Shown: one piece after another, positions 1 to 64,000 of the stretch
Layout: each line of letters begins with the position of its first letter
How positions within the stretch are numbered: position 1 is the first letter of the stretch
Origin: an uncultured Alphaproteobacteria bacterium
Lineage (GTDB): Bacteria > Pseudomonadota > Alphaproteobacteria > Sphingomonadales > Sphingomonadaceae
Assembly (NCBI GenBank): GCA_963763915.1
Contig: CAVXQH010000005.1
Location: 87,694 to 151,693, forward strand
Direction: 5' to 3'
Length of the DNA: 64,000 nt
Translations under genes and position numbers: made by a program
The notes under the pieces: model-generated
The model's input: only the letters and a program-made list of their open reading frames with translations
What the model was told of the DNA's origin: nothing
The model's database searches: none

Positions 1-1301
1 GTGCAACGCTGGCATTTGCCGACGGCGCAGATGTAAAAATCGGTGACCGTTTGGCCGAATGGGATCCGTTCACCATGCCGATCATCACCGAAAAATCGGG
101 TATCGTGAAGTTCCAGGATTTGGTTGATGGCCGCACCTTGAACGAGCAGACCGACGAAGCAACCGGCATTGCGCAACGCGTTGTCACCGAAGACCGTTCG
201 GTCAGCAAAGCCAAGAAGGAAGACCTTCGCCCCCGTCTGACTTTGCTAGACGACGAAAGCGGTGAAGCTGGTCGTTATCTTCTTGCACCAGGCACAATGC
301 TTTCAGTCGAGGACGGTGCAGAGGTTGTTGCCGGTGACGTTCTGGCACGTGTAACCCGCGAATCTGCAAAGACCCGCGACATTACCGGTGGTCTGCCGCG
401 CGTTGCCGAACTGTTCGAAGCACGCAAGCCCAAGGATTGTGCGGTTATCGCGAAAATCTCCGGTCGCGTCGAATTTGTTCGCGACTATAAGGCGAAGCGC
501 AAAATTGCGATTGTGCCCGAGGAAGGTGAACGGATTGAGTATTTGATCCCCAAGGCGAAGGTGCTTGATGTACAAGAAGGCGATTTCGTCCGTAAGGGCG
601 ACAACCTGATTGCCGGATCACCCGATCCGCATGACATCCTCGAAGTCATGGGTGTCGAAGCTTTGGCAGAATATCTGGTTGCCGAAATTCAGGAAGTGTA
701 CCGCTTGCAAGGCGTTAAGATCAACGACAAGCACATCGAAACGATCGTTCGCCAGATGTTGCAAAAGGTCGAAATCACTGACGGCGGCGACACGACTTTG
801 CTGGCAGCCGAACAGGTCGACCGTGAAGAAATGGATGAGGTCAATTCCAAGCTAACCAAAGGTCAAAAGCCTGCTGTTGGCAATCCGGTATTGCTCGGCA
901 TTACCAAGGCGAGCTTGCAAACACGCAGCTTTATCTCGGCGGCGTCGTTCCAGGAGACTACACGCGTGCTTACGCAAGCAGCAGTTGAAGGTAAGAAGGA
1001 CATTCTGACCGGCCTGAAAGAAAACGTAATCGTCGGACGCTTGATCCCGGCGGGTACAGGCTCTGCCATGAACCGTATGCGCGTAACCGCCACCAGCCGT
1101 GATGCTGCGCTTCGTGCCAGCTACCGCAAACTGCAAGAAAGCCTGATCGCACCGGAAACAGCTGCTGAAGAACATGCCGCTGAACTGGCGCAAGGCCCGG
1201 AAGCAGCGATTGGCGATGATGTGCTGGCAAAGGTAATCGCGGATGAATTCGTCACCGATGATGTCGTGCAAGACGTAGTCGAGGCGGAAGGCGAAGAATA
1301 A
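1..1301 (+). CDS. rpoC: DNA-directed RNA polymerase subunit beta' (3' part; gene begins before the window)
   Basis: Frame is open from position 3. It contains the RpoC C-terminal motifs [44 protein letters not shown] and [17 protein letters not shown]. Confidence 0.99.
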
Positions 1302-1325
1302 GCCTTTATCAGTACCAAATCAGTA

Positions 1326-1357
1326 CCCCGCTGGAAGCAATTCCGGCGGGGTTTTTG
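1326..1357 (+). terminator. Rho-independent terminator after rpoC
   Basis: Stem CCCCGCTGGAA-gcaa-TTCCGGCGGGG followed by TTTTTG, about 25 nt after the rpoC stop. Confidence 0.9.
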
Positions 1358-1499
1358 TTTCCGCAATATCCAAACTTCGAGCGATTTTTCGACCAAAGTG
1401 AAACGCTGACCGGCCAACGTCTGCGTTGCTTAAACTCCAAGCTAGCAATCGTTACGCTGCGCCATGTATAGACGCGTATATCGTCAAGCGGAGCTGGGC

Positions 1500-2783
1500 A
1501 TGGAAAGACTGCGTAAAACGGGCTCTTGGATAAAGCGTCACCCCCTTTGGACGATACTCATTCTCGCTGCGCTGTTTGTCGGCCTGCGTTCAACGCTTGT
1601 GCCGGCGAAACCAGATTATGAATATGTCACCGCAAAGGTTGAGCGCGGAGACATTGTGCGCAAGGTTTCGGCGAGCGGAAAAGTGCGCGCGCTAAACACC
1701 ATAAAAGTTGGCTCGGAAGTTTCAGGACAAGTTACGAAAGTCTATGTTGATTTCAATTCGACAGTAAAGGCCGGACAAGTTCTGGCTGAAATCGACCCAA
1801 CCCGTGTTCGCGCACGGGTCGCGCAAACCGAGGCACAAGTCGCGGTGGCTCGTGCTAACCTGTCGCAGACCAGCGCCAATGTTACGCGCGCAAAGAGCGA
1901 GCTGGAAATTCAAAAACGTGATTATGCTAGATTTAAGGCACTCGCCGATCGTGGATTTGTATCAAAAGCGGCGCTCGACTTAGCGCTAAGCAAGTTAAAC
2001 AGCGCGCGCAATGCAGTCAGCGTCGCGCAAGCGCAGATTGAAAGTGGCAATGCCCAAATTGAACAAGGCAGTGCAGAACTCGCCTCAGCACGTCTGGACC
2101 TAAGCCGTACGGTTATCGTTGCGCCAGCAAGCGGCGTAATCATTAACAAGCTTGTAGAACCTGGGACAACTGTTGCTGCAAGCTTTCAAACGCCAAACCT
2201 GTTCGAAATCGCGGCGGACATTACAAAGATGCAGGTTGAAGCGTCGGTTGACGAAGCCGATATTGGCCAAGTGCAAGAGGGCCAGAATGTCAGCTTCACC
2301 GTAGACAGCTATCCCGAAGACGTTTTTAAGGCAAAGGTAAGGCAAGTCCGTAAAGCGCCCACTGAAACACAAAATGTCGTGAGTTATCTTGTCATAATCG
2401 ATGTAGATAATCTTGACGGGAAGTTACTTCCCGGCATGACTGCCAATGTTGATATCATCACCAGCGCTTTGCCCAATGTTGTCCGCGTGCCGACCAATGC
2501 GCTGCGGTTCAAACCCAAAGCGGCTGACTTGAGGGTACAAAGCGAAAAAGAAAAGCTTCCAGCGGATAAGAAAACGCCTGAACCAGTGCTCTATGTGCCC
2601 GGTGCGGATCCTTACAAGCCGTCGAAACGCAAGGTAACGCTCGGCGTGGTCGGGGATGAATTTGCCGAGATCACCAGCGGGATAAAGGCGGGAGATATAA
2701 TTCTCGTCAGGACAAAGTCGCTGAAGCCCAAAACCCCGACGGAAGAAGCAAACGCAGACGAAGATGACAACGCCGCTTCTTGA
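1500..2783 (+). CDS. Efflux periplasmic adaptor (MacA/HlyD-like membrane fusion protein)
   Basis: N-terminal TM anchor, lipoyl-like VGSEVSGQV...VKAGQVLAEID, coiled-coil hairpin and VDEADIGQV. Start may be 1464 or 1500. Confidence 0.93.
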   Translation: MERLRKTGSWIKRHPLWTILILAALFVGLRSTLVPAKPDYEYVTAKVERGDIVRKVSASGKVRALNTIKVGSEVSGQVTKVYVDFNSTVKAGQVLAEIDPTRVRARVAQTEAQVAVARANLSQTSANVTRAKSELEIQKRDYARFKALADRGFVSKAALDLALSKLNSARNAVSVAQAQIESGNAQIEQGSAELASARLDLSRTVIVAPASGVIINKLVEPGTTVAASFQTPNLFEIAADITKMQVEASVDEADIGQVQEGQNVSFTVDSYPEDVFKAKVRQVRKAPTETQNVVSYLVIIDVDNLDGKLLPGMTANVDIITSALPNVVRVPTNALRFKPKAADLRVQSEKEKLPADKKTPEPVLYVPGADPYKPSKRKVTLGVVGDEFAEITSGIKAGDIILVRTKSLKPKTPTEEANADEDDNAAS

Positions 2784-3470
2784 AACGCATGATCTGATCA
2801 AGGATTATGTGCTCGGCGGGGAGACCGTACACGCCGTAAACGGCGTGTCGCTCTCCATTGCGCGCGGAGAATTTGTCGCGATCATGGGTGCCAGCGGCTC
2901 AGGTAAATCGACCTTCATGAATATGATCGGTTGCCTCGACGTACCCAGCAGTGGCAAACTGATGCTCGACGGCATCGATACAAAAACACTGACGACCGAC
3001 GAGCTTGCTGAAATTCGCAACCGCAAGATCGGCTTTGTATTTCAGCAATTCAATTTGCTTGCGCGGACCAGCGCGCTCGACAATGTTGCTGTGCCTCTCA
3101 TCTATGCAGGCGTAGGACGCGGCGATAGACTGGCGCGCGCCAAATCGATGCTTGAAGCAATGGGGCTAGGCGACCGTTTACTGAACAGCCCTGCCAAGCT
3201 CTCTGGCGGTCAGCAACAACGCGTTGCGATTGCGCGCGCACTTGTCACTGATCCCCTTATGCTGCTCGCCGATGAGCCTACTGGTGCTCTGGACACGCAG
3301 ACTTCTGAAGACATCATGGGCATATTCCAAAAGCTGAACGATGACGGGATTACAGTGATACTCGTCACACACGAGCCCGACATCGCCGAATATGCAACGC
3401 GGCGCATCGTCTTCCGTGATGGCAAGGTGATCGAGGATAAACCGGTGACTAACCGCCGCCGGAGAGCCGC

Positions 3471-3474
<4 letters not shown>
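2764..3474 (+). CDS. ABC transporter ATP-binding protein (MacB/LolD type)
   Basis: Walker A GASGSGKST, signature LSGGQQQR, Walker B LLADEPTG and H-loop VTH. Overlaps the upstream gene. Confidence 0.96.
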
Positions 3475-4724
<1,250 letters not shown>

Positions 4725-4787
4725 ACAAACCACTTGGGTTTTGTCTGCACTGCGATAAACTGAGCTTCCGTTAAGAGGAGGCGAAAC

Positions 4788-5501
4788 ATGAAAACTGCAT
4801 TTCTTTATTTGGCGACGGCGTTTTGCCTGGCAACGATCAGCGCGCCCACATGTGCACAAGATAATAGCAATGTTGAAGGAGAGATCATCGTAACGGCGCA
4901 GCGCGCATCGGCCGAATATCTCGATGACGAACAGCCTGTGCTTGGACTGCGACGGCAGGCTGATAGCGCTGTTCAGGCAGTGCAGATCAATTCGGACTCG
5001 CGCGAAGAAGAGACCCGCAAACGTGAAATTCACGCGATGCTGGAATCGGCAATAAATCGCGCGTCAAGCGCAGGCGTTGAGCTGGTCACTGGCGGCTTTG
5101 AACTGGTGCCGGTCACTATGTCCAATTATAAGGAGCTGGTATTCGGACGCGGCAATCGCCCCGACATGAGCACTGTCAGTTTCTATGTGAAGTCAAAGCT
5201 CGCTGGCTCGACCGGTAGCGCACAGGAACGTATCGATAGGTACATAAAATCCGTGCCGCCTTCGGGACGTTCGCTCATGGAGCGCCAGGGAGCGTTAACG
5301 CTGACCATCATCAATCCCGATCAATATCGCGACGGCATCGTCAAATTAATCGCTGCCGAGAGCCTTAAATATGCGAGTTTTTTTGGACCGGATTATGGTG
5401 TTGAAGTGATTGGCTTGAACGAACAACTTAGCTGGGCGCAAGCCAGCGGCACCGAGGTTTTCCTCTACATCCCTTACCGTTTTGCTGTGAAGCCGAAATA
5501 A
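4788..5501 (+). CDS. Exported hypothetical protein with a TonB-box-like EIIVTAQR motif
   Basis: Strong RBS (GAGGAG), signal peptide ending near TCA-Q, then EIIVTAQR. 237 aa with no beta-barrel. Confidence 0.8.
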   Translation: MKTAFLYLATAFCLATISAPTCAQDNSNVEGEIIVTAQRASAEYLDDEQPVLGLRRQADSAVQAVQINSDSREEETRKREIHAMLESAINRASSAGVELVTGGFELVPVTMSNYKELVFGRGNRPDMSTVSFYVKSKLAGSTGSAQERIDRYIKSVPPSGRSLMERQGALTLTIINPDQYRDGIVKLIAAESLKYASFFGPDYGVEVIGLNEQLSWAQASGTEVFLYIPYRFAVKPK

Positions 5502-5524
5502 CGAAGCAAAGTCAAACGAACCGA

Positions 5525-5830
5525 TTAAACGCGGCGCGATTCGACTTCTTCGTACTCGGCTTCAAGCTTTTGTGCTTTTTCGCAAGCGCCGGTGTCACCT
5601 TCGGCGCATTTGCGCACAGCTTTGTCGCGTTTGACGGCCAAACGGCCAAGTTCTTCTTCTTTTTCGCGGAGACGCTTCCCGCGCTTTTGATCTGACTCGC
5701 TTTCGCTCGTCGTCATCAAATCAACGCCCTTGGACGCGATCTTAAACGGCGCGGTCACCACGTCAGCAGCCATTTGGGCGACGCAGCCTTGCAATAGCAA
5801 AAAAGCAGCAGGGACGAACAACAGGCGCAT
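5525..5830 (-). CDS. Hypothetical lipoprotein
   Basis: Hydrophobic N-terminus with lipobox LQGC, a charged helical C-terminus with two Cys, and a convergent fit to the upstream gene. Confidence 0.75.
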   Translation of the reverse strand: MRLLFVPAAFLLLQGCVAQMAADVVTAPFKIASKGVDLMTTSESESDQKRGKRLREKEEELGRLAVKRDKAVRKCAEGDTGACEKAQKLEAEYEEVESRRV

Positions 5831-6016
5831 GTGCGACTTCCTTTGGCCAGTAGAATGGACGCTGCGCTATCCGCTCATACCTGAGCAAATTCTGAACAGC
5901 AGTCGCAAATTAGCGCATCATGGTTAAGATTTTACTCCGACCTACCCGTCAATATCTTAGGAAATGCAAGGGTTCGAGAGGAGAGCTGCGCCCCGACAAA
6001 CAGGAGGAGAGAGAAA

Positions 6017-6324
6017 ATGAACAAAATAAACGAAGCTTTGGCCGAGATTCTCGACACTTCTTGTTCATCATCATGGGGGCGACAGACGGACGCGCACCTG
6101 CCGGTTTCGCACCGATAGCGATTGGCCTGACGCTTGCGTTGATCCATTTGATTTCGATCCCAGTCACAAACACTTCGGTAAATCCTGCACGTAGCACGGG
6201 CCCAGCCATAGTTGTCGGTGGCATGGCATTGCAGCAACTTTGGTTGTTCTGGGTTGCGCCAATCCTAGGTGCGCTGGTGGGTGGTTTTGTTTACAAAAGC
6301 CTCAACAGCAATAACGCTCAATAA
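6017..6324 (+). pseudogene. aqpZ: Aquaporin Z remnant (internal deletion plus frameshift)
   Basis: RBS and ATG at 6017 give [14 protein letters not shown]. One nucleotide out of frame this continues as [54 protein letters not shown], the AqpZ C-terminal half. Only one NPA motif is present. Confidence 0.85.
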
Positions 6325-6325
6325 A

Positions 6326-7198
6326 TCAGGCGAGCAGGCGGTGTGCCATTTCGCGCACCGCCTCGCCCATGTCTTCGCGTTCGAGCGCTATTGCGAGGTT
6401 GGCCTCGATATAGCCAACCTTTGATCCACAATCATATCGTTTACCGTCGAATTTGACCGCATGGAAGGGTTGGTCGCCAATCATCTGCGCCATCGCATCA
6501 GTTAGCTGTATCTCGCCTCCCGCACCTTTTTCTTGCTTTTCCAGCACACGCATAACCTCAGGTTGCAGGATATAGCGGCCCGAAATGATTAGATTTGAAG
6601 GCGCGTCTTCTTTTTTCGGCTTTTCGACCAGTCCAAGCACTTCGGTCAGCGCACCAACACCTCGCTTGCCCGGCTTGATAACCCCGTAGCTCGACACTTG
6701 ATCCTCCGGCACTTCCAGAACGGAAATCAAGTTGCCACCCACTTCGTTATAGGCCGCCACCATTTGCGCCATGCACCCGGGAGAACCGTGCATGAATTCA
6801 TCGGGTAGGAAAATAGCGAACGGCTCATCGCCGACTATCGCGCGGGCGCACCAAATAGCGTGCCCCAGCCCCATTGGAACCTGCTGCCGCACAGTAATGA
6901 GATCACCGGGCAAGAAGCGCGTGGAATCCAGCACCGACATGTCCTTTTCGCGTTCGGCCATCGTATTCTCAAGCTCGTAAGCAATATCAAAATGCTCGAC
7001 CAATGCAGTCTTGCCACGGCCGGTTACGAAGATCATTTGCTCAATCCCCGCCTCACGCGCTTCATCCACCGCATATTGGATCAGCGGTCGGTCCACGATC
7101 GGCAGCATTTCCTTGGGTATGGCCTTAGTTGCGGGGAGGAAGCGGGTACCTAGTCCAGCGACAGGGAATACGGCTTTACGGATCGGCTTATGGGTCAT
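6326..7198 (-). CDS. galU: UTP--glucose-1-phosphate uridylyltransferase
   Basis: KAVFPVAGLGTRFLPATKAIPKEMLP, VEKP, GRY and GAGGEIQLTDA. Confidence 0.97.
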   Translation of the reverse strand: MTHKPIRKAVFPVAGLGTRFLPATKAIPKEMLPIVDRPLIQYAVDEAREAGIEQMIFVTGRGKTALVEHFDIAYELENTMAEREKDMSVLDSTRFLPGDLITVRQQVPMGLGHAIWCARAIVGDEPFAIFLPDEFMHGSPGCMAQMVAAYNEVGGNLISVLEVPEDQVSSYGVIKPGKRGVGALTEVLGLVEKPKKEDAPSNLIISGRYILQPEVMRVLEKQEKGAGGEIQLTDAMAQMIGDQPFHAVKFDGKRYDCGSKVGYIEANLAIALEREDMGEAVREMAHRLLA

Positions 7199-7331
7199 AG
7201 ATTTTCTATACAGAGGGTTTGCAGCTTTGGCATATATTTTTGATTGACCCGGACTCTGCGCGCAATTCGATAGACAATTGGCGCCGTGTACGTAAAAACA
7301 GAGGTGAGATTTTGACGAAGGGATTTTGGCG

Positions 7332-8114
7332 ATGAATGTCTATTCAAAAATGGCAGCTGCCATTTCTTTGTCGGTGCTTTGTGTCTCTGTACCACCCGGA
7401 GGCTTTCCGACTGCACATGCGATGGAAGGCGCGCCAACAAAGCAGGAGCGCGCTGGCAAGTTTGCTTCGATCCTCGTTACCCAAGAAATATTGAACCAAA
7501 ACGCCGAGAAAATTTTGCAAGCGTCGGTGAAAGAAATGATAAAAAACGACGCTGAATTTCGGGCCGACATCAAAGCTTATCCCGGCCTGGATCGAGCCTT
7601 TCTGAATGCGATGCGCCCGATCATGTACGAAGAAATGGCTAGTATATTGCTTCCCTACCGCGAAGATATCGCGGCATTTTTCGGCAGAAAGTTCACATCG
7701 AACGAATTGAGCGAGTTGACGGCGTTTTGGGGCTCTCCCCAGGGTCGGCGCATTTTGGCAACGCTGAATGCGCAAGCAGATTATTCCAATATCGCCGAAG
7801 ATGTTATGAAAGATATGGATTCCGATAAGGTTGAAATCTCTGACGCTTCGCTGAAGCGCGATATGGATGGTTCAATCAATAGGGGAATTAAAGCGCTGAG
7901 CGACGAAGATACCACGGCCTTGGTGAAATTCGCTCAATCGCCGCTTGGCGTCAAATTTGCCAAGGTTCGCCCGGAAAAACAACAAATCGAACTCAAATGG
8001 GCTAATGTCGAGCCCAGCGCTGCAGCAATGGCGCGTATCGAAAAGGAAATTCCAGCCGCCATGGATGCGTTTATCACCGCGGCCGAGAAAAAAAAGACCG
8101 CTTCTGGCGAATAG
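7332..8114 (+). CDS. Exported hypothetical protein (DUF2059-like)
   Basis: Signal peptide ending AHA. Two copies of the motif F(T/S)xxELxxL.xF..SPxG. Confidence 0.7.
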   Translation: MNVYSKMAAAISLSVLCVSVPPGGFPTAHAMEGAPTKQERAGKFASILVTQEILNQNAEKILQASVKEMIKNDAEFRADIKAYPGLDRAFLNAMRPIMYEEMASILLPYREDIAAFFGRKFTSNELSELTAFWGSPQGRRILATLNAQADYSNIAEDVMKDMDSDKVEISDASLKRDMDGSINRGIKALSDEDTTALVKFAQSPLGVKFAKVRPEKQQIELKWANVEPSAAAMARIEKEIPAAMDAFITAAEKKKTASGE

Positions 8115-8116
8115 GG

Positions 8117-8653
8117 TCAATCGCGCGCAAGGCGGCCAGCAAATCCCTTTTTCAATTTGGCAAGCTTTGGCGGTATGACCGCCAGGCAATAAGGGTTCCG
8201 CTGCCCTTCACCTTCCCAATAAAGCTGGTGATAATCTTCCGCAGGATACCATATGCCGGGTTCTTCGACGGTTGTGACGATCGGCTGTGGCCATTCTGCC
8301 TGCGCGCGCGCAATAGCGGCTTCTACTTCCGCACGTTGGGCGTCATCCAAGGGGAACACAGCCGAGCGATACTGCGTACCGATGTCATTGCCTTGCCGGT
8401 TCAGCTGCGTCGGATCATGTGTCGCAAAGAAAATGTCGAGCAAATCGCCGTAATCAATGACCGAAGCATCAAAACTTATCTTGATCGCTTCGGCGTGGCC
8501 GGTGGTGCCCGCACATACGCTCTTATAGTCAGGATTTGCGACATGGCCCCCGATATAGCCGCTTTCGACTTCAGACACGCCGGTGAGCTGCCGGAAAACG
8601 GCTTCGGTGCACCAAAAGCATCCTCCCGCAAAAATCGCTTCAGCTGCTTGCAT
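8117..8653 (-). CDS. msrA: Peptide-methionine (S)-S-oxide reductase
   Basis: GGCFWC active site, SGYIGG, HDPTQLNRQGNDIGTQYRS and YPAEDYHQ. Confidence 0.97.
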   Translation of the reverse strand: MQAAEAIFAGGCFWCTEAVFRQLTGVSEVESGYIGGHVANPDYKSVCAGTTGHAEAIKISFDASVIDYGDLLDIFFATHDPTQLNRQGNDIGTQYRSAVFPLDDAQRAEVEAAIARAQAEWPQPIVTTVEEPGIWYPAEDYHQLYWEGEGQRNPYCLAVIPPKLAKLKKGFAGRLARD

Positions 8654-11600
8654 GTTCCATCCTTTCTACTAGGTCGCCTTGCGGAATCTCATGCTTGTTC
8701 TTTTCGCCGCCGCGCACAACCAGAAGATACATCGCCGGGGTCACAATCCGCGACAGGATAGTTGATGAAACTAGCCCGCCGATGAGCACAATCGCCAAGG
8801 GTCCATATAGCGCACCGCCAAATAACGCGAGGGGCATGAGGCCGCCGATAGCCGTTATTGAGGTAAGCAACACTGGCAAGAAACGAACTTCGCCTGCGCG
8901 TTCGATAGCCTCACGCAGCTCCATTCCTTGTTCACGCAGCTGGCCTGTAAAATCAACCAGGAGGATCGAATTCTTGATCTCTATTCCAACAAGCGCGATG
9001 AAGCCGATTACCGCCAAAAACGACATGCTGTTGCCTGTGATGTAAAGCGCGACCAGACCACCAAAAGTGCCAAGAGGTATAACGCCCGCAACAACGAGTG
9101 CCTCCCGAAATCTACCAAACTCCGCCACCAAAATCGCAAAGATCGTGAACAGCGCCACAAGGATAATAGGTCCAAAGCCGCCAAAAGTTTCTTTTATCTT
9201 TTCTGCTTCGCCGCCTACCGCAATTCGGTAGCCAAGGGGTACTTTCAACTTATCGATTTCTCTTTGTGCAAGTGCGGTAACACGCGATGGTATTTCGCCA
9301 GGGCGAAGTTGCGCAGAAATGTCGGCATATCTCTCTAGATTGCGCCGTTTAATGCCGGAAGGGACCGAGACTAAAGAGGGGCGCGTTATAGCACCCAGCG
9401 CCACCGGATTGCCGCTGCGAGTGGAAAGATAGACCGAATCCAGCGCGGAAATGGGTTGCTCGTTGTCCAGCGGCAAGCGCACCGTAACCGGATAGCTATC
9501 GCCTTCGTCGTCGCGAAAGGTTGCTGCGCGCTCGCCGCTCAACGCAAGCCGTAAAGTTCGACGCGGTGCTCCGGAAGGAATGTCGAGCAGGGCGGCCTTG
9601 GCCTCGTCAATCTGGATATCATAATCAACAGCGTCTATAGCTACGGGGTTTCCGACATCGCGTGTTCCGGGAACCTGACGCAAGATATCCTCAACCTTTG
9701 ACGCAAGCATTTTATTCGTTTCAAGGTCCGGACCGATGACGCGGAATTCGACGGGTGCGTTGAGCGGTGGGCCGTTTTGAAAAACGACCAACTTGACGTT
9801 GGCGCCTGGTATCTTGTCAAACTTCTCGCGCAAACGCGCGACCATTTCTCGACTCTTTTGACCTTCCCAGCTGTCTAGAATGGCCACAACTTCACCGGTA
9901 TTGCTCAACTCCGCAGAATCGAAGTTATTGTAAAAAATCGGCGGATTACGCCGACCGACACTTTCTACGCGAATTTTGATTGATGGTTCTTGTGTCATCA
10001 ACTGGGCAACTTGACGGACAATTTCTTCTGTTTTGTTGAGACTTGCGCCTTGATCAGTATCAATAGTTACTTTGAAATAGGACGCATCGGCATTGGGAAA
10101 CAGGCTAAAGCCCAAAACAGGGATCAGTGCGAACGCCGATATGGTAAGCGCCATAGCGGACCAAACCGTACGTTTTGGCGCCGCCAACGCCGCTTTAAGC
10201 AAGGGATGATAAAGCCGGTCGATATTACGCATCAACCAACGCAAAAAGGCATTGCCATGCTCCTCGCTTTCGCGCGGCAAAAGTCGACTAGCGAGAAATG
10301 GGATTATCGTTAGAGAAATTATCAGCGACGCAGTCACCGTATAGACGATAGAGGCTATGAAGCTTTGGATGAACTTCCCCGCGCCCTCGGGCAGGAAGAA
10401 CATCGGAAAGAACGCGAAGATCAATACGCCTGTTGACCCCATTACGGCTTTCCAGATTTCACGCGTACCATCGATTGCCGCCTGCATCCGTTCCTTGCCC
10501 ATCCGCAAATGGCGCGAGATATTTTCGATTACGACGATAGAGTCGTCCACCAGCAATCCCAGTGACAGAATGAATCCGGCAACGACCAGCTGGCTGAGAT
10601 TATATCCGGTTAGCTGCACCGCAATCAGCCCGGATGCCAACGAAAGTGGGATGGAAACCATCACAATGGCAGCGGCGCGGAAGCCCAAGGGCAGCAGTGT
10701 TAGTGCAACCAAGGCCAGAGCAATCGAAAAGTCGCGTGCCAATTCGGCAAGGCGCCGCGTAATATCCTTACTTTGGTCAAATTCAGTAACAATTTTTATA
10801 TCGGGTGGCAAAAGTGCCTGTTGCTTTTCGATTTCAAGCGTCAGCTTATCGCGCAACTTTGTAGCATCGGTTCCAATCTTTTGGTTCACGGTGATGAGCG
10901 CGGCCCGTTGCCCGTTATGAAAGACCTTGGAACGTGGTTCTTCCTGCCCCCAATTTACATCAGCCACGTCACCCACTGTTAGGATCGTCCCACCGCTCGA
11001 GCGTAGCGGCAATGCCGCGATAAACTCCAATGAACGAAATGCGCCGCCAGCCTCTACACTGAACCGACGCGATCCGCTCGCCACCGCCCCGCTGGGCACG
11101 TCCGCACCGCCCAAGCGCAATGCGTCTGCCACCGAAGACGCCGGGATACGCAAACTGGCAAGCCGCTCAGGCCGGATAGCGACAGTGACTTCGGGCGCGG
11201 GCATGCCAAAAATCTCGGCCTCGCGAACATCGGGGGAGCGGGCAAGCGCTTCGCTAATGTCGCGCGCATATTTTTCCATCCGACGCCAACTGGCAGTTTC
11301 GCTGACCAAGGCATATTGCAGGATCGATGCGTTCGTGGTCCGCATTTTTTTAAATTCTAGCCGCACAAGATCGGGTGGCAGCTGCGCTCTGATAGCATTC
11401 ACCTCGCGCACGGTGTCGTTGAAATATCGGTCGGGATCGCCGGACCAGTCAAATTCTGCCCGAATGCTCGCAACACCGTCTTTGCTGAAGGAGAAAACCT
11501 CCTTCACATCTTCAAGACCCTGCATCACCTCTTCGATAGGCTTTGTGATCGTCTGTTCGATTTCCGCGGCGTCTGCACCGGGTTGCAAAGCGGTCACGGC

Positions 11601-11738
11601 CACGACCGGCATTGAGAAGTGCGGGTCAACCGCACGCGGTATCGTTTGCAATGACGAGTAACCAAGCGCTGCCAACAAAATGAATAGCACTAGCGTCAGC
11701 TGCCAGCGCCGGATGGCAAATTCGCTAATGCCCATCAT
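8640..11738 (-). CDS. RND efflux permease (AcrB/AcrD/AcrF family)
   Basis: 1032 aa with two large periplasmic domains, GLLVDDSIVVIENI, GIEIKNSILLVDF and RFLPVLLTS. Confidence 0.96.
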   Translation of the reverse strand: MMGISEFAIRRWQLTLVLFILLAALGYSSLQTIPRAVDPHFSMPVVAVTALQPGADAAEIEQTITKPIEEVMQGLEDVKEVFSFSKDGVASIRAEFDWSGDPDRYFNDTVREVNAIRAQLPPDLVRLEFKKMRTTNASILQYALVSETASWRRMEKYARDISEALARSPDVREAEIFGMPAPEVTVAIRPERLASLRIPASSVADALRLGGADVPSGAVASGSRRFSVEAGGAFRSLEFIAALPLRSSGGTILTVGDVADVNWGQEEPRSKVFHNGQRAALITVNQKIGTDATKLRDKLTLEIEKQQALLPPDIKIVTEFDQSKDITRRLAELARDFSIALALVALTLLPLGFRAAAIVMVSIPLSLASGLIAVQLTGYNLSQLVVAGFILSLGLLVDDSIVVIENISRHLRMGKERMQAAIDGTREIWKAVMGSTGVLIFAFFPMFFLPEGAGKFIQSFIASIVYTVTASLIISLTIIPFLASRLLPRESEEHGNAFLRWLMRNIDRLYHPLLKAALAAPKRTVWSAMALTISAFALIPVLGFSLFPNADASYFKVTIDTDQGASLNKTEEIVRQVAQLMTQEPSIKIRVESVGRRNPPIFYNNFDSAELSNTGEVVAILDSWEGQKSREMVARLREKFDKIPGANVKLVVFQNGPPLNAPVEFRVIGPDLETNKMLASKVEDILRQVPGTRDVGNPVAIDAVDYDIQIDEAKAALLDIPSGAPRRTLRLALSGERAATFRDDEGDSYPVTVRLPLDNEQPISALDSVYLSTRSGNPVALGAITRPSLVSVPSGIKRRNLERYADISAQLRPGEIPSRVTALAQREIDKLKVPLGYRIAVGGEAEKIKETFGGFGPIILVALFTIFAILVAEFGRFREALVVAGVIPLGTFGGLVALYITGNSMSFLAVIGFIALVGIEIKNSILLVDFTGQLREQGMELREAIERAGEVRFLPVLLTSITAIGGLMPLALFGGALYGPLAIVLIGGLVSSTILSRIVTPAMYLLVVRGGEKNKHEIPQGDLVERMEHASS

Positions 11739-11757
11739 GTCGGAGCGAGCCTAATGA

Positions 11758-12972
11758 TCAGTTGGACTTTGCGGGAACAGCCGGAATTGCTGTCTCGAGC
11801 TTGGCAGATGTCGCAGGTTTCGCGGTTGCATTAGCATCCTGCCCCGCAAATACAGGTGCTTTCACAGGTGGCACGCCCGGCATCACCCGAACTTTTGCTC
11901 CGGTGCGTAGTCGCTCAACGCCAGAAACCACGATCTGGTCACCAATTTTGATACCGCCTTTAACCAGCACAAATTCGTTCTGAACAGCACCAACCACTAC
12001 GCTGCGTGTCTCTACGGCGCCCGTGATTCTGTCATAAACATAGACCAAGGCTTCACCGCTGCGTACACCGACAAGCGCGCTGGCTGGTATCTGAAGACTG
12101 CCATCGTCCACAGCAGGCATCTTAATCTGCACACTACCAATTTGGCCAGACTTCAGGCCTTTCTTACCTGCCACGCTGAATTGCACCGTGAACGCGCCGG
12201 TGGTTTCATTGGCGCGGCCGTCAATTTCGGAGATGCTGGCGGCTATCGGATCGCTACCGAGCGCCTCGATCAGAATAGTCGCGGGCATGCCCGTGCGTAG
12301 CTTTGACGCGTCCTTGTCTATAACCGGCGCGCGAAAGACAAAACCTTCCGCGTCCTGACCGATAATGAGCGCAGGCGATCCAGCAGCAACCACTTGGCCG
12401 GCTTGAACGAAGCGACTTAGCACCACGCCGCTCGAAGGCGCAAAAAGCTTCGCCGTCTTGGTCGTAAAGCCGGTTTGCCGAACGCGGGCATTTGCAACTT
12501 TAACCGCGGCTTCGGCTGCTTCATAGCGGCCTTTGGTGACCCAGCCTTGTTCGTAAAGCGAGCGCATCCTCTCAAACTCGGACTGCGCGCGAACGCGCTC
12601 CGCATCGGACACGCTATAGTCGGCAACAACCGGGGTTGTATCAAGTGCGGCGAGCAAAGCACCCCGCCTTACATAATCGCCCTCTTCAAACGAAACCCTC
12701 GCAACCTTGCCCGACGTTGTAAAGCCAAGCGGCGTTTCGCGGCGGTAACGAACCGTACCCACTGCGTTCAGAGTGCGTTGCAAATTCGCGGCCTGCACGG
12801 TCATCACTTGCACTGGGATGAGCTCTTCAACCTGCGCCGGTTTGACGAGCGGATCGTCCTTCTTCTTGTCGCATGCGGCAAGCGCCAGCGTCACAGCGGA
12901 TAATGCTGAAATGAGCAATAGGTTTGAACGGTGAGTCATATGCCTCCCTGACGGCAGAACAACCTTGAACAT
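11758..12972 (-). CDS. RND efflux periplasmic adaptor (lipoprotein MFP)
   Basis: Lipobox LAAC, lipoyl-like GKVARVSFEEGDYVRRG, and LFAPSSGVV. Immediately upstream of the RND permease. Confidence 0.93.
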   Translation of the reverse strand: MFKVVLPSGRHMTHRSNLLLISALSAVTLALAACDKKKDDPLVKPAQVEELIPVQVMTVQAANLQRTLNAVGTVRYRRETPLGFTTSGKVARVSFEEGDYVRRGALLAALDTTPVVADYSVSDAERVRAQSEFERMRSLYEQGWVTKGRYEAAEAAVKVANARVRQTGFTTKTAKLFAPSSGVVLSRFVQAGQVVAAGSPALIIGQDAEGFVFRAPVIDKDASKLRTGMPATILIEALGSDPIAASISEIDGRANETTGAFTVQFSVAGKKGLKSGQIGSVQIKMPAVDDGSLQIPASALVGVRSGEALVYVYDRITGAVETRSVVVGAVQNEFVLVKGGIKIGDQIVVSGVERLRTGAKVRVMPGVPPVKAPVFAGQDANATAKPATSAKLETAIPAVPAKSN

Positions 12973-13103
12973 CCACTGATTAGAATGATTTCAACACGAA
13001 GGGAACCGGTTCAATTGCTTTATGCAACTTTTTTCGGGCGAAAATTCCTCATCAAAGTTTCACTCGGCTATTTGACCCCAACGAGTGCTTGGCAGCACGA
13101 AAA

Positions 13104-13616
13104 ATGTACCGAAAGAGACAGCGTAATTCTGTTGTAAGGATAATCGCTTTCTTCGCTTTTCTGTGCCTATCCGCCTGCAACAAGCAGCCTGCGACCAACT
13201 CTTTGCCTGATGGTGAACCCGCAAAAGACCAAAGTGCGACGAGCGATCAAAAATGGCCCATCAGTTTGCGGGTTATCGGGAACGGCTTTCCCCGCCCCGG
13301 TAGTCCTTGCCGCATCATATTAGAAAGTGCCGCCACTAGTAACTATCTCGATCTCGATGACAGTGCCAATTTAGTGGGCTGTTTTGCTGCGGAAGATGCT
13401 GTCATGTTTGGCAGATGCCAATCGGGTGCGGGATTGCTTCAAACGAGATCCCAAGCGAATGTGATGAACGGAATGCCCAAGAGCATAATCATTCGATATT
13501 GTTGGATGGATCGAGCCGGACGACCCAAGTCGGATAGCCCTCGGGGGACATTTCGATATCATGGCTTGGCACCAGATCCTCGCCAGTCTCTATCCATCCG
13601 CGTCCTTCGCATTTGA
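13104..13616 (+). CDS. Hypothetical lipoprotein, 3' end probably degraded
   Basis: Lipobox LSAC and a GFPxPGSPCR..ESAAT.NYLDxDDSANLVGC segment. The ORF runs 128 nt into the convergent gene, so the true end is uncertain. Confidence 0.45.
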   Translation: MYRKRQRNSVVRIIAFFAFLCLSACNKQPATNSLPDGEPAKDQSATSDQKWPISLRVIGNGFPRPGSPCRIILESAATSNYLDLDDSANLVGCFAAEDAVMFGRCQSGAGLLQTRSQANVMNGMPKSIIIRYCWMDRAGRPKSDSPRGTFRYHGLAPDPRQSLSIRVLRI

Positions 13617-13797
13617 CGCAGCATGCCCGTTTAGAACGCTGGCTGACCAGATCAATTTCGCAGTTCCACTGGCCGTGCCCAATGCAAACCGGACACATTT
13701 CATCAAGGTCGCCTCGGCGTTGCTGAACTGGAATGCCGTGCAACGCGTGCGGGTCTTGCGGCCCCTCACACGTTACGATGCGCTTTTCATGTGCCAA
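13489..13797 (-). CDS. Small Cys-rich hypothetical protein (CPVC...CVKC putative metal-binding)
   Basis: 102 aa with a TTG start, CPVCxGHG and CxxCxGRG motifs resembling a zinc-finger repeat, and protein-like composition. Confidence 0.7.
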   Translation of the reverse strand: MAHEKRIVTCEGPQDPHALHGIPVQQRRGDLDEMCPVCIGHGQWNCEIDLVSQRSKRACCVKCEGRGWIETGEDLVPSHDIEMSPEGYPTWVVRLDPSNNIE

Positions 13798-13937
13798 AAA
13801 ACTGCCCTATTCCGTTGCTGCTATTGATAGGCTGCAATACGTCTTGCTCGACAGCATTGCAACGTACGCTCGTGCCCCAAGACCTACATAGTTCGAGGTT
13901 TACATGCCTGCTTTTCCTGCATAGTCGCATCGCACGT

Positions 13938-13963
13938 GTAACATTCGGTTGAAAAGGCCCGTC
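13938..13963 (+). promoter_or_regulatory. Putative ECF (SigF/ECF16-type) promoter
   Basis: GTAACA-N16-CGTC with the same -35 hexamer and spacing as the site upstream of the DUF2282 gene. It ends 5 nt before the ATG at 13969. Confidence 0.55.
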
Positions 13964-13968
13964 TAAAA

Positions 13969-14481
13969 ATGAGCAAATTGTCGTCGAAAATCGTGTCGCG
14001 CCTTAGCGGCTATTGGAAGATGGAAGCCGCAAATGTTTTACTAGTTCCGCTGCTAGGTGCGTTTCTTGTGCTGCAAGCGGATGATACGATTAGCCTTTTT
14101 GTTATCGCAACAATGGTGGCAACCAGCGCTCTTTTGGTGATTGGTGCTGTTGGCTGGCGGATGGAACTAGCGCGGCTGCAGGGCGATAAGCCTCTGGCGG
14201 AAAAGCTCATGCGCTGGCTAGCTCCATCGCAAAGCCCTGCGCTTATCATCACCATTATAGGCGTTTTCGCAGCGATGATCGAATTTTGGAGAGATGGCAG
14301 CTTCACACCGTCGGCCATTGCCGCATTGGTATACGGCATTCTCGCGGTTCTTGAATATGTGAACTATTATGTGGCGCAACTACAGCATTTCGATCACGCT
14401 GCTGACTTCAAGCGCTTGTTAACCGGAAAAGGTTTTCGTCGTCCGCATCTGGCCAAAGCAATCGCAAAATGGCGTGGCTGA
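13969..14481 (+). CDS. Hypothetical membrane protein
   Basis: 170 aa with about 4 hydrophobic helices and a conserved-looking LEYVNYY..QL.HFDH motif. Confidence 0.8.
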   Translation: MSKLSSKIVSRLSGYWKMEAANVLLVPLLGAFLVLQADDTISLFVIATMVATSALLVIGAVGWRMELARLQGDKPLAEKLMRWLAPSQSPALIITIIGVFAAMIEFWRDGSFTPSAIAALVYGILAVLEYVNYYVAQLQHFDHAADFKRLLTGKGFRRPHLAKAIAKWRG

Positions 14482-14546
14482 TCTAATCGCTTTCTCAAAC
14501 CCGAAAACATGGGATATAAAGCGCCTGTCAAACAAAGGGCACTGCA

Positions 14547-15719
14547 ATGACCGTCATGATAGCTACCGCTGAAAATGGCATCGAGATCCGGTATAGCGAC
14601 GCGAAGCGCTGGCTGTATCTCTGGTCGCTCTTCGTACCGGCAGTCCCGCTAATTTCGGTGGCGCTCTATTTCACCAGTCTCGGCGTTTGGGCGACATTGA
14701 TCCCCGTTCTGTTTGTCTATGTTTGCGTGCCTTTGCTCGACACGATTTTCGGTGAAGATACACATAATCCCCCCGCCGAAGTCGTTCCGCAACTGGTTTC
14801 GGACCGTCACTATCAGTGGATGGTTCGCAGCGCGGTTCCCATCGTCTGGGCAAGTTTTATTGCGATGTTCGTCTTGATTGGAACGCAGGCCCTGCCCGTC
14901 TGGTCAATTTCACTGCTTATCTTGGGCGGCGCATCGATCAGCGGCAATTGTCTTACGATCGGCCATGAACTGGGTCACAAGCAGGATAAGATTGATCGTC
15001 GCTTGGCGATGTGGTGCAACGCTGCCGTCGGCTATGGCCATTTTCGCGTCGAACATAATCGCGGCCATCATATCTGGGTCTCCACTCCAGAAGACCCGGC
15101 GAGCGCAAAAATGGGGGAGAGCGTTTACCGTTTTGCCATGCGCGAATTACCCGGCACATTGGTGCGCGGATGGCAAGACGAAGCAGCACGGCTGACCAAG
15201 GCGGGCAAGAACCGCTGGTCAAGCGAAAACGAGATATTGCAGGGCTATGCGATTACAGCAGGCGCGGCGATAATCCTGTGCATGGCCTTTGGCTGGTACC
15301 TGTTGCCACTTATTTTGGCGCATCATTTCATCGGCTATTATATGCTGACCATGACCAATTATATCGAGCATTACGGACTGCTGCGGCAGAAGAAAGCAAA
15401 TGGCCAATATGAGCCGTGTCGTCCGCACCACAGCTGGAACACCAACCATATAGTATCCAACTTAATGACGTTCCAGTTGCAAAGGCATTCGGACCACCAC
15501 ACCAATCCTATGCGTCCGTACCAAGCGCTGCGTGACTTTCCTGACCTGCCGCGTTTGCCGAGCGGCTATCCCGGAATGTACTTGCTCGCGGCAATCCCGC
15601 CGGTTTTCTACCGCGTGATGGACCCCAAGGTTTTGGCATGGGCAGGTGGCGATCTGAGCAAGACCAACATTGCCCCTTATGCCCGTCGACGATTGGAAAA
15701 GCGCTGGCCCCAGCCTTAG
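14547..15719 (+). CDS. alkB: Alkane 1-monooxygenase (membrane non-heme diiron)
   Basis: All AlkB His boxes are present (HELGHK, EHNRGHH, NYIEHYG, LQRHSDHH), with N-terminal TM helices. Confidence 0.93.
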   Translation: MTVMIATAENGIEIRYSDAKRWLYLWSLFVPAVPLISVALYFTSLGVWATLIPVLFVYVCVPLLDTIFGEDTHNPPAEVVPQLVSDRHYQWMVRSAVPIVWASFIAMFVLIGTQALPVWSISLLILGGASISGNCLTIGHELGHKQDKIDRRLAMWCNAAVGYGHFRVEHNRGHHIWVSTPEDPASAKMGESVYRFAMRELPGTLVRGWQDEAARLTKAGKNRWSSENEILQGYAITAGAAIILCMAFGWYLLPLILAHHFIGYYMLTMTNYIEHYGLLRQKKANGQYEPCRPHHSWNTNHIVSNLMTFQLQRHSDHHTNPMRPYQALRDFPDLPRLPSGYPGMYLLAAIPPVFYRVMDPKVLAWAGGDLSKTNIAPYARRRLEKRWPQP

Positions 15720-15736
15720 GAACCGTGCGCGCTAGC

Positions 15737-16150
15737 TTACCAAATCTCCACTGTAGGTTCGAACTTACCATCCTTGCCACTATGGCTGGCCTTCATCACG
15801 ATCCGCGCAGGCACTACGCTTTTTCCCTTATATTCTGGCTCAACAGTCAGCTTGTCGATCAATCCGTCCTCGAAAAGCTTTATCAACGTGCCCGTTGTCA
15901 GGTCTTTGGCGTCCGCCGCAGCCTCGGGCACATAAACGATGTTATGCGCCGCATCCTCACCGCCAAATTCGCCCGGAAATAGCAGTATTTTGACGAGCTT
16001 GCCCTGCGCAGCCAGTCGCTCTGCCTGTGCCCGGGAGGTCACATTGCTATAATCGAGTGTCACGTTCGCCTCCGCCAATGTGGGTGCCGCCGGGATTGTT
16101 AGATTGAGCGATAGGCATGCAAACGCAAGCGCCATTCGGTATTTGGTCAT
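15737..16150 (-). CDS. Exported hypothetical protein
   Basis: Signal peptide ending TLA-E, 137 aa, ending in IW. Convergent with alkB. Confidence 0.75.
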   Translation of the reverse strand: MTKYRMALAFACLSLNLTIPAAPTLAEANVTLDYSNVTSRAQAERLAAQGKLVKILLFPGEFGGEDAAHNIVYVPEAAADAKDLTTGTLIKLFEDGLIDKLTVEPEYKGKSVVPARIVMKASHSGKDGKFEPTVEIW

Positions 16151-16458
16151 TATCTTGCCCTCTGCTTGTGAGCTTATTTGTGAGGTCCCCGTCGCTATTA
16201 TAACGCCGCCATCGGCTTACGCCAGAGAGCAATCGGCACTCTGCAAAAGGAGCGACATTGGGATGCATGGAGCGGCCATTCCAGGGGAAACGTGCCAGTT
16301 CTTATCACTGGTCCTGCAACTGCCGCTTCCTGAGCAGCAAATAGCCCGCGAAGCCCACAGCGACGCCGGGGTTGTTGCACCAGCACCGTAATTCCTAACC
16401 GAAACACAAAGCCGAAAAGGTCGAGACAACCGCAAACTGAACTGCTAGGCGCGCGGCC

Positions 16459-16773
16459 ATGACACCAGAACCCAATAACTGCGCCACTATGGCCGAAGTC
16501 CGCGCCGGGGTGGACGAGATCGACGCTCAGATTGTGACGCTGCTCGCGCGCCGCTTTCGCTATATGGATGCCGCTGCCCGGATCAAAACATCGCGCGAAA
16601 CGGTACGCGATGAGGAGCGCAAGGCCGAAGTGATCGGCAACACAAAACGGGCGGCACGTGAACTGGGTGTCCCGGAACCGCTTGTGGCCGCGCTTTGGGA
16701 AATGCTCGTCGAATATTCGATCGCCTATGAGCATGTGAAATTCGATCAGGGACACGGCAAGATCAACGCCTAA
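16459..16773 (+). CDS. Chorismate mutase (AroQ/PchB type)
   Basis: MAEVRAGVDEIDAQIVTLLARR...AARIK...VRDEER pattern. Confidence 0.9.
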   Translation: MTPEPNNCATMAEVRAGVDEIDAQIVTLLARRFRYMDAAARIKTSRETVRDEERKAEVIGNTKRAARELGVPEPLVAALWEMLVEYSIAYEHVKFDQGHGKINA

Positions 16774-16944
16774 GCGAAGGTTCCGCAAATCGATGAGAGT
16801 GGCGCAGTGCGCAGGCGGTTTCTTGGTGGAAAAACTGTAGCGGAGGCGCGGTGTTCGATTTGGGGTGAAATCGGGTGGCGGTGGCACAGGAATCGCAATT
16901 GCGGCGTTGACCATTTATTGACTGTCGCGTGGCATAACGCGGCT

Positions 16945-17583
16945 ATGCCGCCGGAAATTCTTGCGCTGATGGATAAACCATGGCTGCTCATCGCTGTGCT
17001 GGCGGTGGGTGCGGTTTTGGGAATCGCGGTGGAGCGATTGGTCGAGGGGCAGAAGCGCGCTGAGCGGCGCGCGTATTGGGCGGGGCGTAATTCGGGCAAG
17101 AAGGGCGGCAAGGTTGTGCCGCTTGGCAAGGTCGTGCCCGTCGAGACAGCCAAAGCCATCTGCAGCGCCACCGATCAGCTCGCAACCGTGATGGCCGCCG
17201 ATTTCAGCGCGCGGGCCCTGCTCAACCGGCCAGAGGCCAATCTGTTCAAGGCGCTTGATGCTGCCGTCATTTCACGCAACCCCGGCTGGCAAGTGATGGC
17301 GCAAGTGTCATTGGGCGAGTTTCTCGCCAGCCCCGAAAAGGATGCCTATTGGGCGATCAATGCAAAGCGAGCCGACTTCGCGTTGATGGACGCGCAAGCC
17401 CGCATTGCTCACGTGATCGAATATCAGGGCAGTGGCCATCATCAAGGCACGGCTGCAGCAAGGGACGCGGTAAAGAAGGAAGCGCTGCGCAAGGCAGGCA
17501 TCGGCTATCACGAAGTTGTCGCCGGACATACGACCGCAGGAGAGCTGCGACGGCTGGTGGAGAAACTGGTGCCGGAAGGCTAA
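16945..17583 (+). CDS. DUF2726 domain protein (membrane-anchored, PD-(D/E)xK-like)
   Basis: N-terminal TM helix, LLNRPEA, AQVSLGEFL, KRADF..IEYQGSGH and RDAVKKEALRKAGI. ATG chosen at 16945. Confidence 0.85.
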   Translation: MPPEILALMDKPWLLIAVLAVGAVLGIAVERLVEGQKRAERRAYWAGRNSGKKGGKVVPLGKVVPVETAKAICSATDQLATVMAADFSARALLNRPEANLFKALDAAVISRNPGWQVMAQVSLGEFLASPEKDAYWAINAKRADFALMDAQARIAHVIEYQGSGHHQGTAAARDAVKKEALRKAGIGYHEVVAGHTTAGELRRLVEKLVPEG

Positions 17584-17608
17584 ATTGGTATAAAGCCCCG
17601 AATTGAAA

Positions 17609-18118
17609 ATGACTGACCGCAACCCCGATCCCCTGCCCCATAAATCGCCTGCCCCATCGCCGCGCACCCCATCGCCGCGCATATTGGTCGATGCCGATGC
17701 GTGCCCGGTGAAGGACGAAATTTACAAGGTCGCCTGGCGCCGTGGTGTGCCCGTGGTGCTGGTCAGCAATGCGCGCTTTCGTATGCCCGATCATCCGCTG
17801 ATAACGCGGCATATCGTGTCGGACAGCTTCGACGCCGCCGATGACTGGATCGCGGGGGAAGCGGGGCCACGCAGCGTAGTGATCACCGCCGATATATTGC
17901 TTGCGGACCGGTGCCTGAAGGCAGGAGCCGTGGTCATCGGCAACAATGGCAAGCCGTTCACGAGCGCCTCCATCGGCGGCGCCATCGCCACCCGAGCCAT
18001 CATGGCCGACCTGCGCGCCGGGATGGACGGGATTACGGGAGGGCCAGCGCCGTTTGCCAAAGCTGACCGGTCACGGTTTTTGCAGGCGCTGGATGAAGCG
18101 TTGGTGAGGTTGGGGTGA
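17609..18118 (+). CDS. YaiI/YqxD (UPF0178) family protein
   Basis: ILVDADACPVKDEI, DAADDWI and VITADILLA motifs. Confidence 0.93.
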   Translation: MTDRNPDPLPHKSPAPSPRTPSPRILVDADACPVKDEIYKVAWRRGVPVVLVSNARFRMPDHPLITRHIVSDSFDAADDWIAGEAGPRSVVITADILLADRCLKAGAVVIGNNGKPFTSASIGGAIATRAIMADLRAGMDGITGGPAPFAKADRSRFLQALDEALVRLG

Positions 18119-18164
18119 GGGGACGGTTAACTTTAAAGCATGATGACATTAAGTTAAACCGCAG

Positions 18165-18223
18165 CCCTGAGCCTGTCGAAGGGCGTTTCGCAGTGCCGAG
18201 AACCGTGCTTCGACAAGCTCAGC
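18165..18223. repeat. REP-like palindromic element
   Basis: CTGAGCCTGTCGAAG (18167-18181) pairs with CTTCGACAAGCTCAG (18208-18222) with one G-U mismatch. It lies between convergent genes. Confidence 0.7.
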
Positions 18224-18262
18224 ACTAACGGTGTAATTCAACCGAATGTCATCTAGCTTTGA

Positions 18263-19351
18263 TTACGCCGCCCGTCCGCCTGTGAACAACGCCATCAGCG
18301 GCGCATTGACGAAATAAATGTTCCGCCCCGCCTGCTGCTTTTCCAGCAATCCGCCTGCGACCAACTGTTCAAGATACCGTGCCGCCGTCTGCCGTGTGAC
18401 GCCCAGATCGCGCTGGACGAACTCAATCCTTGTATACGGATGACGGAACAGGTTGTTGAGCAAATCCTGCGAATAGAGCTTGGGATGGTCGGTGCGCAAC
18501 CTTTGCTTGGTTTCGGCCATCAGCGCGGTAATCGCATCGATCAGGTCAAGCGTCGTCCGTGCCGTCTCCCCCACGCCTCGGATCATATAGAGCAGCCACG
18601 GCTCCCACTCGCCCGTTTCGCCGACTTGGCGCAGCAGCCGGTAATAATCGGGCTTACTCGCGGTGATAAAGCGGCTGAGATAGAGGATCGGGAAATCGAG
18701 CAGCCCCTCTTTGGTCAGATACAGCACATTGATGATCCGCCCGATCCGGCCATTGCCGTCGGGAAAGGGGTGGATGCTTTCAAACTGGTGATGGATGATC
18801 GCCATCCGTACCAGCGGGTCAAGCGTGCTGGCATCGTCGTTGATAAAGGCTTCGAGCGCGGTCATGTGGCGGATGATGTCATCGCCGTGCTGCGGCGGTA
18901 CAAAGACAATCTCGCCGCTCTGCTCGTTGCGAAGCGCGGTTCCGGGCGTGTTGCGAAAGCCCGCGGTGCTGCGCTTCAGCGTCTGAAACATGGCGATGAT
19001 GTTGTTGTTGATCAGCAAACCATGCTGCTCCCGCATTCGCTCAAACCCACCGAGCAAGGCCTTCGCATAAAGTGCGACTTCCTTGGCGGCGGGCGATCCT
19101 TGCGCGTCGGGAAACAGGCTCGCCTGAAACATCTCGTCCTGCGTGGTGACAATATTCTCGATTTCAGAACTTGCCTTGGCCTCTTGCAGCGAAAGTGTGT
19201 CGATGAGGATACCGGGATTGGGCATAGCAGCAGCGCGGCCCTTGAGTTCGGCCAGATACCGATGCGCACGCGCAGCCTCTTTAAGCAAGGCAATCGTTTC
19301 AGTCGCGCCGGGCGGCGGCAGGGCGGGGATTTGGTATGTCTCTTTTAACAT
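18263..19351 (-). CDS. Fic family protein with N-terminal inhibitory helix and C-terminal HTH (SoFic-like)
   Basis: Intact Fic motif HPFPDGNGRIGR, (S/T)xxxE(G/N) motif SSEIEN, and a C-terminal GVTRQTAARYLEQL HTH. Confidence 0.93.
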   Translation of the reverse strand: MLKETYQIPALPPPGATETIALLKEAARAHRYLAELKGRAAAMPNPGILIDTLSLQEAKASSEIENIVTTQDEMFQASLFPDAQGSPAAKEVALYAKALLGGFERMREQHGLLINNNIIAMFQTLKRSTAGFRNTPGTALRNEQSGEIVFVPPQHGDDIIRHMTALEAFINDDASTLDPLVRMAIIHHQFESIHPFPDGNGRIGRIINVLYLTKEGLLDFPILYLSRFITASKPDYYRLLRQVGETGEWEPWLLYMIRGVGETARTTLDLIDAITALMAETKQRLRTDHPKLYSQDLLNNLFRHPYTRIEFVQRDLGVTRQTAARYLEQLVAGGLLEKQQAGRNIYFVNAPLMALFTGGRAA

Positions 19352-19499
19352 ATCGGTTCGATCATGTTCGATAATTGGGATTTTTCGAACATATCATGGA
19401 TATATGTTAAGGAAAGCGGAATTTTTTAACAGTGAGCGGTGGTGGCGTGGCTTAGGGGTTATCGCACCTGTCACCGTAATTGTAGTGTCCCCGGAATTC

Positions 19500-19860
19500 T
19501 TAATAATCAATAAGCAGATGAGCCTGTTGAGCCAGCACCTCCGAGTCAGCTTTTTCCATAATCATTCGCGCATCCGATTCTCGATGAGCTATGATCGCCT
19601 TTGCAATGTCTCCAGACACCATTCGCACCGACACATCGAACGTTGTGTCTGCAGAGTCAAAAATAACGCGACGAACTGCCATTCAATCGTGAAATCCTGC
19701 CTACAGCACGTGCTTTCACTAAGGGGCAGATTTTTGATACCAAATCCGCGTACACTGTTCCAACCTGCACGTGCTTAGCCTCGTGCCTGCGAAGCGCTTC
19801 AACCAAGAACAACAAAATTTCGTCATTTGACGCTGTTTCCGCCGCGTGCGCTTTAGTCAC
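19500..19860 (-). CDS. Hypothetical gene(s): two short ORFs (19657-19860 and 19500-19682), possibly one frameshifted gene
   Basis: The GTG at 19860 has a strong RBS (GAGGGAG). The two ORFs are offset by +1 nt. No recognisable family. Confidence 0.45.
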
Positions 19861-19992
19861 AAGCCTTCTCCCTCACATCGAAATTAACATGCAAGCGCGA
19901 CGATAACGAAAGCTGGACATAGCACATTTTCATCACGCTTCGAACCTCAAATTATACATTATCCACAATATACCATTAGCAACCATTCATGG

Positions 19993-21139
19993 TTAATCCA
20001 TCCCAAAGGGCCAACGTCCCTGCATCTCATTCCATTTTGAAGCGATCTCATCGCGTTTACCTGCCGGCAGCTCGTCGACAACTCCCTTGCTATTATTGGA
20101 AAGCCAAAAGTGATCAAGACATCCAACCTGTTCGGCGAACACCACATCCATCACCTCCTCCGGAGATCCTCCTTTGAGAAAGTTTACCGCCTTGCCGTCG
20201 TTCGCTACCACAACCGCTCTGCCCCAAGGCATCACAAACCTCTCCAGATGAGGGGACAGTTTGGAAGAACTGACCGCCTTGGATTTGATCCCAGCAATAT
20301 CGAATTCATTTGCTTTGGACCCTCCACTTACCAAGAGAATTCCATCTCGCGCGTTTTCCAAGTCTTCGACGTTGATGGCTTGATTTGCCGTGGCAGAAAT
20401 GATGACTTCGCTGTCCGCCAACAACGATGCCTTATTTGCCGTACGAAAGTTTTCGAGGCGGGCAAGCAATTTGCTGAGATTCGCTTATGTCACAAACGGC
20501 AACATCATGCCCTCGTCGTGAAAACGCGTTCGCAATCCTGCCCCCAATCATGCCGAAGCTAAAAATCCCAAACCGCTTTCCTTGCAAAATCAGACCACGC
20601 TCTCTCAGCAAGTCGGTCACAACATCAGCTATTGTTTCGCCCACATGGACGGCCTCAGCCTCCTTGAGCGGACTCAATGCAATGCTCAATACGCTAATCG
20701 GAAACTCGGCTATTCCAGCAACATACCTGTTGTGACCGAATCTTGTAACTTCCACAACTCCACGAACGACTTCGCGATCCTCTGCTGAAAGCCGATTGAG
20801 CGGAGCCATGAAATACCCACCCACATCAACAATCGACAAAAGGCGGCCTTCAGCCCTCGCTTCTCTTATCTCGGCAATAAGCAGTGCGTCTAAAAAACCA
20901 GCCTCTTCAAGAACGGAGTATTCCTTCTCAATAACGTGAACTCCAAAACTGCCAATTTCATCAATCGCGGCTTTGTCTTTCGAGTTGGGTTTCGCAACAA
21001 ATGTCCCTACCCTGAATCCATGCTGGATCGACAACCGAAGAAACTCGACTGTATCACGCAACGCATGTTGTAGGACGAGAAGTCGAGTTTTGTTAGCATA
21101 CGGTGATTTGGAAAGGAAAAAGTCGCTGACCGGCAACAT
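19993..21139 (-). pseudogene. Divergent S-adenosylhomocysteine-hydrolase-like NAD-binding protein, split by one +1 frameshift near 20470
   Basis: Colinear with SAHH: LQHA (CLHM), IVDVGGY (ILDDGGD), GVVEVTRFG (GISEETTTG), SPLK (SVTK), Rossmann SFGMIG...CDI, and VVVANDGKAVNF (IILLAEGRLVNL). Removing one base from the TTT at 20470-20472 joins the two ORFs. The frameshift could be real or a sequencing error. Confidence 0.75.
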
Positions 21140-21335
21140 ACCATTATACTGCACAAGCCGCCCCCACCGACACAATTGCAAACAAGCAAGCTATTCAGCT
21201 AGCTAAACGCGCCAGCAGCTAAATGCAATAATGAGAAGCTGCAAGTTTTTTATAACGTTTTGACAACGAAACTACCCTGACCATTCGCTTTGCTCTCGAA
21301 CTGTTTATGCCGAAGGTGCCAATTCCTTTAAAACC

Positions 21336-23241
<1,906 letters not shown>

Positions 23242-23289
23242 GTTTACTTACTCCAAGATTTCGGAAGCAAGAGCGCGGGGGTTGAAGCC

Positions 23290-23385
23290 CGCTCCCTCCC
23301 TCCGCCCGCGTGCTAACGGGATCAGGTTCAGCGGGTCGGGGCGTTACACCGCCTCTCAGTCACATGACTCCCCGGGGATGGATCG
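23290..23385 (-). ncRNA. TPP (THI-box) riboswitch
   Basis: The minus strand reads CCCCGGGGAG..CTGAGA..GACCCG.TGAACCTGATCCCGTTA..CGGGCGGAGGGA, directly upstream of thiC. Confidence 0.95.
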
Positions 23386-23450
23386 ACATTAGCCGTTCGC
23401 CAAAGGCATGTCGAGAGGCGTCCACTTGACTTCCCTGCCTTAAAACAGCC

Positions 23451-24146
23451 ATGTCTTGGGTCATGACCCCTCCCGCGCATCAAATCAACGTCCGCCGCAT
23501 GGGGCGCGAAGGCGAGCCGCTCGTAATAATCGACGGCTATAGCGGCATGGTCGATACTCTGCTCGAGGCGGCTTATGCTGCGCAATATCAACCTGCGGGG
23601 GCGTCTTACCCCGGCATCCGGTCTTGGGCTGATCCGAGCTATCTTGATCAGCGCCGCGATCTGATGATGCAGATTATGACGCAGGTGTTCGGCTTTACCA
23701 AAGGCGTGCGGCTTGAAGCATCAACCTATTCAATTGTCACATTAAACGAGCAAGAGCTGGGCCCTCGTCAGCGTATTCCACATTATGATCATGCTGGCGG
23801 TGAAATAATCGCCGTGATGCACTATTTGCTGGGCCCCGAAACCGGCGGCACGGCATTCTACCGCCACCGGCGCACGGGCTTCGAAACGATCATGCCCGCC
23901 AGAGAGGCAGCGTATAACGCGGCATTGGCGCAAGACGAGCGCGAACACGGTATGCCCCCGGCACGCTATTGCTACGGCGACACTGACTGGTTCGAACTGA
24001 TCGACGAGGTAGAAGCGCAACCCGATCGATTGGTGCTTTACCGGGGTCGCCAGCTGCATTCGGGCGTGATCCCTGGCGCATCGATATTATCAAGTAATCC
24101 CCGCGATGGAAGATTGACAATCAACATGTTCCTCGAAGGTTCGTAA
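23451..24146 (+). CDS. DUF6445 family protein (2OG-Fe(II) oxygenase-like)
   Basis: GREGEPLVIID, IPHYD, GGTAFYRH, RLVLYRG..LHSG and GRLTIN motifs. Confidence 0.85.
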   Translation: MSWVMTPPAHQINVRRMGREGEPLVIIDGYSGMVDTLLEAAYAAQYQPAGASYPGIRSWADPSYLDQRRDLMMQIMTQVFGFTKGVRLEASTYSIVTLNEQELGPRQRIPHYDHAGGEIIAVMHYLLGPETGGTAFYRHRRTGFETIMPAREAAYNAALAQDEREHGMPPARYCYGDTDWFELIDEVEAQPDRLVLYRGRQLHSGVIPGASILSSNPRDGRLTINMFLEGS

Positions 24147-24198
24147 CCTAACGCCTTACCAGAGAATTTTCGTTACGCGCCGACAGGTAAAGGAAATT

Positions 24199-24342
24199 AT
24201 GCAGCTATTGAACTTGTTTTCGACGAGCCGGACCCGGTTGCCGGTGGTATCCTGTGGCCGATTGGGGCGCGAAGGCGAGCCGCTTGCGCTTATCTGTCCA
24301 GCATGGCGAACCCGACGATTAAAGATATCCGTGCAGCGATAA
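24199..24342 (+). pseudogene. Truncated DUF6445 paralog (N-terminal fragment)
   Basis: RBS AAAGGA and ATG give MQLLNLFSTSRTRLPVVSCGRLGREGEPLALI. 22 nt (24263-24284) are identical to 23500-23521. Confidence 0.6.
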
Positions 24343-24566
24343 ATGCAAAAGGCGAGCTCAGCCTGCGCGTTGTGCCGCGGACAAAGGTGGAACGCGCAGC
24401 TATCGAAAATGGAATACTCAAATTATGGACGCGCACCGCGGCAGAGGACGGCAAAGCGACCAAATCGGTGTTAGTGCAATTGGCCAATTTATTTGAAGTG
24501 TCGCCGCGACAAGTAACGCTGTTGAGCGGTGCAACAAGTAGGGATAAGCGCGTAAAGGTTCGCTAA
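24303..24566 (+). CDS. DUF167 (YggU/UPF0235) family protein
   Basis: LRVVPR, EDGKA and LLSGATSRDKRV motifs. Confidence 0.85.
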   Translation: MANPTIKDIRAAINAKGELSLRVVPRTKVERAAIENGILKLWTRTAAEDGKATKSVLVQLANLFEVSPRQVTLLSGATSRDKRVKVR

Positions 24567-24582
24567 GGCACAATCAACGCGA

Positions 24583-25398
24583 CTATCGCGCCACGAAACC
24601 AAATTCGGTCAGCACGATTTTGTCAAAATCCAGCCCGTAGACTTTAGCCATCGCTTTTGCATTTTGCTGAAACTGGCCCTGTGCTTCGGGATGAGTCTTA
24701 ACATAGGCCGCACTGCCTTGTGTCATCGCCGCAAAAACAAGCAATGATTCCGCAAAAGCCTGTTTTTCTGCATCGCTGTTGGCGGCAACGGGCTGTTTCA
24801 GCATATATTGCTCGCTCTGGTATTTAACCGCATTGGCATATTTATGCCAGTCTTGCCCCACCGATGTGCCGGTTGCTGCTTCATATTGCGCTATTGCAAA
24901 TACGGTGAAGGCATGGCCAACATTGTCAACGCGGAAATACTGCTTCCACAGAAAGGGCTTTATTTTCTGGATCAGATTTTTGTTTTCTGCCCCTGACCCT
25001 TCGCCGAAAAATACCTTGCGTATTTCGCTTTTGGCATCGGGATTTTGCGCCCCATATTGCCCGGCAAGTTTTTCAAGCGTTGCGTTTTGCACTTTTAATG
25101 TCGGCTTGAAATACAGCTTATCGACAGGAAACAAGTCGGGATTGATATGGTCATAGCAATAGCCATCGCTGTCGCAGTTTCCATTGCCCTGTGCGCGCAC
25201 TGAGTCTTTTTCTTTAACGACATCTATCGGCGTAAAAGCGTTGAATATCGCGGTGGTCGTTATCGGCGCAGGAGCAAATATCCAATTACCTTGCGCATGG
25301 ACTTGCGTTGGTAAGAGCCACAACAGCGCGCATAATGCCGTCAGCAAATGAACGCCGCGTTGGGCTAAATTTTGCATATACCCGAATAGTTTAGCCAT
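24583..25398 (-). CDS. Exported hypothetical protein (DUF6683-like)
   Basis: Signal peptide ending VHA-Q, then LYFKP and the NVGHAFTVFAIAQYEAATG helical domain. More AT-rich than its neighbours. Confidence 0.7.
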   Translation of the reverse strand: MAKLFGYMQNLAQRGVHLLTALCALLWLLPTQVHAQGNWIFAPAPITTTAIFNAFTPIDVVKEKDSVRAQGNGNCDSDGYCYDHINPDLFPVDKLYFKPTLKVQNATLEKLAGQYGAQNPDAKSEIRKVFFGEGSGAENKNLIQKIKPFLWKQYFRVDNVGHAFTVFAIAQYEAATGTSVGQDWHKYANAVKYQSEQYMLKQPVAANSDAEKQAFAESLLVFAAMTQGSAAYVKTHPEAQGQFQQNAKAMAKVYGLDFDKIVLTEFGFVAR

Positions 25399-25491
25399 GT
25401 CCGATCTCCGTAATGGCTAAGACTATGCCGACAATTAGAGTTCGGTCAAGGGAAAGCGTCAGGGCATAATTGAACAGACGGTGCTTGAAAC

Positions 25492-27378
25492 CTACCCTGC
25501 CTCCAACGCCTCGTTGGCTTCCATCCAGCGCGCTTCGGCCGCCTCGATAGCTGCCGAAATTTTGCCCCGGCGCTGAGACAATTCGCCCATGGTAAGCGCA
25601 GCGTATTCGGGCGCTGCAGCCTTGGGATCAAACATTGCGAGATCAATCGCACTGCGCACGCTCGATAATTTGGCAAGGTCCGCCTCGGCATCGCGCGCGG
25701 CCTTGCGTAGCGCTTGCTGCTCCTCGCGGGCTTGGGCAGCTGCCTTGCGGTCCTCTTTCTTGTTACCTTTTGAACCGCTGGACGATCCGCTGCCAGTACC
25801 GCCACTTTTAGGCTGGTTCTTGCCGAGGATCATGTCGGTATAATCGTCGATGCTTCCTTGATATTCATTCGCTTCGCCACCATCGACGAGCACCAGCCGG
25901 TCGGCGGTCAGCTCAAGCATATGTCGGTCGTGGCTGACCAGCAAAACTGCGCCGTCATAGTCGTTGAGTGCTTGAACCAAAGCTTCCCGCGCATCAACAT
26001 CAAGGTGGTTGGTCGGTTCGTCGAGGATTAGCAAATGCGGCGCGTCCCGCGTGATAAGCGCCAACGCCAGTCGCGCCCGTTCCCCGCCCGACAGCTTGCC
26101 AACCTGCGTTGTGGCTTTCGCACCCGAAAAGCCGAAGCGGCCCAACTGTCCGCGCACCGCACCGGGCGTGGCGCCTCGCATCGCGCGCGTCATATGCTCA
26201 AGCGGGGTGTCGCCGCCGTCAAGTTCCTCAACCTGATATTGAGTAAAATATCCGACCTTCATCTTGCCGGACGCGTTCATCACACCATCCATCGGTGTCA
26301 GTTGGGCGGCGAGCAAGCGGGCAAGCGTAGTCTTGCCGTTGCCATTTCGGCCGAGCAACGCGACACGGTCATCTGGGTCTATCCGCAGGTTGAGCCGCTG
26401 CAATATCGGTGTGTCTGCTGCATAGCCGACGCTGGCCAGATCAAGCGTGATCAGCGGTGGACGGAGGGCTTCGGGGCTGGGGAAATCAAAACTTAGCGTC
26501 GGGTCCTCGACCAAGGCCGCAATCGGCTGCATCTTGGCAAGCGCCTTTTGCCGCGATTGCGCCTGCTTGGCGGTCGATGCGCGGGCCGAGTTGCGCGCGA
26601 CATAGTCTTGCAGCTTGGCACGCTGCGCGTCTTGGGCCGCTTGGGCGGCGGCAAGTTGCGCCAGCCGTTCGGCTCGCTGCCGTTCAAACGCATCATATCC
26701 GCCGACATAGAGCGTGGTTTTGCCGCCCTCCAGATGCAATATGTGATCGACAACATTGTTGAGCAGGTCGCGTTCGTGGCTGATTACCACGATCATCTTG
26801 GGATAGCTTTTCAGGAAGCTTTCGAGCCACAAGGTTGCTTCGAGATCAAGGTGGTTAGACGGCTCGTCAAGCAACAATAAGTCTGGCTCAGAAAACAACA
26901 GCGCAGCAAGGGCAACACGCATTTTCCACCCGCCCGAATAGCTGTCGAGCGGCCGTGTCTGCATCTCCTCGTCAAATCCAAGCCCCACCAATATCCGCGC
27001 TGCACGCGCCGGTGCAGTATAGGCGTCAATCGCAATCAGGCGCTCATGTATTTCAGCGAGTTTATTCGGGTCCGCTTCGGTTTCGCTGCGCTCGAGGAGT
27101 TCGGCCCGTTCGGTATCGGCAGCGAGCACCGTTTCAAACGGCGAAGCAGTGCCGGCGGGTGCTTCCTGCGCGATATAGCCAATGCGCGTTCGCCGCGGCA
27201 TTTCGATGGCACCGTCATCGGCCTCCAGCTGGCCGATCATCACTTTCATCAGCGTTGATTTGCCTGCACCGTTTCGCCCGATGAGCCCGACCTTTGACTG
27301 ACCCGGCAAAGCGGCAGTCGCGCGGTCGATGATATTGCGTCCGCCAAGGCGCACGGTCAGAGCATTCAAATTGAGCAT
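25492..27378 (-). CDS. ABC-F family ATP-binding protein (YheS/Uup-like)
   Basis: Two ATPase domains (GRNGAGKST, YSGGWKMR, GRNGNGKTT, LSGGERAR), no TM segments, and a C-terminal coiled coil. Confidence 0.96.
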   Translation of the reverse strand: MLNLNALTVRLGGRNIIDRATAALPGQSKVGLIGRNGAGKSTLMKVMIGQLEADDGAIEMPRRTRIGYIAQEAPAGTASPFETVLAADTERAELLERSETEADPNKLAEIHERLIAIDAYTAPARAARILVGLGFDEEMQTRPLDSYSGGWKMRVALAALLFSEPDLLLLDEPSNHLDLEATLWLESFLKSYPKMIVVISHERDLLNNVVDHILHLEGGKTTLYVGGYDAFERQRAERLAQLAAAQAAQDAQRAKLQDYVARNSARASTAKQAQSRQKALAKMQPIAALVEDPTLSFDFPSPEALRPPLITLDLASVGYAADTPILQRLNLRIDPDDRVALLGRNGNGKTTLARLLAAQLTPMDGVMNASGKMKVGYFTQYQVEELDGGDTPLEHMTRAMRGATPGAVRGQLGRFGFSGAKATTQVGKLSGGERARLALALITRDAPHLLILDEPTNHLDVDAREALVQALNDYDGAVLLVSHDRHMLELTADRLVLVDGGEANEYQGSIDDYTDMILGKNQPKSGGTGSGSSSGSKGNKKEDRKAAAQAREEQQALRKAARDAEADLAKLSSVRSAIDLAMFDPKAAAPEYAALTMGELSQRRGKISAAIEAAEARWMEANEALEAG

Positions 27379-27461
27379 GATCGCGCGGCCCTAGATGTCT
27401 CAGCCGTGAAAGTGAAGGAAAATTCGGGCGGAACAACACGGCGGTTAAGGCGATGTTCTGG

Positions 27462-27502
27462 AAAAAAGCAGGGAAGGAGCGCTACGCATACCCTACCCTG
27501 CT
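27462..27502 (-). terminator. Rho-independent terminator after the Cys-repeat gene
   Basis: Minus strand AGCAGGG...CCCTGCT followed by TTTTT. Confidence 0.7.
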
Positions 27503-27510
27503 CTTGTTCC

Positions 27511-29889
27511 TTATGGGCGGCCCGGTGTATCTCTCGGTTGTTCCGGCGTGTCGGGCTTGCTGCTTCCGCCGGTACCGACACCGGGAATCGGGATGCCAAG
27601 CTTAACCTTGAAAGGTAGTTTGAACCGCTTTTTCTTGGGTGCGACTTTTTGGCTTGAGGCGCATTTCCATTTATTGGTCAATACAACGCTTGCCGCCGCG
27701 CCAGACATCGTTGTCGGGAAGCTTGGCGAAAAAGCTGGCGTTTCCCACATCGGTATTTGGTTGTTCTGATTTTGGCAGTAGGTCAAAACGGATTGCGGGA
27801 AAGGCAACGGTTGGGTTTCTGTCATTCCCGAGCAGATCGTACCTGAAGGAACTGTGAAACTTCCAAGCCAACTGGTCGAATAGCCCAAGCTGAGAGAGGT
27901 CGGGGTCGTCGACACCGAACAAGTCGGCGTTACAACAAAGTTCATACCCGCGAAGTCCGCATGCGACCAACCTGTAGACCCAACAGGCCCTTGCAAAACC
28001 TTATCGATCGTCACGGTGGTAACCGTCGAACTGCATTTCCAGCTGTTGTTCACCGTTACCCAAAAGTTGCCGGTGCTTGAGATATAGACAGTTGGCGGCG
28101 TTGTGGTTGTGTTTCCGTTATAGGTGTAAGTAGGCGGATTCCACATGGGAACACCGCCGCCATGGATGGGCATGGCGCAATAGCTTACTATACCCGCGGG
28201 AAAGGCCATGGTTGGTTGCGGTTCAGTAACTGTGCAGTGCGCGCCGAGCGGTGCGGTAATTGCACCTGTGCTAGAAATCACCGCATTGCTTGAGAGAAAA
28301 GTGTTGACGGCAACACTTGGCGATGACCCGGTAGGAGTACAATTGGTCATTACGAGCCAACTGGCAGCTGGCCATTGCGGCAAAATCGATTGGGTCGTTA
28401 GCGACTTTTGTATCACCAATGTGCCCTTTGGTTTAGGGTAGCAGGCCGCATGATTTTTGATCGTTACGGTGCTTGAGCCACCAAGGATCGTAACGGTAGG
28501 CGGCGTCGGAGAAAAGCCGCTTCCCGTGTTGTAAAGTGGCGGATCCCACATGAAAACCATGCCAATTGCTTCACACGCATCATAACCCGCATTTGGAACT
28601 TGAGGTGTATTCTCCTGGACAAAACATGAAGTCCCGGAGGGAATATTATTAATCGTATAGCCAAGCCCTCCCCCCAAAAGCAACGGTGATGCTTGCGAAA
28701 TTGACGGAGTACATGCCACATGAATATTGTATACTTGCCCAGCGATTGTAGAGCTTGATCCAGGCCCTTCCCAAGATGTGATCTTGTTTATCGTCAATGA
28801 TCCCATCTTCGGAACACATTTCCAGCTGTTAAAAACTTGAACCAAGGTGGGCGTTGCGGTGATAGTCACTGTCGAGCCATTTGCACCAAAAGAGGGCGTA
28901 TTCCATTGCGGCATAGCATTCTGTCCACAAAACTGGACTGCGGAAGCGGGCAATGCAGGCAACGTGCTGGATTCAGATACCGTGCAAGTTGAACCAACCT
29001 GCACGTTAAACACATTGACGCTGACATTAAAAATATTCTGGCTTGGGGGTGACACAGGAGTGCAATTTACAGAAACTGGAAACTGCATGACAGGAAATGA
29101 AGAGCCGTAACCTGCTGGATTGCTCATGATCTTTTGAACGTGAAGCTTGCCGGTATTGGGCACGCATTTCCAGCTGTTGGATATATTGATCACCGCATTG
29201 CTGCCGCTAACGGTAATTGTCGGCGGGGTTGTGGTTCCATTTGGAGTGTAAATTGGCGCATTCCATTGCGGGGTGGCGTTGGGACCGCAGAACTGCGTCG
29301 CCGCAGCAGGGAATGTAGGCATATTGCTTGATTCAGAGACTGTGCAGCTCGTGCCATTTTGCACCGTGAAAAATACGTTGGCGGTACCGTTGCCATTATT
29401 CAAAATTTGGTTCGGCGTAGAGAGTGCAGGCGTGCAATTGGCGTTAATACCGAAATTGAGGTTGGTTAGTGGCGGCATCCCCGGCTGGCTGACCACACGC
29501 TTGCGGACTTCCAATGTGCTTGTCGGATTCGGCTTGCAGTGCCACTTGTTGGTGATGTCCACTGTTTGAGTTGATCCCGAGACGGTCGTAACCGAAGGGA
29601 CGCTGTTTCCCGACGAACTATAAAGCGGCGGGTCCCAGACAGGCGTCGCATTTGGTCCACAAAAAGTTTGCGCCGAGGTGGGGAAAGCAGGCATCGAGGC
29701 AGACTCAGTTACCATGCAGGTTGAGCCTGTCGGCACCGCAAATGTCATTGAACTGCCGCTGAAAACAACAGCGGAAGAAGGCGTCGATGCCGGCGTGCAG
29801 TTGGTGTTTACATTGAAACCGAGTGATCCAAGCGACATCATGCCGACCGGATATAAGCCCAAAACGCCAGATGCGTCGAAATTCCCCAT
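27511..29889 (-). CDS. Large protein of six tandem 4-Cys Ig-like (DUF5979-like) repeats
   Basis: Six units of about 115-135 aa: GxLxxxK...NCTP...GTxCTVxE...C...WxxP...NxWKC. 24 Cys in total, rich in Thr/Ser/Pro. RBS-like GGGGG upstream. Confidence 0.85.
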   Translation of the reverse strand: MGNFDASGVLGLYPVGMMSLGSLGFNVNTNCTPASTPSSAVVFSGSSMTFAVPTGSTCMVTESASMPAFPTSAQTFCGPNATPVWDPPLYSSSGNSVPSVTTVSGSTQTVDITNKWHCKPNPTSTLEVRKRVVSQPGMPPLTNLNFGINANCTPALSTPNQILNNGNGTANVFFTVQNGTSCTVSESSNMPTFPAAATQFCGPNATPQWNAPIYTPNGTTTPPTITVSGSNAVINISNSWKCVPNTGKLHVQKIMSNPAGYGSSFPVMQFPVSVNCTPVSPPSQNIFNVSVNVFNVQVGSTCTVSESSTLPALPASAVQFCGQNAMPQWNTPSFGANGSTVTITATPTLVQVFNSWKCVPKMGSLTINKITSWEGPGSSSTIAGQVYNIHVACTPSISQASPLLLGGGLGYTINNIPSGTSCFVQENTPQVPNAGYDACEAIGMVFMWDPPLYNTGSGFSPTPPTVTILGGSSTVTIKNHAACYPKPKGTLVIQKSLTTQSILPQWPAASWLVMTNCTPTGSSPSVAVNTFLSSNAVISSTGAITAPLGAHCTVTEPQPTMAFPAGIVSYCAMPIHGGGVPMWNPPTYTYNGNTTTTPPTVYISSTGNFWVTVNNSWKCSSTVTTVTIDKVLQGPVGSTGWSHADFAGMNFVVTPTCSVSTTPTSLSLGYSTSWLGSFTVPSGTICSGMTETQPLPFPQSVLTYCQNQNNQIPMWETPAFSPSFPTTMSGAAASVVLTNKWKCASSQKVAPKKKRFKLPFKVKLGIPIPGVGTGGSSKPDTPEQPRDTPGRP

Positions 29890-30061
29890 AACAGCCCCCT
29901 ATCACCCCAATTTGCACCGCGCATGACCGCCCGATGGTGCAAAATGTAACGGTCGCTATCATGAACACGCGTGATTTCCGTCACGCTAAGTTACAGAGAT
30001 TTAATAAATTTACACTCCGATACACGCTGGAGCGATGTGGCGGAATAGGGCCAAATTGGCG

Positions 30062-31087
30062 CTACTGTCCTTGTGCTGGCAATGATACCAAGAGTGGCGG
30101 CGGCAATGCTGCGGCGATGTCCTTGGAAGCTTGCTTTGCTGTGTCTATCCCCAAAATTTCCTCTTCCAGCATCGCGACCCGCCGTTTCCAGCGGTAGTGC
30201 GTGCCGTCGCTGAAAATCCCCTGGCCGTGCTGTTTGCCATAGCGGGTCCAAAAACGCACGGCAGCCTTTGGGTCATACCCCGCATTTGCCATCAGCCAGA
30301 CCGATAGGCGGTCGGCCTCGGCCTCCGCTGCGAGGGTCTGTGCCTTGTTCTTACCAAATAAGCGACCAAGCCCACGCGATACTTTCGCTTTATCGAAACG
30401 CTGCCGGTGACGGAGCAGATTGTGGCTGACTTCATGCGCGACGACGGCTGCAAACTCGGCGTCATCGGGCACGTACGCGGCCATACCCTGCGTCACACTG
30501 ACCATGTTGCCGTCGGCCCCGGCGTCAAGAGTGTCGCTGACATCAATTTGGAAATTGCTGGCGCAGGTCAGTGCCGGACGTAACGACACATCACTTTTGT
30601 TGCCGTCCCGCTGAAAGGTGACTGTCACTTTCTCGGGTTGGCTCAAGAGCTGCGTTTCGAGCGCGGTCAAAAGCAGGAGTAGCCGGGCGTAACTGTTCTT
30701 TTCTTTTTTTGCAGGCGGGGTTGAGAAGTCAACATGGTCCTTGCCGATGGTGACGCGGACGATGCCGTCATCAGCGCGAAGTCCAGCAGCCTCGGCCGGG
30801 CCGCGGCTGGCGACACCGGCGACCTGTACGGGTTGTGCAAAACCAAACGCTGCGCGCGCTGCCTCAACGTTACCGTACTGGCGGATATCGTGCAGTATCC
30901 AGCCGGTATTGGATTTGCGGTCCTTGCAATAAGGCGCGTTGGCCTTGAGTATATGAAAGCCAATATTGCCTAGCCGAATATCTTGTTTGATTAACGCACG
31001 GTGCGCGGCAACTTCGGCAACATCCACCGGCTTTGCCTGACCAACCAAAAACGCCAAAAAAAATAGCGAGCAAATGAGAAATTTCAT
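30062..31087 (-). CDS. M48 family metallopeptidase with PDZ-like domain
   Basis: Signal peptide, GPAEAAGLRADD (PDZ-like), HEVSH zinc motif, and EAEADRL..WLMANAGYDP. Confidence 0.9.
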   Translation of the reverse strand: MKFLICSLFFLAFLVGQAKPVDVAEVAAHRALIKQDIRLGNIGFHILKANAPYCKDRKSNTGWILHDIRQYGNVEAARAAFGFAQPVQVAGVASRGPAEAAGLRADDGIVRVTIGKDHVDFSTPPAKKEKNSYARLLLLLTALETQLLSQPEKVTVTFQRDGNKSDVSLRPALTCASNFQIDVSDTLDAGADGNMVSVTQGMAAYVPDDAEFAAVVAHEVSHNLLRHRQRFDKAKVSRGLGRLFGKNKAQTLAAEAEADRLSVWLMANAGYDPKAAVRFWTRYGKQHGQGIFSDGTHYRWKRRVAMLEEEILGIDTAKQASKDIAAALPPPLLVSLPAQGQ

Positions 31088-32037
31088 CGCACCGCTGCCC
31101 TCGCCAATCGGTCATTGATGGCGACGCCAATGCCTTCGTCAGGGATCGAAGCTACAGCAATTTTCGGGCTATCGCTATTGTCCGCACGGTGCAAAGCATC
31201 GAACAGTTTTGCTGCGGCCTCCGCCAGACTTCCTAACTCCGACAAGTTATCATCGCCCAGCACCTGACCAAAGCCGATCAGCCACTCGTCGGATTCTGCG
31301 GCCACCGCCTCCAGCCGCAACAACTTTCGCGGAGCATAGTGGCTAGCCAACTGACCGGGCGCTTCGATCAAATCGGACGCGACAGGTAAAGGCCCAACAC
31401 CTGCGATTGCGGCGACTTGCTCTGCCGTAATTGGCCCGGGTCGCAAGAGTTGCCAACCATTTTCACGGATCGCAATTATGGTGGACTCCAGCCCCGCTGT
31501 GCAAACTCCACCATCCAAGATCAGCGAAATGTCCTTTCCTAACCCCTCCGCCACATGCTCCACCTTGGTCGGGCTGATCGTACCGCTTTTGTTGGCGGAC
31601 GGCGCAGCGAGTGCCATCCCGGATTCTGCGAGCAAAGCTCGCATTGCGGGATGCGCGGGACAGCGCAGCGCTATTGTCTGCAGTCCAGCAGTCACTGCAC
31701 CCGTGACGCCGTTATCTTGCCTCTGCGGCAAAACCAGTGTCAACGGACCTGGCCAAAATGCATTCGCGAGATTGTGTGCCAGCTCGCTAAATATCGCCAA
31801 CAGTTCGGCTCGTGCGACATCTGCGACATGCACAATCAAGGGGTTAAAGTCGGGCCGCCCTTTCGCCGCATAAATCGCGGCGACAGCCGCCGCATTACTT
31901 GCATCAGCCGCAAGACCGTAGACCGTTTCTGTCGGAACTGCGACAATTTGCCCCTGACTCAACAAACTCGCAGCAGCGGAAATGCCAGCGGAATCAGACT
32001 GAACAATTCGTGCGTTTAAGATATTTGTCGCCTGCAT
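31084..32037 (-). CDS. tsaC: L-threonylcarbamoyladenylate synthase (Sua5/TsaC)
   Basis: PTETVYGL, AKGRP.FNPLIVH, WPGPLT and APSAN.SG, with the Sua5 C-terminal domain. Confidence 0.96.
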   Translation of the reverse strand: MQATNILNARIVQSDSAGISAAASLLSQGQIVAVPTETVYGLAADASNAAAVAAIYAAKGRPDFNPLIVHVADVARAELLAIFSELAHNLANAFWPGPLTLVLPQRQDNGVTGAVTAGLQTIALRCPAHPAMRALLAESGMALAAPSANKSGTISPTKVEHVAEGLGKDISLILDGGVCTAGLESTIIAIRENGWQLLRPGPITAEQVAAIAGVGPLPVASDLIEAPGQLASHYAPRKLLRLEAVAAESDEWLIGFGQVLGDDNLSELGSLAEAAAKLFDALHRADNSDSPKIAVASIPDEGIGVAINDRLARAAVR

Positions 32038-32089
32038 ATTCCGTCGCTATAGGCGTTGCGCGACGCTCAACACAGGATTTTTTGTCATT

Positions 32090-33826
32090 ATGCCCTATGC
32101 CGCACCGGTAACCGAGCAATTATTTGTATTGAAGCACATCAGCGGCATCGATGTGCTATCGGAAAGTGCACGCTTCGCAGATGCATCGCCCGACATGGTT
32201 AAAGCGATTGTCGAGGGCCTAGGTGCATTTGCCAATGCCGAATTTGCTCCACTCAACCACATTGGAGACGCCGTAGGTGCAAGAATTGTCAACGGCGAGG
32301 TGCAAATGCCAAATGGCTACCGGCAGGCATATCAAGCCTATGTTGACGGCGGCTGGGGTGCGATCAACGCTCCGGTTGAATTTGGCGGTATGGGCTTGCC
32401 ATTTAGTTTGGCAACCGTAGCGCTGGACTCGCTGGGCGGAGGCAACATGGCATTTACGCTTTGCCCGATGCTTTCTGTTGGCGCACTTGAAGCGGTCGCG
32501 CACCACGGCAGTGAAAAACAGAAAGAGATGTATCTGCCCAAATTGTCTTCCGGAGCGTGGACGGGCACCATGAACTTGACCGAACCTCAAGCAGGATCGG
32601 ACGTAGGCGCGCTTAAATCAACCGCTACACCGCGTGGCGACGGCACTTACCAAATCCGTGGACAGAAGATTTACATCACCTTCGGCGATCATGACATGGT
32701 CGACAATATCATCCATCTCGTTCTTGCGCGGACGCCCGATAGTCCAGCGGGCACGAAGGGCATTTCGCTCTTTTTGGTGCCAAAATATCGGGTTAATGCG
32801 GATGGCAGCCTTGGCGCCAGGCAAGACATAAAGACGGTATCTATCGAACATAAGATGGGCATCCATGCTTCGCCTACTTGCGTGCTACAATTTGGCGAAG
32901 AAGGTGACTGTTTCGGCGAGCTGATCGGTCCCGAATTTGGCGGTATGCGTGCAATGTTCACGATGATGAATAACGCGCGATTAAATGTCGGCCTGCAAGG
33001 CGTGCAGATCGCCGAAGCGGCAACGCAGCGCGCCGTTGCCTATGCCACTGACCGCGTTCAATCCCCGCGCGCCAATGGGGCCTCACGCGCTCCCGTGGCG
33101 ATCATTGAGCATCCCGACGTCAGACGAATGCTGATGCGGATGAAGGCCGGGACGCAAGCGATCCGCGGCTTGCTCTATTACGCATCCGGCTTTGTTGATC
33201 GCGCTACTTTGGGTGAAGCAGGGGCCCGGGAAATGGTCGAGCTGCTAACGCCCCTCGCCAAAACTTATGGTACAGACCTAGGTTCTGAAATCGCCAGTCT
33301 TGGCATACAAGTCCATGGCGGCATGGGTTTCATTGAAGAAACCGGAGCGGCGCAGCATTACCGCGACATACGGATTGGCGCAATTTATGAAGGGACCAAC
33401 GGCATTCAGGCGGCTGACCTTGTTGGTCGCAAATTGGCGATGGAAGGCGGCGAAGTTATCCGCCGCCACCTTCGGGAAATGCAAGCGGATAGCGGACCCG
33501 AAGCGGCACTGAGTGCCCTCATCGCCGCCTGCCTGGCAACGACAGAATATATGCTTGGCGTCGATATTGATGATCGGTTAGCGGGCAGCTATGCCTATCT
33601 CAATATGTTGGCAATCGCCACGTCGGGTTGGCTCATGCTGAGACAAAAGCGCGCTGCAGAGGCCGAACTTGCCAGTGATACCAGCAACCCTTTCTTGCAT
33701 GCGAAACTAGCTGCATGCCGCTACTATTTGGCGGTCATGGTTCCCGAAGCACTCGGCTTGCAAGCCAGTGCAACCGCCGGTTCAGAATTGCTCTACGCAC
33801 TAGAAACGGCAAATTTCGCGGCCTAG
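32090..33826 (+). CDS. Acyl-CoA dehydrogenase (DmdC/FadE5-like long type)
   Basis: GTMNLTEPQAGSD, GQKIYIT, EHKMGIHASPT, QVHGGMGF and IYEGTNGIQA. Confidence 0.95.
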   Translation: MPYAAPVTEQLFVLKHISGIDVLSESARFADASPDMVKAIVEGLGAFANAEFAPLNHIGDAVGARIVNGEVQMPNGYRQAYQAYVDGGWGAINAPVEFGGMGLPFSLATVALDSLGGGNMAFTLCPMLSVGALEAVAHHGSEKQKEMYLPKLSSGAWTGTMNLTEPQAGSDVGALKSTATPRGDGTYQIRGQKIYITFGDHDMVDNIIHLVLARTPDSPAGTKGISLFLVPKYRVNADGSLGARQDIKTVSIEHKMGIHASPTCVLQFGEEGDCFGELIGPEFGGMRAMFTMMNNARLNVGLQGVQIAEAATQRAVAYATDRVQSPRANGASRAPVAIIEHPDVRRMLMRMKAGTQAIRGLLYYASGFVDRATLGEAGAREMVELLTPLAKTYGTDLGSEIASLGIQVHGGMGFIEETGAAQHYRDIRIGAIYEGTNGIQAADLVGRKLAMEGGEVIRRHLREMQADSGPEAALSALIAACLATTEYMLGVDIDDRLAGSYAYLNMLAIATSGWLMLRQKRAAEAELASDTSNPFLHAKLAACRYYLAVMVPEALGLQASATAGSELLYALETANFAA

Positions 33827-33840
33827 CCCCGGCAGTCGGA

Positions 33841-35163
33841 TCAACCCGCTGTAACCCGCCAAATACGGTTCGATGCATCGTCGCTAACGAGCAACGCACC
33901 TGTCTTGTCAATGGCTAGCATTGTAGGGCGTCCCCGCGCATCGCCATCTTTGGTTAGGAAGCCCGTGAGGACAGGTACCGGCTTACCAACAGGCATGCCA
34001 TTTTCAAATTTCACGAACACGACATCATAGCCTGATGCGGGTACGCGGTTCCATGAACCATGGCGCGCAACAAACGCCCCGCTCGAAAAACTCTGACCGA
34101 GTTTCGCCTTATCCGCAAAAACTAAACCTAGTGCAGCAACATGGGGACCCAAAGCATATTCGGGTCGACGCTCATATTGACGCTTTGCATCATTGGGCGG
34201 CTGTACCCTGTAATCGGTAAAGCCGCCCCAATAATGATGCGGCCATCCGTAATCCGCCCCTTCGGCAACTTGTGCCAGATAGTCAGGTACTGTGTCAGAA
34301 CCCAGCATATCTCTTTCGTTCACTGTGGTCCAAAGTTGACCCTGACCGTCAAATGCAAGCCCAACCGGATTGCGTAGGCCCACCGCATAAGGGACGGTCT
34401 TACGGGTGGCCAAGTCAATCGCAAGTATGCGGGCTCGGTCCGCCTCCTTGTCCATGCCACCTTCTGCGATGTTGCTGTTTGAGCCGACCGCCACGAATAG
34501 TGTCTTGCCGTCGGGGCTTGCCGCAAGATTACGCGTCCAGTGGCTATTGGGCGCCTTGGCGTTCAGATTTTTGACCCGGCTTGATTTGCCCGTAATCTCG
34601 GTATCACCTGCTTTATAGGGGTAAGCGAAAACGACGTCGGTGTTGGCCACGTAGAAATAATCACCCACAACAACCATTCCAAAGGGAGAGTTCAGGCCAG
34701 ACATGAATGTCTTTTTGATTTCAGGCCGGCCATCGCTGTCAGCATCGCGAAACAGACTGATCCGATTGGCAGAAGGCGTTGCAGCCCCCGCCTTTTTCAT
34801 CATCCAACCTTCAACGGCACTCCTCAATCCGCCGCCCACGCGAGGAGGTGCGGCGGTTTCAGAAACCAATACATCGCCGTTTGGCATGGTATACAGATTG
34901 CGCGGATGATCGAGGCCCTCAGCATATAGCTCCACCTTCAAACCTTTGGCCGCAATAGGCTTCTCGCCCTTCTTCCATCCAACAATCTCGGCAATTTTTA
35001 CGGTCGGAATGGTCTGTTCTCTTGCAATTTTGTCGAGAACCGGATCATCACCAGTTACCTTATCCAAGGGCAATTGAGCCACATCAGGGCGCGTCGCAAA
35101 CCAAAGGGCAATTGCACCCAAAACAATGAAAATAATCACCAGATTTCGAATGTGTCGCAACAT
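33841..35163 (-). CDS. L-sorbosone dehydrogenase family (PQQ-type beta-propeller) protein
   Basis: GLDHPR, PFGM, HWTRN, GLRNPVG, NERD.LG, HGSWNR and GRPT motifs. Confidence 0.9.
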   Translation of the reverse strand: MLRHIRNLVIIFIVLGAIALWFATRPDVAQLPLDKVTGDDPVLDKIAREQTIPTVKIAEIVGWKKGEKPIAAKGLKVELYAEGLDHPRNLYTMPNGDVLVSETAAPPRVGGGLRSAVEGWMMKKAGAATPSANRISLFRDADSDGRPEIKKTFMSGLNSPFGMVVVGDYFYVANTDVVFAYPYKAGDTEITGKSSRVKNLNAKAPNSHWTRNLAASPDGKTLFVAVGSNSNIAEGGMDKEADRARILAIDLATRKTVPYAVGLRNPVGLAFDGQGQLWTTVNERDMLGSDTVPDYLAQVAEGADYGWPHHYWGGFTDYRVQPPNDAKRQYERRPEYALGPHVAALGLVFADKAKLGQSFSSGAFVARHGSWNRVPASGYDVVFVKFENGMPVGKPVPVLTGFLTKDGDARGRPTMLAIDKTGALLVSDDASNRIWRVTAG

Positions 35164-35180
35164 ATGCTACCTTTTCCGCT

Positions 35181-35360
35181 CTATTTTCTTTTGTCGCGCA
35201 GCCACAAGACCAACGCAATTGCGACACCCACGCCGAGGCCCGCCACCATGCCGATCGAAGGTTGTCGGACTACTACACCTATCACTGCGCCGAATAACAA
35301 GCCCAGCGCAATGAACACGCCACCTGCCCGACCATTTCCGTTCTGCTTGTCTTCAGTCAT
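35181..35360 (-). CDS. Small two-TM membrane protein
   Basis: 59 aa: GGVFIALGLLFGAVIG...QPSIG..AG.GVGVAIAL, with a basic tail. Confidence 0.75.
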   Translation of the reverse strand: MTEDKQNGNGRAGGVFIALGLLFGAVIGVVVRQPSIGMVAGLGVGVAIALVLWLRDKRK

Positions 35361-35552
35361 GCTGTTGCAATGCCACCGAAATGGCCACACTAGCAAGTAA
35401 TAAGAGACCCGATGTACACGACATGGAACATCCCTAACCTCTTGCTAACCAATCCGTTTGACGCTTCTTCCATGCCTCTCTTGTAAAACCGTGTTCAGCA
35501 GGCGGGTTCGCCACCCCGGCCTCGCCTGCCACCCAAAACACAAAGGTCGCCC

Positions 35553-35762
35553 ATGTATCTCCCTCTCTATGTTGAAAATCGGGACGTAGTCGAGGCGAAG
35601 ATTTTGATGGAATGCTATGGCCGTGCCGCCGGATTAGAAGCATCAGAGCGAGCCGAAGCGAGCCGCAACATCGGCAATCACCTGCAATTTTGTCGCTGGC
35701 GCCAGATTGAACGATTGATAATCATGCTAAGCGTAGAAGCGGCGCTCGGTACTATCCATTAA
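35553..35762 (+). CDS. Small hypothetical protein
   Basis: 69 aa that fills the gap between genes. Helical A..EA..RA..SRN.GN..FC.WRQIERLI pattern. Confidence 0.7.
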   Translation: MYLPLYVENRDVVEAKILMECYGRAAGLEASERAEASRNIGNHLQFCRWRQIERLIIMLSVEAALGTIH

Positions 35763-35780
35763 CCAATTAAGATGACGCGC

Positions 35781-38744
35781 TCAGTCTTCTAGGCTGAGCA
35801 AAGACGCATTTCCGCCAGCACTTGTCGTGTCGATGCTGGTCGTCCGTTCGGCGCAGAAACGGTACAGGTAATGTGGACCTCCTGCCTTAGGTCCGGTGCC
35901 CGACAGACCCTCACCGCCAAAAGGCTGGCTTCCCACTACTGCACCGATCATCGACCGGTTAACGTATAGATTACCGACATTTGCGAGACTTTCGACCTCT
36001 TCGGCAGACCTGGCTATTCGCGAATGGAGACCCATTGTCAGACCAAATCCCATTCTATTGATTTTTGCCACTAAGTTTTGCAAGCTACCGGGCGTCCACC
36101 GCGCGACGTGAATGATCGGTCCAAAATGCTCTTGGTCAAGCGCATCGACATCGTCGAGCCTAACCAGCGTCGGCGGTACAAACAGGCCCGCCTCGGGAAC
36201 TTGGACGCTGTGTATAATCTTGCCAGAAACCTGCTGCCTATATTCCATGAGGCGATCATAGGCGGCTTGATCGATAACCGGTCCAATGTCGTTAGCTGGA
36301 TCGGCCGGATCCCCCAATGTCAGACAATCCATAGCACCCTGTAGCATCTCAACAACACCATCCGCTATGTCGTCCTGCAACAACAGCAATCGCAGCGCGG
36401 AGCACCGCTGGCCAGCGGACTGAAAGCCGGAAATGATGCAATCGCGCACGACCTGTTCAGGCAGTGCCGTCGAATCGACGATCATTGCGTTAATGCCTCC
36501 GGTTTCGGCGATCAGGGGAACCAACGGCCGATTGTCATCTGCTAGCAGGTTGCGGGCAATCGATTTTGCTGTCACGACCGAACCAGTAAACACTACGCCG
36601 CAAATCCGGATGTCTGCGGTCAATTCGGCACCAACTTCGCCGCCGCCGGTCACACAAATAAGCGCGTCCTTGGGTATCCCTGCTTCGTACGCCAGTCTGA
36701 CGGCAAATCGAGCGATTTGCGGCGTTTGCGGGGCTGGCTTTGCAACCACGCTGTTTCCCGCAACAAGCGCCGCGGCCACTTGCCCAAGGAATATTGCGAG
36801 CGGGAAGTTCCACGGGGCAATAGCAACCCAAACACCGCGACTTTCGTGCCTCAGGACATTTCGCTCACCCGTCGGTCCGGGTAGTTCGACCGCCTGCAAA
36901 TCGGTTCGCGCGCGCGCCGCATAATATCGACAGAAATCTATAGCTTCGCGTACCTCTGACAATGCATCAGGAATGGTCTTCTTCGCCTCCGCGACGATAA
37001 TCGCGATAATTTCGTTGCGACGCTTTTCCAGCAGACTGGCCAACCGGTCCAAACAATTGGCCCGTTCATCTAACGGAACATTGGACCATTTAGCAAAACC
37101 AACAACTGCTGCGGCAATCGCGTCTTGCGGGCTCGCTTCTTCGAACGAAGGCATTGCGACCGGTTGCCGGATTTCTAATGCCAAACTCGCCAGAACAGTT
37201 GAATCGTCTAGATCCAGCCCACCGCTGTTTTTGCGTTCTGGCGCAAAGAGGTCTTCTGGCAATCGTATCGAATGGTGCCTTGTCCCCCCGACTTCCATTA
37301 TTTTCTCGACCGGATTGGCAAGCAGTGTCTCTTCACTGATGCTTTGATCGGTTAGCTGATGCACGAAGCTGGAATTCGCACCATTTTCCAACAAACGCCG
37401 AACCAGATAAGCGAGCAAGTCGCGGTGACCGCCGACCGGGGCGTATGTCCGGCAATGATAACCTTTTTCTCTTACCAAATTTTCGAACAGCCCCTCGCCC
37501 ATCCCATGTAGTCGTTGAAACTCAAAGTCTCGCGACTCTCCGGCCCATTCCAAAATCGTCGCAACGGTCAATGCGTTGTGCGTTGCAAATGCAGGGCGGA
37601 TATTTTTTGCCTCCAGCATCTTACGCACACAGGCAAGGTAGGAAACATCGGTCGCTGCCTTGCGGGTATAGACAGGGAAATCGCTAAGCCCTCGTTCCTG
37701 TGCATATTTTATTTCGCTATCCCAATACGCGCCTTTGACCAGACGAACCTGCATTGTCCGCCCTGTTTCGGCGCCGAGCAAATTGACCCAGTCGAGAACG
37801 GAAGGCGCACGTTTCGAATAGGCCTGCACCGCCATACCTAGGCCATCCCAACCCTTTAGCTCTGCCGATTTGGCTACTGCCTCAAAAATATCGAGGCTCA
37901 TTTCCAAGCGCGCGGCTTCTTCGGCATCAGCTGTCAGCGCAACGCCACTTGACGCTGCAATCTTACACAATTGTAGCAAAATTTCAGTAAGTTCAGGAAC
38001 ACAGCTCGCTGCCTTCATCGTCTCATAGCGAGGATGCAGGGCAGACAATTTGATCGAAATGCTATGTGCGTTGCCAGTCCCATTTCCGACAGCCTTAATT
38101 GCGCTGGCGTATGAGGCAAAATATCGTTCTGCGTCCGCTTTCGTTCTCGCGGCTTCACCCAGCATGTCAAAACTCGCGGTAAAACCTCTATTTTCGCGAG
38201 CATCCATACGCCGCATGGCTTCGCTTATGTCGCGCCCCATAACAAAGACTTGCCCCATCAAGCGCATGGCAGCACCGACCGCTTGGCGGACGAATGGTTC
38301 GCCGACCCGCGCAAATAGTTTCCTTAGGCTGCTATCGCCGTCACCAAGCATTGCCTTACCAAGGACTAAACCCCACGTGGCGCTATTGACCAGCTTGCTT
38401 GCCGACTGCCCCCGGTGTGCGCGCCAATCGGCATCAGTCAATTTGTCAGCGATTAACAAATCAGCAGTTTGCGGATCGGGTACGCGCAGAAAAGCTTCGG
38501 CGAGCGAGAGCAAAGCTGTTCCCTCTTCGGTCCCTAAACGATACTCTTGCAAGAATTGATTGACCCAACCATCGCTTTGCGCAGCGCGCAAATCACCGAG
38601 AAGGCTTTTGGCGCGCAGCAAAATGGAAGACCATTCGTTTTGGTCCCCTGTCGCTGCGGCAACAAGCGGTGCCAACGCTGCGGGTTCAAGGATACGGTGA
38701 TTGTCGCGTATGGCTAATCGCGCGCTTTGGATCGGTGAATGCAT
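35781..38744 (-). CDS. putA: Bifunctional proline dehydrogenase / glutamate-semialdehyde dehydrogenase
   Basis: SFDMLGEAART, RLVKGAYWD, FQRLHGMG, RRLLENGANSSF, ETGG.N, GQRCSA and GTGPKAGG. No N-terminal RHH domain. Confidence 0.96.
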   Translation of the reverse strand: MHSPIQSARLAIRDNHRILEPAALAPLVAAATGDQNEWSSILLRAKSLLGDLRAAQSDGWVNQFLQEYRLGTEEGTALLSLAEAFLRVPDPQTADLLIADKLTDADWRAHRGQSASKLVNSATWGLVLGKAMLGDGDSSLRKLFARVGEPFVRQAVGAAMRLMGQVFVMGRDISEAMRRMDARENRGFTASFDMLGEAARTKADAERYFASYASAIKAVGNGTGNAHSISIKLSALHPRYETMKAASCVPELTEILLQLCKIAASSGVALTADAEEAARLEMSLDIFEAVAKSAELKGWDGLGMAVQAYSKRAPSVLDWVNLLGAETGRTMQVRLVKGAYWDSEIKYAQERGLSDFPVYTRKAATDVSYLACVRKMLEAKNIRPAFATHNALTVATILEWAGESRDFEFQRLHGMGEGLFENLVREKGYHCRTYAPVGGHRDLLAYLVRRLLENGANSSFVHQLTDQSISEETLLANPVEKIMEVGGTRHHSIRLPEDLFAPERKNSGGLDLDDSTVLASLALEIRQPVAMPSFEEASPQDAIAAAVVGFAKWSNVPLDERANCLDRLASLLEKRRNEIIAIIVAEAKKTIPDALSEVREAIDFCRYYAARARTDLQAVELPGPTGERNVLRHESRGVWVAIAPWNFPLAIFLGQVAAALVAGNSVVAKPAPQTPQIARFAVRLAYEAGIPKDALICVTGGGEVGAELTADIRICGVVFTGSVVTAKSIARNLLADDNRPLVPLIAETGGINAMIVDSTALPEQVVRDCIISGFQSAGQRCSALRLLLLQDDIADGVVEMLQGAMDCLTLGDPADPANDIGPVIDQAAYDRLMEYRQQVSGKIIHSVQVPEAGLFVPPTLVRLDDVDALDQEHFGPIIHVARWTPGSLQNLVAKINRMGFGLTMGLHSRIARSAEEVESLANVGNLYVNRSMIGAVVGSQPFGGEGLSGTGPKAGGPHYLYRFCAERTTSIDTTSAGGNASLLSLED

Positions 38745-38868
38745 GCGGCAATCTTTGCCGCCAATGCTGCTCTAGAACAAGTTGCAATTGCAACGAGCTG
38801 GCAACAAAAAAGGGAAGCGAACTTTTGGCACGCCTCCCTCTCTGTTCATTTCATAGCCTTTAGGGCAA

Positions 38869-39240
38869 TTAGCAGCGGCGATCAGAAGCCTTTTCCAAAG
38901 CTCGTCCTGCAAGCGCACCAGCGGCGGCTCCGATGATCGCACCGGTGGTCCGGCTGCCGCGACGGGCAACAGTGTCGCCGAGCAAACCGCCTGCCACACC
39001 GCCAACTATCGTACCAGTTGTACCGTTGGTGCACCTTCCACGCCGATAATAGCCCTCATTATAATAGCCACGATCCCGGTTGCCACGATACCGATAACCA
39101 TCATCGTCATGGCCGCGGTTATAGCTGTGATGGCCGTGGTTGTGCCGACGATGTGCTTCTGCCGGTGTGGCAATTGCTAGGCCACCAATTACAGTTGCAC
39201 CCATGAGCAATGCGCTCGTCATATTCTTAAAGCTTGTCAT
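38869..39240 (-). CDS. Glycine-zipper 2TM exported protein
   Basis: Signal peptide, His/Arg/Tyr-rich linker, and TGTIVGGVAGGLLG...GAIIGAAAGALAG. Confidence 0.85.
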   Translation of the reverse strand: MTSFKNMTSALLMGATVIGGLAIATPAEAHRRHNHGHHSYNRGHDDDGYRYRGNRDRGYYNEGYYRRGRCTNGTTGTIVGGVAGGLLGDTVARRGSRTTGAIIGAAAGALAGRALEKASDRRC

Positions 39241-39426
39241 ATTCTTTCTCCCGAAGGTGGTTTAATTTTTTGCCCCAACGAGAGTGCTTTTAGGCTTGGC
39301 TTTTTGAGCCTTTGCTGAATGCTGTTGTCATAAGGCGTTCATTTATCTGGCGTTCATCGAAGCAGCGACTGAGCCAGACCAAGATGGTACTTGGGATTAC
39401 AAAGACGTTTGCCTATAGCGGCTGCA

Positions 39427-40455
39427 ATGACCAATCGACTGTTACGATCATTACTACTTGTTGGATGCGCGCTTATTGCCACGAACGGTACGCGTCAGAT
39501 TTATGGCAATGACAGTCAGCAAATTGACCTTCGCCCGCTTTCCTTAAATCCTGAGCGCCCAAGGCAATGGCGTGTTGGCGAACTGGAGTTCGTAAATGCG
39601 TGGGAACTAAGTAGCGACAATCATGATTTCGGCGGCATCTCGGCTTTGACGCGCTTACCCGATGGTCGATTTTATGGAACGGGCGATGCAGGCACGCTGA
39701 TAGGATTTGGCCTTAGCGGCAAAGAAGCTATCGACCGACCCTTCATCGCGCCACTCCCCGGCGCTTTTGATAAGGGCAAGAGCTTTCGGGATCGTGACAG
39801 CGAATCGATCGCCTCAGATCCGGAAAGCGGTCGGGTGTGGGTCGGATTTGAAGCCAACTCCGCCGTGCGCCGTTATGGCCCGGGCTTTTCTCGCGAAGAG
39901 GCGAGCGTCTATCCCACTGAAATGGGACCTTGGGACGGGAACAGCGGAGCAGAAGCGATGGTGCGCTTCCCCGACGGCCGCTTTGCGCTATTCTCCGAAG
40001 GCTATGACCGGCCAGATGGCAGCTATGAAGCTTTGATGTTTAGCGGTGATCCCATTGAACCAGGCACGCGCGTCTTCCGCTTCGGCTATTTCCCGCCGTC
40101 AGGCTTTAAGATTACTGACGCGACGTTGCTCCCCGATGGGAGCATCCTGACACTTAATCGTCGCGTTGCCTTTCCCAAAGGATTTGAAGCCAAGCTGGCG
40201 ATAATAGATCCTGCTGATATTGCTAAGGGTCTCAGCCTAAGGCCTCGTGTCATAGCGCATTTGATTAGCCCGCTATTAGTCGACAATATGGAAGGAATCA
40301 CAACCAGTCAGGAAAATGGTCGAACGATGATTTGGATGATTTCGGACGATAATTTCGCTGTGTTCCAGCGCACGATCCTGATGAAATTTGCCCTGATCGA
40401 GGCAAAGAAAAAGCCGGACGCGGCCTCCGCACCCGGCTTTCAAAGCATCCAGTAA
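39427..40455 (+). CDS. Esterase-like activity of phytase family protein
   Basis: FGGISAL, DSESI, NSGAEA, TDA and DNMEG...SDDNF beta-propeller motifs. Confidence 0.85.
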   Translation: MTNRLLRSLLLVGCALIATNGTRQIYGNDSQQIDLRPLSLNPERPRQWRVGELEFVNAWELSSDNHDFGGISALTRLPDGRFYGTGDAGTLIGFGLSGKEAIDRPFIAPLPGAFDKGKSFRDRDSESIASDPESGRVWVGFEANSAVRRYGPGFSREEASVYPTEMGPWDGNSGAEAMVRFPDGRFALFSEGYDRPDGSYEALMFSGDPIEPGTRVFRFGYFPPSGFKITDATLLPDGSILTLNRRVAFPKGFEAKLAIIDPADIAKGLSLRPRVIAHLISPLLVDNMEGITTSQENGRTMIWMISDDNFAVFQRTILMKFALIEAKKKPDAASAPGFQSIQ

Positions 40456-40461
40456 AGGAAA

Positions 40462-40755
40462 TCAAGCTGCGACGGCGATCTTTGCCTTGCCGATTTGCTT
40501 CTTCACTTTACGTGCATTGGTCGAGAGCTTCTCGTCGGAAGTCTTAAGCAACCAGTTATCCAGACCGCCAACATGCTCTACCGAGCGCAAACCATGCGCC
40601 GAAACGCGAAACTTGAAGCCTTGCTCCAAGCTTTCCGAAAGCAATGTCACATTTTGCAGATTAGGCAAAAAAGTGCGCTTGGTTTTATTATTTGCGTGGC
40701 TAACGTTGTTACCAACCAGACGGCCCTTGCCGGTGAGTTCGCAAATCCGCGACAT
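40462..40755 (-). CDS. rpmB: 50S ribosomal protein L28
   Basis: [31 protein letters not shown]. Confidence 0.98.
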
Positions 40756-40885
40756 GTTTAATTCCTGTTTGTTGTTTGAAAACCGGAATCACTGATCCCG
40801 GAAAGTCGCTGCCCCTAACCGGCTAGAGCGAAAACGTCAAGTAGCGGCGATAGGCAAAGTGACCGAAACCCGCTAGAGCCCTGCC

Positions 40886-41341
40886 ATGCCATTATCGCGC
40901 GCACGGAAATATATGCAAGAAGCACTCACCCATGCGAAAAATGCGCGTGACGTGGGAGAAGTCCCCGTTGGCGCAGTCATCGTCCAAAACGGCAAGATAA
41001 TCGCCACAGGGCAAAATGCTCCTGTCGCTGGACACGACCCCACTGCGCATGCCGAAATCGCCGCAATCCGCCAGGCCGCTACTTTTTTGGGAACTGACCG
41101 ACTGATAGATTGTGATCTTTGGGTCACGTTGGAACCATGCGCCATGTGTGCTGGGGCCATCGCGCATGCGCGGATCAAAAGGCTGTATTACGGCGCGAGC
41201 GATCCAAAGGGTGGCGCCGTTGAACACGGGCCATGTTTGTTTGAACAGCCCACAACCCACCACAGGCCAGAAGTGTATGCAGGGATTTGCGAAGAAGAAT
41301 CAGCAGCGCTTCTGACCGAATTTTTCAGAGCGCGCCGCTGA
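40886..41341 (+). CDS. tadA: tRNA adenosine(34) deaminase
   Basis: GEVPVGAV, HAE and TLEPCAMCAGA zinc deaminase motifs. Confidence 0.93.
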   Translation: MPLSRARKYMQEALTHAKNARDVGEVPVGAVIVQNGKIIATGQNAPVAGHDPTAHAEIAAIRQAATFLGTDRLIDCDLWVTLEPCAMCAGAIAHARIKRLYYGASDPKGGAVEHGPCLFEQPTTHHRPEVYAGICEEESAALLTEFFRARR

Positions 41342-41348
41342 GAGGTTT

Positions 41349-42149
41349 TTAATGCACGAACCGCGCGACGACATCACGGTAAGAGCGTGACACCTTCACC
41401 TGAGCGCCTGATTCGAGCACTAGGAAGCATTCGCCATTGGTGTGGGGTTTTACTTGCCGCACTTGATCCAGATTCACGATAGTGCTGCGGTGCACCCGCT
41501 GGAACGTGCGTGGATCCAAGCGTTTTTCCAGATCTTTCATCGTTTCGCGCAAGATCAAGCTGTTGTCGGCAGTGTGGATACACATATAATCGCCGGCAGC
41601 ATCAATACGTTCAATACTTTCCACATCGACACGGAAAATTTGGCCGCGATCCTTTACATTGATCAGCTTTTCAAAGCGGCTGGCCAACATTTCATCATCA
41701 ACAGAGCTATAATTGTCGGCTGAATCCGGAGCGACTTCGTTGATCACGTTGCGCAGGCGCTCAACTTCTTCAACATTGCGCTTATCTGCCAAACGCAGGC
41801 GTACCCGCGACATCGTGTCGGCAAGCCTATCGGGCTCAATCGGCTTCATCAAATAATCGATGGCTTCGGCTTCGAAAGCACGGATCGCGTGTTCGCTGTA
41901 AGCGGTTGCGAAGACAAAGAGCGGTGGATCAATGTCCATCACACCTTGCACAACTGAAAAGCCGTCAAAGCCTGGCATTTGAATGTCGAGGAAAACCAGA
42001 TCGGGCTTGAGCGTTTTGATCTTTCGGATCGCTTCGCGGCCGTTGTGGCAAGTGGCTACAATTTCAATATCATCATATGGTTGCAGACGCATTTCCAGCC
42101 CTTGAATGGCCAGTTTTTCGTCATCTACCAGGATGGTTCGGATAGTCAT
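41349..42149 (-). CDS. LytTR family response regulator
   Basis: Receiver domain (VDDE, FLDIQMP) and LytTR domain (FQRVHRS, VSRSY). Confidence 0.95.
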   Translation of the reverse strand: MTIRTILVDDEKLAIQGLEMRLQPYDDIEIVATCHNGREAIRKIKTLKPDLVFLDIQMPGFDGFSVVQGVMDIDPPLFVFATAYSEHAIRAFEAEAIDYLMKPIEPDRLADTMSRVRLRLADKRNVEEVERLRNVINEVAPDSADNYSSVDDEMLASRFEKLINVKDRGQIFRVDVESIERIDAAGDYMCIHTADNSLILRETMKDLEKRLDPRTFQRVHRSTIVNLDQVRQVKPHTNGECFLVLESGAQVKVSRSYRDVVARFVH

Positions 42150-43294
42150 GCGGTCACAAGTCCTTGCGTTTGCGCCCCCATAATGTTCCCTGTACTTTTC
42201 AGTTCTACCGACTGTTTTTTTGTTTGATAGGGCATTTCGATCAAAACTTCAAATCCCCCCTTCGGATTAACGCGGTGTTCGAACCGTTGGTCGTCTCCGT
42301 AAGCTTGCAACAGGCGTTCGCGTGTGTTGGCCATGCCGACCCCGGTGGATTGCACGTTACTTTGAAGCTGCGGATTTAGACCAGGCCCGGTGTCCGACAC
42401 TACGATTCGCAGTTTTTGTCCGACCAGCTGCGCCGACACCGAAATATCAGCGCCGTCTTCTTTGGGTGTCACCGCATATTTGATCGCGTTCTCAACAAGC
42501 GGCTGCAACAGAAGTGAGGGCACCAAGGCATTACCAATCTGCGGATCGATATCGAAATAAGCGCGAAGACGTTCTTCAAAGCGCATCTTTTCAATATCGA
42601 GATAGAGCTTCAATGTCTCGATTTCCTGCGACAGCGTTACCTTGGCTTCGGCCTCGTTAATCAAAGTGAAGCGCAGGAACGATGATAAACGCGACAACAT
42701 CGCATTGGCTTGCTCGGTTTGCTTCAGCAGCACAAGGGTCGAAATCGAATTGAGCGTGTTGAACAGGAAATGCGGATTGAGCTGATAACGTAACATCGTC
42801 AGCTGCGCGCTCGTCGCGGCGGCCTCCAGCCTAAGCATTTGGTCGGCTTGCTCTTCCGCGCGAACGTAGAAATTGATCGCGTAATAGAGAGCAGACCATG
42901 CGCCAAGAAGCGTCGCGTCCATATAAAGTGCACCCACCAACAATTGCGGGAACGCGGTTTCATCTGCGCTTTGGCGGATCGTCTGGAACACCCAGACATC
43001 AATATAGGCGAACAGCCCAGACGCTATTGTTACTGCCAGTACCGTTGTTCCCCACGTGATGATCGGCTGCCGGTCGATCACAAAGCGGAAGATCACCGAC
43101 AATAACAACGTTATCGAATATCCGGTCACAGCTGAAATCAGGAGCGGAATGAAGAAGCTGAGCGGCTGACCGTTTGCAAGGCTCGACGCCGCGCGCAGGA
43201 TCAATGCTCCTGCCCATCCTATCGAATGCAGGTTCCAGAATGCGCGGTTCTTGTTCGCGAAAAACGGTTGGTCGGAAATTTCCAAAACGGCCAT
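42146..43294 (-). CDS. LytS/YehU-type sensor histidine kinase
   Basis: N-terminal TM helices, QLNPHFLFNTLN, LQPLVENAIK and TGVGMAN. Overlaps the regulator gene. Confidence 0.95.
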   Translation of the reverse strand: MAVLEISDQPFFANKNRAFWNLHSIGWAGALILRAASSLANGQPLSFFIPLLISAVTGYSITLLLSVIFRFVIDRQPIITWGTTVLAVTIASGLFAYIDVWVFQTIRQSADETAFPQLLVGALYMDATLLGAWSALYYAINFYVRAEEQADQMLRLEAAATSAQLTMLRYQLNPHFLFNTLNSISTLVLLKQTEQANAMLSRLSSFLRFTLINEAEAKVTLSQEIETLKLYLDIEKMRFEERLRAYFDIDPQIGNALVPSLLLQPLVENAIKYAVTPKEDGADISVSAQLVGQKLRIVVSDTGPGLNPQLQSNVQSTGVGMANTRERLLQAYGDDQRFEHRVNPKGGFEVLIEMPYQTKKQSVELKSTGNIMGAQTQGLVTA

Positions 43295-43402
43295 CCATAT
43301 CACTTAGCCGGAATATGCCCGGCATTGAAGCCCCTGTTTCAAGCAAAAGCCAAACAGGCTTGTTTCAGCCGCACCGCGTGATAGCATAGCCGCAAAGGAC
43401 GA

Positions 43403-43999
43403 ATGAACATGGACCATCACGACCAACCACGCGCCTCTTTTCCCGCAATGACCGAAGGAACGCAGGAAGACTGGGGCATCATTGCCGGTCAGTTTATGGG
43501 CTATGCCAGTACCGTCAGCGACCGCGTGCTGGACCATTTGCGCTTGCTTGAAGGCGACTTTGGCGGCTTTCCCGTCGACCGGTTGACCCACTGTTTGCAG
43601 ACGGCGACGCGTGCGCACCGCGACGGGCGCGATGAGGCTTATGTCGTGATGGCACTGATCCACGATATTGGCGACACGCTTGGCACCTATAATCATCCCG
43701 ACATTGGTGCAGCAATCATCAAGCCTTTTGTGCCGGAGGAATATCGCTGGATATGCGAGCAGCACGGGATTTTTCAGGGCTATTATTATTTCCATTTCCT
43801 CGGGATGGACCGTGACATGCGCGAAGGGTTGCGCGGTCACCCACATTTTGAGGCATGTGCTGAATTTTGCGAGAAATATGATCAGGCAGCGTTTGACGCC
43901 GCATATGACACCGCACCACTCACTTTCTTTGAACCTATGGTCAGGCGGGTGATGGCTGCGCCGATCAACAGCATGTACAAAGTGACTCAATCTGCCTGA
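43403..43999 (+). CDS. HD-domain protein (PhnZ/MIOX-like diiron ligand set)
   Basis: THCLQTA, HD in LIHDIGD, NH, QH and KYD. Confidence 0.85.
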   Translation: MNMDHHDQPRASFPAMTEGTQEDWGIIAGQFMGYASTVSDRVLDHLRLLEGDFGGFPVDRLTHCLQTATRAHRDGRDEAYVVMALIHDIGDTLGTYNHPDIGAAIIKPFVPEEYRWICEQHGIFQGYYYFHFLGMDRDMREGLRGHPHFEACAEFCEKYDQAAFDAAYDTAPLTFFEPMVRRVMAAPINSMYKVTQSA

Positions 44000-44112
44000 A
44001 ACCGCAATGTAATCAGGGCAGTATTTTAGGGAGAGGGCCTTTTTCACCCCGGCGGGGCTATGGGGGCAAGGCCATGTAGGAAAGTCGTTTTGCAGGGCGC
44101 AACACGATGACC

Positions 44113-46050
44113 TCAACTACCATGATAAAAATCATGCACCACCTGCGCGACTGCTTCCGAAACGCCGGGGGCTTTCTGCAAGTCTTCCAAACTAGCATCG
44201 CGCACCGAACGAGCCGTGCCGAAATGCATCAGCAACGCCTTTTTGCGCGCAGGGCCAATGCCCGGGACCTCGTCAAGCGGGCTCGCAGTAATTGCTTTGG
44301 TGCGCTTCGCCCGGTGCGCGCCGATGGCAAAGCGGTGTACCTCGTCACGCAGCCGTTGCAGATAGAACAGCACCGGCGCGTTGACCGGCAGAGTGAGCTC
44401 CCGCCCGTCGGGAAAGTGGAAAACCTCGCGGCCATCTCGGCCATGATGTGGACCTTTTGCTATGCCGATGAAGGGTACGTCATCGATGCCAAGCGCGTCG
44501 AGCACAGCTTTTACGGCGCTCACCTGCCCTTTTCCGCCGTCGATCAGGATCAAGTCGGGCCAACTTTCGTCGCGCTCCTCAGCTTCTTCTTGGGCGCGCC
44601 CGAACCTGCGCTGCATCACCTCGCGCATCATTGCAAAATCATCGCCGGGCGCAGTTTCTGGGTTCTTGATGTTCCATTTGCGATATTGGCCCTTAATGAA
44701 GCCGTCCGGCCCCGCGACCACCATGGCGCCTAGTGCATTCGTCCCCTGAATATGGCTGTTGTCGTAAATTTCGATGCGCTGCGGCGGTTCGGGCAGGTCG
44801 AACAACTCTGCCACCTCGCGCAGCAGTTTGCCCTGCGTTGTGGTTTCGGCGAGCCGTCGGTCGAGCGCCTCAACAGCGTTGCGTGTGGCTTGGGCAACGA
44901 GCTTCACCCTGTCCCCGCGCTGGGGAAAGGTGACAGTCACTTTTCTGCCGAGCTTTTCACCTAGCGCTTCTTCGAGCAAAGCGGCCTCGGGCAAATCGCG
45001 GTCGAGCATGATCGTCGCGGCGGGCGGTACTTCCTCATAAAATTGCGCGAGGAAGCTGGTCAACACCTCCTCCTCGCTCAAATCCTGCGTGTGCGACGGA
45101 AAGAACGCACGATGCCCCCAATTCTGGCCGCCGCGTATGAAAAACGCTTGTATGCCCATAACGCCGCTCTTTTGCGCAATGGCGAAGATATCGGCGTCAC
45201 CGACACCCGAAGCGTTGATCGCTTGGCTACCTTGAATGAAGGTCAGCGCCTTTAGGCGGTCACGCAGCAGCGCCGCGCGTTCGAAATCAAGGTCTTGTGC
45301 CGCACTCTCCATTTCCTTGGCGAGCTTGGCTTGCACGGTGGTCGACTTGCCGCCAAGGAAGGCCTTGGCATCGGCAACCAGTTCGCCGTAGGCGGCCTTG
45401 TCGATCCGGTCGACGCACGGTGCGGAGCAGCGCTTGATCTGAAATAAAAGGCACGGACGGTCGCGGTTGTTGAAGAAACTGTCCGAGCAGCTCCTGAGCA
45501 AGAACAGTTTTTCGAGCGCATTGAGCGTGGTGTTCACTGAACCAGCACTAGCAAACGGCCCGTAATAATTGCCCTTGTGCCGCCGCGCGCCGCGATGTTT
45601 CTGGATACGCGGAAAGTCGTGATCTGCGCGCAGCAGGATGAACGGAAAGCTTTTGTCATCGCGAAGCAGAACATTGTAGGCTGGGCGATAGCGCTTGATC
45701 AGCTGCGCCTCGAGCAACAGCGCCTCGGCCTCGCTGTTCGTCGTCACCACCGTCATCGAGCGGGTGAGCGCAACCATACGGCGCAAGCGGTTTGGGAGCC
45801 GTTCGACCTGGATATAGTTGCTGACGCGGTTCTTGAGCGCCTTTGCCTTGCCGACATATAAGATGTCGCCGCGGGCATCGTGCATCCGGTAGACGCCAGG
45901 TCGCGTGGGAAGAGTTTTCAGCACATTGCGGATCGCAGCAATCCCCCCGTCAAGATCGGGCTGGTCCGCGCCCTTTACTGCATAGGTCTGCCGCTCCTCG
46001 CTGAAACGTGCGGCTGCGTTTGGCTGGTCTGGACGGTCGGCCTTTGACAT
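44113..46050 (-). CDS. uvrC: Excinuclease ABC subunit C
   Basis: GIY-YIG PGVYRM..LYVGKA, CLLFQIKRCSAPC, IEIYDNSH, IDGGKGQ and HhH VPGIG. Confidence 0.98.
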   Translation of the reverse strand: MSKADRPDQPNAAARFSEERQTYAVKGADQPDLDGGIAAIRNVLKTLPTRPGVYRMHDARGDILYVGKAKALKNRVSNYIQVERLPNRLRRMVALTRSMTVVTTNSEAEALLLEAQLIKRYRPAYNVLLRDDKSFPFILLRADHDFPRIQKHRGARRHKGNYYGPFASAGSVNTTLNALEKLFLLRSCSDSFFNNRDRPCLLFQIKRCSAPCVDRIDKAAYGELVADAKAFLGGKSTTVQAKLAKEMESAAQDLDFERAALLRDRLKALTFIQGSQAINASGVGDADIFAIAQKSGVMGIQAFFIRGGQNWGHRAFFPSHTQDLSEEEVLTSFLAQFYEEVPPAATIMLDRDLPEAALLEEALGEKLGRKVTVTFPQRGDRVKLVAQATRNAVEALDRRLAETTTQGKLLREVAELFDLPEPPQRIEIYDNSHIQGTNALGAMVVAGPDGFIKGQYRKWNIKNPETAPGDDFAMMREVMQRRFGRAQEEAEERDESWPDLILIDGGKGQVSAVKAVLDALGIDDVPFIGIAKGPHHGRDGREVFHFPDGRELTLPVNAPVLFYLQRLRDEVHRFAIGAHRAKRTKAITASPLDEVPGIGPARKKALLMHFGTARSVRDASLEDLQKAPGVSEAVAQVVHDFYHGS

Positions 46051-46095
46051 CGGGTTTTGTTTTGCTACTCAATTTGTGGGCAGAGGAGACAATAG

Positions 46096-46827
46096 ATGCA
46101 AGTTGCTGGCAAAACCATATTAATCACCGGAAGCACCGAAGGCATCGGTAAGGAGCTGGCGCGGCAGCTGCGCGACAAAGGCGCAAGCATCATCGCACAT
46201 GGCCGCAACCCCGAACGGATAGCAGAAACCAAAGCCGAAGGGTTTGAGGTGATTGCCGCCGATTTGTCGAATGTCGACGGGGTAAAGAAGCTTTTGAACG
46301 CAGTTGAAGGCCGCGAGTTCGATATTCTCATCAACAATGCAGGTGCGGGAACGGCGCATGATTTCCGCGAAGGGCCGCCCGACAGCGCGCATAATGACGC
46401 GATCCTTTACCTGAACCTCGCCGCGCCTATCCGGATCATCGCGGCGCTGGTGCCGATGCTGCGGACACGCCCTGAAGCGATGATCGTCAATGTGACTTCC
46501 GGGTTAGCGATTGCGCCGCGCGCGGGCGGGCCGGTATATTGCGGGACAAAGGCGGGGCTGCGCAGCTATACGCAGGCAATCAGATACCAACTGAAAGATA
46601 CAAAGGTCCGGCTTCTCGACGCTATGCCGCCGGTTGTCAGAACGGCGCTGACATCGGGACGCTATAACGATGGACGAAACAAGATGGAGCCCGAAGAATG
46701 CGCCCGGCAAATCATTGTCGCGATGGAACGCAATGCTTGGGATGCAAAGGTCGGCCTCGTAAAGCTACTTGGCCTGATGCACAGCATCTCGCCGGCACTT
46801 GCGCGCCGGATAATGATCAAATTCTAA
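46096..46827 (+). CDS. Short-chain dehydrogenase/reductase (DltE-like)
   Basis: TGSTEGIG, NNAG, NVTS and YCGTK. Confidence 0.93.
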   Translation: MQVAGKTILITGSTEGIGKELARQLRDKGASIIAHGRNPERIAETKAEGFEVIAADLSNVDGVKKLLNAVEGREFDILINNAGAGTAHDFREGPPDSAHNDAILYLNLAAPIRIIAALVPMLRTRPEAMIVNVTSGLAIAPRAGGPVYCGTKAGLRSYTQAIRYQLKDTKVRLLDAMPPVVRTALTSGRYNDGRNKMEPEECARQIIVAMERNAWDAKVGLVKLLGLMHSISPALARRIMIKF

Positions 46828-46996
46828 TGCACTGGAAATTGCCAGCGCAGACCATAGAACCAAATAGGTTCTATTTTGCCGTAGGGAGAGTGTCAGAGCA
46901 CAAAGACTGAGGCCTCCGCTGCCATCCTAGCCAAAATCCAGACATCATGCTGTACGGGCAAATTTGGGGACTGCACCTAACCGCGCCAAAGTTCCT

Positions 46997-47845
46997 TCAG
47001 CTTTTCCACTCGTGACACTTTTGCGCGATGCTGCCAACATAATGGGCGCGAATGTTGAGCGCGGCGACATCGGCTTCGCTCAACCCTGAAGTTAAGCCGC
47101 CTAGCGAAGCAATTATGTCTTTATCGGTTACCCGCGCCTCATATTGCTTCAGCATGTCTGCGGCGAGAGGCATGTACGACCAGTGCCAGGCTTCGTCGCT
47201 ATAGCCGAATTTCCGGGTGCCAGCCGCTTTGCCGGCAAAGGGCTGGCAAAATCCGTAGGTCGCAGCATTCTTGTCGAGCCAAAGTTTGATCTGCGCGTTG
47301 GTCCCGTTTGCCCAGGCAGCTCCATTCAAGCTGTTGAAGTCAACATCGGTCCCCCAGTGATGACGCGAAGTTCCCGGCATCGAGTTGAACTTAAGGATGC
47401 ATAGCGCAATCGATCTTTGTCGCGCGCTACCCGAAGGAGCAATGATGCAACCGCGTTGTCGCGCGACGGACGCAATATTGGCCTTCTTGCCGTTCCAGAT
47501 TGTGCGTTGATCCGCAGCGCTGCGGTAATCAGAAACCAGTCGCAAGTTGAGCCCTGTGTCCTTGCAAAGCTGCGTCGCCATTTCGATATATTTGCGGTGC
47601 GCCTCGCTGCGGATGGTCCGTCCCGCATTGGCGCTCGGTGCTGCCGTCGGCTTTCGCGCTATGCAGTTGATCCCTGCTGCCGCTGATTTCATATCGACGA
47701 AGCCCTCCGCCCCGCTCAGTTGCTTGACGGTGTAAGTAATCTGAGCGGTATCGCCACTTTGAACGTTGGTTGGTTGCAGCAAACCGGTAGCTGCAAAAGC
47801 CGGGATGATTGCCAACAGGCCAAACGGAATAAATTTGCGTGTCAT
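46997..47845 (-). CDS. M15B family D-Ala-D-Ala carboxypeptidase (VanY-like)
   Basis: Signal peptide, SDYRS, PGTSRHHWGTDVD (SxHxxGxxxD) and EAWHWSY. Confidence 0.9.
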   Translation of the reverse strand: MTRKFIPFGLLAIIPAFAATGLLQPTNVQSGDTAQITYTVKQLSGAEGFVDMKSAAAGINCIARKPTAAPSANAGRTIRSEAHRKYIEMATQLCKDTGLNLRLVSDYRSAADQRTIWNGKKANIASVARQRGCIIAPSGSARQRSIALCILKFNSMPGTSRHHWGTDVDFNSLNGAAWANGTNAQIKLWLDKNAATYGFCQPFAGKAAGTRKFGYSDEAWHWSYMPLAADMLKQYEARVTDKDIIASLGGLTSGLSEADVAALNIRAHYVGSIAQKCHEWKS

Positions 47846-47951
47846 GCGTGCAACGCTGTGCTGTCTGGGCCAAAATTGCAAGCAAATGGCGTGCCAGGCG
47901 GACCTTCATTATCTTTGATGCCGATTGCTCGCCGCGATGCTACACGTAGCT

Positions 47952-49097
47952 ATGCAACTCAAAAATTTCAACGCACAAGGCTTTTTGCGGGACTATTGGC
48001 AGAAAAAGCCGGTGCTTATTCGCGGTGCATTTGCCGCGTGGAGCAACCCGCTTGACCCAGACGAACTGGCCGGGCTGGCTTGCGAAGAGCACGTCGAATC
48101 GCGCCTGATAACGCGCAATGATGACCTGCTAATTGCAGAAGATGGCCCCTTGCCCGAAGTGCGCTTTGGTAAGCTCGGCAAAGCCCCTTGGACGTTACTC
48201 GTGCAGGCAGTCGACCATCACATCCCCGAAGCTGCGGCGTTGATTGAGCCGTTTCGTTTTATCCCCAATTGGCGGATCGATGATGTCATGGTCAGCTATG
48301 CCAGCGACGGCGGCGGCGTGGGTCCGCATTTCGACCAATATGATGTGTTCTTGATTCAGGGATTGGGTAAGCGTCGCTGGCGGGTTGGTCAGGTTTGCGA
48401 TGCGGACAGCGTGCTTTTGCCGCATGACGATTTGCGCTTGCTCGCCGATTTTGAAACGACCGACGAGTGGCTGCTCGAACCTGGCGACATGCTCTATGTT
48501 CCTCCCGGTGTTGCGCATGACGGCGTCGCGGTGGGCGACAACTGCATGACCTATTCGATCGGCTTTCGTGCGCCGTCGCGCGGTGAGCTGATCAGCGGTT
48601 ATAGCGAGCATATTCTTGAGGAACTGGTCGATGAAGACCGGTACAGCGACCCTGACTTGAAGACGCAAGTCAACCCGGGCGAAATCACCAGCGATGCGCT
48701 CGATGCACTGCATAAGATGGTGCTGGAGAGACTTGCTGACCGCCGCGATTTCGTCCGCTGGTTCGGCGAATTTAGCAGCACGCCCAAATATCCCGAGGTG
48801 GATTGGGCACCGGAGGAACCAGTGTCATCTGCAGATGTGCTAGATTTGGTCGCGAATGGACGAAAGCTTGAGCGAAATCCAGCGAGCCGTTTCTCCTTCA
48901 TCCGCTCCGATGGGGGCCTATTGCTCTTCGTCGACGGTGATTGCTTCGAAGTTTCCGAAGTGACCGCCACGTTCGCACAAAGCTTGTGCGCCAGCGATAA
49001 CATGGCGCTTGATCCTTCGGCTCTGAAATCAGAAGCGACCATGGCCTTGATCATTCAGTTGCTCAATCAAGGCAGCATCGCATTCGAAGCCGATTGA
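47952..49097 (+). CDS. roxA: JmjC/cupin ribosomal protein uL16 hydroxylase (YcfD/RoxA family)
   Basis: WQKKP, WTLLVQAVD, WRIDDVMVSYA..GGGVGPHFDQYDVFLIQG.GKRRW and AHDG. Confidence 0.88.
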   Translation: MQLKNFNAQGFLRDYWQKKPVLIRGAFAAWSNPLDPDELAGLACEEHVESRLITRNDDLLIAEDGPLPEVRFGKLGKAPWTLLVQAVDHHIPEAAALIEPFRFIPNWRIDDVMVSYASDGGGVGPHFDQYDVFLIQGLGKRRWRVGQVCDADSVLLPHDDLRLLADFETTDEWLLEPGDMLYVPPGVAHDGVAVGDNCMTYSIGFRAPSRGELISGYSEHILEELVDEDRYSDPDLKTQVNPGEITSDALDALHKMVLERLADRRDFVRWFGEFSSTPKYPEVDWAPEEPVSSADVLDLVANGRKLERNPASRFSFIRSDGGLLLFVDGDCFEVSEVTATFAQSLCASDNMALDPSALKSEATMALIIQLLNQGSIAFEAD

Positions 49098-49104
49098 ATT
49101 TGAA

Positions 49105-49281
49105 ATGAAAACGCGCCAAAGCATATGCGCGAAGAAAGTCAATTACGCGACACTAGCCGACGCGGCACAAGCCGCACTGCGCGCCGATATTGCGCTTCAT
49201 CCCTATCGATGCGACCGGTGCTGGCAATATCATCTGACCAGTCGGACAAAGGGGCGGCGCATGCCGCGGCCCACGCTCTAA
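49105..49281 (+). CDS. 58-aa putative zinc-finger protein (not in the ORF track)
   Basis: MKTRQSICAKKVNY...PYRCDRCWQYHLTSRTKG. It starts 8 nt after the roxA stop and its stop overlaps the convergent rluE stop by 4 nt. Confidence 0.75.
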   Translation: MKTRQSICAKKVNYATLADAAQAALRADIALHPYRCDRCWQYHLTSRTKGRRMPRPTL

Positions 49282-49829
49282 ACCAAAACCTCTTTATGCT
49301 CACCCACTGCTAGGCCCTCTAACGTCCAATCCGCAATAGACCAGCGCACCAGCCGCAATGTGGGATGCCCGACCCCTGCGGTCATGCGCCGCACCTGTCG
49401 GTTGCGGCCTTCGCAGATCGAAAGCGCGATCCAGCAATCTGGTACAGTCTGGCGTACGCGGATAGGCGGGTCGCGCGGCCAGAGATCGGGCGGATCGATG
49501 CACTTTGCCTTGGCTGGGCGCGTCAGGCCGTCTTTGAGGGCAACACCGCGCCGTAGCACCGCCAATGCGTCCTCGGTAACTTCGCCCTCGACCTGCACCA
49601 GATAGGTCTTTTCCATCTTGTACTTCGGGTCGGATATCCGCGCCTGCAACCGGCCATCATCAGTCAGTAGCATCAGCCCTTCGCTATCCATGTCGAGCCG
49701 GCCAGCGGGATAGATGCCGGGTATGCCGATAAAGTTCGATAAAGTCGGACGCGGCGAGCCCGCACTGCCCTTATCGGTAAATTGCGGCAGCACGCCGTAA
49801 GGTTTGTTGTACAGGATCAGGCGGGGCAT
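49278..49829 (-). CDS. rluE: rRNA pseudouridine synthase (RluE-like, RsuA family)
   Basis: NKPYGVL, GRLDMDSEGL and EGRNRQVRRM..VGHPTLRLVR. Confidence 0.88.
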   Translation of the reverse strand: MPRLILYNKPYGVLPQFTDKGSAGSPRPTLSNFIGIPGIYPAGRLDMDSEGLMLLTDDGRLQARISDPKYKMEKTYLVQVEGEVTEDALAVLRRGVALKDGLTRPAKAKCIDPPDLWPRDPPIRVRQTVPDCWIALSICEGRNRQVRRMTAGVGHPTLRLVRWSIADWTLEGLAVGEHKEVLV

Positions 49830-49857
49830 CGGCACTTACTAACACCAATCGCTCAAC

Positions 49858-49890
49858 AAGAAAGGGCCGGTGGATTTCTCCCCCGACCCT
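49858..49890 (-). terminator. Rho-independent terminator after groEL
   Basis: Minus strand AGGGTCGGGG...CCACCGGCCCT followed by TTCTT. Confidence 0.7.
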
Positions 49891-49920
49891 GAATCTTTAG
49901 ACTAATTTGGACGCTTGGCT

Positions 49921-51591
<1,671 letters not shown>

Positions 51592-51647
51592 TTAAATGTG
51601 GCAGAAATCCGCCAAAGTTCACACTATAATCGGGATGCGGCGGATGA

Positions 51648-51935
51648 TTAGCCAACGATCCCTAGGATATCTGACTCCTTCATGATCAACAGGTCTTCGC
51701 CGCCAATCTTGACTTCGGTGCCCGACCATTTGCCGAACAGGATTTTGTCGCCCTTTTTGACGTCGGGCTTTATGCGGTCGCCGTCTTCGTTATACGCACC
51801 TTCACCAACAGCAACGACTTCGCCTTCTTGGGGCTTTTCTTGTGCGTTGTCGGGAATGATGATCCCGCCTGCGGTTTTGGTTTCGGCCTCGACACGGCGT
51901 ACGAGAACGCGGTCATGTAATGGACGAAATTTCAT
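51648..51935 (-). CDS. groES: Co-chaperonin GroES
   Basis: [28 protein letters not shown] at 51935. Confidence 0.99.
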
Positions 51936-52015
51936 GCCTGGTTTTTCCTTCCTGATTAAGCGCAATGCCCATTTGGCCGCCATAAGCGCCAAAGGGAGCA
52001 ATGCTGGAATGCATG

Positions 52016-52042
52016 TTGGCACTCATCGATCACGAGTGCTAA
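52016..52042 (-). promoter_or_regulatory. CIRCE element (HrcA operator)
   Basis: Minus strand TTAGCACTC-N9-GAGTGCCAA upstream of groES. Confidence 0.95.
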
Positions 52043-52050
52043 CGAAGCGC

Positions 52051-52078
52051 ATATGGGCGTTTTCGAAAAAAGGTCAAG
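52051..52078 (-). promoter_or_regulatory. RpoH (sigma32) promoter of groESL
   Basis: Minus strand CTTGAC-N15-CCCATAT immediately upstream of CIRCE. Confidence 0.8.
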
Positions 52079-52108
52079 GGAAGCTGGACGATTATTTTTA
52101 TGGGTAAT

Positions 52109-52134
52109 GTAACATTTTGGGTGTGACGCGCGAA
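52109..52134 (+). promoter_or_regulatory. SigF/ECF16-type promoter of the buf cluster
   Basis: GTAACA-N16-CGAA compared with the Caulobacter SigF consensus GTAACC-N16-CGAA. The cognate sigma and anti-sigma are in the same cluster. Confidence 0.8.
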
Positions 52135-52235
52135 ACTCAAGGCAGAACGCTTCGATCTGCGTTATAGCAAGTCGAAGGTTCATGGTGACGGGCATAAGTG
52201 TCCGTTTGACGAAGATACAAATTGAGGAACTATTC

Positions 52236-52541
52236 ATGTCTAACCAATCCCTAAATCTCGTTGCGGCATTATCTGCTGCTGCACTGCTTGCCGTCTCACC
52301 GGTTTCAGCCGAAGGCATGTCGATGAAAAAAACTGGCGCGAAAGAAAAATGCTTCGGTGTTGCCCTCAAAGCGAAAAACGATTGTTCGGCTGGTCCGGGC
52401 ACAAGCTGTGCTGGCACGTCAACGGCAGATTATCAGGGCGATGCCTGGAAATATGTTGGAAAGGGCCAATGCGTCAAAATGGGGGGCTCGCTGAAGGCAA
52501 AGAAGGGCAATATGGCCCCAAAACCCATGATGAAGAAATAA
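52236..52541 (+). CDS. DUF2282 / BufA1-type bufferin precursor
   Basis: Sec signal and a four-Cys core EKCFGVA...NDC....SCAG...W...G.C. RBS GAGG. Confidence 0.9.
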
Positions 52542-52560
52542 CGGGATTACGTTCCCAGAC

Positions 52561-53457
52561 ATGTTTCAGCCCGGTTCCCGACAATCCGACAAAGGTGGCC
52601 TTCCCCTCACCGCTGGAATCGGGCTGAAGCACCAACATTACAGCGCCTTTCTGGACGCCGACCGCCCAGCGGGTCGCACCCAATGGGTCGAGGTTCACCC
52701 GCAAAATTACTTTGGGCTATCCAACTCTAGCGGCGGCGGACCGCCGCACAGATGGCTGACTGCTGTCGCCGACGTCACAGTCCTTAGCTTTCATTCGGTT
52801 GGACTGTCGATGGGAAGCGCAGACGGGGTATTCGAGGACCAACTGGAAAAGCTGGCCACGCTGTGCGACCGCTATCAACCTGCGATGGTATCTGACCATC
52901 TCAGCTTCTCGGGCAACGCGCATGACCGCGTTTCGGACTTGCTGCCCGTGCCATACACCGGCGCAATGCTCGATCATTTCGCCGAACAAGTCTCGCGTGT
53001 GCAGGACCGGTTGCAGCGTGCTATTCTGATCGAAAATCCGTCGCGCTATCTGGCGTATCGCGGCGATGAAATGGACGAGCCCGAGTTTATCGAAAGGCTA
53101 TTGGCCAAGACCGGCTGCGGGCTATTGCTCGACATCAACAATATCATCGTCAGCTGCGGCAACCTAGGCTTGGTTGCGACGGAATATCTGCAATCTATCG
53201 ATCCTGCTACCGTGGGCGAAATCCATCTCGCGGGTCACACCGCCGAGCGACACGAAAGCGGTCCGCTCTTAATTGATGATCACGGAAGCGCGGTGGGTTC
53301 AGAATGTTGGCAGCTCTATTCTCGGTTTATCGAGCGTGCGGGTCCTCTTCCAACCTTGGTCGAATGGGACACAGATGTTCCCGAATACAAAATCCTGATC
53401 GCGGAAGCGAAAAAGGCCGAACAAATTTTGCACAGTGCTGCTTATGATCACGCATGA
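52561..53457 (+). CDS. DUF692 multinuclear non-heme iron oxidative enzyme (MNIO, BufB-type)
   Basis: GIGLK..HY, SFHSVGLS, SDHL, IENP, LLDINN, EIHLAGH, IDDHG and LVEWD. Confidence 0.95.
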   Translation: MFQPGSRQSDKGGLPLTAGIGLKHQHYSAFLDADRPAGRTQWVEVHPQNYFGLSNSSGGGPPHRWLTAVADVTVLSFHSVGLSMGSADGVFEDQLEKLATLCDRYQPAMVSDHLSFSGNAHDRVSDLLPVPYTGAMLDHFAEQVSRVQDRLQRAILIENPSRYLAYRGDEMDEPEFIERLLAKTGCGLLLDINNIIVSCGNLGLVATEYLQSIDPATVGEIHLAGHTAERHESGPLLIDDHGSAVGSECWQLYSRFIERAGPLPTLVEWDTDVPEYKILIAEAKKAEQILHSAAYDHA

Positions 53458-54172
53458 CTTACTAGAGCGGAACTTCATAGCAGCGATCAATGGCGGCCCG
53501 GACTTGCTCGATCAAGATATTTTTGACGGTCCGGTCGAACGCGTACTTCTCGGCATGAAGGCACATGCCAACACAATCAACCTCGCACGGCTTAAAAATC
53601 TGGAAGACTGCTTCCCGCTATGTCGCCAAGCTTTAGGTGATTTCGCGTTCAACGGCATTTCGCGTCGATATGTAGACCGCGATGCGGCGCGCAAGCTGGA
53701 AACCAATGATTTCGGCATCGGTTTTCCGGCATTTCTGCGCAGTGAAAATTTTGATGATGCCATTTGCGATCTTGCGGCAATCGAATGGGCCTGGTTGGAA
53801 AGCTACCACGCACCCGAGGCCAACTCTTTGTCCCTGCAAGTCATTGCCGGTTTGGACCAAACTAAGCTTGAAGTCACACAAGTTCACCTTCATCCATCGT
53901 TACGAGTTGTGACTTTGGCCGCTGACGCACATCCAGTTTTGACCGGATGCGGCGCGGCAAAGCAAGGCGACCATGTCCTCATTTGTCGTCCGGAAACAGA
54001 AGTGCGCCTAAGTATTTTGAATAACTGCTTAGTAGCATTTATAAAAATTCAACATGACACGACGACCATTGGTAACCTTTTGCAACTTTTGGACGAACAC
54101 TCCCAAGAGAGCGATCCAGTGGCTTTGCTTTTGACATTGATCGGCGCAGGTGCGCTCGTTGCTGCAGAGTGA
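53444..54172 (+). CDS. DUF2063 / BufC-type MNIO partner protein
   Basis: Overlaps the DUF692 gene. Contains L...FP.....LG...F....Y, FG..FP.FL and DLA.IEWA..ESYHA. Confidence 0.88.
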   Translation: MITHDLLERNFIAAINGGPDLLDQDIFDGPVERVLLGMKAHANTINLARLKNLEDCFPLCRQALGDFAFNGISRRYVDRDAARKLETNDFGIGFPAFLRSENFDDAICDLAAIEWAWLESYHAPEANSLSLQVIAGLDQTKLEVTQVHLHPSLRVVTLAADAHPVLTGCGAAKQGDHVLICRPETEVRLSILNNCLVAFIKIQHDTTTIGNLLQLLDEHSQESDPVALLLTLIGAGALVAAE

Positions 54173-54178
54173 GCTAAA

Positions 54179-54640
54179 ATGAAAAAAGTGCGGAAACTTT
54201 ACGAGCGAGCAACTGACCTTGCTTCTAGCAAATGGTCCGAAGCCTTTGCCTTGCTATTTGTGCGGATCGTGCTTGCCGGGATATTCTGGCGTTCGGGTCG
54301 GACCAAGGTCGAAGATGGCAGCTGGCTGCAAGTGAGCGAGAACACGCTGCACCAATTTGCCGACGAACCGTTCAACAATGCGCCGCTTCTGCCTTCGGAC
54401 TTTGCAGCGCATATGACTACTTATGCAGAACACGCCCTGCCGATGTTGCTGGTCCTCGGACTGTTCACGCGACTGTCGGCTCTGGCGCTACTCGGCATGA
54501 CGCTTGTGATCCAACTCTTCGTCTTCCCCGAGGCCTGGTGGTCAGTGCACAGCCTTTGGTTTGCGCTCACATGGGTGCTTATTGTTCGTGGTGCAGGCAT
54601 TTTGTCGCTAGATCATATCTTGAAGCGGAAGCGCAAATGA
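54179..54640 (+). CDS. DoxX family membrane protein (BufD-type)
   Basis: FWRSG.TK, EHALP.LLVLGLFTR.SA and G.G..SLD. Confidence 0.92.
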   Translation: MKKVRKLYERATDLASSKWSEAFALLFVRIVLAGIFWRSGRTKVEDGSWLQVSENTLHQFADEPFNNAPLLPSDFAAHMTTYAEHALPMLLVLGLFTRLSALALLGMTLVIQLFVFPEAWWSVHSLWFALTWVLIVRGAGILSLDHILKRKRK

Positions 54641-55161
54641 TCGCCGGCGAAGACATACTTAGGTCGCTGATGATCCGGTCCCAATCTGGCGACAAACAGG
54701 CTTATGCTGTACTTCTTGGCGAGTGTCAGAGCTGGCTAAAGCGATATTACCGCGCCAAGATTGCCCCCGATAGTATCGACGATCTTGTTCAGGAAGTGCT
54801 GATTTCGCTGCACCGCAAACGTGCAAGCTACGATATAAGCAGGCCATTTCTGCCTTGGCTTGCCGCAATTGCCCGTTTCCGCTGGATAGACCGGCTGCGG
54901 CAAGATTATCGCAGCGCGGCGCAAAGCCTTTCCGAAGACATTCCGGTTGATGACCACGGCCATAGCGTCGCCGCGCGGCTTGGGCTGGATGGTCTGCTGG
55001 CGCATTTGCCGCGAGCACAAGCAGAGGCGATCCGTCTGGCAAAGATCGAAGGGTACAGCATTAGCGAAACCGGAGCGCGTACTGGTCAAAGCGATGCGTC
55101 CGTCAAAGTAAATATCCACCGCGGACTAAAGAAGCTTGCGGCCACCCTGGAAAGCGAATGA
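54637..55161 (+). CDS. ECF sigma-70 factor (SigF/ECF16-like)
   Basis: DDLVQEVL.SLH.KR.SYD, PWL.AIAR.RWID and VKV.IHRGLK. ATGA overlap with the DoxX gene. Confidence 0.93.
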   Translation: MIAGEDILRSLMIRSQSGDKQAYAVLLGECQSWLKRYYRAKIAPDSIDDLVQEVLISLHRKRASYDISRPFLPWLAAIARFRWIDRLRQDYRSAAQSLSEDIPVDDHGHSVAARLGLDGLLAHLPRAQAEAIRLAKIEGYSISETGARTGQSDASVKVNIHRGLKKLAATLESE

Positions 55162-55802
55162 GTATGAAGAACGATGATTTTTTTCTGGCGAGCTTAGTCG
55201 ATGACTTGTCGCCCGTACGCCCGCTCAACGCGCGGCAGGGCTTGCTTTGGCCGTTGGCCGTCGCGTTCGTCGCTATAATCGCGATCATGCCTCTGATCGG
55301 TGCTCGTGCAGACCTGATCGCGGGGACGCCCCATCCGATGTTTTTGTTGCGGTCGGGCATCTTGCTATTGCTTGGAGTCGTCTCCGCCGGAGCGGCAGCT
55401 TCTTTGGCAAGTCCATCGGTAGGCAACGTGCCGTCGGCGTGGAAAATGGCGCTAGCAGCGGCATGTACTTTCCCAATCTCTGCGCTGGTTGTCAGCTTAA
55501 CCGGAGGCGCCATTGGCCTGACCGAAAGAATAAGCGACGGCCTTTCTTGCCTATCATGGTCTATCTGTGTGGCGGCGATGATTTCGGTTCCGCTGGTGCT
55601 GTTCTTGCGGAGCGGCGCGCCGGTTCAAACCAACCGAGCCGGTTTGCTTGTCGGGTTGTCTGGCGGAGCTCTCGGTGCATTCACCTTCAACTTCCACTGC
55701 CCGTATAATGACTTAGCCTATATCGGGCTGTGGTATTCGTTGGCCGTTGGTGCGTGCGCAGTTGTCGGTCGATTGGTAGTGCCGCACCTGATCAAATGGT
55801 GA
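55158..55802 (+). CDS. nrsF: NrsF (DUF1109) anti-sigma factor
   Basis: L..LV.DL.PVR, six TM helices, and two Cys plus FHCP...LAYIGLWY. Confidence 0.88.
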   Translation: MSMKNDDFFLASLVDDLSPVRPLNARQGLLWPLAVAFVAIIAIMPLIGARADLIAGTPHPMFLLRSGILLLLGVVSAGAAASLASPSVGNVPSAWKMALAAACTFPISALVVSLTGGAIGLTERISDGLSCLSWSICVAAMISVPLVLFLRSGAPVQTNRAGLLVGLSGGALGAFTFNFHCPYNDLAYIGLWYSLAVGACAVVGRLVVPHLIKW

Positions 55803-56208
55803 TTTTGGCTGGCTTGCGCCCGAATGTGACGCCGCCGACCCATAATGCCCACCAGATAATCAGCGGCTGCAATGCAAGTCGCGGGCCATGATACCACCAG
55901 CTTAGATGCTGCCCATTCATCGCAATATCATTAAAGGCATGATTGAAATTTGCTGGCCAAACGCACAGCGCATACAGCGCGAGGCCTATGCCAGCGGCTT
56001 TGCGCAGTCGCGGAACCATCAGGCCAAATGCCCCTGCGATTTCAGCGACGCCCGTTCCGGCGACGACAGCCTCCGGCCAGGGCACCCAATCGGGTGTGAT
56101 CGCAAGAAAACCTGCTGGAGAGCGCAAGTGGGCAACGCCGGCAAAAAGATAAAACAGCGCCAAAACGATGCGCATAGTGAATTTGAAGCGTGTTTCCTTA
56201 ATTGGCAT
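55792..56208 (-). CDS. DoxX-like membrane protein
   Basis: LA.FY..AG..H...P..F..ITP, TG.AEI.GA.GL, WPAN and PRL.LQP. Confidence 0.85.
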
Positions 56209-56974
56209 CTGTGCCTCCGATCCTTGCTGGCAGTCCAGCACTGCGAAGCGCAGCATGTGCGTCCGATATGCTTGCTTCACCAAAGTGAAAGATCGACGCG
56301 GCGAGCACCGCGCTGGCATGCCCCTTGACCACGCCTTCAACCAAGTGATCGAGATTGCCCACGCCACCGCTGGCAATAACCGGAACAGATACAGCATCCG
56401 CAATGGTGCGGGTTAGCTGCAAATCATACCCATCGCGAGTGCCGTCGCGGTCCATGCTGGTCACGAGCAGCTCGCCCGCGCCGAGTTCTGCCAGCCGCAA
56501 AGCATGTTCAACCGCATCAATGCCCGTTGCGTTGCGTCCGCCGTGCGTGAAGACTTCCCAATGCTCTCCAACTCGCCTTGCATCGACTGAGGCAACCACG
56601 CATTGGCTGCCAAATCGTTCAGCGATGTCGGCGACGACTTCGGGCCGCGCAACTGCAGCGCTGTTGACCGCCACCTTGTCTGCCCCGGCAAGAAGCAAAC
56701 CCCGCGCATCCTCTGCACTACGCACGCCGCCGCCAACGGTCAACGGCATGAAGCACACCTCGGCTGTGCGTCGCACAACGTCAATGATCGTATCGCGGCC
56801 TTCGTGGCTCGCGCCGATGTCAAGAAAACAAAGTTCGTCCGCCCCCGCCGCATCATAGGCCCGCGCCGCCTCTACCGGGTCACCCGCGTCGCGTAAGTCG
56901 ACGAAGTTCACACCCTTGACCACGCGGCCACCAGCGACATCAAGGCACGGAATAACACGGATGCGGACGGTCAT
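56198..56974 (-). CDS. hisF: Imidazole glycerol phosphate synthase cyclase subunit
   Basis: [26 protein letters not shown] and TSMDRDGT. Confidence 0.98.
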
Positions 56975-57699
56975 GCCCTATTCGCCATCGCGATTGCGGT
57001 CGCCAAATCGAGCCGCCCGTCATAAATGGCGCGACCAGTGATCACACCCTCGATCCCGTCATTTGTGTGCAGGCTGAGCATATGGATATCGTCGATACCC
57101 TTCACGCCGCCACTAGCGATAACCGGTATCCGAACCCGACGCGCAAGATCAACCGTTGCGTCAATGTTGCAACCGGTCAGCATGCCGTCTCGGCCAACAT
57201 CGGTGAACAGGATGGAAGCCACACCTGCATCCTCAAACCGACGCGCCAAATCGACGACCGGCATGTCGGACTTTTCCGCCCAGCCTTCGGTTGCGACAAA
57301 GCCATCACGCGCATCAACAGCAACGACAATTCCGCCTTCATATTCGCGCGCCATGTCTTTGACGAATTCTGGATCTTTCAGTGCCGCTGTTCCGATCACC
57401 AGTCGAGCGACGCCCAGATCGAACCAGCGCTCGACTGTTTCGCGATTACGGATGCCGCCGCCCAGCTGCACATAGCCCGGGAAGTTCACAATGATGCCTT
57501 CGACGGCTTCCGCATTTTCGGGTTTACCCGCAAAGGCACCGTCGAGATCAACAACATGCAAATGTTCGGCGCCCGCCTCGGCAAAGAGCAAAGCCTGCGC
57601 TGCTGGGTCATCGGCGTAAACCGTCGCGCGGTCCATATCGCCCTCAGCCAAACGCACAACTTGCCCGTCCTTTAAGTCTATGGCTGGAAAAACGATCAT
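56971..57699 (-). CDS. hisA: ProFAR isomerase
   Basis: [24 protein letters not shown] and TDVGRDG. Confidence 0.98.
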
Positions 57700-57712
57700 G
57701 CCAAATCCTCCA

Positions 57713-58324
57713 TCAAGGACGCCATTCCAAAAAGCGTTTTAGCGTGGCGATACCGTAGGCTTGGCTTTTTTCGGGGTGAAACTGCACACCCAAAATATTG
57801 TCTCGACCGACTGCTGCAGTCAGCATGCCACCATGGTCTGTTGTCGCAAGCAATTCGGCCGCGTCGTCAGTCGCGAAATGATAGCCGTGCAAAAAATATG
57901 CCTCGCCTGCTTCTAATACGGGGTGCTTTTGCGCCAAATGCACATTGTTCCAGCCCATATGCGGGATCTTGATGTTAGGAGCTGGATCAATAGATCGAAC
58001 GGTCCCTGCGATCCAACCCAACCCGTCAGTATTGCCATGTTCAACGCCGATACTGGCCATCAACTGCATTCCGACGCAAATGCCCAAGAACGGTTTGCCG
58101 CCTGCCCCTGTCACTTCATTAAGCGCAGCAACCATCCCCTCGATCCCGGCCAGTGAGGTCATGCAATGTGCGAACGCCCCAACACCGGGCAACACAATCC
58201 GGTCAGCGCGCAAAACGGCTTCGGGGTCTGCTGTGACATCGATGTCGTCAGCACCTGCCGCTTTCAGCGCATTGCGCACCGATTGCAAATTCCCCGCACC
58301 GTAATCGATAAGCGCGATGCTCAC
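57713..58324 (-). CDS. hisH: Imidazole glycerol phosphate synthase glutaminase subunit
   Basis: DYGAGNL.SV, LPGVG, GICVGMQ, PHMGWN and QFHPEKS. Confidence 0.98.
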   Translation of the reverse strand: MSIALIDYGAGNLQSVRNALKAAGADDIDVTADPEAVLRADRIVLPGVGAFAHCMTSLAGIEGMVAALNEVTGAGGKPFLGICVGMQLMASIGVEHGNTDGLGWIAGTVRSIDPAPNIKIPHMGWNNVHLAQKHPVLEAGEAYFLHGYHFATDDAAELLATTDHGGMLTAAVGRDNILGVQFHPEKSQAYGIATLKRFLEWRP

Positions 58325-58326
58325 GA

Positions 58327-58914
58327 TTAGAGCGTCCCCTTGGTGGACGGAATTGCATCTGCCTTGCGCGGATCAATTTCTACCGCTTGACGCAGCGCGC
58401 GTGCCAAAGCCTTGTAGCAGCTTTCGACAATATGATGGTTATTCGCACCATATAGATTTTCGATGTGCAGTGTGATGCCAGCCGAGTTCGCAAAGCTCAT
58501 AAACCAATGCTCGATAAGCTCGGTATCCCATTCACCAAGACGCGGCATGCTGAACGCAACCTTCCACACAAAATAGGGACGACCGGAAATATCCAGTGCG
58601 CAGCGCGTTAGCGTTTCGTCCATCGGCGCGTAGGCAGAGCCGTAACGCGTGATACCCCGCTTTTCGCCAAGCGCCTGAAGCACAGCTTCGCCAATCGCGA
58701 TACCGGTATCTTCTGTGGTGTGGTGCTGGTCGATATGCAGGTCGCCTACCGCCTTTAACTTCAAATCGATCAATGAATGCCGAGACAGCTGTTCGAGCAT
58801 GTGATCGAGAAAGCCAATTCCCGTGCTCACTTCATAAACACCGGTCCCGTCGAGGTTCACCTCGACATCGATGCTGGTCTCGTTGGTTTTGCGGCTTATG
58901 GTCCCGATACGCAT
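58327..58914 (-). CDS. hisB: Imidazoleglycerol-phosphate dehydratase
   Basis: [18 protein letters not shown] and NNHHIVE. ATG at 58914; the longer ORF-track call overlaps sspB. Confidence 0.97.
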
Positions 58915-59001
58915 GCGCGTGGCTATACTTAAGCCAAACCGTTTGGCAAGGTTGCTGATAGCATCTTGATTTAGGACGCAGACACGTTCACCAATAGATT
59001 C

Positions 59002-59474
59002 ATGAGCGAAGACACACCCGAAAGCCTGATTCCATATGATGACGTGGTGCAAGAGGCACTGCGCGCGGTGGTCGGGCGGGTATTGGGCGATGTGATGGCG
59101 AACGGACTTCCCGGAGACCATCATTTCTACATCACGTTCAAAACCCAAGCTCCGGGTGTTGCCATTCCAAAGCACTTGATTGAACGTTTCCCCGACGAGA
59201 TGACCATCGTGCTGCAGCATAAATATTGGGATCTAAAGGTAGAACCGGAGCATTTCGAGGTTGGCCTTTCATTCAGCCAAGTGCCTTCGCATCTTTACAT
59301 TCCTTATTCGGCGATCACGGCATTTGTTGACCCTGCAGTTGATTTCGCGCTTCAATTCCATGTCGATGCCGACGAAAACGAGCCTGAGCCCCATGACGCG
59401 GCTGAAAATGACGAGATCGGGATCGAACGCGAAGACGGCTCCAATGTCGTTTCAGTGGATTTTGGCCGGAAGAA

Positions 59475-59478
<4 letters not shown>
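59002..59478 (+). CDS. sspB: SspB family ClpXP adaptor (alphaproteobacterial type)
   Basis: [27 protein letters not shown] and a C-terminal [10 protein letters not shown]. Confidence 0.9.
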
Positions 59479-60866
<1,388 letters not shown>

Positions 60867-60893
60867 GCGGGGGCGTTTATGAGGAGTTGAATA

Positions 60894-61202
60894 ATGGCTA
60901 TTTTAAAGAACAACCCCATGGTCAAAAATGTTGCTGGTGCACTTGTCGGAGAGATGATTGGCAAGCGCCAAGGCCACGGAATCGTTGGTGCTGGTGTCGG
61001 CATTATTGCTACGCGTATTGCCACGCGTTCGCTTCCCGGCGCTTTGGCCGTCGGCGGCGCAATCATTGCCAAAAAAGTTTATGACAAACGCAAAGAGCAA
61101 CGGCTGATTGAACAACGGATCGGATCAGATTTTGACGCAAGCCAGCAGGTTCGCCAACAAAGCGACCAGCAATTTCAGTCAGAGCGCTACAACGTCAGGT
61201 AG
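60894..61202 (+). CDS. Small hypothetical protein (glycine-zipper-like)
   Basis: RBS GAGGAG. Contains G.VGAGVG.IATRIATRS.PGA. Confidence 0.75.
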   Translation: MAILKNNPMVKNVAGALVGEMIGKRQGHGIVGAGVGIIATRIATRSLPGALAVGGAIIAKKVYDKRKEQRLIEQRIGSDFDASQQVRQQSDQQFQSERYNVR

Positions 61203-62025
61203 AAGCCGGCTCGTCTGGAATACCGACGCGCCTCTTGTTTGAAATCCACAGCAAAGCGATACCAATGATGAACATTGGTATCGTTAGCGTTTGTCCCATG
61301 GTCATGCCTGTGGAGAGGAATCCGATGTCGCGGTCCGGTTCGCGGTAAAATTCCGCCACGAACCGGCCAAGGCCCATCGTAATGCAGAACGCCCCTGCCA
61401 ACCGGCCGGAAAAAAGCCGGGCGTCGGTGCGCCAGAAAAGCCACGACAATATGATGAATGGTATAATCGCTTCTAACCCTGCCTCGTATAGCTGGCTCGG
61501 GTGACGCGGCTCTGGTCCTGCGCCGGGGAAAATGATACCCCAGCTGCCATCGGTTGGCCTGCCCCATAGCTCGCCATTGACGAAATTCGCCAACCTGCCG
61601 AACAAATGGCCGATTGGGTAAACGCAGACAACATAGTCACAAAGCCGCATCCAATTAAGCCTGTTGCGCCATGCGAAGATCAGCGCCGCGGTGGCCACAC
61701 CGGCAACGCCGCCGTGGAATGCCATGCCGCCCTTCCACACAGCAAACAGATTGAGCGGATTGTCCAGATAGCCATCCTCCGCGTAGAAAAGCACATATCC
61801 GAGCCTGCCACCAAGCACTATTCCCAGCGTAATCCAAATGATGAACTCGTCGACTTGATCGGGCGTTATCGGCGCCAGGGTACGCACCAGCATATGTTTC
61901 AAAAGCCACCATCCAATCAATATGCCGGACAAATAGGCCAAACCGTAATAGCGCAGCGCAAAATTCCCGATGCGGAAAAGTTCCGGCGACAGCCCCAGTT
62001 GTTCGAAATTTATGACTTCGTTCAT
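61195..62025 (-). CDS. lgt: Prolipoprotein diacylglyceryl transferase
   Basis: [36 protein letters not shown] and HPSQLYEA. Confidence 0.97.
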
Positions 62026-62633
62026 GGCTTCCCTGTAACCCAATAGTCGCTGGCACCCGCTTGCCACTGCTTGATACTCTCAATCGGCGCGGCAAGCATC
62101 AAGATATTAAGCGTTAGATTGTCGCGGATCATCCATGCGGTGAAAATCTCAAAGAACAACGCGATCGCCAGTGTAAGTTGCCAAGGCAGCCGCGACGCGA
62201 TGAAAAACCCAATGATCATCCAGGCAATGTCAGCCATAGAATTTACGATACTGTCCCCGTTATAGCCCCAGCTAATTGTGACTTCGCGGTAACGGTCGAT
62301 AATGATTGGCGAATTTTCCAGTACTTCCCACGCGCCCTCGATCAACACCGCCATAGCAACGGACACGCCGAGCGGAAAAAGCGCGGGCCACTTCTTGCGC
62401 AACAGATGCCCCAATCCGTAGAAGAGAAAACCGTGGGTGATGTGGCTCGGCGTGTACCAATCGGCAATATGCTGGCTGTTTTCGGGCGACTGCACGACCA
62501 AGTGCAGCAATTTTACATCGCCACAGGCGCAGATCGGTGGGCGCCCCATCGCGAAGAGGATTACAGCAAACGCCGCAAACAAAGCAAAAGCGATGAGTGC
62601 GCTGAATTTGCTGATCCGAAGCGGCCAGTTCAT
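62022..62633 (-). CDS. DUF2585 (UPF0314) family protein
   Basis: [38 protein letters not shown] and RDNLTLN. Confidence 0.92.
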
Positions 62634-62689
62634 TATCTGATTTCCCCAAAAAGCTTGACGCTGCGCCCGTGTTTGCGGCAGGTGCAGCT

Positions 62690-63343
62690 ATGGCTCAAGC
62701 GAATAATGACACGAACCAAAAACTGGACAGGCGGGGCCTGTTGTTTGTGCTGTCATCTCCTTCGGGTGCGGGAAAGTCGACTTTGTCTCGCATGTTGCTG
62801 AATGCCGTTCCCGATATTGCCCTTTCGGTATCCTACACCACTCGCCCGCCGAGGCCGGGTGAAGTCGACGGCGTAGACTATAATTTTTGTGACGTTGCTA
62901 CTTTCAAAGCGATGGCGAGCGAGGGCGCTTTTCTGGAATGGGCACATGTATTCAACCACCGCTACGGTACTCCCAAAGCTCCGGTAGAAGCCGAACTTGC
63001 CGCCGGACGTGATGTTCTGTTTGATATCGATTGGCAGGGCGCACAGCAGCTTTATCAAGAAGCGGGACCCGATGTGGTCCGGGTATTCGTTTTGCCGCCA
63101 TCTATCGAAGAGCTGGAGCGAAGGCTACGTTCCCGCGGCACCGACAGCGATGATGTGATTGCCGACCGGATGGCCCGCGCCAAGTCAGAGATAGGCCACT
63201 GGGACGGTTATGACTATGTCCTGATTAATGACGACATCGAAAGCTGCTTTGCCCAAGTTCGCGAAATCCTCACTGCAGAGCGGTTAAAGCGTCGGCGACA
63301 AAAGGGTTTGATTGGTTTTGTCCGGGATTTGGTCGCGGACTAG
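62690..63343 (+). CDS. gmk: Guanylate kinase
   Basis: SSPSGAGKST, SYTTR.PRPGEVDGVDY, YGTP and DIDWQGA. Confidence 0.98.
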   Translation: MAQANNDTNQKLDRRGLLFVLSSPSGAGKSTLSRMLLNAVPDIALSVSYTTRPPRPGEVDGVDYNFCDVATFKAMASEGAFLEWAHVFNHRYGTPKAPVEAELAAGRDVLFDIDWQGAQQLYQEAGPDVVRVFVLPPSIEELERRLRSRGTDSDDVIADRMARAKSEIGHWDGYDYVLINDDIESCFAQVREILTAERLKRRRQKGLIGFVRDLVAD

Positions 63344-63348
63344 GACAT

Positions 63349-64000
63349 TCAAAGCCTCAACAGTTCCAAAAACCGCACCGCACCCATGTAATCAGCCCGA
63401 CGGTCGGCACGGTGTTTCTCTGCCCAATGGTCGGAGCCCCACAGCTCTTCCTGCCATAACTCATCAAGGCAAGACGCCGTCCAAAGCTCTTCAGCATCCC
63501 CCGCGCCTTCAACCAACGCGAGCGTCGCGACCAGAGAACCCGTTAGATGCGCTATTTTCCCTAAAGGAGCCAGCTTGTAAGCGTCTTGGACGGCAACTGC
63601 ATCGCGCAATTTTTCCAGCGTGGCTGTGGGCTGCGCCTTGTGCAGAACACCCTCTACTACGACGAACTCAACACGGTAATGCTTTGCGGCCCAATTCAAC
63701 CAAGGGTCCCAAATTTCCTTTTGTCGTTCCGCAAGCGGGGTACCCGCTTCCGCGCGGTAACAGAACGCATCGCTCTCCCCGTAAGCTGCAATCGCGCCTA
63801 TAAATTGCGACGGATCGGGCAACACGTGATCGGTGGTGGCATTGGCAAAGCCTGTCATTGGCATCGCGGCAGGATTAACATCGGCACCGTCGGGCACGGC
63901 CTGCCACTCTTGCTGCACCGTCTGGGCAAGCGCGAGATTGGGAAGAACGAGCAAATTCGCTTTGGGAGTTTTTACGGGCCGCCCGTCGAGCGCCAGACTA
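63349..64000 (-). CDS. ATP12 family F1-ATPase chaperone (5' end outside the window)
   Basis: Frame is open to the window edge with LDGRPVKTP, MPMT..AN, D..CYRA and DE.WQ...WG.D. Confidence 0.92.
   Translation of the reverse strand, partial: SLALDGRPVKTPKANLLVLPNLALAQTVQQEWQAVPDGADVNPAAMPMTGFANATTDHVLPDPSQFIGAIAAYGESDAFCYRAEAGTPLAERQKEIWDPWLNWAAKHYRVEFVVVEGVLHKAQPTATLEKLRDAVAVQDAYKLAPLGKIAHLTGSLVATLALVEGAGDAEELWTASCLDELWQEELWGSDHWAEKHRADRRADYMGAVRFLELLRL

Follow-up and report, generated by a model that had tools for sequence, protein, structure and literature searches.

A predicted SAH-hydrolase-fold protein of an unnamed, rare family, encoded with a small helical partner in a low-GC cassette of a Sphingomonadaceae genome

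To our knowledge, SAH hydrolase (SAHH, AhcY) is among the most conserved of enzymes, and very few branches of its fold with another function are on record. In SAHH, the C-terminal tail with K426 and Y430 completes the NAD site of the neighbouring subunit. AHCYL1/2 (IRBIT) are eukaryotic (animal) regulators that carry an N-terminal extension. Prokaryotic viperins form modules with nucleotide kinases, and the puromycin-type pair Pur10/Pur7 consists of an NAD-dependent ATP 3'-dehydrogenase and a NUDIX protein. In the proteases IrrE and CapP, a sensor domain lies C-terminal to the protease. AgmF, an SAHH-like NAD+-dependent dehydratase of angustmycin biosynthesis, rejects SAH, binds NAD+ tightly and oxidises the nucleoside sugar transiently; it keeps H56, D129, K184, D188 and H299, mutation of canonical residues abolishes its activity, and its gene lies in a biosynthetic cluster (PMC8599513). 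CapP and CapH regulate immune operons (bioRxiv 10.1101/2022.04.27.489752; 10.64898/2026.05.16.725639).

The gene studied here lies in a stretch of 64,000 nucleotides from an uncultured Sphingomonadaceae bacterium, analysed as a whole and called the window. As deposited, it consists of two overlapping minus-strand ORFs, 20432-21181 and 19993-20469, which fuse into a protein of 381 amino acids when translation starts at the M at 21139 and one base is dropped; the span of 1147 nt equals 382 codons plus one base (3n+1). A 260-nt metagenome contig is identical to 20295-20555 except that base 20476 is missing, and in it the frame is restored (...CDISESSKLLARLENF...). The frameshift noticed in the preliminary description is real in the sequence, and since the contig is otherwise identical, an intact allele of the gene exists. 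The same contig ruled out a candidate extra base (an A) at 20470-20472, in the CAAA run; either site gives a protein of the same length and with the same alignment. The features of the locus are:

19432..21333, strand not given: low-GC, strain-specific cassette, approximate extent, from GC and the divergence of related contigs
19993..21139, minus strand: gene for an SAHH-fold protein with an NAD-binding domain, predicted V-type member of the unnamed family, 381 aa after removal of one base
20476, strand not given: extra base causing the frameshift in this gene, placed by comparison with the metagenome contig
19500..19860, minus strand: partner gene for a predicted all-helical orphan protein of ~120 aa, split into ORFs 19657-19860 and 19500-19682
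19657..19682, minus strand: overlap of the two frames of the partner gene, containing its frameshift

The AlphaFold model of the 381-aa protein (pLDDT 92.8) had SAHH as every top Foldseek match (TM 0.77-0.80, ~390 columns), and hhalign aligned residues 2-374 of the window protein with human residues 26-403 (probability 99.94%, E 2.4e-36, 362 columns), bearing out the whole-length colinear similarity first seen by eye. Matches to Pfam AdoHcyase_NAD (5e-14) and to PDB SAHH chains (best 6e-17) were also found, chance is far from explaining the similarity, and a full two-domain SAHH fold is confirmed at the level of the predicted structure. Identity to SAHH is about 20%. An SAHH HMM gave the window protein 78 bits compared with 632-712 for true SAHHs, the NCBIfam ahcY models gave it 79-82 bits against cut-offs of 275-497, and PF05221, the Pfam model of the SAHH substrate domain, found no match in it. 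The alignment to human AHCY stops at about residue 403 and the window protein ends seven residues further on; the C-terminal tail with K426 and Y430 is absent.

Active-site and cofactor residues were mapped onto human AHCY from the hhalign alignment, with which the PDB numbering of 1li4_A agrees. Window residues are given first:

H25, equivalent to H55: kept
V106, equivalent to D131: replaced, within DVGGY
V131, equivalent to E156: replaced, within EVTRF
K159, codon 20663..20665, minus strand, equivalent to K186: the catalytic lysine of SAHH, kept in 161/161 relatives
A163 and V164, equivalent to D190 and N191: both replaced
S194-F-G-M-I-G199, 20543..20560, minus strand: dinucleotide-binding motif, family consensus G-x-G-M-I-G
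D217: equivalent to E243
S274, codon 20317..20319, minus strand, equivalent to H301: replaced, within SGGSK; Ser in 160/161 relatives
N319: equivalent to N346

From the catalytic set H55, D131, E156, K186, D190, N191 and H301, only H55 and K186 are kept and five of the seven positions are replaced, each as the preliminary description had read it. Its further claim of a retained NAD-binding fold calls for one correction: D217 follows strand 2 and N319 is present, but the first Gly of the motif, a Gly in 159/161 relatives, is Ser in the window. The Ser194 codon is also found in a metagenome contig identical across 20510-20660. The whole-length fold and the NAD domain could suggest a divergent but genuine methyl-cycle SAH hydrolase. 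We give this next to no credence in view of the ahcY scores, the replaced equivalents of D131, E156, D190, N191 and H301, the missing tail, and the foreign composition and mobile context of the gene; the proposal that this is not a methyl-cycle SAHH thus held, with the absence of a PF05221 match as a further argument.

By sequence comparison, the protein was shown to belong to a distinct, unnamed and rare family that is patchy across phyla, with ~24 full-length matches, in many phyla, among 185,579 species genomes. A family HMM separates relatives (at least 268 bits) from canonical SAHHs (115-150 bits); the window protein scores 496 bits, being one of the 24 training sequences. We put the family at 150 or more cluster representatives. 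The count of 1135 representatives at E <= 1e-30 was rejected as a family size because canonical SAHHs fall near that threshold. A full-text literature search found no published description of the family or of any characterised member. Family motifs are QH-x-L, AKP-x-S, (D/E)(V/I)GGYF, E-x-T-x-x-G-x-x-x-Y, A(R)SPLK-x-x-E, S-x-x-S-x-x-x-E and G-x-x-x-NF, together with a late invariant E and W. The window protein carries every one of them, except that R155 is L; R occupies that position in 125/161 relatives.

The equivalents of H55, S83, E155, T157, K186, E305 and N346 are invariant across the family. Polar cleft residues (E130, T132, E162, S274 and E336), with the K186 and H55 equivalents, are invariant in 143-161 of 161 relatives. 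Replacements relative to SAHH are likewise family-wide (D131 to V/I, H301 to S, D134 to Y, N80 to K, D182 to R), and those at D131, H301, N80 and D134 hold across the 161 relatives. S274 is a family-defining replacement because Ser is found in all relatives save one. In SAHH, the replaced residues D131, H301, D134, N80 and D182 normally serve the C4'/C5' end of the substrate and water. As read from these alignments, the active-site changes are family-defining and not random decay.

Two subtypes are told apart by window position 131, the equivalent of E156. It is D in 12/12 partner-bearing genome loci and in all NUDIX fusions, and V in all 10 ImmA fusions and in the clade with the small partner. 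Members of the D subtype invariably come with a nucleotide phosphohydrolase of the NUDIX, CYTH or HD kind, either as a paired gene or as a fusion. Among related loci, CYTH is the operonic partner in seven, NUDIX in three and HD in two, and NadR-like, uridine and guanylate kinases and a PurA-like gene also occur; in Streptomyces achromogenes a NUDIX gene adjoins the SAHH-like gene. N-terminal NUDIX fusions were found in at least seven representatives, and fusions of NUDIX to the SAHH-like domain extend to CPR bacteria. These partners and fusions fit the earlier suggestion of a nucleoside- or nucleotide-like substrate. The V subtype, to which the window protein belongs by its sequence, stands alone, beside an XRE regulator or fused to a CapP-like ImmA/IrrE protease. 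The V/A subtype, in which the E156 position is V and the D190 position is A, as in the window, lacks both residues that bind the ribose hydroxyls in SAHH. In at least 10 relatives the protease is an N-terminal fusion; the HExxH of the fused domain is intact, and among PADLOC models the domain matches capP best (2.8e-22). A divergent XRE gene occurs at two related loci. Neither an ImmA/IrrE protease nor an XRE gene is present in the window, and a search of 19200-21400 by tblastn and HMMs for remnants of CYTH, NUDIX, HD, DUF5919 and AAA_28 gave nothing better than E ~0.3. A missing phosphohydrolase partner is normal for the V subtype.

Because the V-type domain has lost its ribose-hydroxyl ligands, the equivalents of E156 and D190, and lies C-terminal to an ImmA/IrrE protease in the fusions, as do the sensor domains of IrrE and CapP, it could be a ligand sensor. 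It would then be a non-catalytic or ligand-binding-only module that senses NAD or a nucleotide in the manner of AHCYL/IRBIT, whose structures are among its fold and sequence matches, and that controls the fused protease or the small helical protein. We regard this as rather improbable: invariance of the K186 and H55 equivalents and of the polar cleft set is more typical of catalysis, and the pairing and fusion of the sister D type with hydrolases is the pattern of an enzyme pathway.

The gene sits in a segment of foreign composition. GC is 46-51% across ~19.2-21.4 kb against 58-66% in the flanks, and GC3 is 0.47-0.55 against 0.72-0.80, so that the cassette, called AT-rich in the preliminary description, is AT-rich in a relative sense only. 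Contigs of related organisms track the side of the neighbouring Fic gene to ~19431-19475 and the thiC side to ~21334, and diverge between these points. By composition and contig comparison, 19.43-21.33 kb was shown to be a horizontally acquired two-gene cassette on the minus strand. No convincing direct or inverted repeats flank it, and the window contains no tRNA.

The second gene of the cassette corresponds to the downstream ORF pointed out earlier, which proved real and conserved. The closest relatives of the window protein have a gene for a helical orphan protein of ~125 aa downstream of the SAHH-like gene. A small same-strand ORF, homologous among members, lies 40-130 bp downstream; it was seen directly in loci L003, L040 and L041 and is inferred for two more contigs solely because their lengths match. 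The HMM of this partner family matched the window at 19503-19682 (1.6e-9) and 19660-19872 (1.9e-3). The partner gene spans 361 nt, again 3n+1, giving a second single-base frameshift. Searches for its identity found no Pfam annotation on the relatives, no PDB sequence match and no Foldseek match with E below 0.9.

By length arithmetic, four frameshifts, each a single extra base, fall within 19.5-23.2 kb; two of them (~22125 and 22942-23024) are in thiC, the neighbour of the cassette. No others were evident in the remaining 60 kb of the window outside two overlapping same-strand pairs (~13.1-13.8 kb and 51.6-52.4 kb). A suspected frameshift at 62178-62801 / 62669-63343 was rejected as an intact guanylate kinase gene with a spurious upstream ORF. 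The window copy of the SAHH-like gene may thus be a pseudogene or a carrier of assembly errors. There is a substantial chance, if well short of even, that the cassette is a dead remnant in its source genome: a mobile-element insertion that has decayed, with both genes reduced to pseudogenes that do nothing, irrespective of the role of the family in other genomes. Frameshifts in both cassette genes and in thiC, and the lack of any recombinase, regulator or other element gene nearby, point that way. So does the protein itself, which departs from the family at five of 35 strongly conserved positions (G194S, P149S, L206F, G230N and G251A, the first being the first Gly of GxGxxG) where the family median is one, and which carries R155L in addition. 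Against decay, an intact allele exists, S194 is shared with an environmental allele, and apart from the frameshifts the cassette genes contain neither stop codons nor deletions; the clustering of single extra bases in one short region fits a local assembly problem as well.

The adjacent gene, 18263-19351 on the minus strand, encodes a SoFic-type protein (PADLOC 1.6e-113), and its position had been taken as an argument for a conflict module. The two genes are 640 bp apart on the same strand, and the Fic protein matches a defence model. Nevertheless, tblastn with the SoFic protein of the window found no Fic homologue in the 39 related loci examined, GC and GC3 of the SoFic gene are host-like, unlike those of the cassette, and related organisms share the Fic end and part ways at the cassette boundary. 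The adjacency argument fails, we infer that Fic lies next to the cassette by coincidence, and a single module of the SAHH-like and Fic genes is now very hard to sustain.

The mobile setting of the family is documented by its relatives, which were found on ICEs, plasmids and tRNA-linked islands, including a conjugative Agrobacterium plasmid and the edges of tRNA-Thr and tRNA-Ser islands. Homologous large serine recombinases adjoin the gene in loci L001, L010 and L041, and integrases, TraG/TrwB, relaxase, ArdC and restriction-modification genes occur near relatives, the last among the nearest six ORFs in only a few of 24 loci. Some relatives occupy ordinary chromosomal locations. PADLOC-DB 2.0 models gave no match for the window protein, for P0025 (a D-type member from S. 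suis with a CYTH partner) or for the SAHH-like part of P0012, and weak or no matches for partners. A link to mobile or conflict DNA fits the mobile contexts, restriction-modification genes and CapP-like fusions, but for a conflict or anti-phage module the Fic argument fails, no PADLOC model matches and some relatives have ordinary or biosynthetic-like contexts; for these reasons we offer a defence role as a hypothesis and not as a finding. A phage origin of the family was rejected: 2.9 million viral contigs yielded two weak matches only.

The biosynthetic-like context is that of one distant member. Its operon, which looks like a cluster for sugar or nucleoside biosynthesis, also encodes an NDP-sugar epimerase, GT8, a kinase, GFO/IDH/MocA, APH and a DegT aminotransferase. 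With the AgmF precedent (PMC8599513), the Streptomyces members labelled 'adenosylhomocysteinase' next to NUDIX and the CPR fusions, this operon speaks for an ordinary metabolic or natural-product tailoring enzyme (an AgmF-like nucleoside dehydratase, or salvage) that has no conflict role. To us this is a minority view of small weight: AgmF retains the canonical catalytic residues and the present family does not, and in the clade of the window protein the gene travels as cargo, alone or with one other gene, next to recombinases, integrases and restriction-modification genes and not among biosynthetic ones. Cargo of this kind might instead act against host defence, destroying or sequestering an immune nucleotide signal or restoring a depleted metabolite. 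A nucleotide-binding fold and a place on ICEs or plasmids near ArdC, KlcB-like, DUF3768 and transfer genes agree with such a role, which we judge quite unlikely given the near absence of the gene from phage and the fact that CapP-type regulators are known from defence operons.

The reading we favour, and hold tentatively at somewhat less than even confidence, is that of an NAD-dependent enzyme that transforms or senses nucleotides as part of a mobile-element conflict module. From its occurrence on mobile DNA and the nucleotide-cleaving partners of its relatives, it follows that the family probably performs new nucleotide chemistry. The enzyme would not hydrolyse SAH; NAD+ would stay tightly bound and the nucleoside 3'-OH would be oxidised transiently, as in SAHH and AgmF. 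The new basic and hydroxyl residues K50, R155, S274 and Y109, with the NUDIX, CYTH, HD and kinase partners of the sister subtype, suggest a 5'-phosphorylated nucleotide as substrate, and the loss of ribose-OH ligands in the V/A subtype may point to a 2'-deoxy or otherwise altered sugar. The activity would be mobile-element cargo under the control of a partner: in the window the small helical protein, elsewhere a fused CapP-like ImmA/IrrE protease, an XRE regulator or a nucleotide pyrophosphatase. Mobile cargo under partner control fits a conflict function, whether defence or toxin-like. A bolder version, unlikely but worth stating, is that V-type enzyme and helical partner form a new two-gene immune or abortive-infection system on mobile elements, with the CapP-like protease replacing the partner in other lineages. 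The SAHH scaffold would then have been adapted so that NAD-mediated 3'-oxidation serves to make, destroy or sense a modified (deoxy)nucleotide, and the D type with NUDIX, CYTH or HD would be the ribonucleotide counterpart.

The analysis sets the bounds of an entire family in which the SAHH fold carries a different but coherent active site. Its two subtypes correspond exactly to their partners, Rosetta-stone fusions join it to NUDIX hydrolases and to a CapP-like stress-sensing protease, and its lifestyle is one of mobile DNA. It offers a concrete starting point, open to test, for finding new NAD-dependent chemistry on nucleotides and perhaps a conflict module of a new class in bacteria. For annotation, the labels 'adenosylhomocysteinase' and 'NAD(P)-dependent oxidoreductase' on genes of this family are uninformative or wrong.

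Compared with SAHH (AhcY; PF05221 and PF00670), the family shares the two-domain fold, the Rossmann NAD domain and the acidic residue after strand 2. It differs in its ~20% identity, the lack of a PF05221 match and of the K426/Y430 tail, its mobile DNA and its other partners, and in the replacement of the D131, D134, N80, D182 and H301 equivalents throughout the family and of E156 and D190 as well in the subtype of the window. AHCYL1/2 (IRBIT) likewise put the SAHH fold to a use other than SAH hydrolysis, and their structures 3gvp and 3mtg were among those matched by sequence and fold. Ordinary SAHHs score at least as well, and no specific relationship of AHCYL1/2 to the family was found. The likeness to CapP/CapH (ImmA/IrrE-XRE) lies in the many V-type relatives with an N-terminal HExxH ImmA/IrrE domain that best matches capP, and in the two loci with a divergent XRE gene; unlike CapP, the protease of these relatives is fused to the SAHH-like domain and not separate, and the window copy has neither protease nor XRE. 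With viperin and Pur10/Pur7 the family has in common the logic of a sugar-modifying nucleotide enzyme joined to kinases or NUDIX pyrophosphatases, on folds (radical SAM and GFO/IDH/MocA, respectively) that are unrelated to its own. AgmF differs in its canonical catalytic residues and in genomic context, but as an SAHH homologue that does not use SAH and works as a self-sufficient NAD+ enzyme it is the best mechanistic precedent for the family described here.

The SAHH-like gene is read as two overlapping ORFs with a +1 frameshift between them. The gene and the features around it are:

19993-21139, minus strand: SAHH-like gene, in two overlapping ORFs
20432-21181, minus strand: ORF 1 of the SAHH-like gene, 249 aa
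19993-20469, minus strand: ORF 2 of the SAHH-like gene, 158 aa
19500-19860, minus strand: small partner gene, HMM matches in two frames, 361 nt (3n+1)
18263-19351, minus strand: intact SoFic-type Fic gene (PADLOC SoFic, 1.6e-113; Pfam Fic_N, Fic and SoFic-like_C)
21401-23241, minus strand: thiC, in three consecutive Pfam pieces, 1841 nt (3n+2)
23280-23384, minus strand: TPP riboswitch upstream of thiC (53.6 bits, E 6e-10)

Translation starts at the M at 21139, ahead of the family's conserved L-P-V. The gene measures 1147 nt, that is 382 codons plus one base, and removal of one base fuses the two ORFs into a protein of 381 aa. GC content is 46-51% over ~19.2-21.4 kb and 58-66% in both flanks; GC3 is 0.47-0.55 in the two ORFs and 0.72-0.80 in the neighbouring SoFic and thiC genes. 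In public metagenomes, contigs of related organisms match from the SoFic side up to ~19431-19475 and from the thiC side up to ~21334 and then diverge, indicating that the cassette is strain-specific and spans ~1.9 kb.

One biofilm metagenome has a 260-nt contig that reproduces 20295-20555 base for base save for base 20476, whose absence restores ...CDISESSKLLARLENF..., and further pieces, 100% identical, are present in other metagenome runs. An intact allele therefore exists in nature. The thiC gene is likewise split, by two single-base insertions, into a ThiC-associated domain and pieces matching ThiC model positions 2-222 and 219-392, and metagenome contigs without a base at 22125/22128 were found. 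Altogether, 19500-23241 holds four +1 insertions in 3.7 kb (partner gene, SAHH-like gene and thiC twice), with no further frameshift evident in the remaining 60 kb of the window, a pattern that would fit decay of the genes here as well as a local fault in the assembly. The window protein deviates at five of 35 strongly conserved family positions, the median member at one; in addition to these five it has R155L, at a position that is R in 125 of 161 relatives, and G194S, one of the five, is shared by the environmental allele. The TPP riboswitch scores just below the Rfam gathering score of 54.3 bits, which is why a scan with default settings overlooks it. Beyond it, a 28-nt direct repeat (23494-23521 and 24257-24284, 93% identical) has one copy at the start of a DUF6445 gene (...GREGEPL...) and the second 760 bp downstream, within a short ORF, and may be a duplicated gene fragment.

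As the preliminary description had proposed, the window protein is SAHH-like across its entire length. All its sequence matches in the PDB are SAHHs, down to 6e-17, and profile-profile comparison with an SAHH alignment covered 362 columns at a probability of 99.94% (E 2.4e-36). An AlphaFold model built with 24 relatives as input (pLDDT 92.8) had as its best 50 Foldseek matches SAHH structures and one human SAHH-like AHCYL domain, the top ones with TM 0.77-0.80 and ~20% identity over ~390 aligned columns. The protein had earlier been read as something other than a methyl-cycle SAHH, and the scores agree: the protein reaches 79-82 bits on the NCBIfam ahcY equivalogs vs cut-offs of 275-497, and Pfam matches the NAD domain alone (PF00670, 5e-14), with no match to the substrate domain PF05221. 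Residues were mapped through the profile-profile alignment onto human AHCY; the sequence used shares 42-61% identity with SAHHs in the databases, and its numbering is consistent with PDB chain 1li4_A (query 97-351 = chain 122-379).

Residues of the window protein and their human AHCY counterparts
H25: H55
D29: E59
K50: N80
S53: S83
D105: D130
V106: D131
Y109: D134
E130: E155
V131: E156
T132: T157
L155: D182
K159: K186
A163: D190
V164: N191
D217: E243
S274: H301
E278: E305
N319: N346
S325: H353

The alignment reproduces the residues read by hand before, with H55 and K186 kept and D131 replaced by V, E156 by V, D190/N191 by A/V and H301 by S. Of the NAD-binding fold then described, the acidic D217 after strand 2 stands, but the dinucleotide motif reads S-F-G-M-I-G rather than G-x-G-x-x-G. 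The SAHH C-terminal tail is missing.

These replacements recur in an unnamed family. A word-indexed search returned ~33 relatives of 370-420 or 635-656 aa, all lacking PF05221 and carrying generic source names or none, and an HMM run exhaustively against 1.84 billion cluster representatives listed at least 150 proteins at 268 bits or more; canonical SAHHs reach no more than 115-150 bits on it. Ten clusters sampled were unnamed, bar one "hypothetical protein", and literature searches found no description of the family. Among 161 relatives, H25, S53, G107, G108, Y109, E130, T132, G135, Y139, A154, S156, K159, E162, S274, E278, N319, F320, E336 and W369 are (near-)invariant, only V, I, L or M occurs at the D131 position, and 160 relatives have S in place of H301. 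Judged from this conservation, the replacements are family-defining rather than decay: the family retains the NAD site together with His55 and the catalytic Lys, and the part of the pocket that in SAHH serves C4'/C5', the leaving group and water is systematically rebuilt. Since the rebuilt positions are basic or hydroxyl-bearing (K50, R155, S274, Y109), we infer a substrate with an anionic 5' substituent, such as phosphate. A metagenomic protein of 827 aa (P0112) combines a genuine SAHH (PF05221 and PF00670, each at ~260 bits) with a further NAD-domain unit that has another PF00670 stretch and a KARI_N match at 625-694; the fusion may be real, or a stop codon may have been missed.

Inspection of the neighbours of the SAHH-like gene in 27 genomic loci found an adjoining CYTH gene in seven, a NUDIX gene in three and an HD gene in two, besides NadR-like AAA_28 kinases, a uridine-kinase-like gene, guanylate kinase, a PurA-like gene and DUF5919 proteins. 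At least seven representatives have N-terminal NUDIX fusions. Partner-bearing and other members separate without exception by residue 131, at the E156 position. Each of the 12 genome loci with a phosphohydrolase partner has D there, as does every NUDIX fusion; the window, its closest relatives, the solo loci and 10/10 ImmA/IrrE fusions have V there and A at the D190 position. In Streptomyces achromogenes (L042 8595-10680) a D-type member annotated "adenosylhomocysteinase" lies in a three-gene operon between an RsbW-like HATPase_c_2 kinase, which it overlaps by 14 nt, and a NUDIX gene. Two Firmicutes loci (L026 11133-11873, L030 3161-3865) encode a membrane-anchored DUF5919 protein between the D-type gene and its NUDIX partner.

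The closest relatives of the window protein (P0003, P0005 and P0006, from loci L041, L040 and L003) are each followed, 40-130 bp downstream on the same strand, by an ORF of 122-127 aa. An HMM built from these ORFs matched the window minus strand at 19503-19682 (E 1.6e-9, model positions 71-121) and, in another frame, at 19660-19872 (E 1.9e-3, positions 17-71); the window therefore carries the partner gene, broken by one extra base. The downstream ORF mentioned earlier is real. The repaired protein, ~120 aa, is 35-38% identical to relatives P0207 and P0209. When 5.8 billion proteins were searched with a profile, nine family members only were found, none with a Pfam domain or name; six are on contigs carrying, or judged by matching length apparently carrying, the SAHH-like gene, and three on contigs shorter than 1.3 kb. 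The predicted structure is a helical bundle (pLDDT 81), for which no structural or sequence relatives were found.

The family's distribution is mobile and patchy. Its gene is the first after tRNA-Thr (L001) or tRNA-Ser (L002) at island edges, adjoins homologous large serine recombinases in L001, L010 and L041, occurs near integrases, TraG/TrwB, relaxase, ArdC and type II restriction-modification genes, and is borne by a conjugative Agrobacterium fabrum plasmid as "NAD(P)-dependent oxidoreductase". Only ~24 full-length matches were found in 185,579 species genomes, scattered over Proteobacteria, Bacteroidota, Firmicutes, Acidobacteria, Planctomycetes, Myxococcota and CPR, and two in 2.9 million viral contigs. 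Some relatives have plain chromosomal settings. At L037 7001-15167 a distant member heads an operon with NDP-sugar epimerase, GT8, thymidylate-kinase-like, GFO/IDH/MocA, APH, cupin and DegT aminotransferase genes, resembling a sugar/nucleoside or aminosugar biosynthetic cluster. At two chromosomal loci (L005 6951-9086, L036 8290-10314) a convergent GGDEF-EAL gene follows the family member, which may reflect single-lineage conserved synteny or a cyclic-di-GMP link.

The preliminary description had taken the gene to fit a conflict module partly because of the Fic neighbour. That argument fails: Fic is absent from all 39 related loci examined and SoFic composition is host-like, and we take the neighbour to be coincidental. 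Adjoining SoFic on the plus strand are genes for a DUF2726 protein (16807-17583) and a YaiI/DUF188 protein (17603-18118), the latter with a perfect 15-nt tandem duplication at its 5' end (CCCCATCGCCGCGCA twice, 17652-17681). A conflict link itself stays plausible: each context includes some control partner (small helical protein, XRE regulator, fused stress-sensing protease or pyrophosphatase), which, taken with the mobile and patchy distribution, suggests that the function may be one of conflict.

By analogy, the enzyme would hold NAD+ tightly and transiently oxidize the 3'-OH of a nucleotide sugar, the substrate being a 5'-phosphorylated nucleotide. For the D subtype, the SAHH-like enzyme would be supplied by the NUDIX, CYTH or HD enzymes and kinases, or these would render what it makes harmless. 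Both ribose-hydroxyl ligands of SAHH are gone from the V subtype, which may therefore use a deoxy or altered sugar, or may just bind a ligand.

The proposed step is that of SAHH, which transiently oxidizes a 3'-OH with NAD+, and AgmF is an SAHH homologue that uses transient NAD+ oxidation and not SAH (PMC8599513). The V subtype also recalls CapP/CapH, two paired regulators that respond to DNA damage and control immune operons (bioRxiv 10.1101/2022.04.27.489752; 10.64898/2026.05.16.725639). The fused ImmA/IrrE domain keeps an intact HExxH motif and has capP as its top PADLOC match (2.8e-22), and a divergent XRE gene is present at two V-type loci. Beside one such fusion, L007 has a free-standing second gene for a CapP-like ImmA/IrrE protein and an ORF of 92 aa (MLYVINYDL...) that matches no family (5669-6430, 7576-7854).
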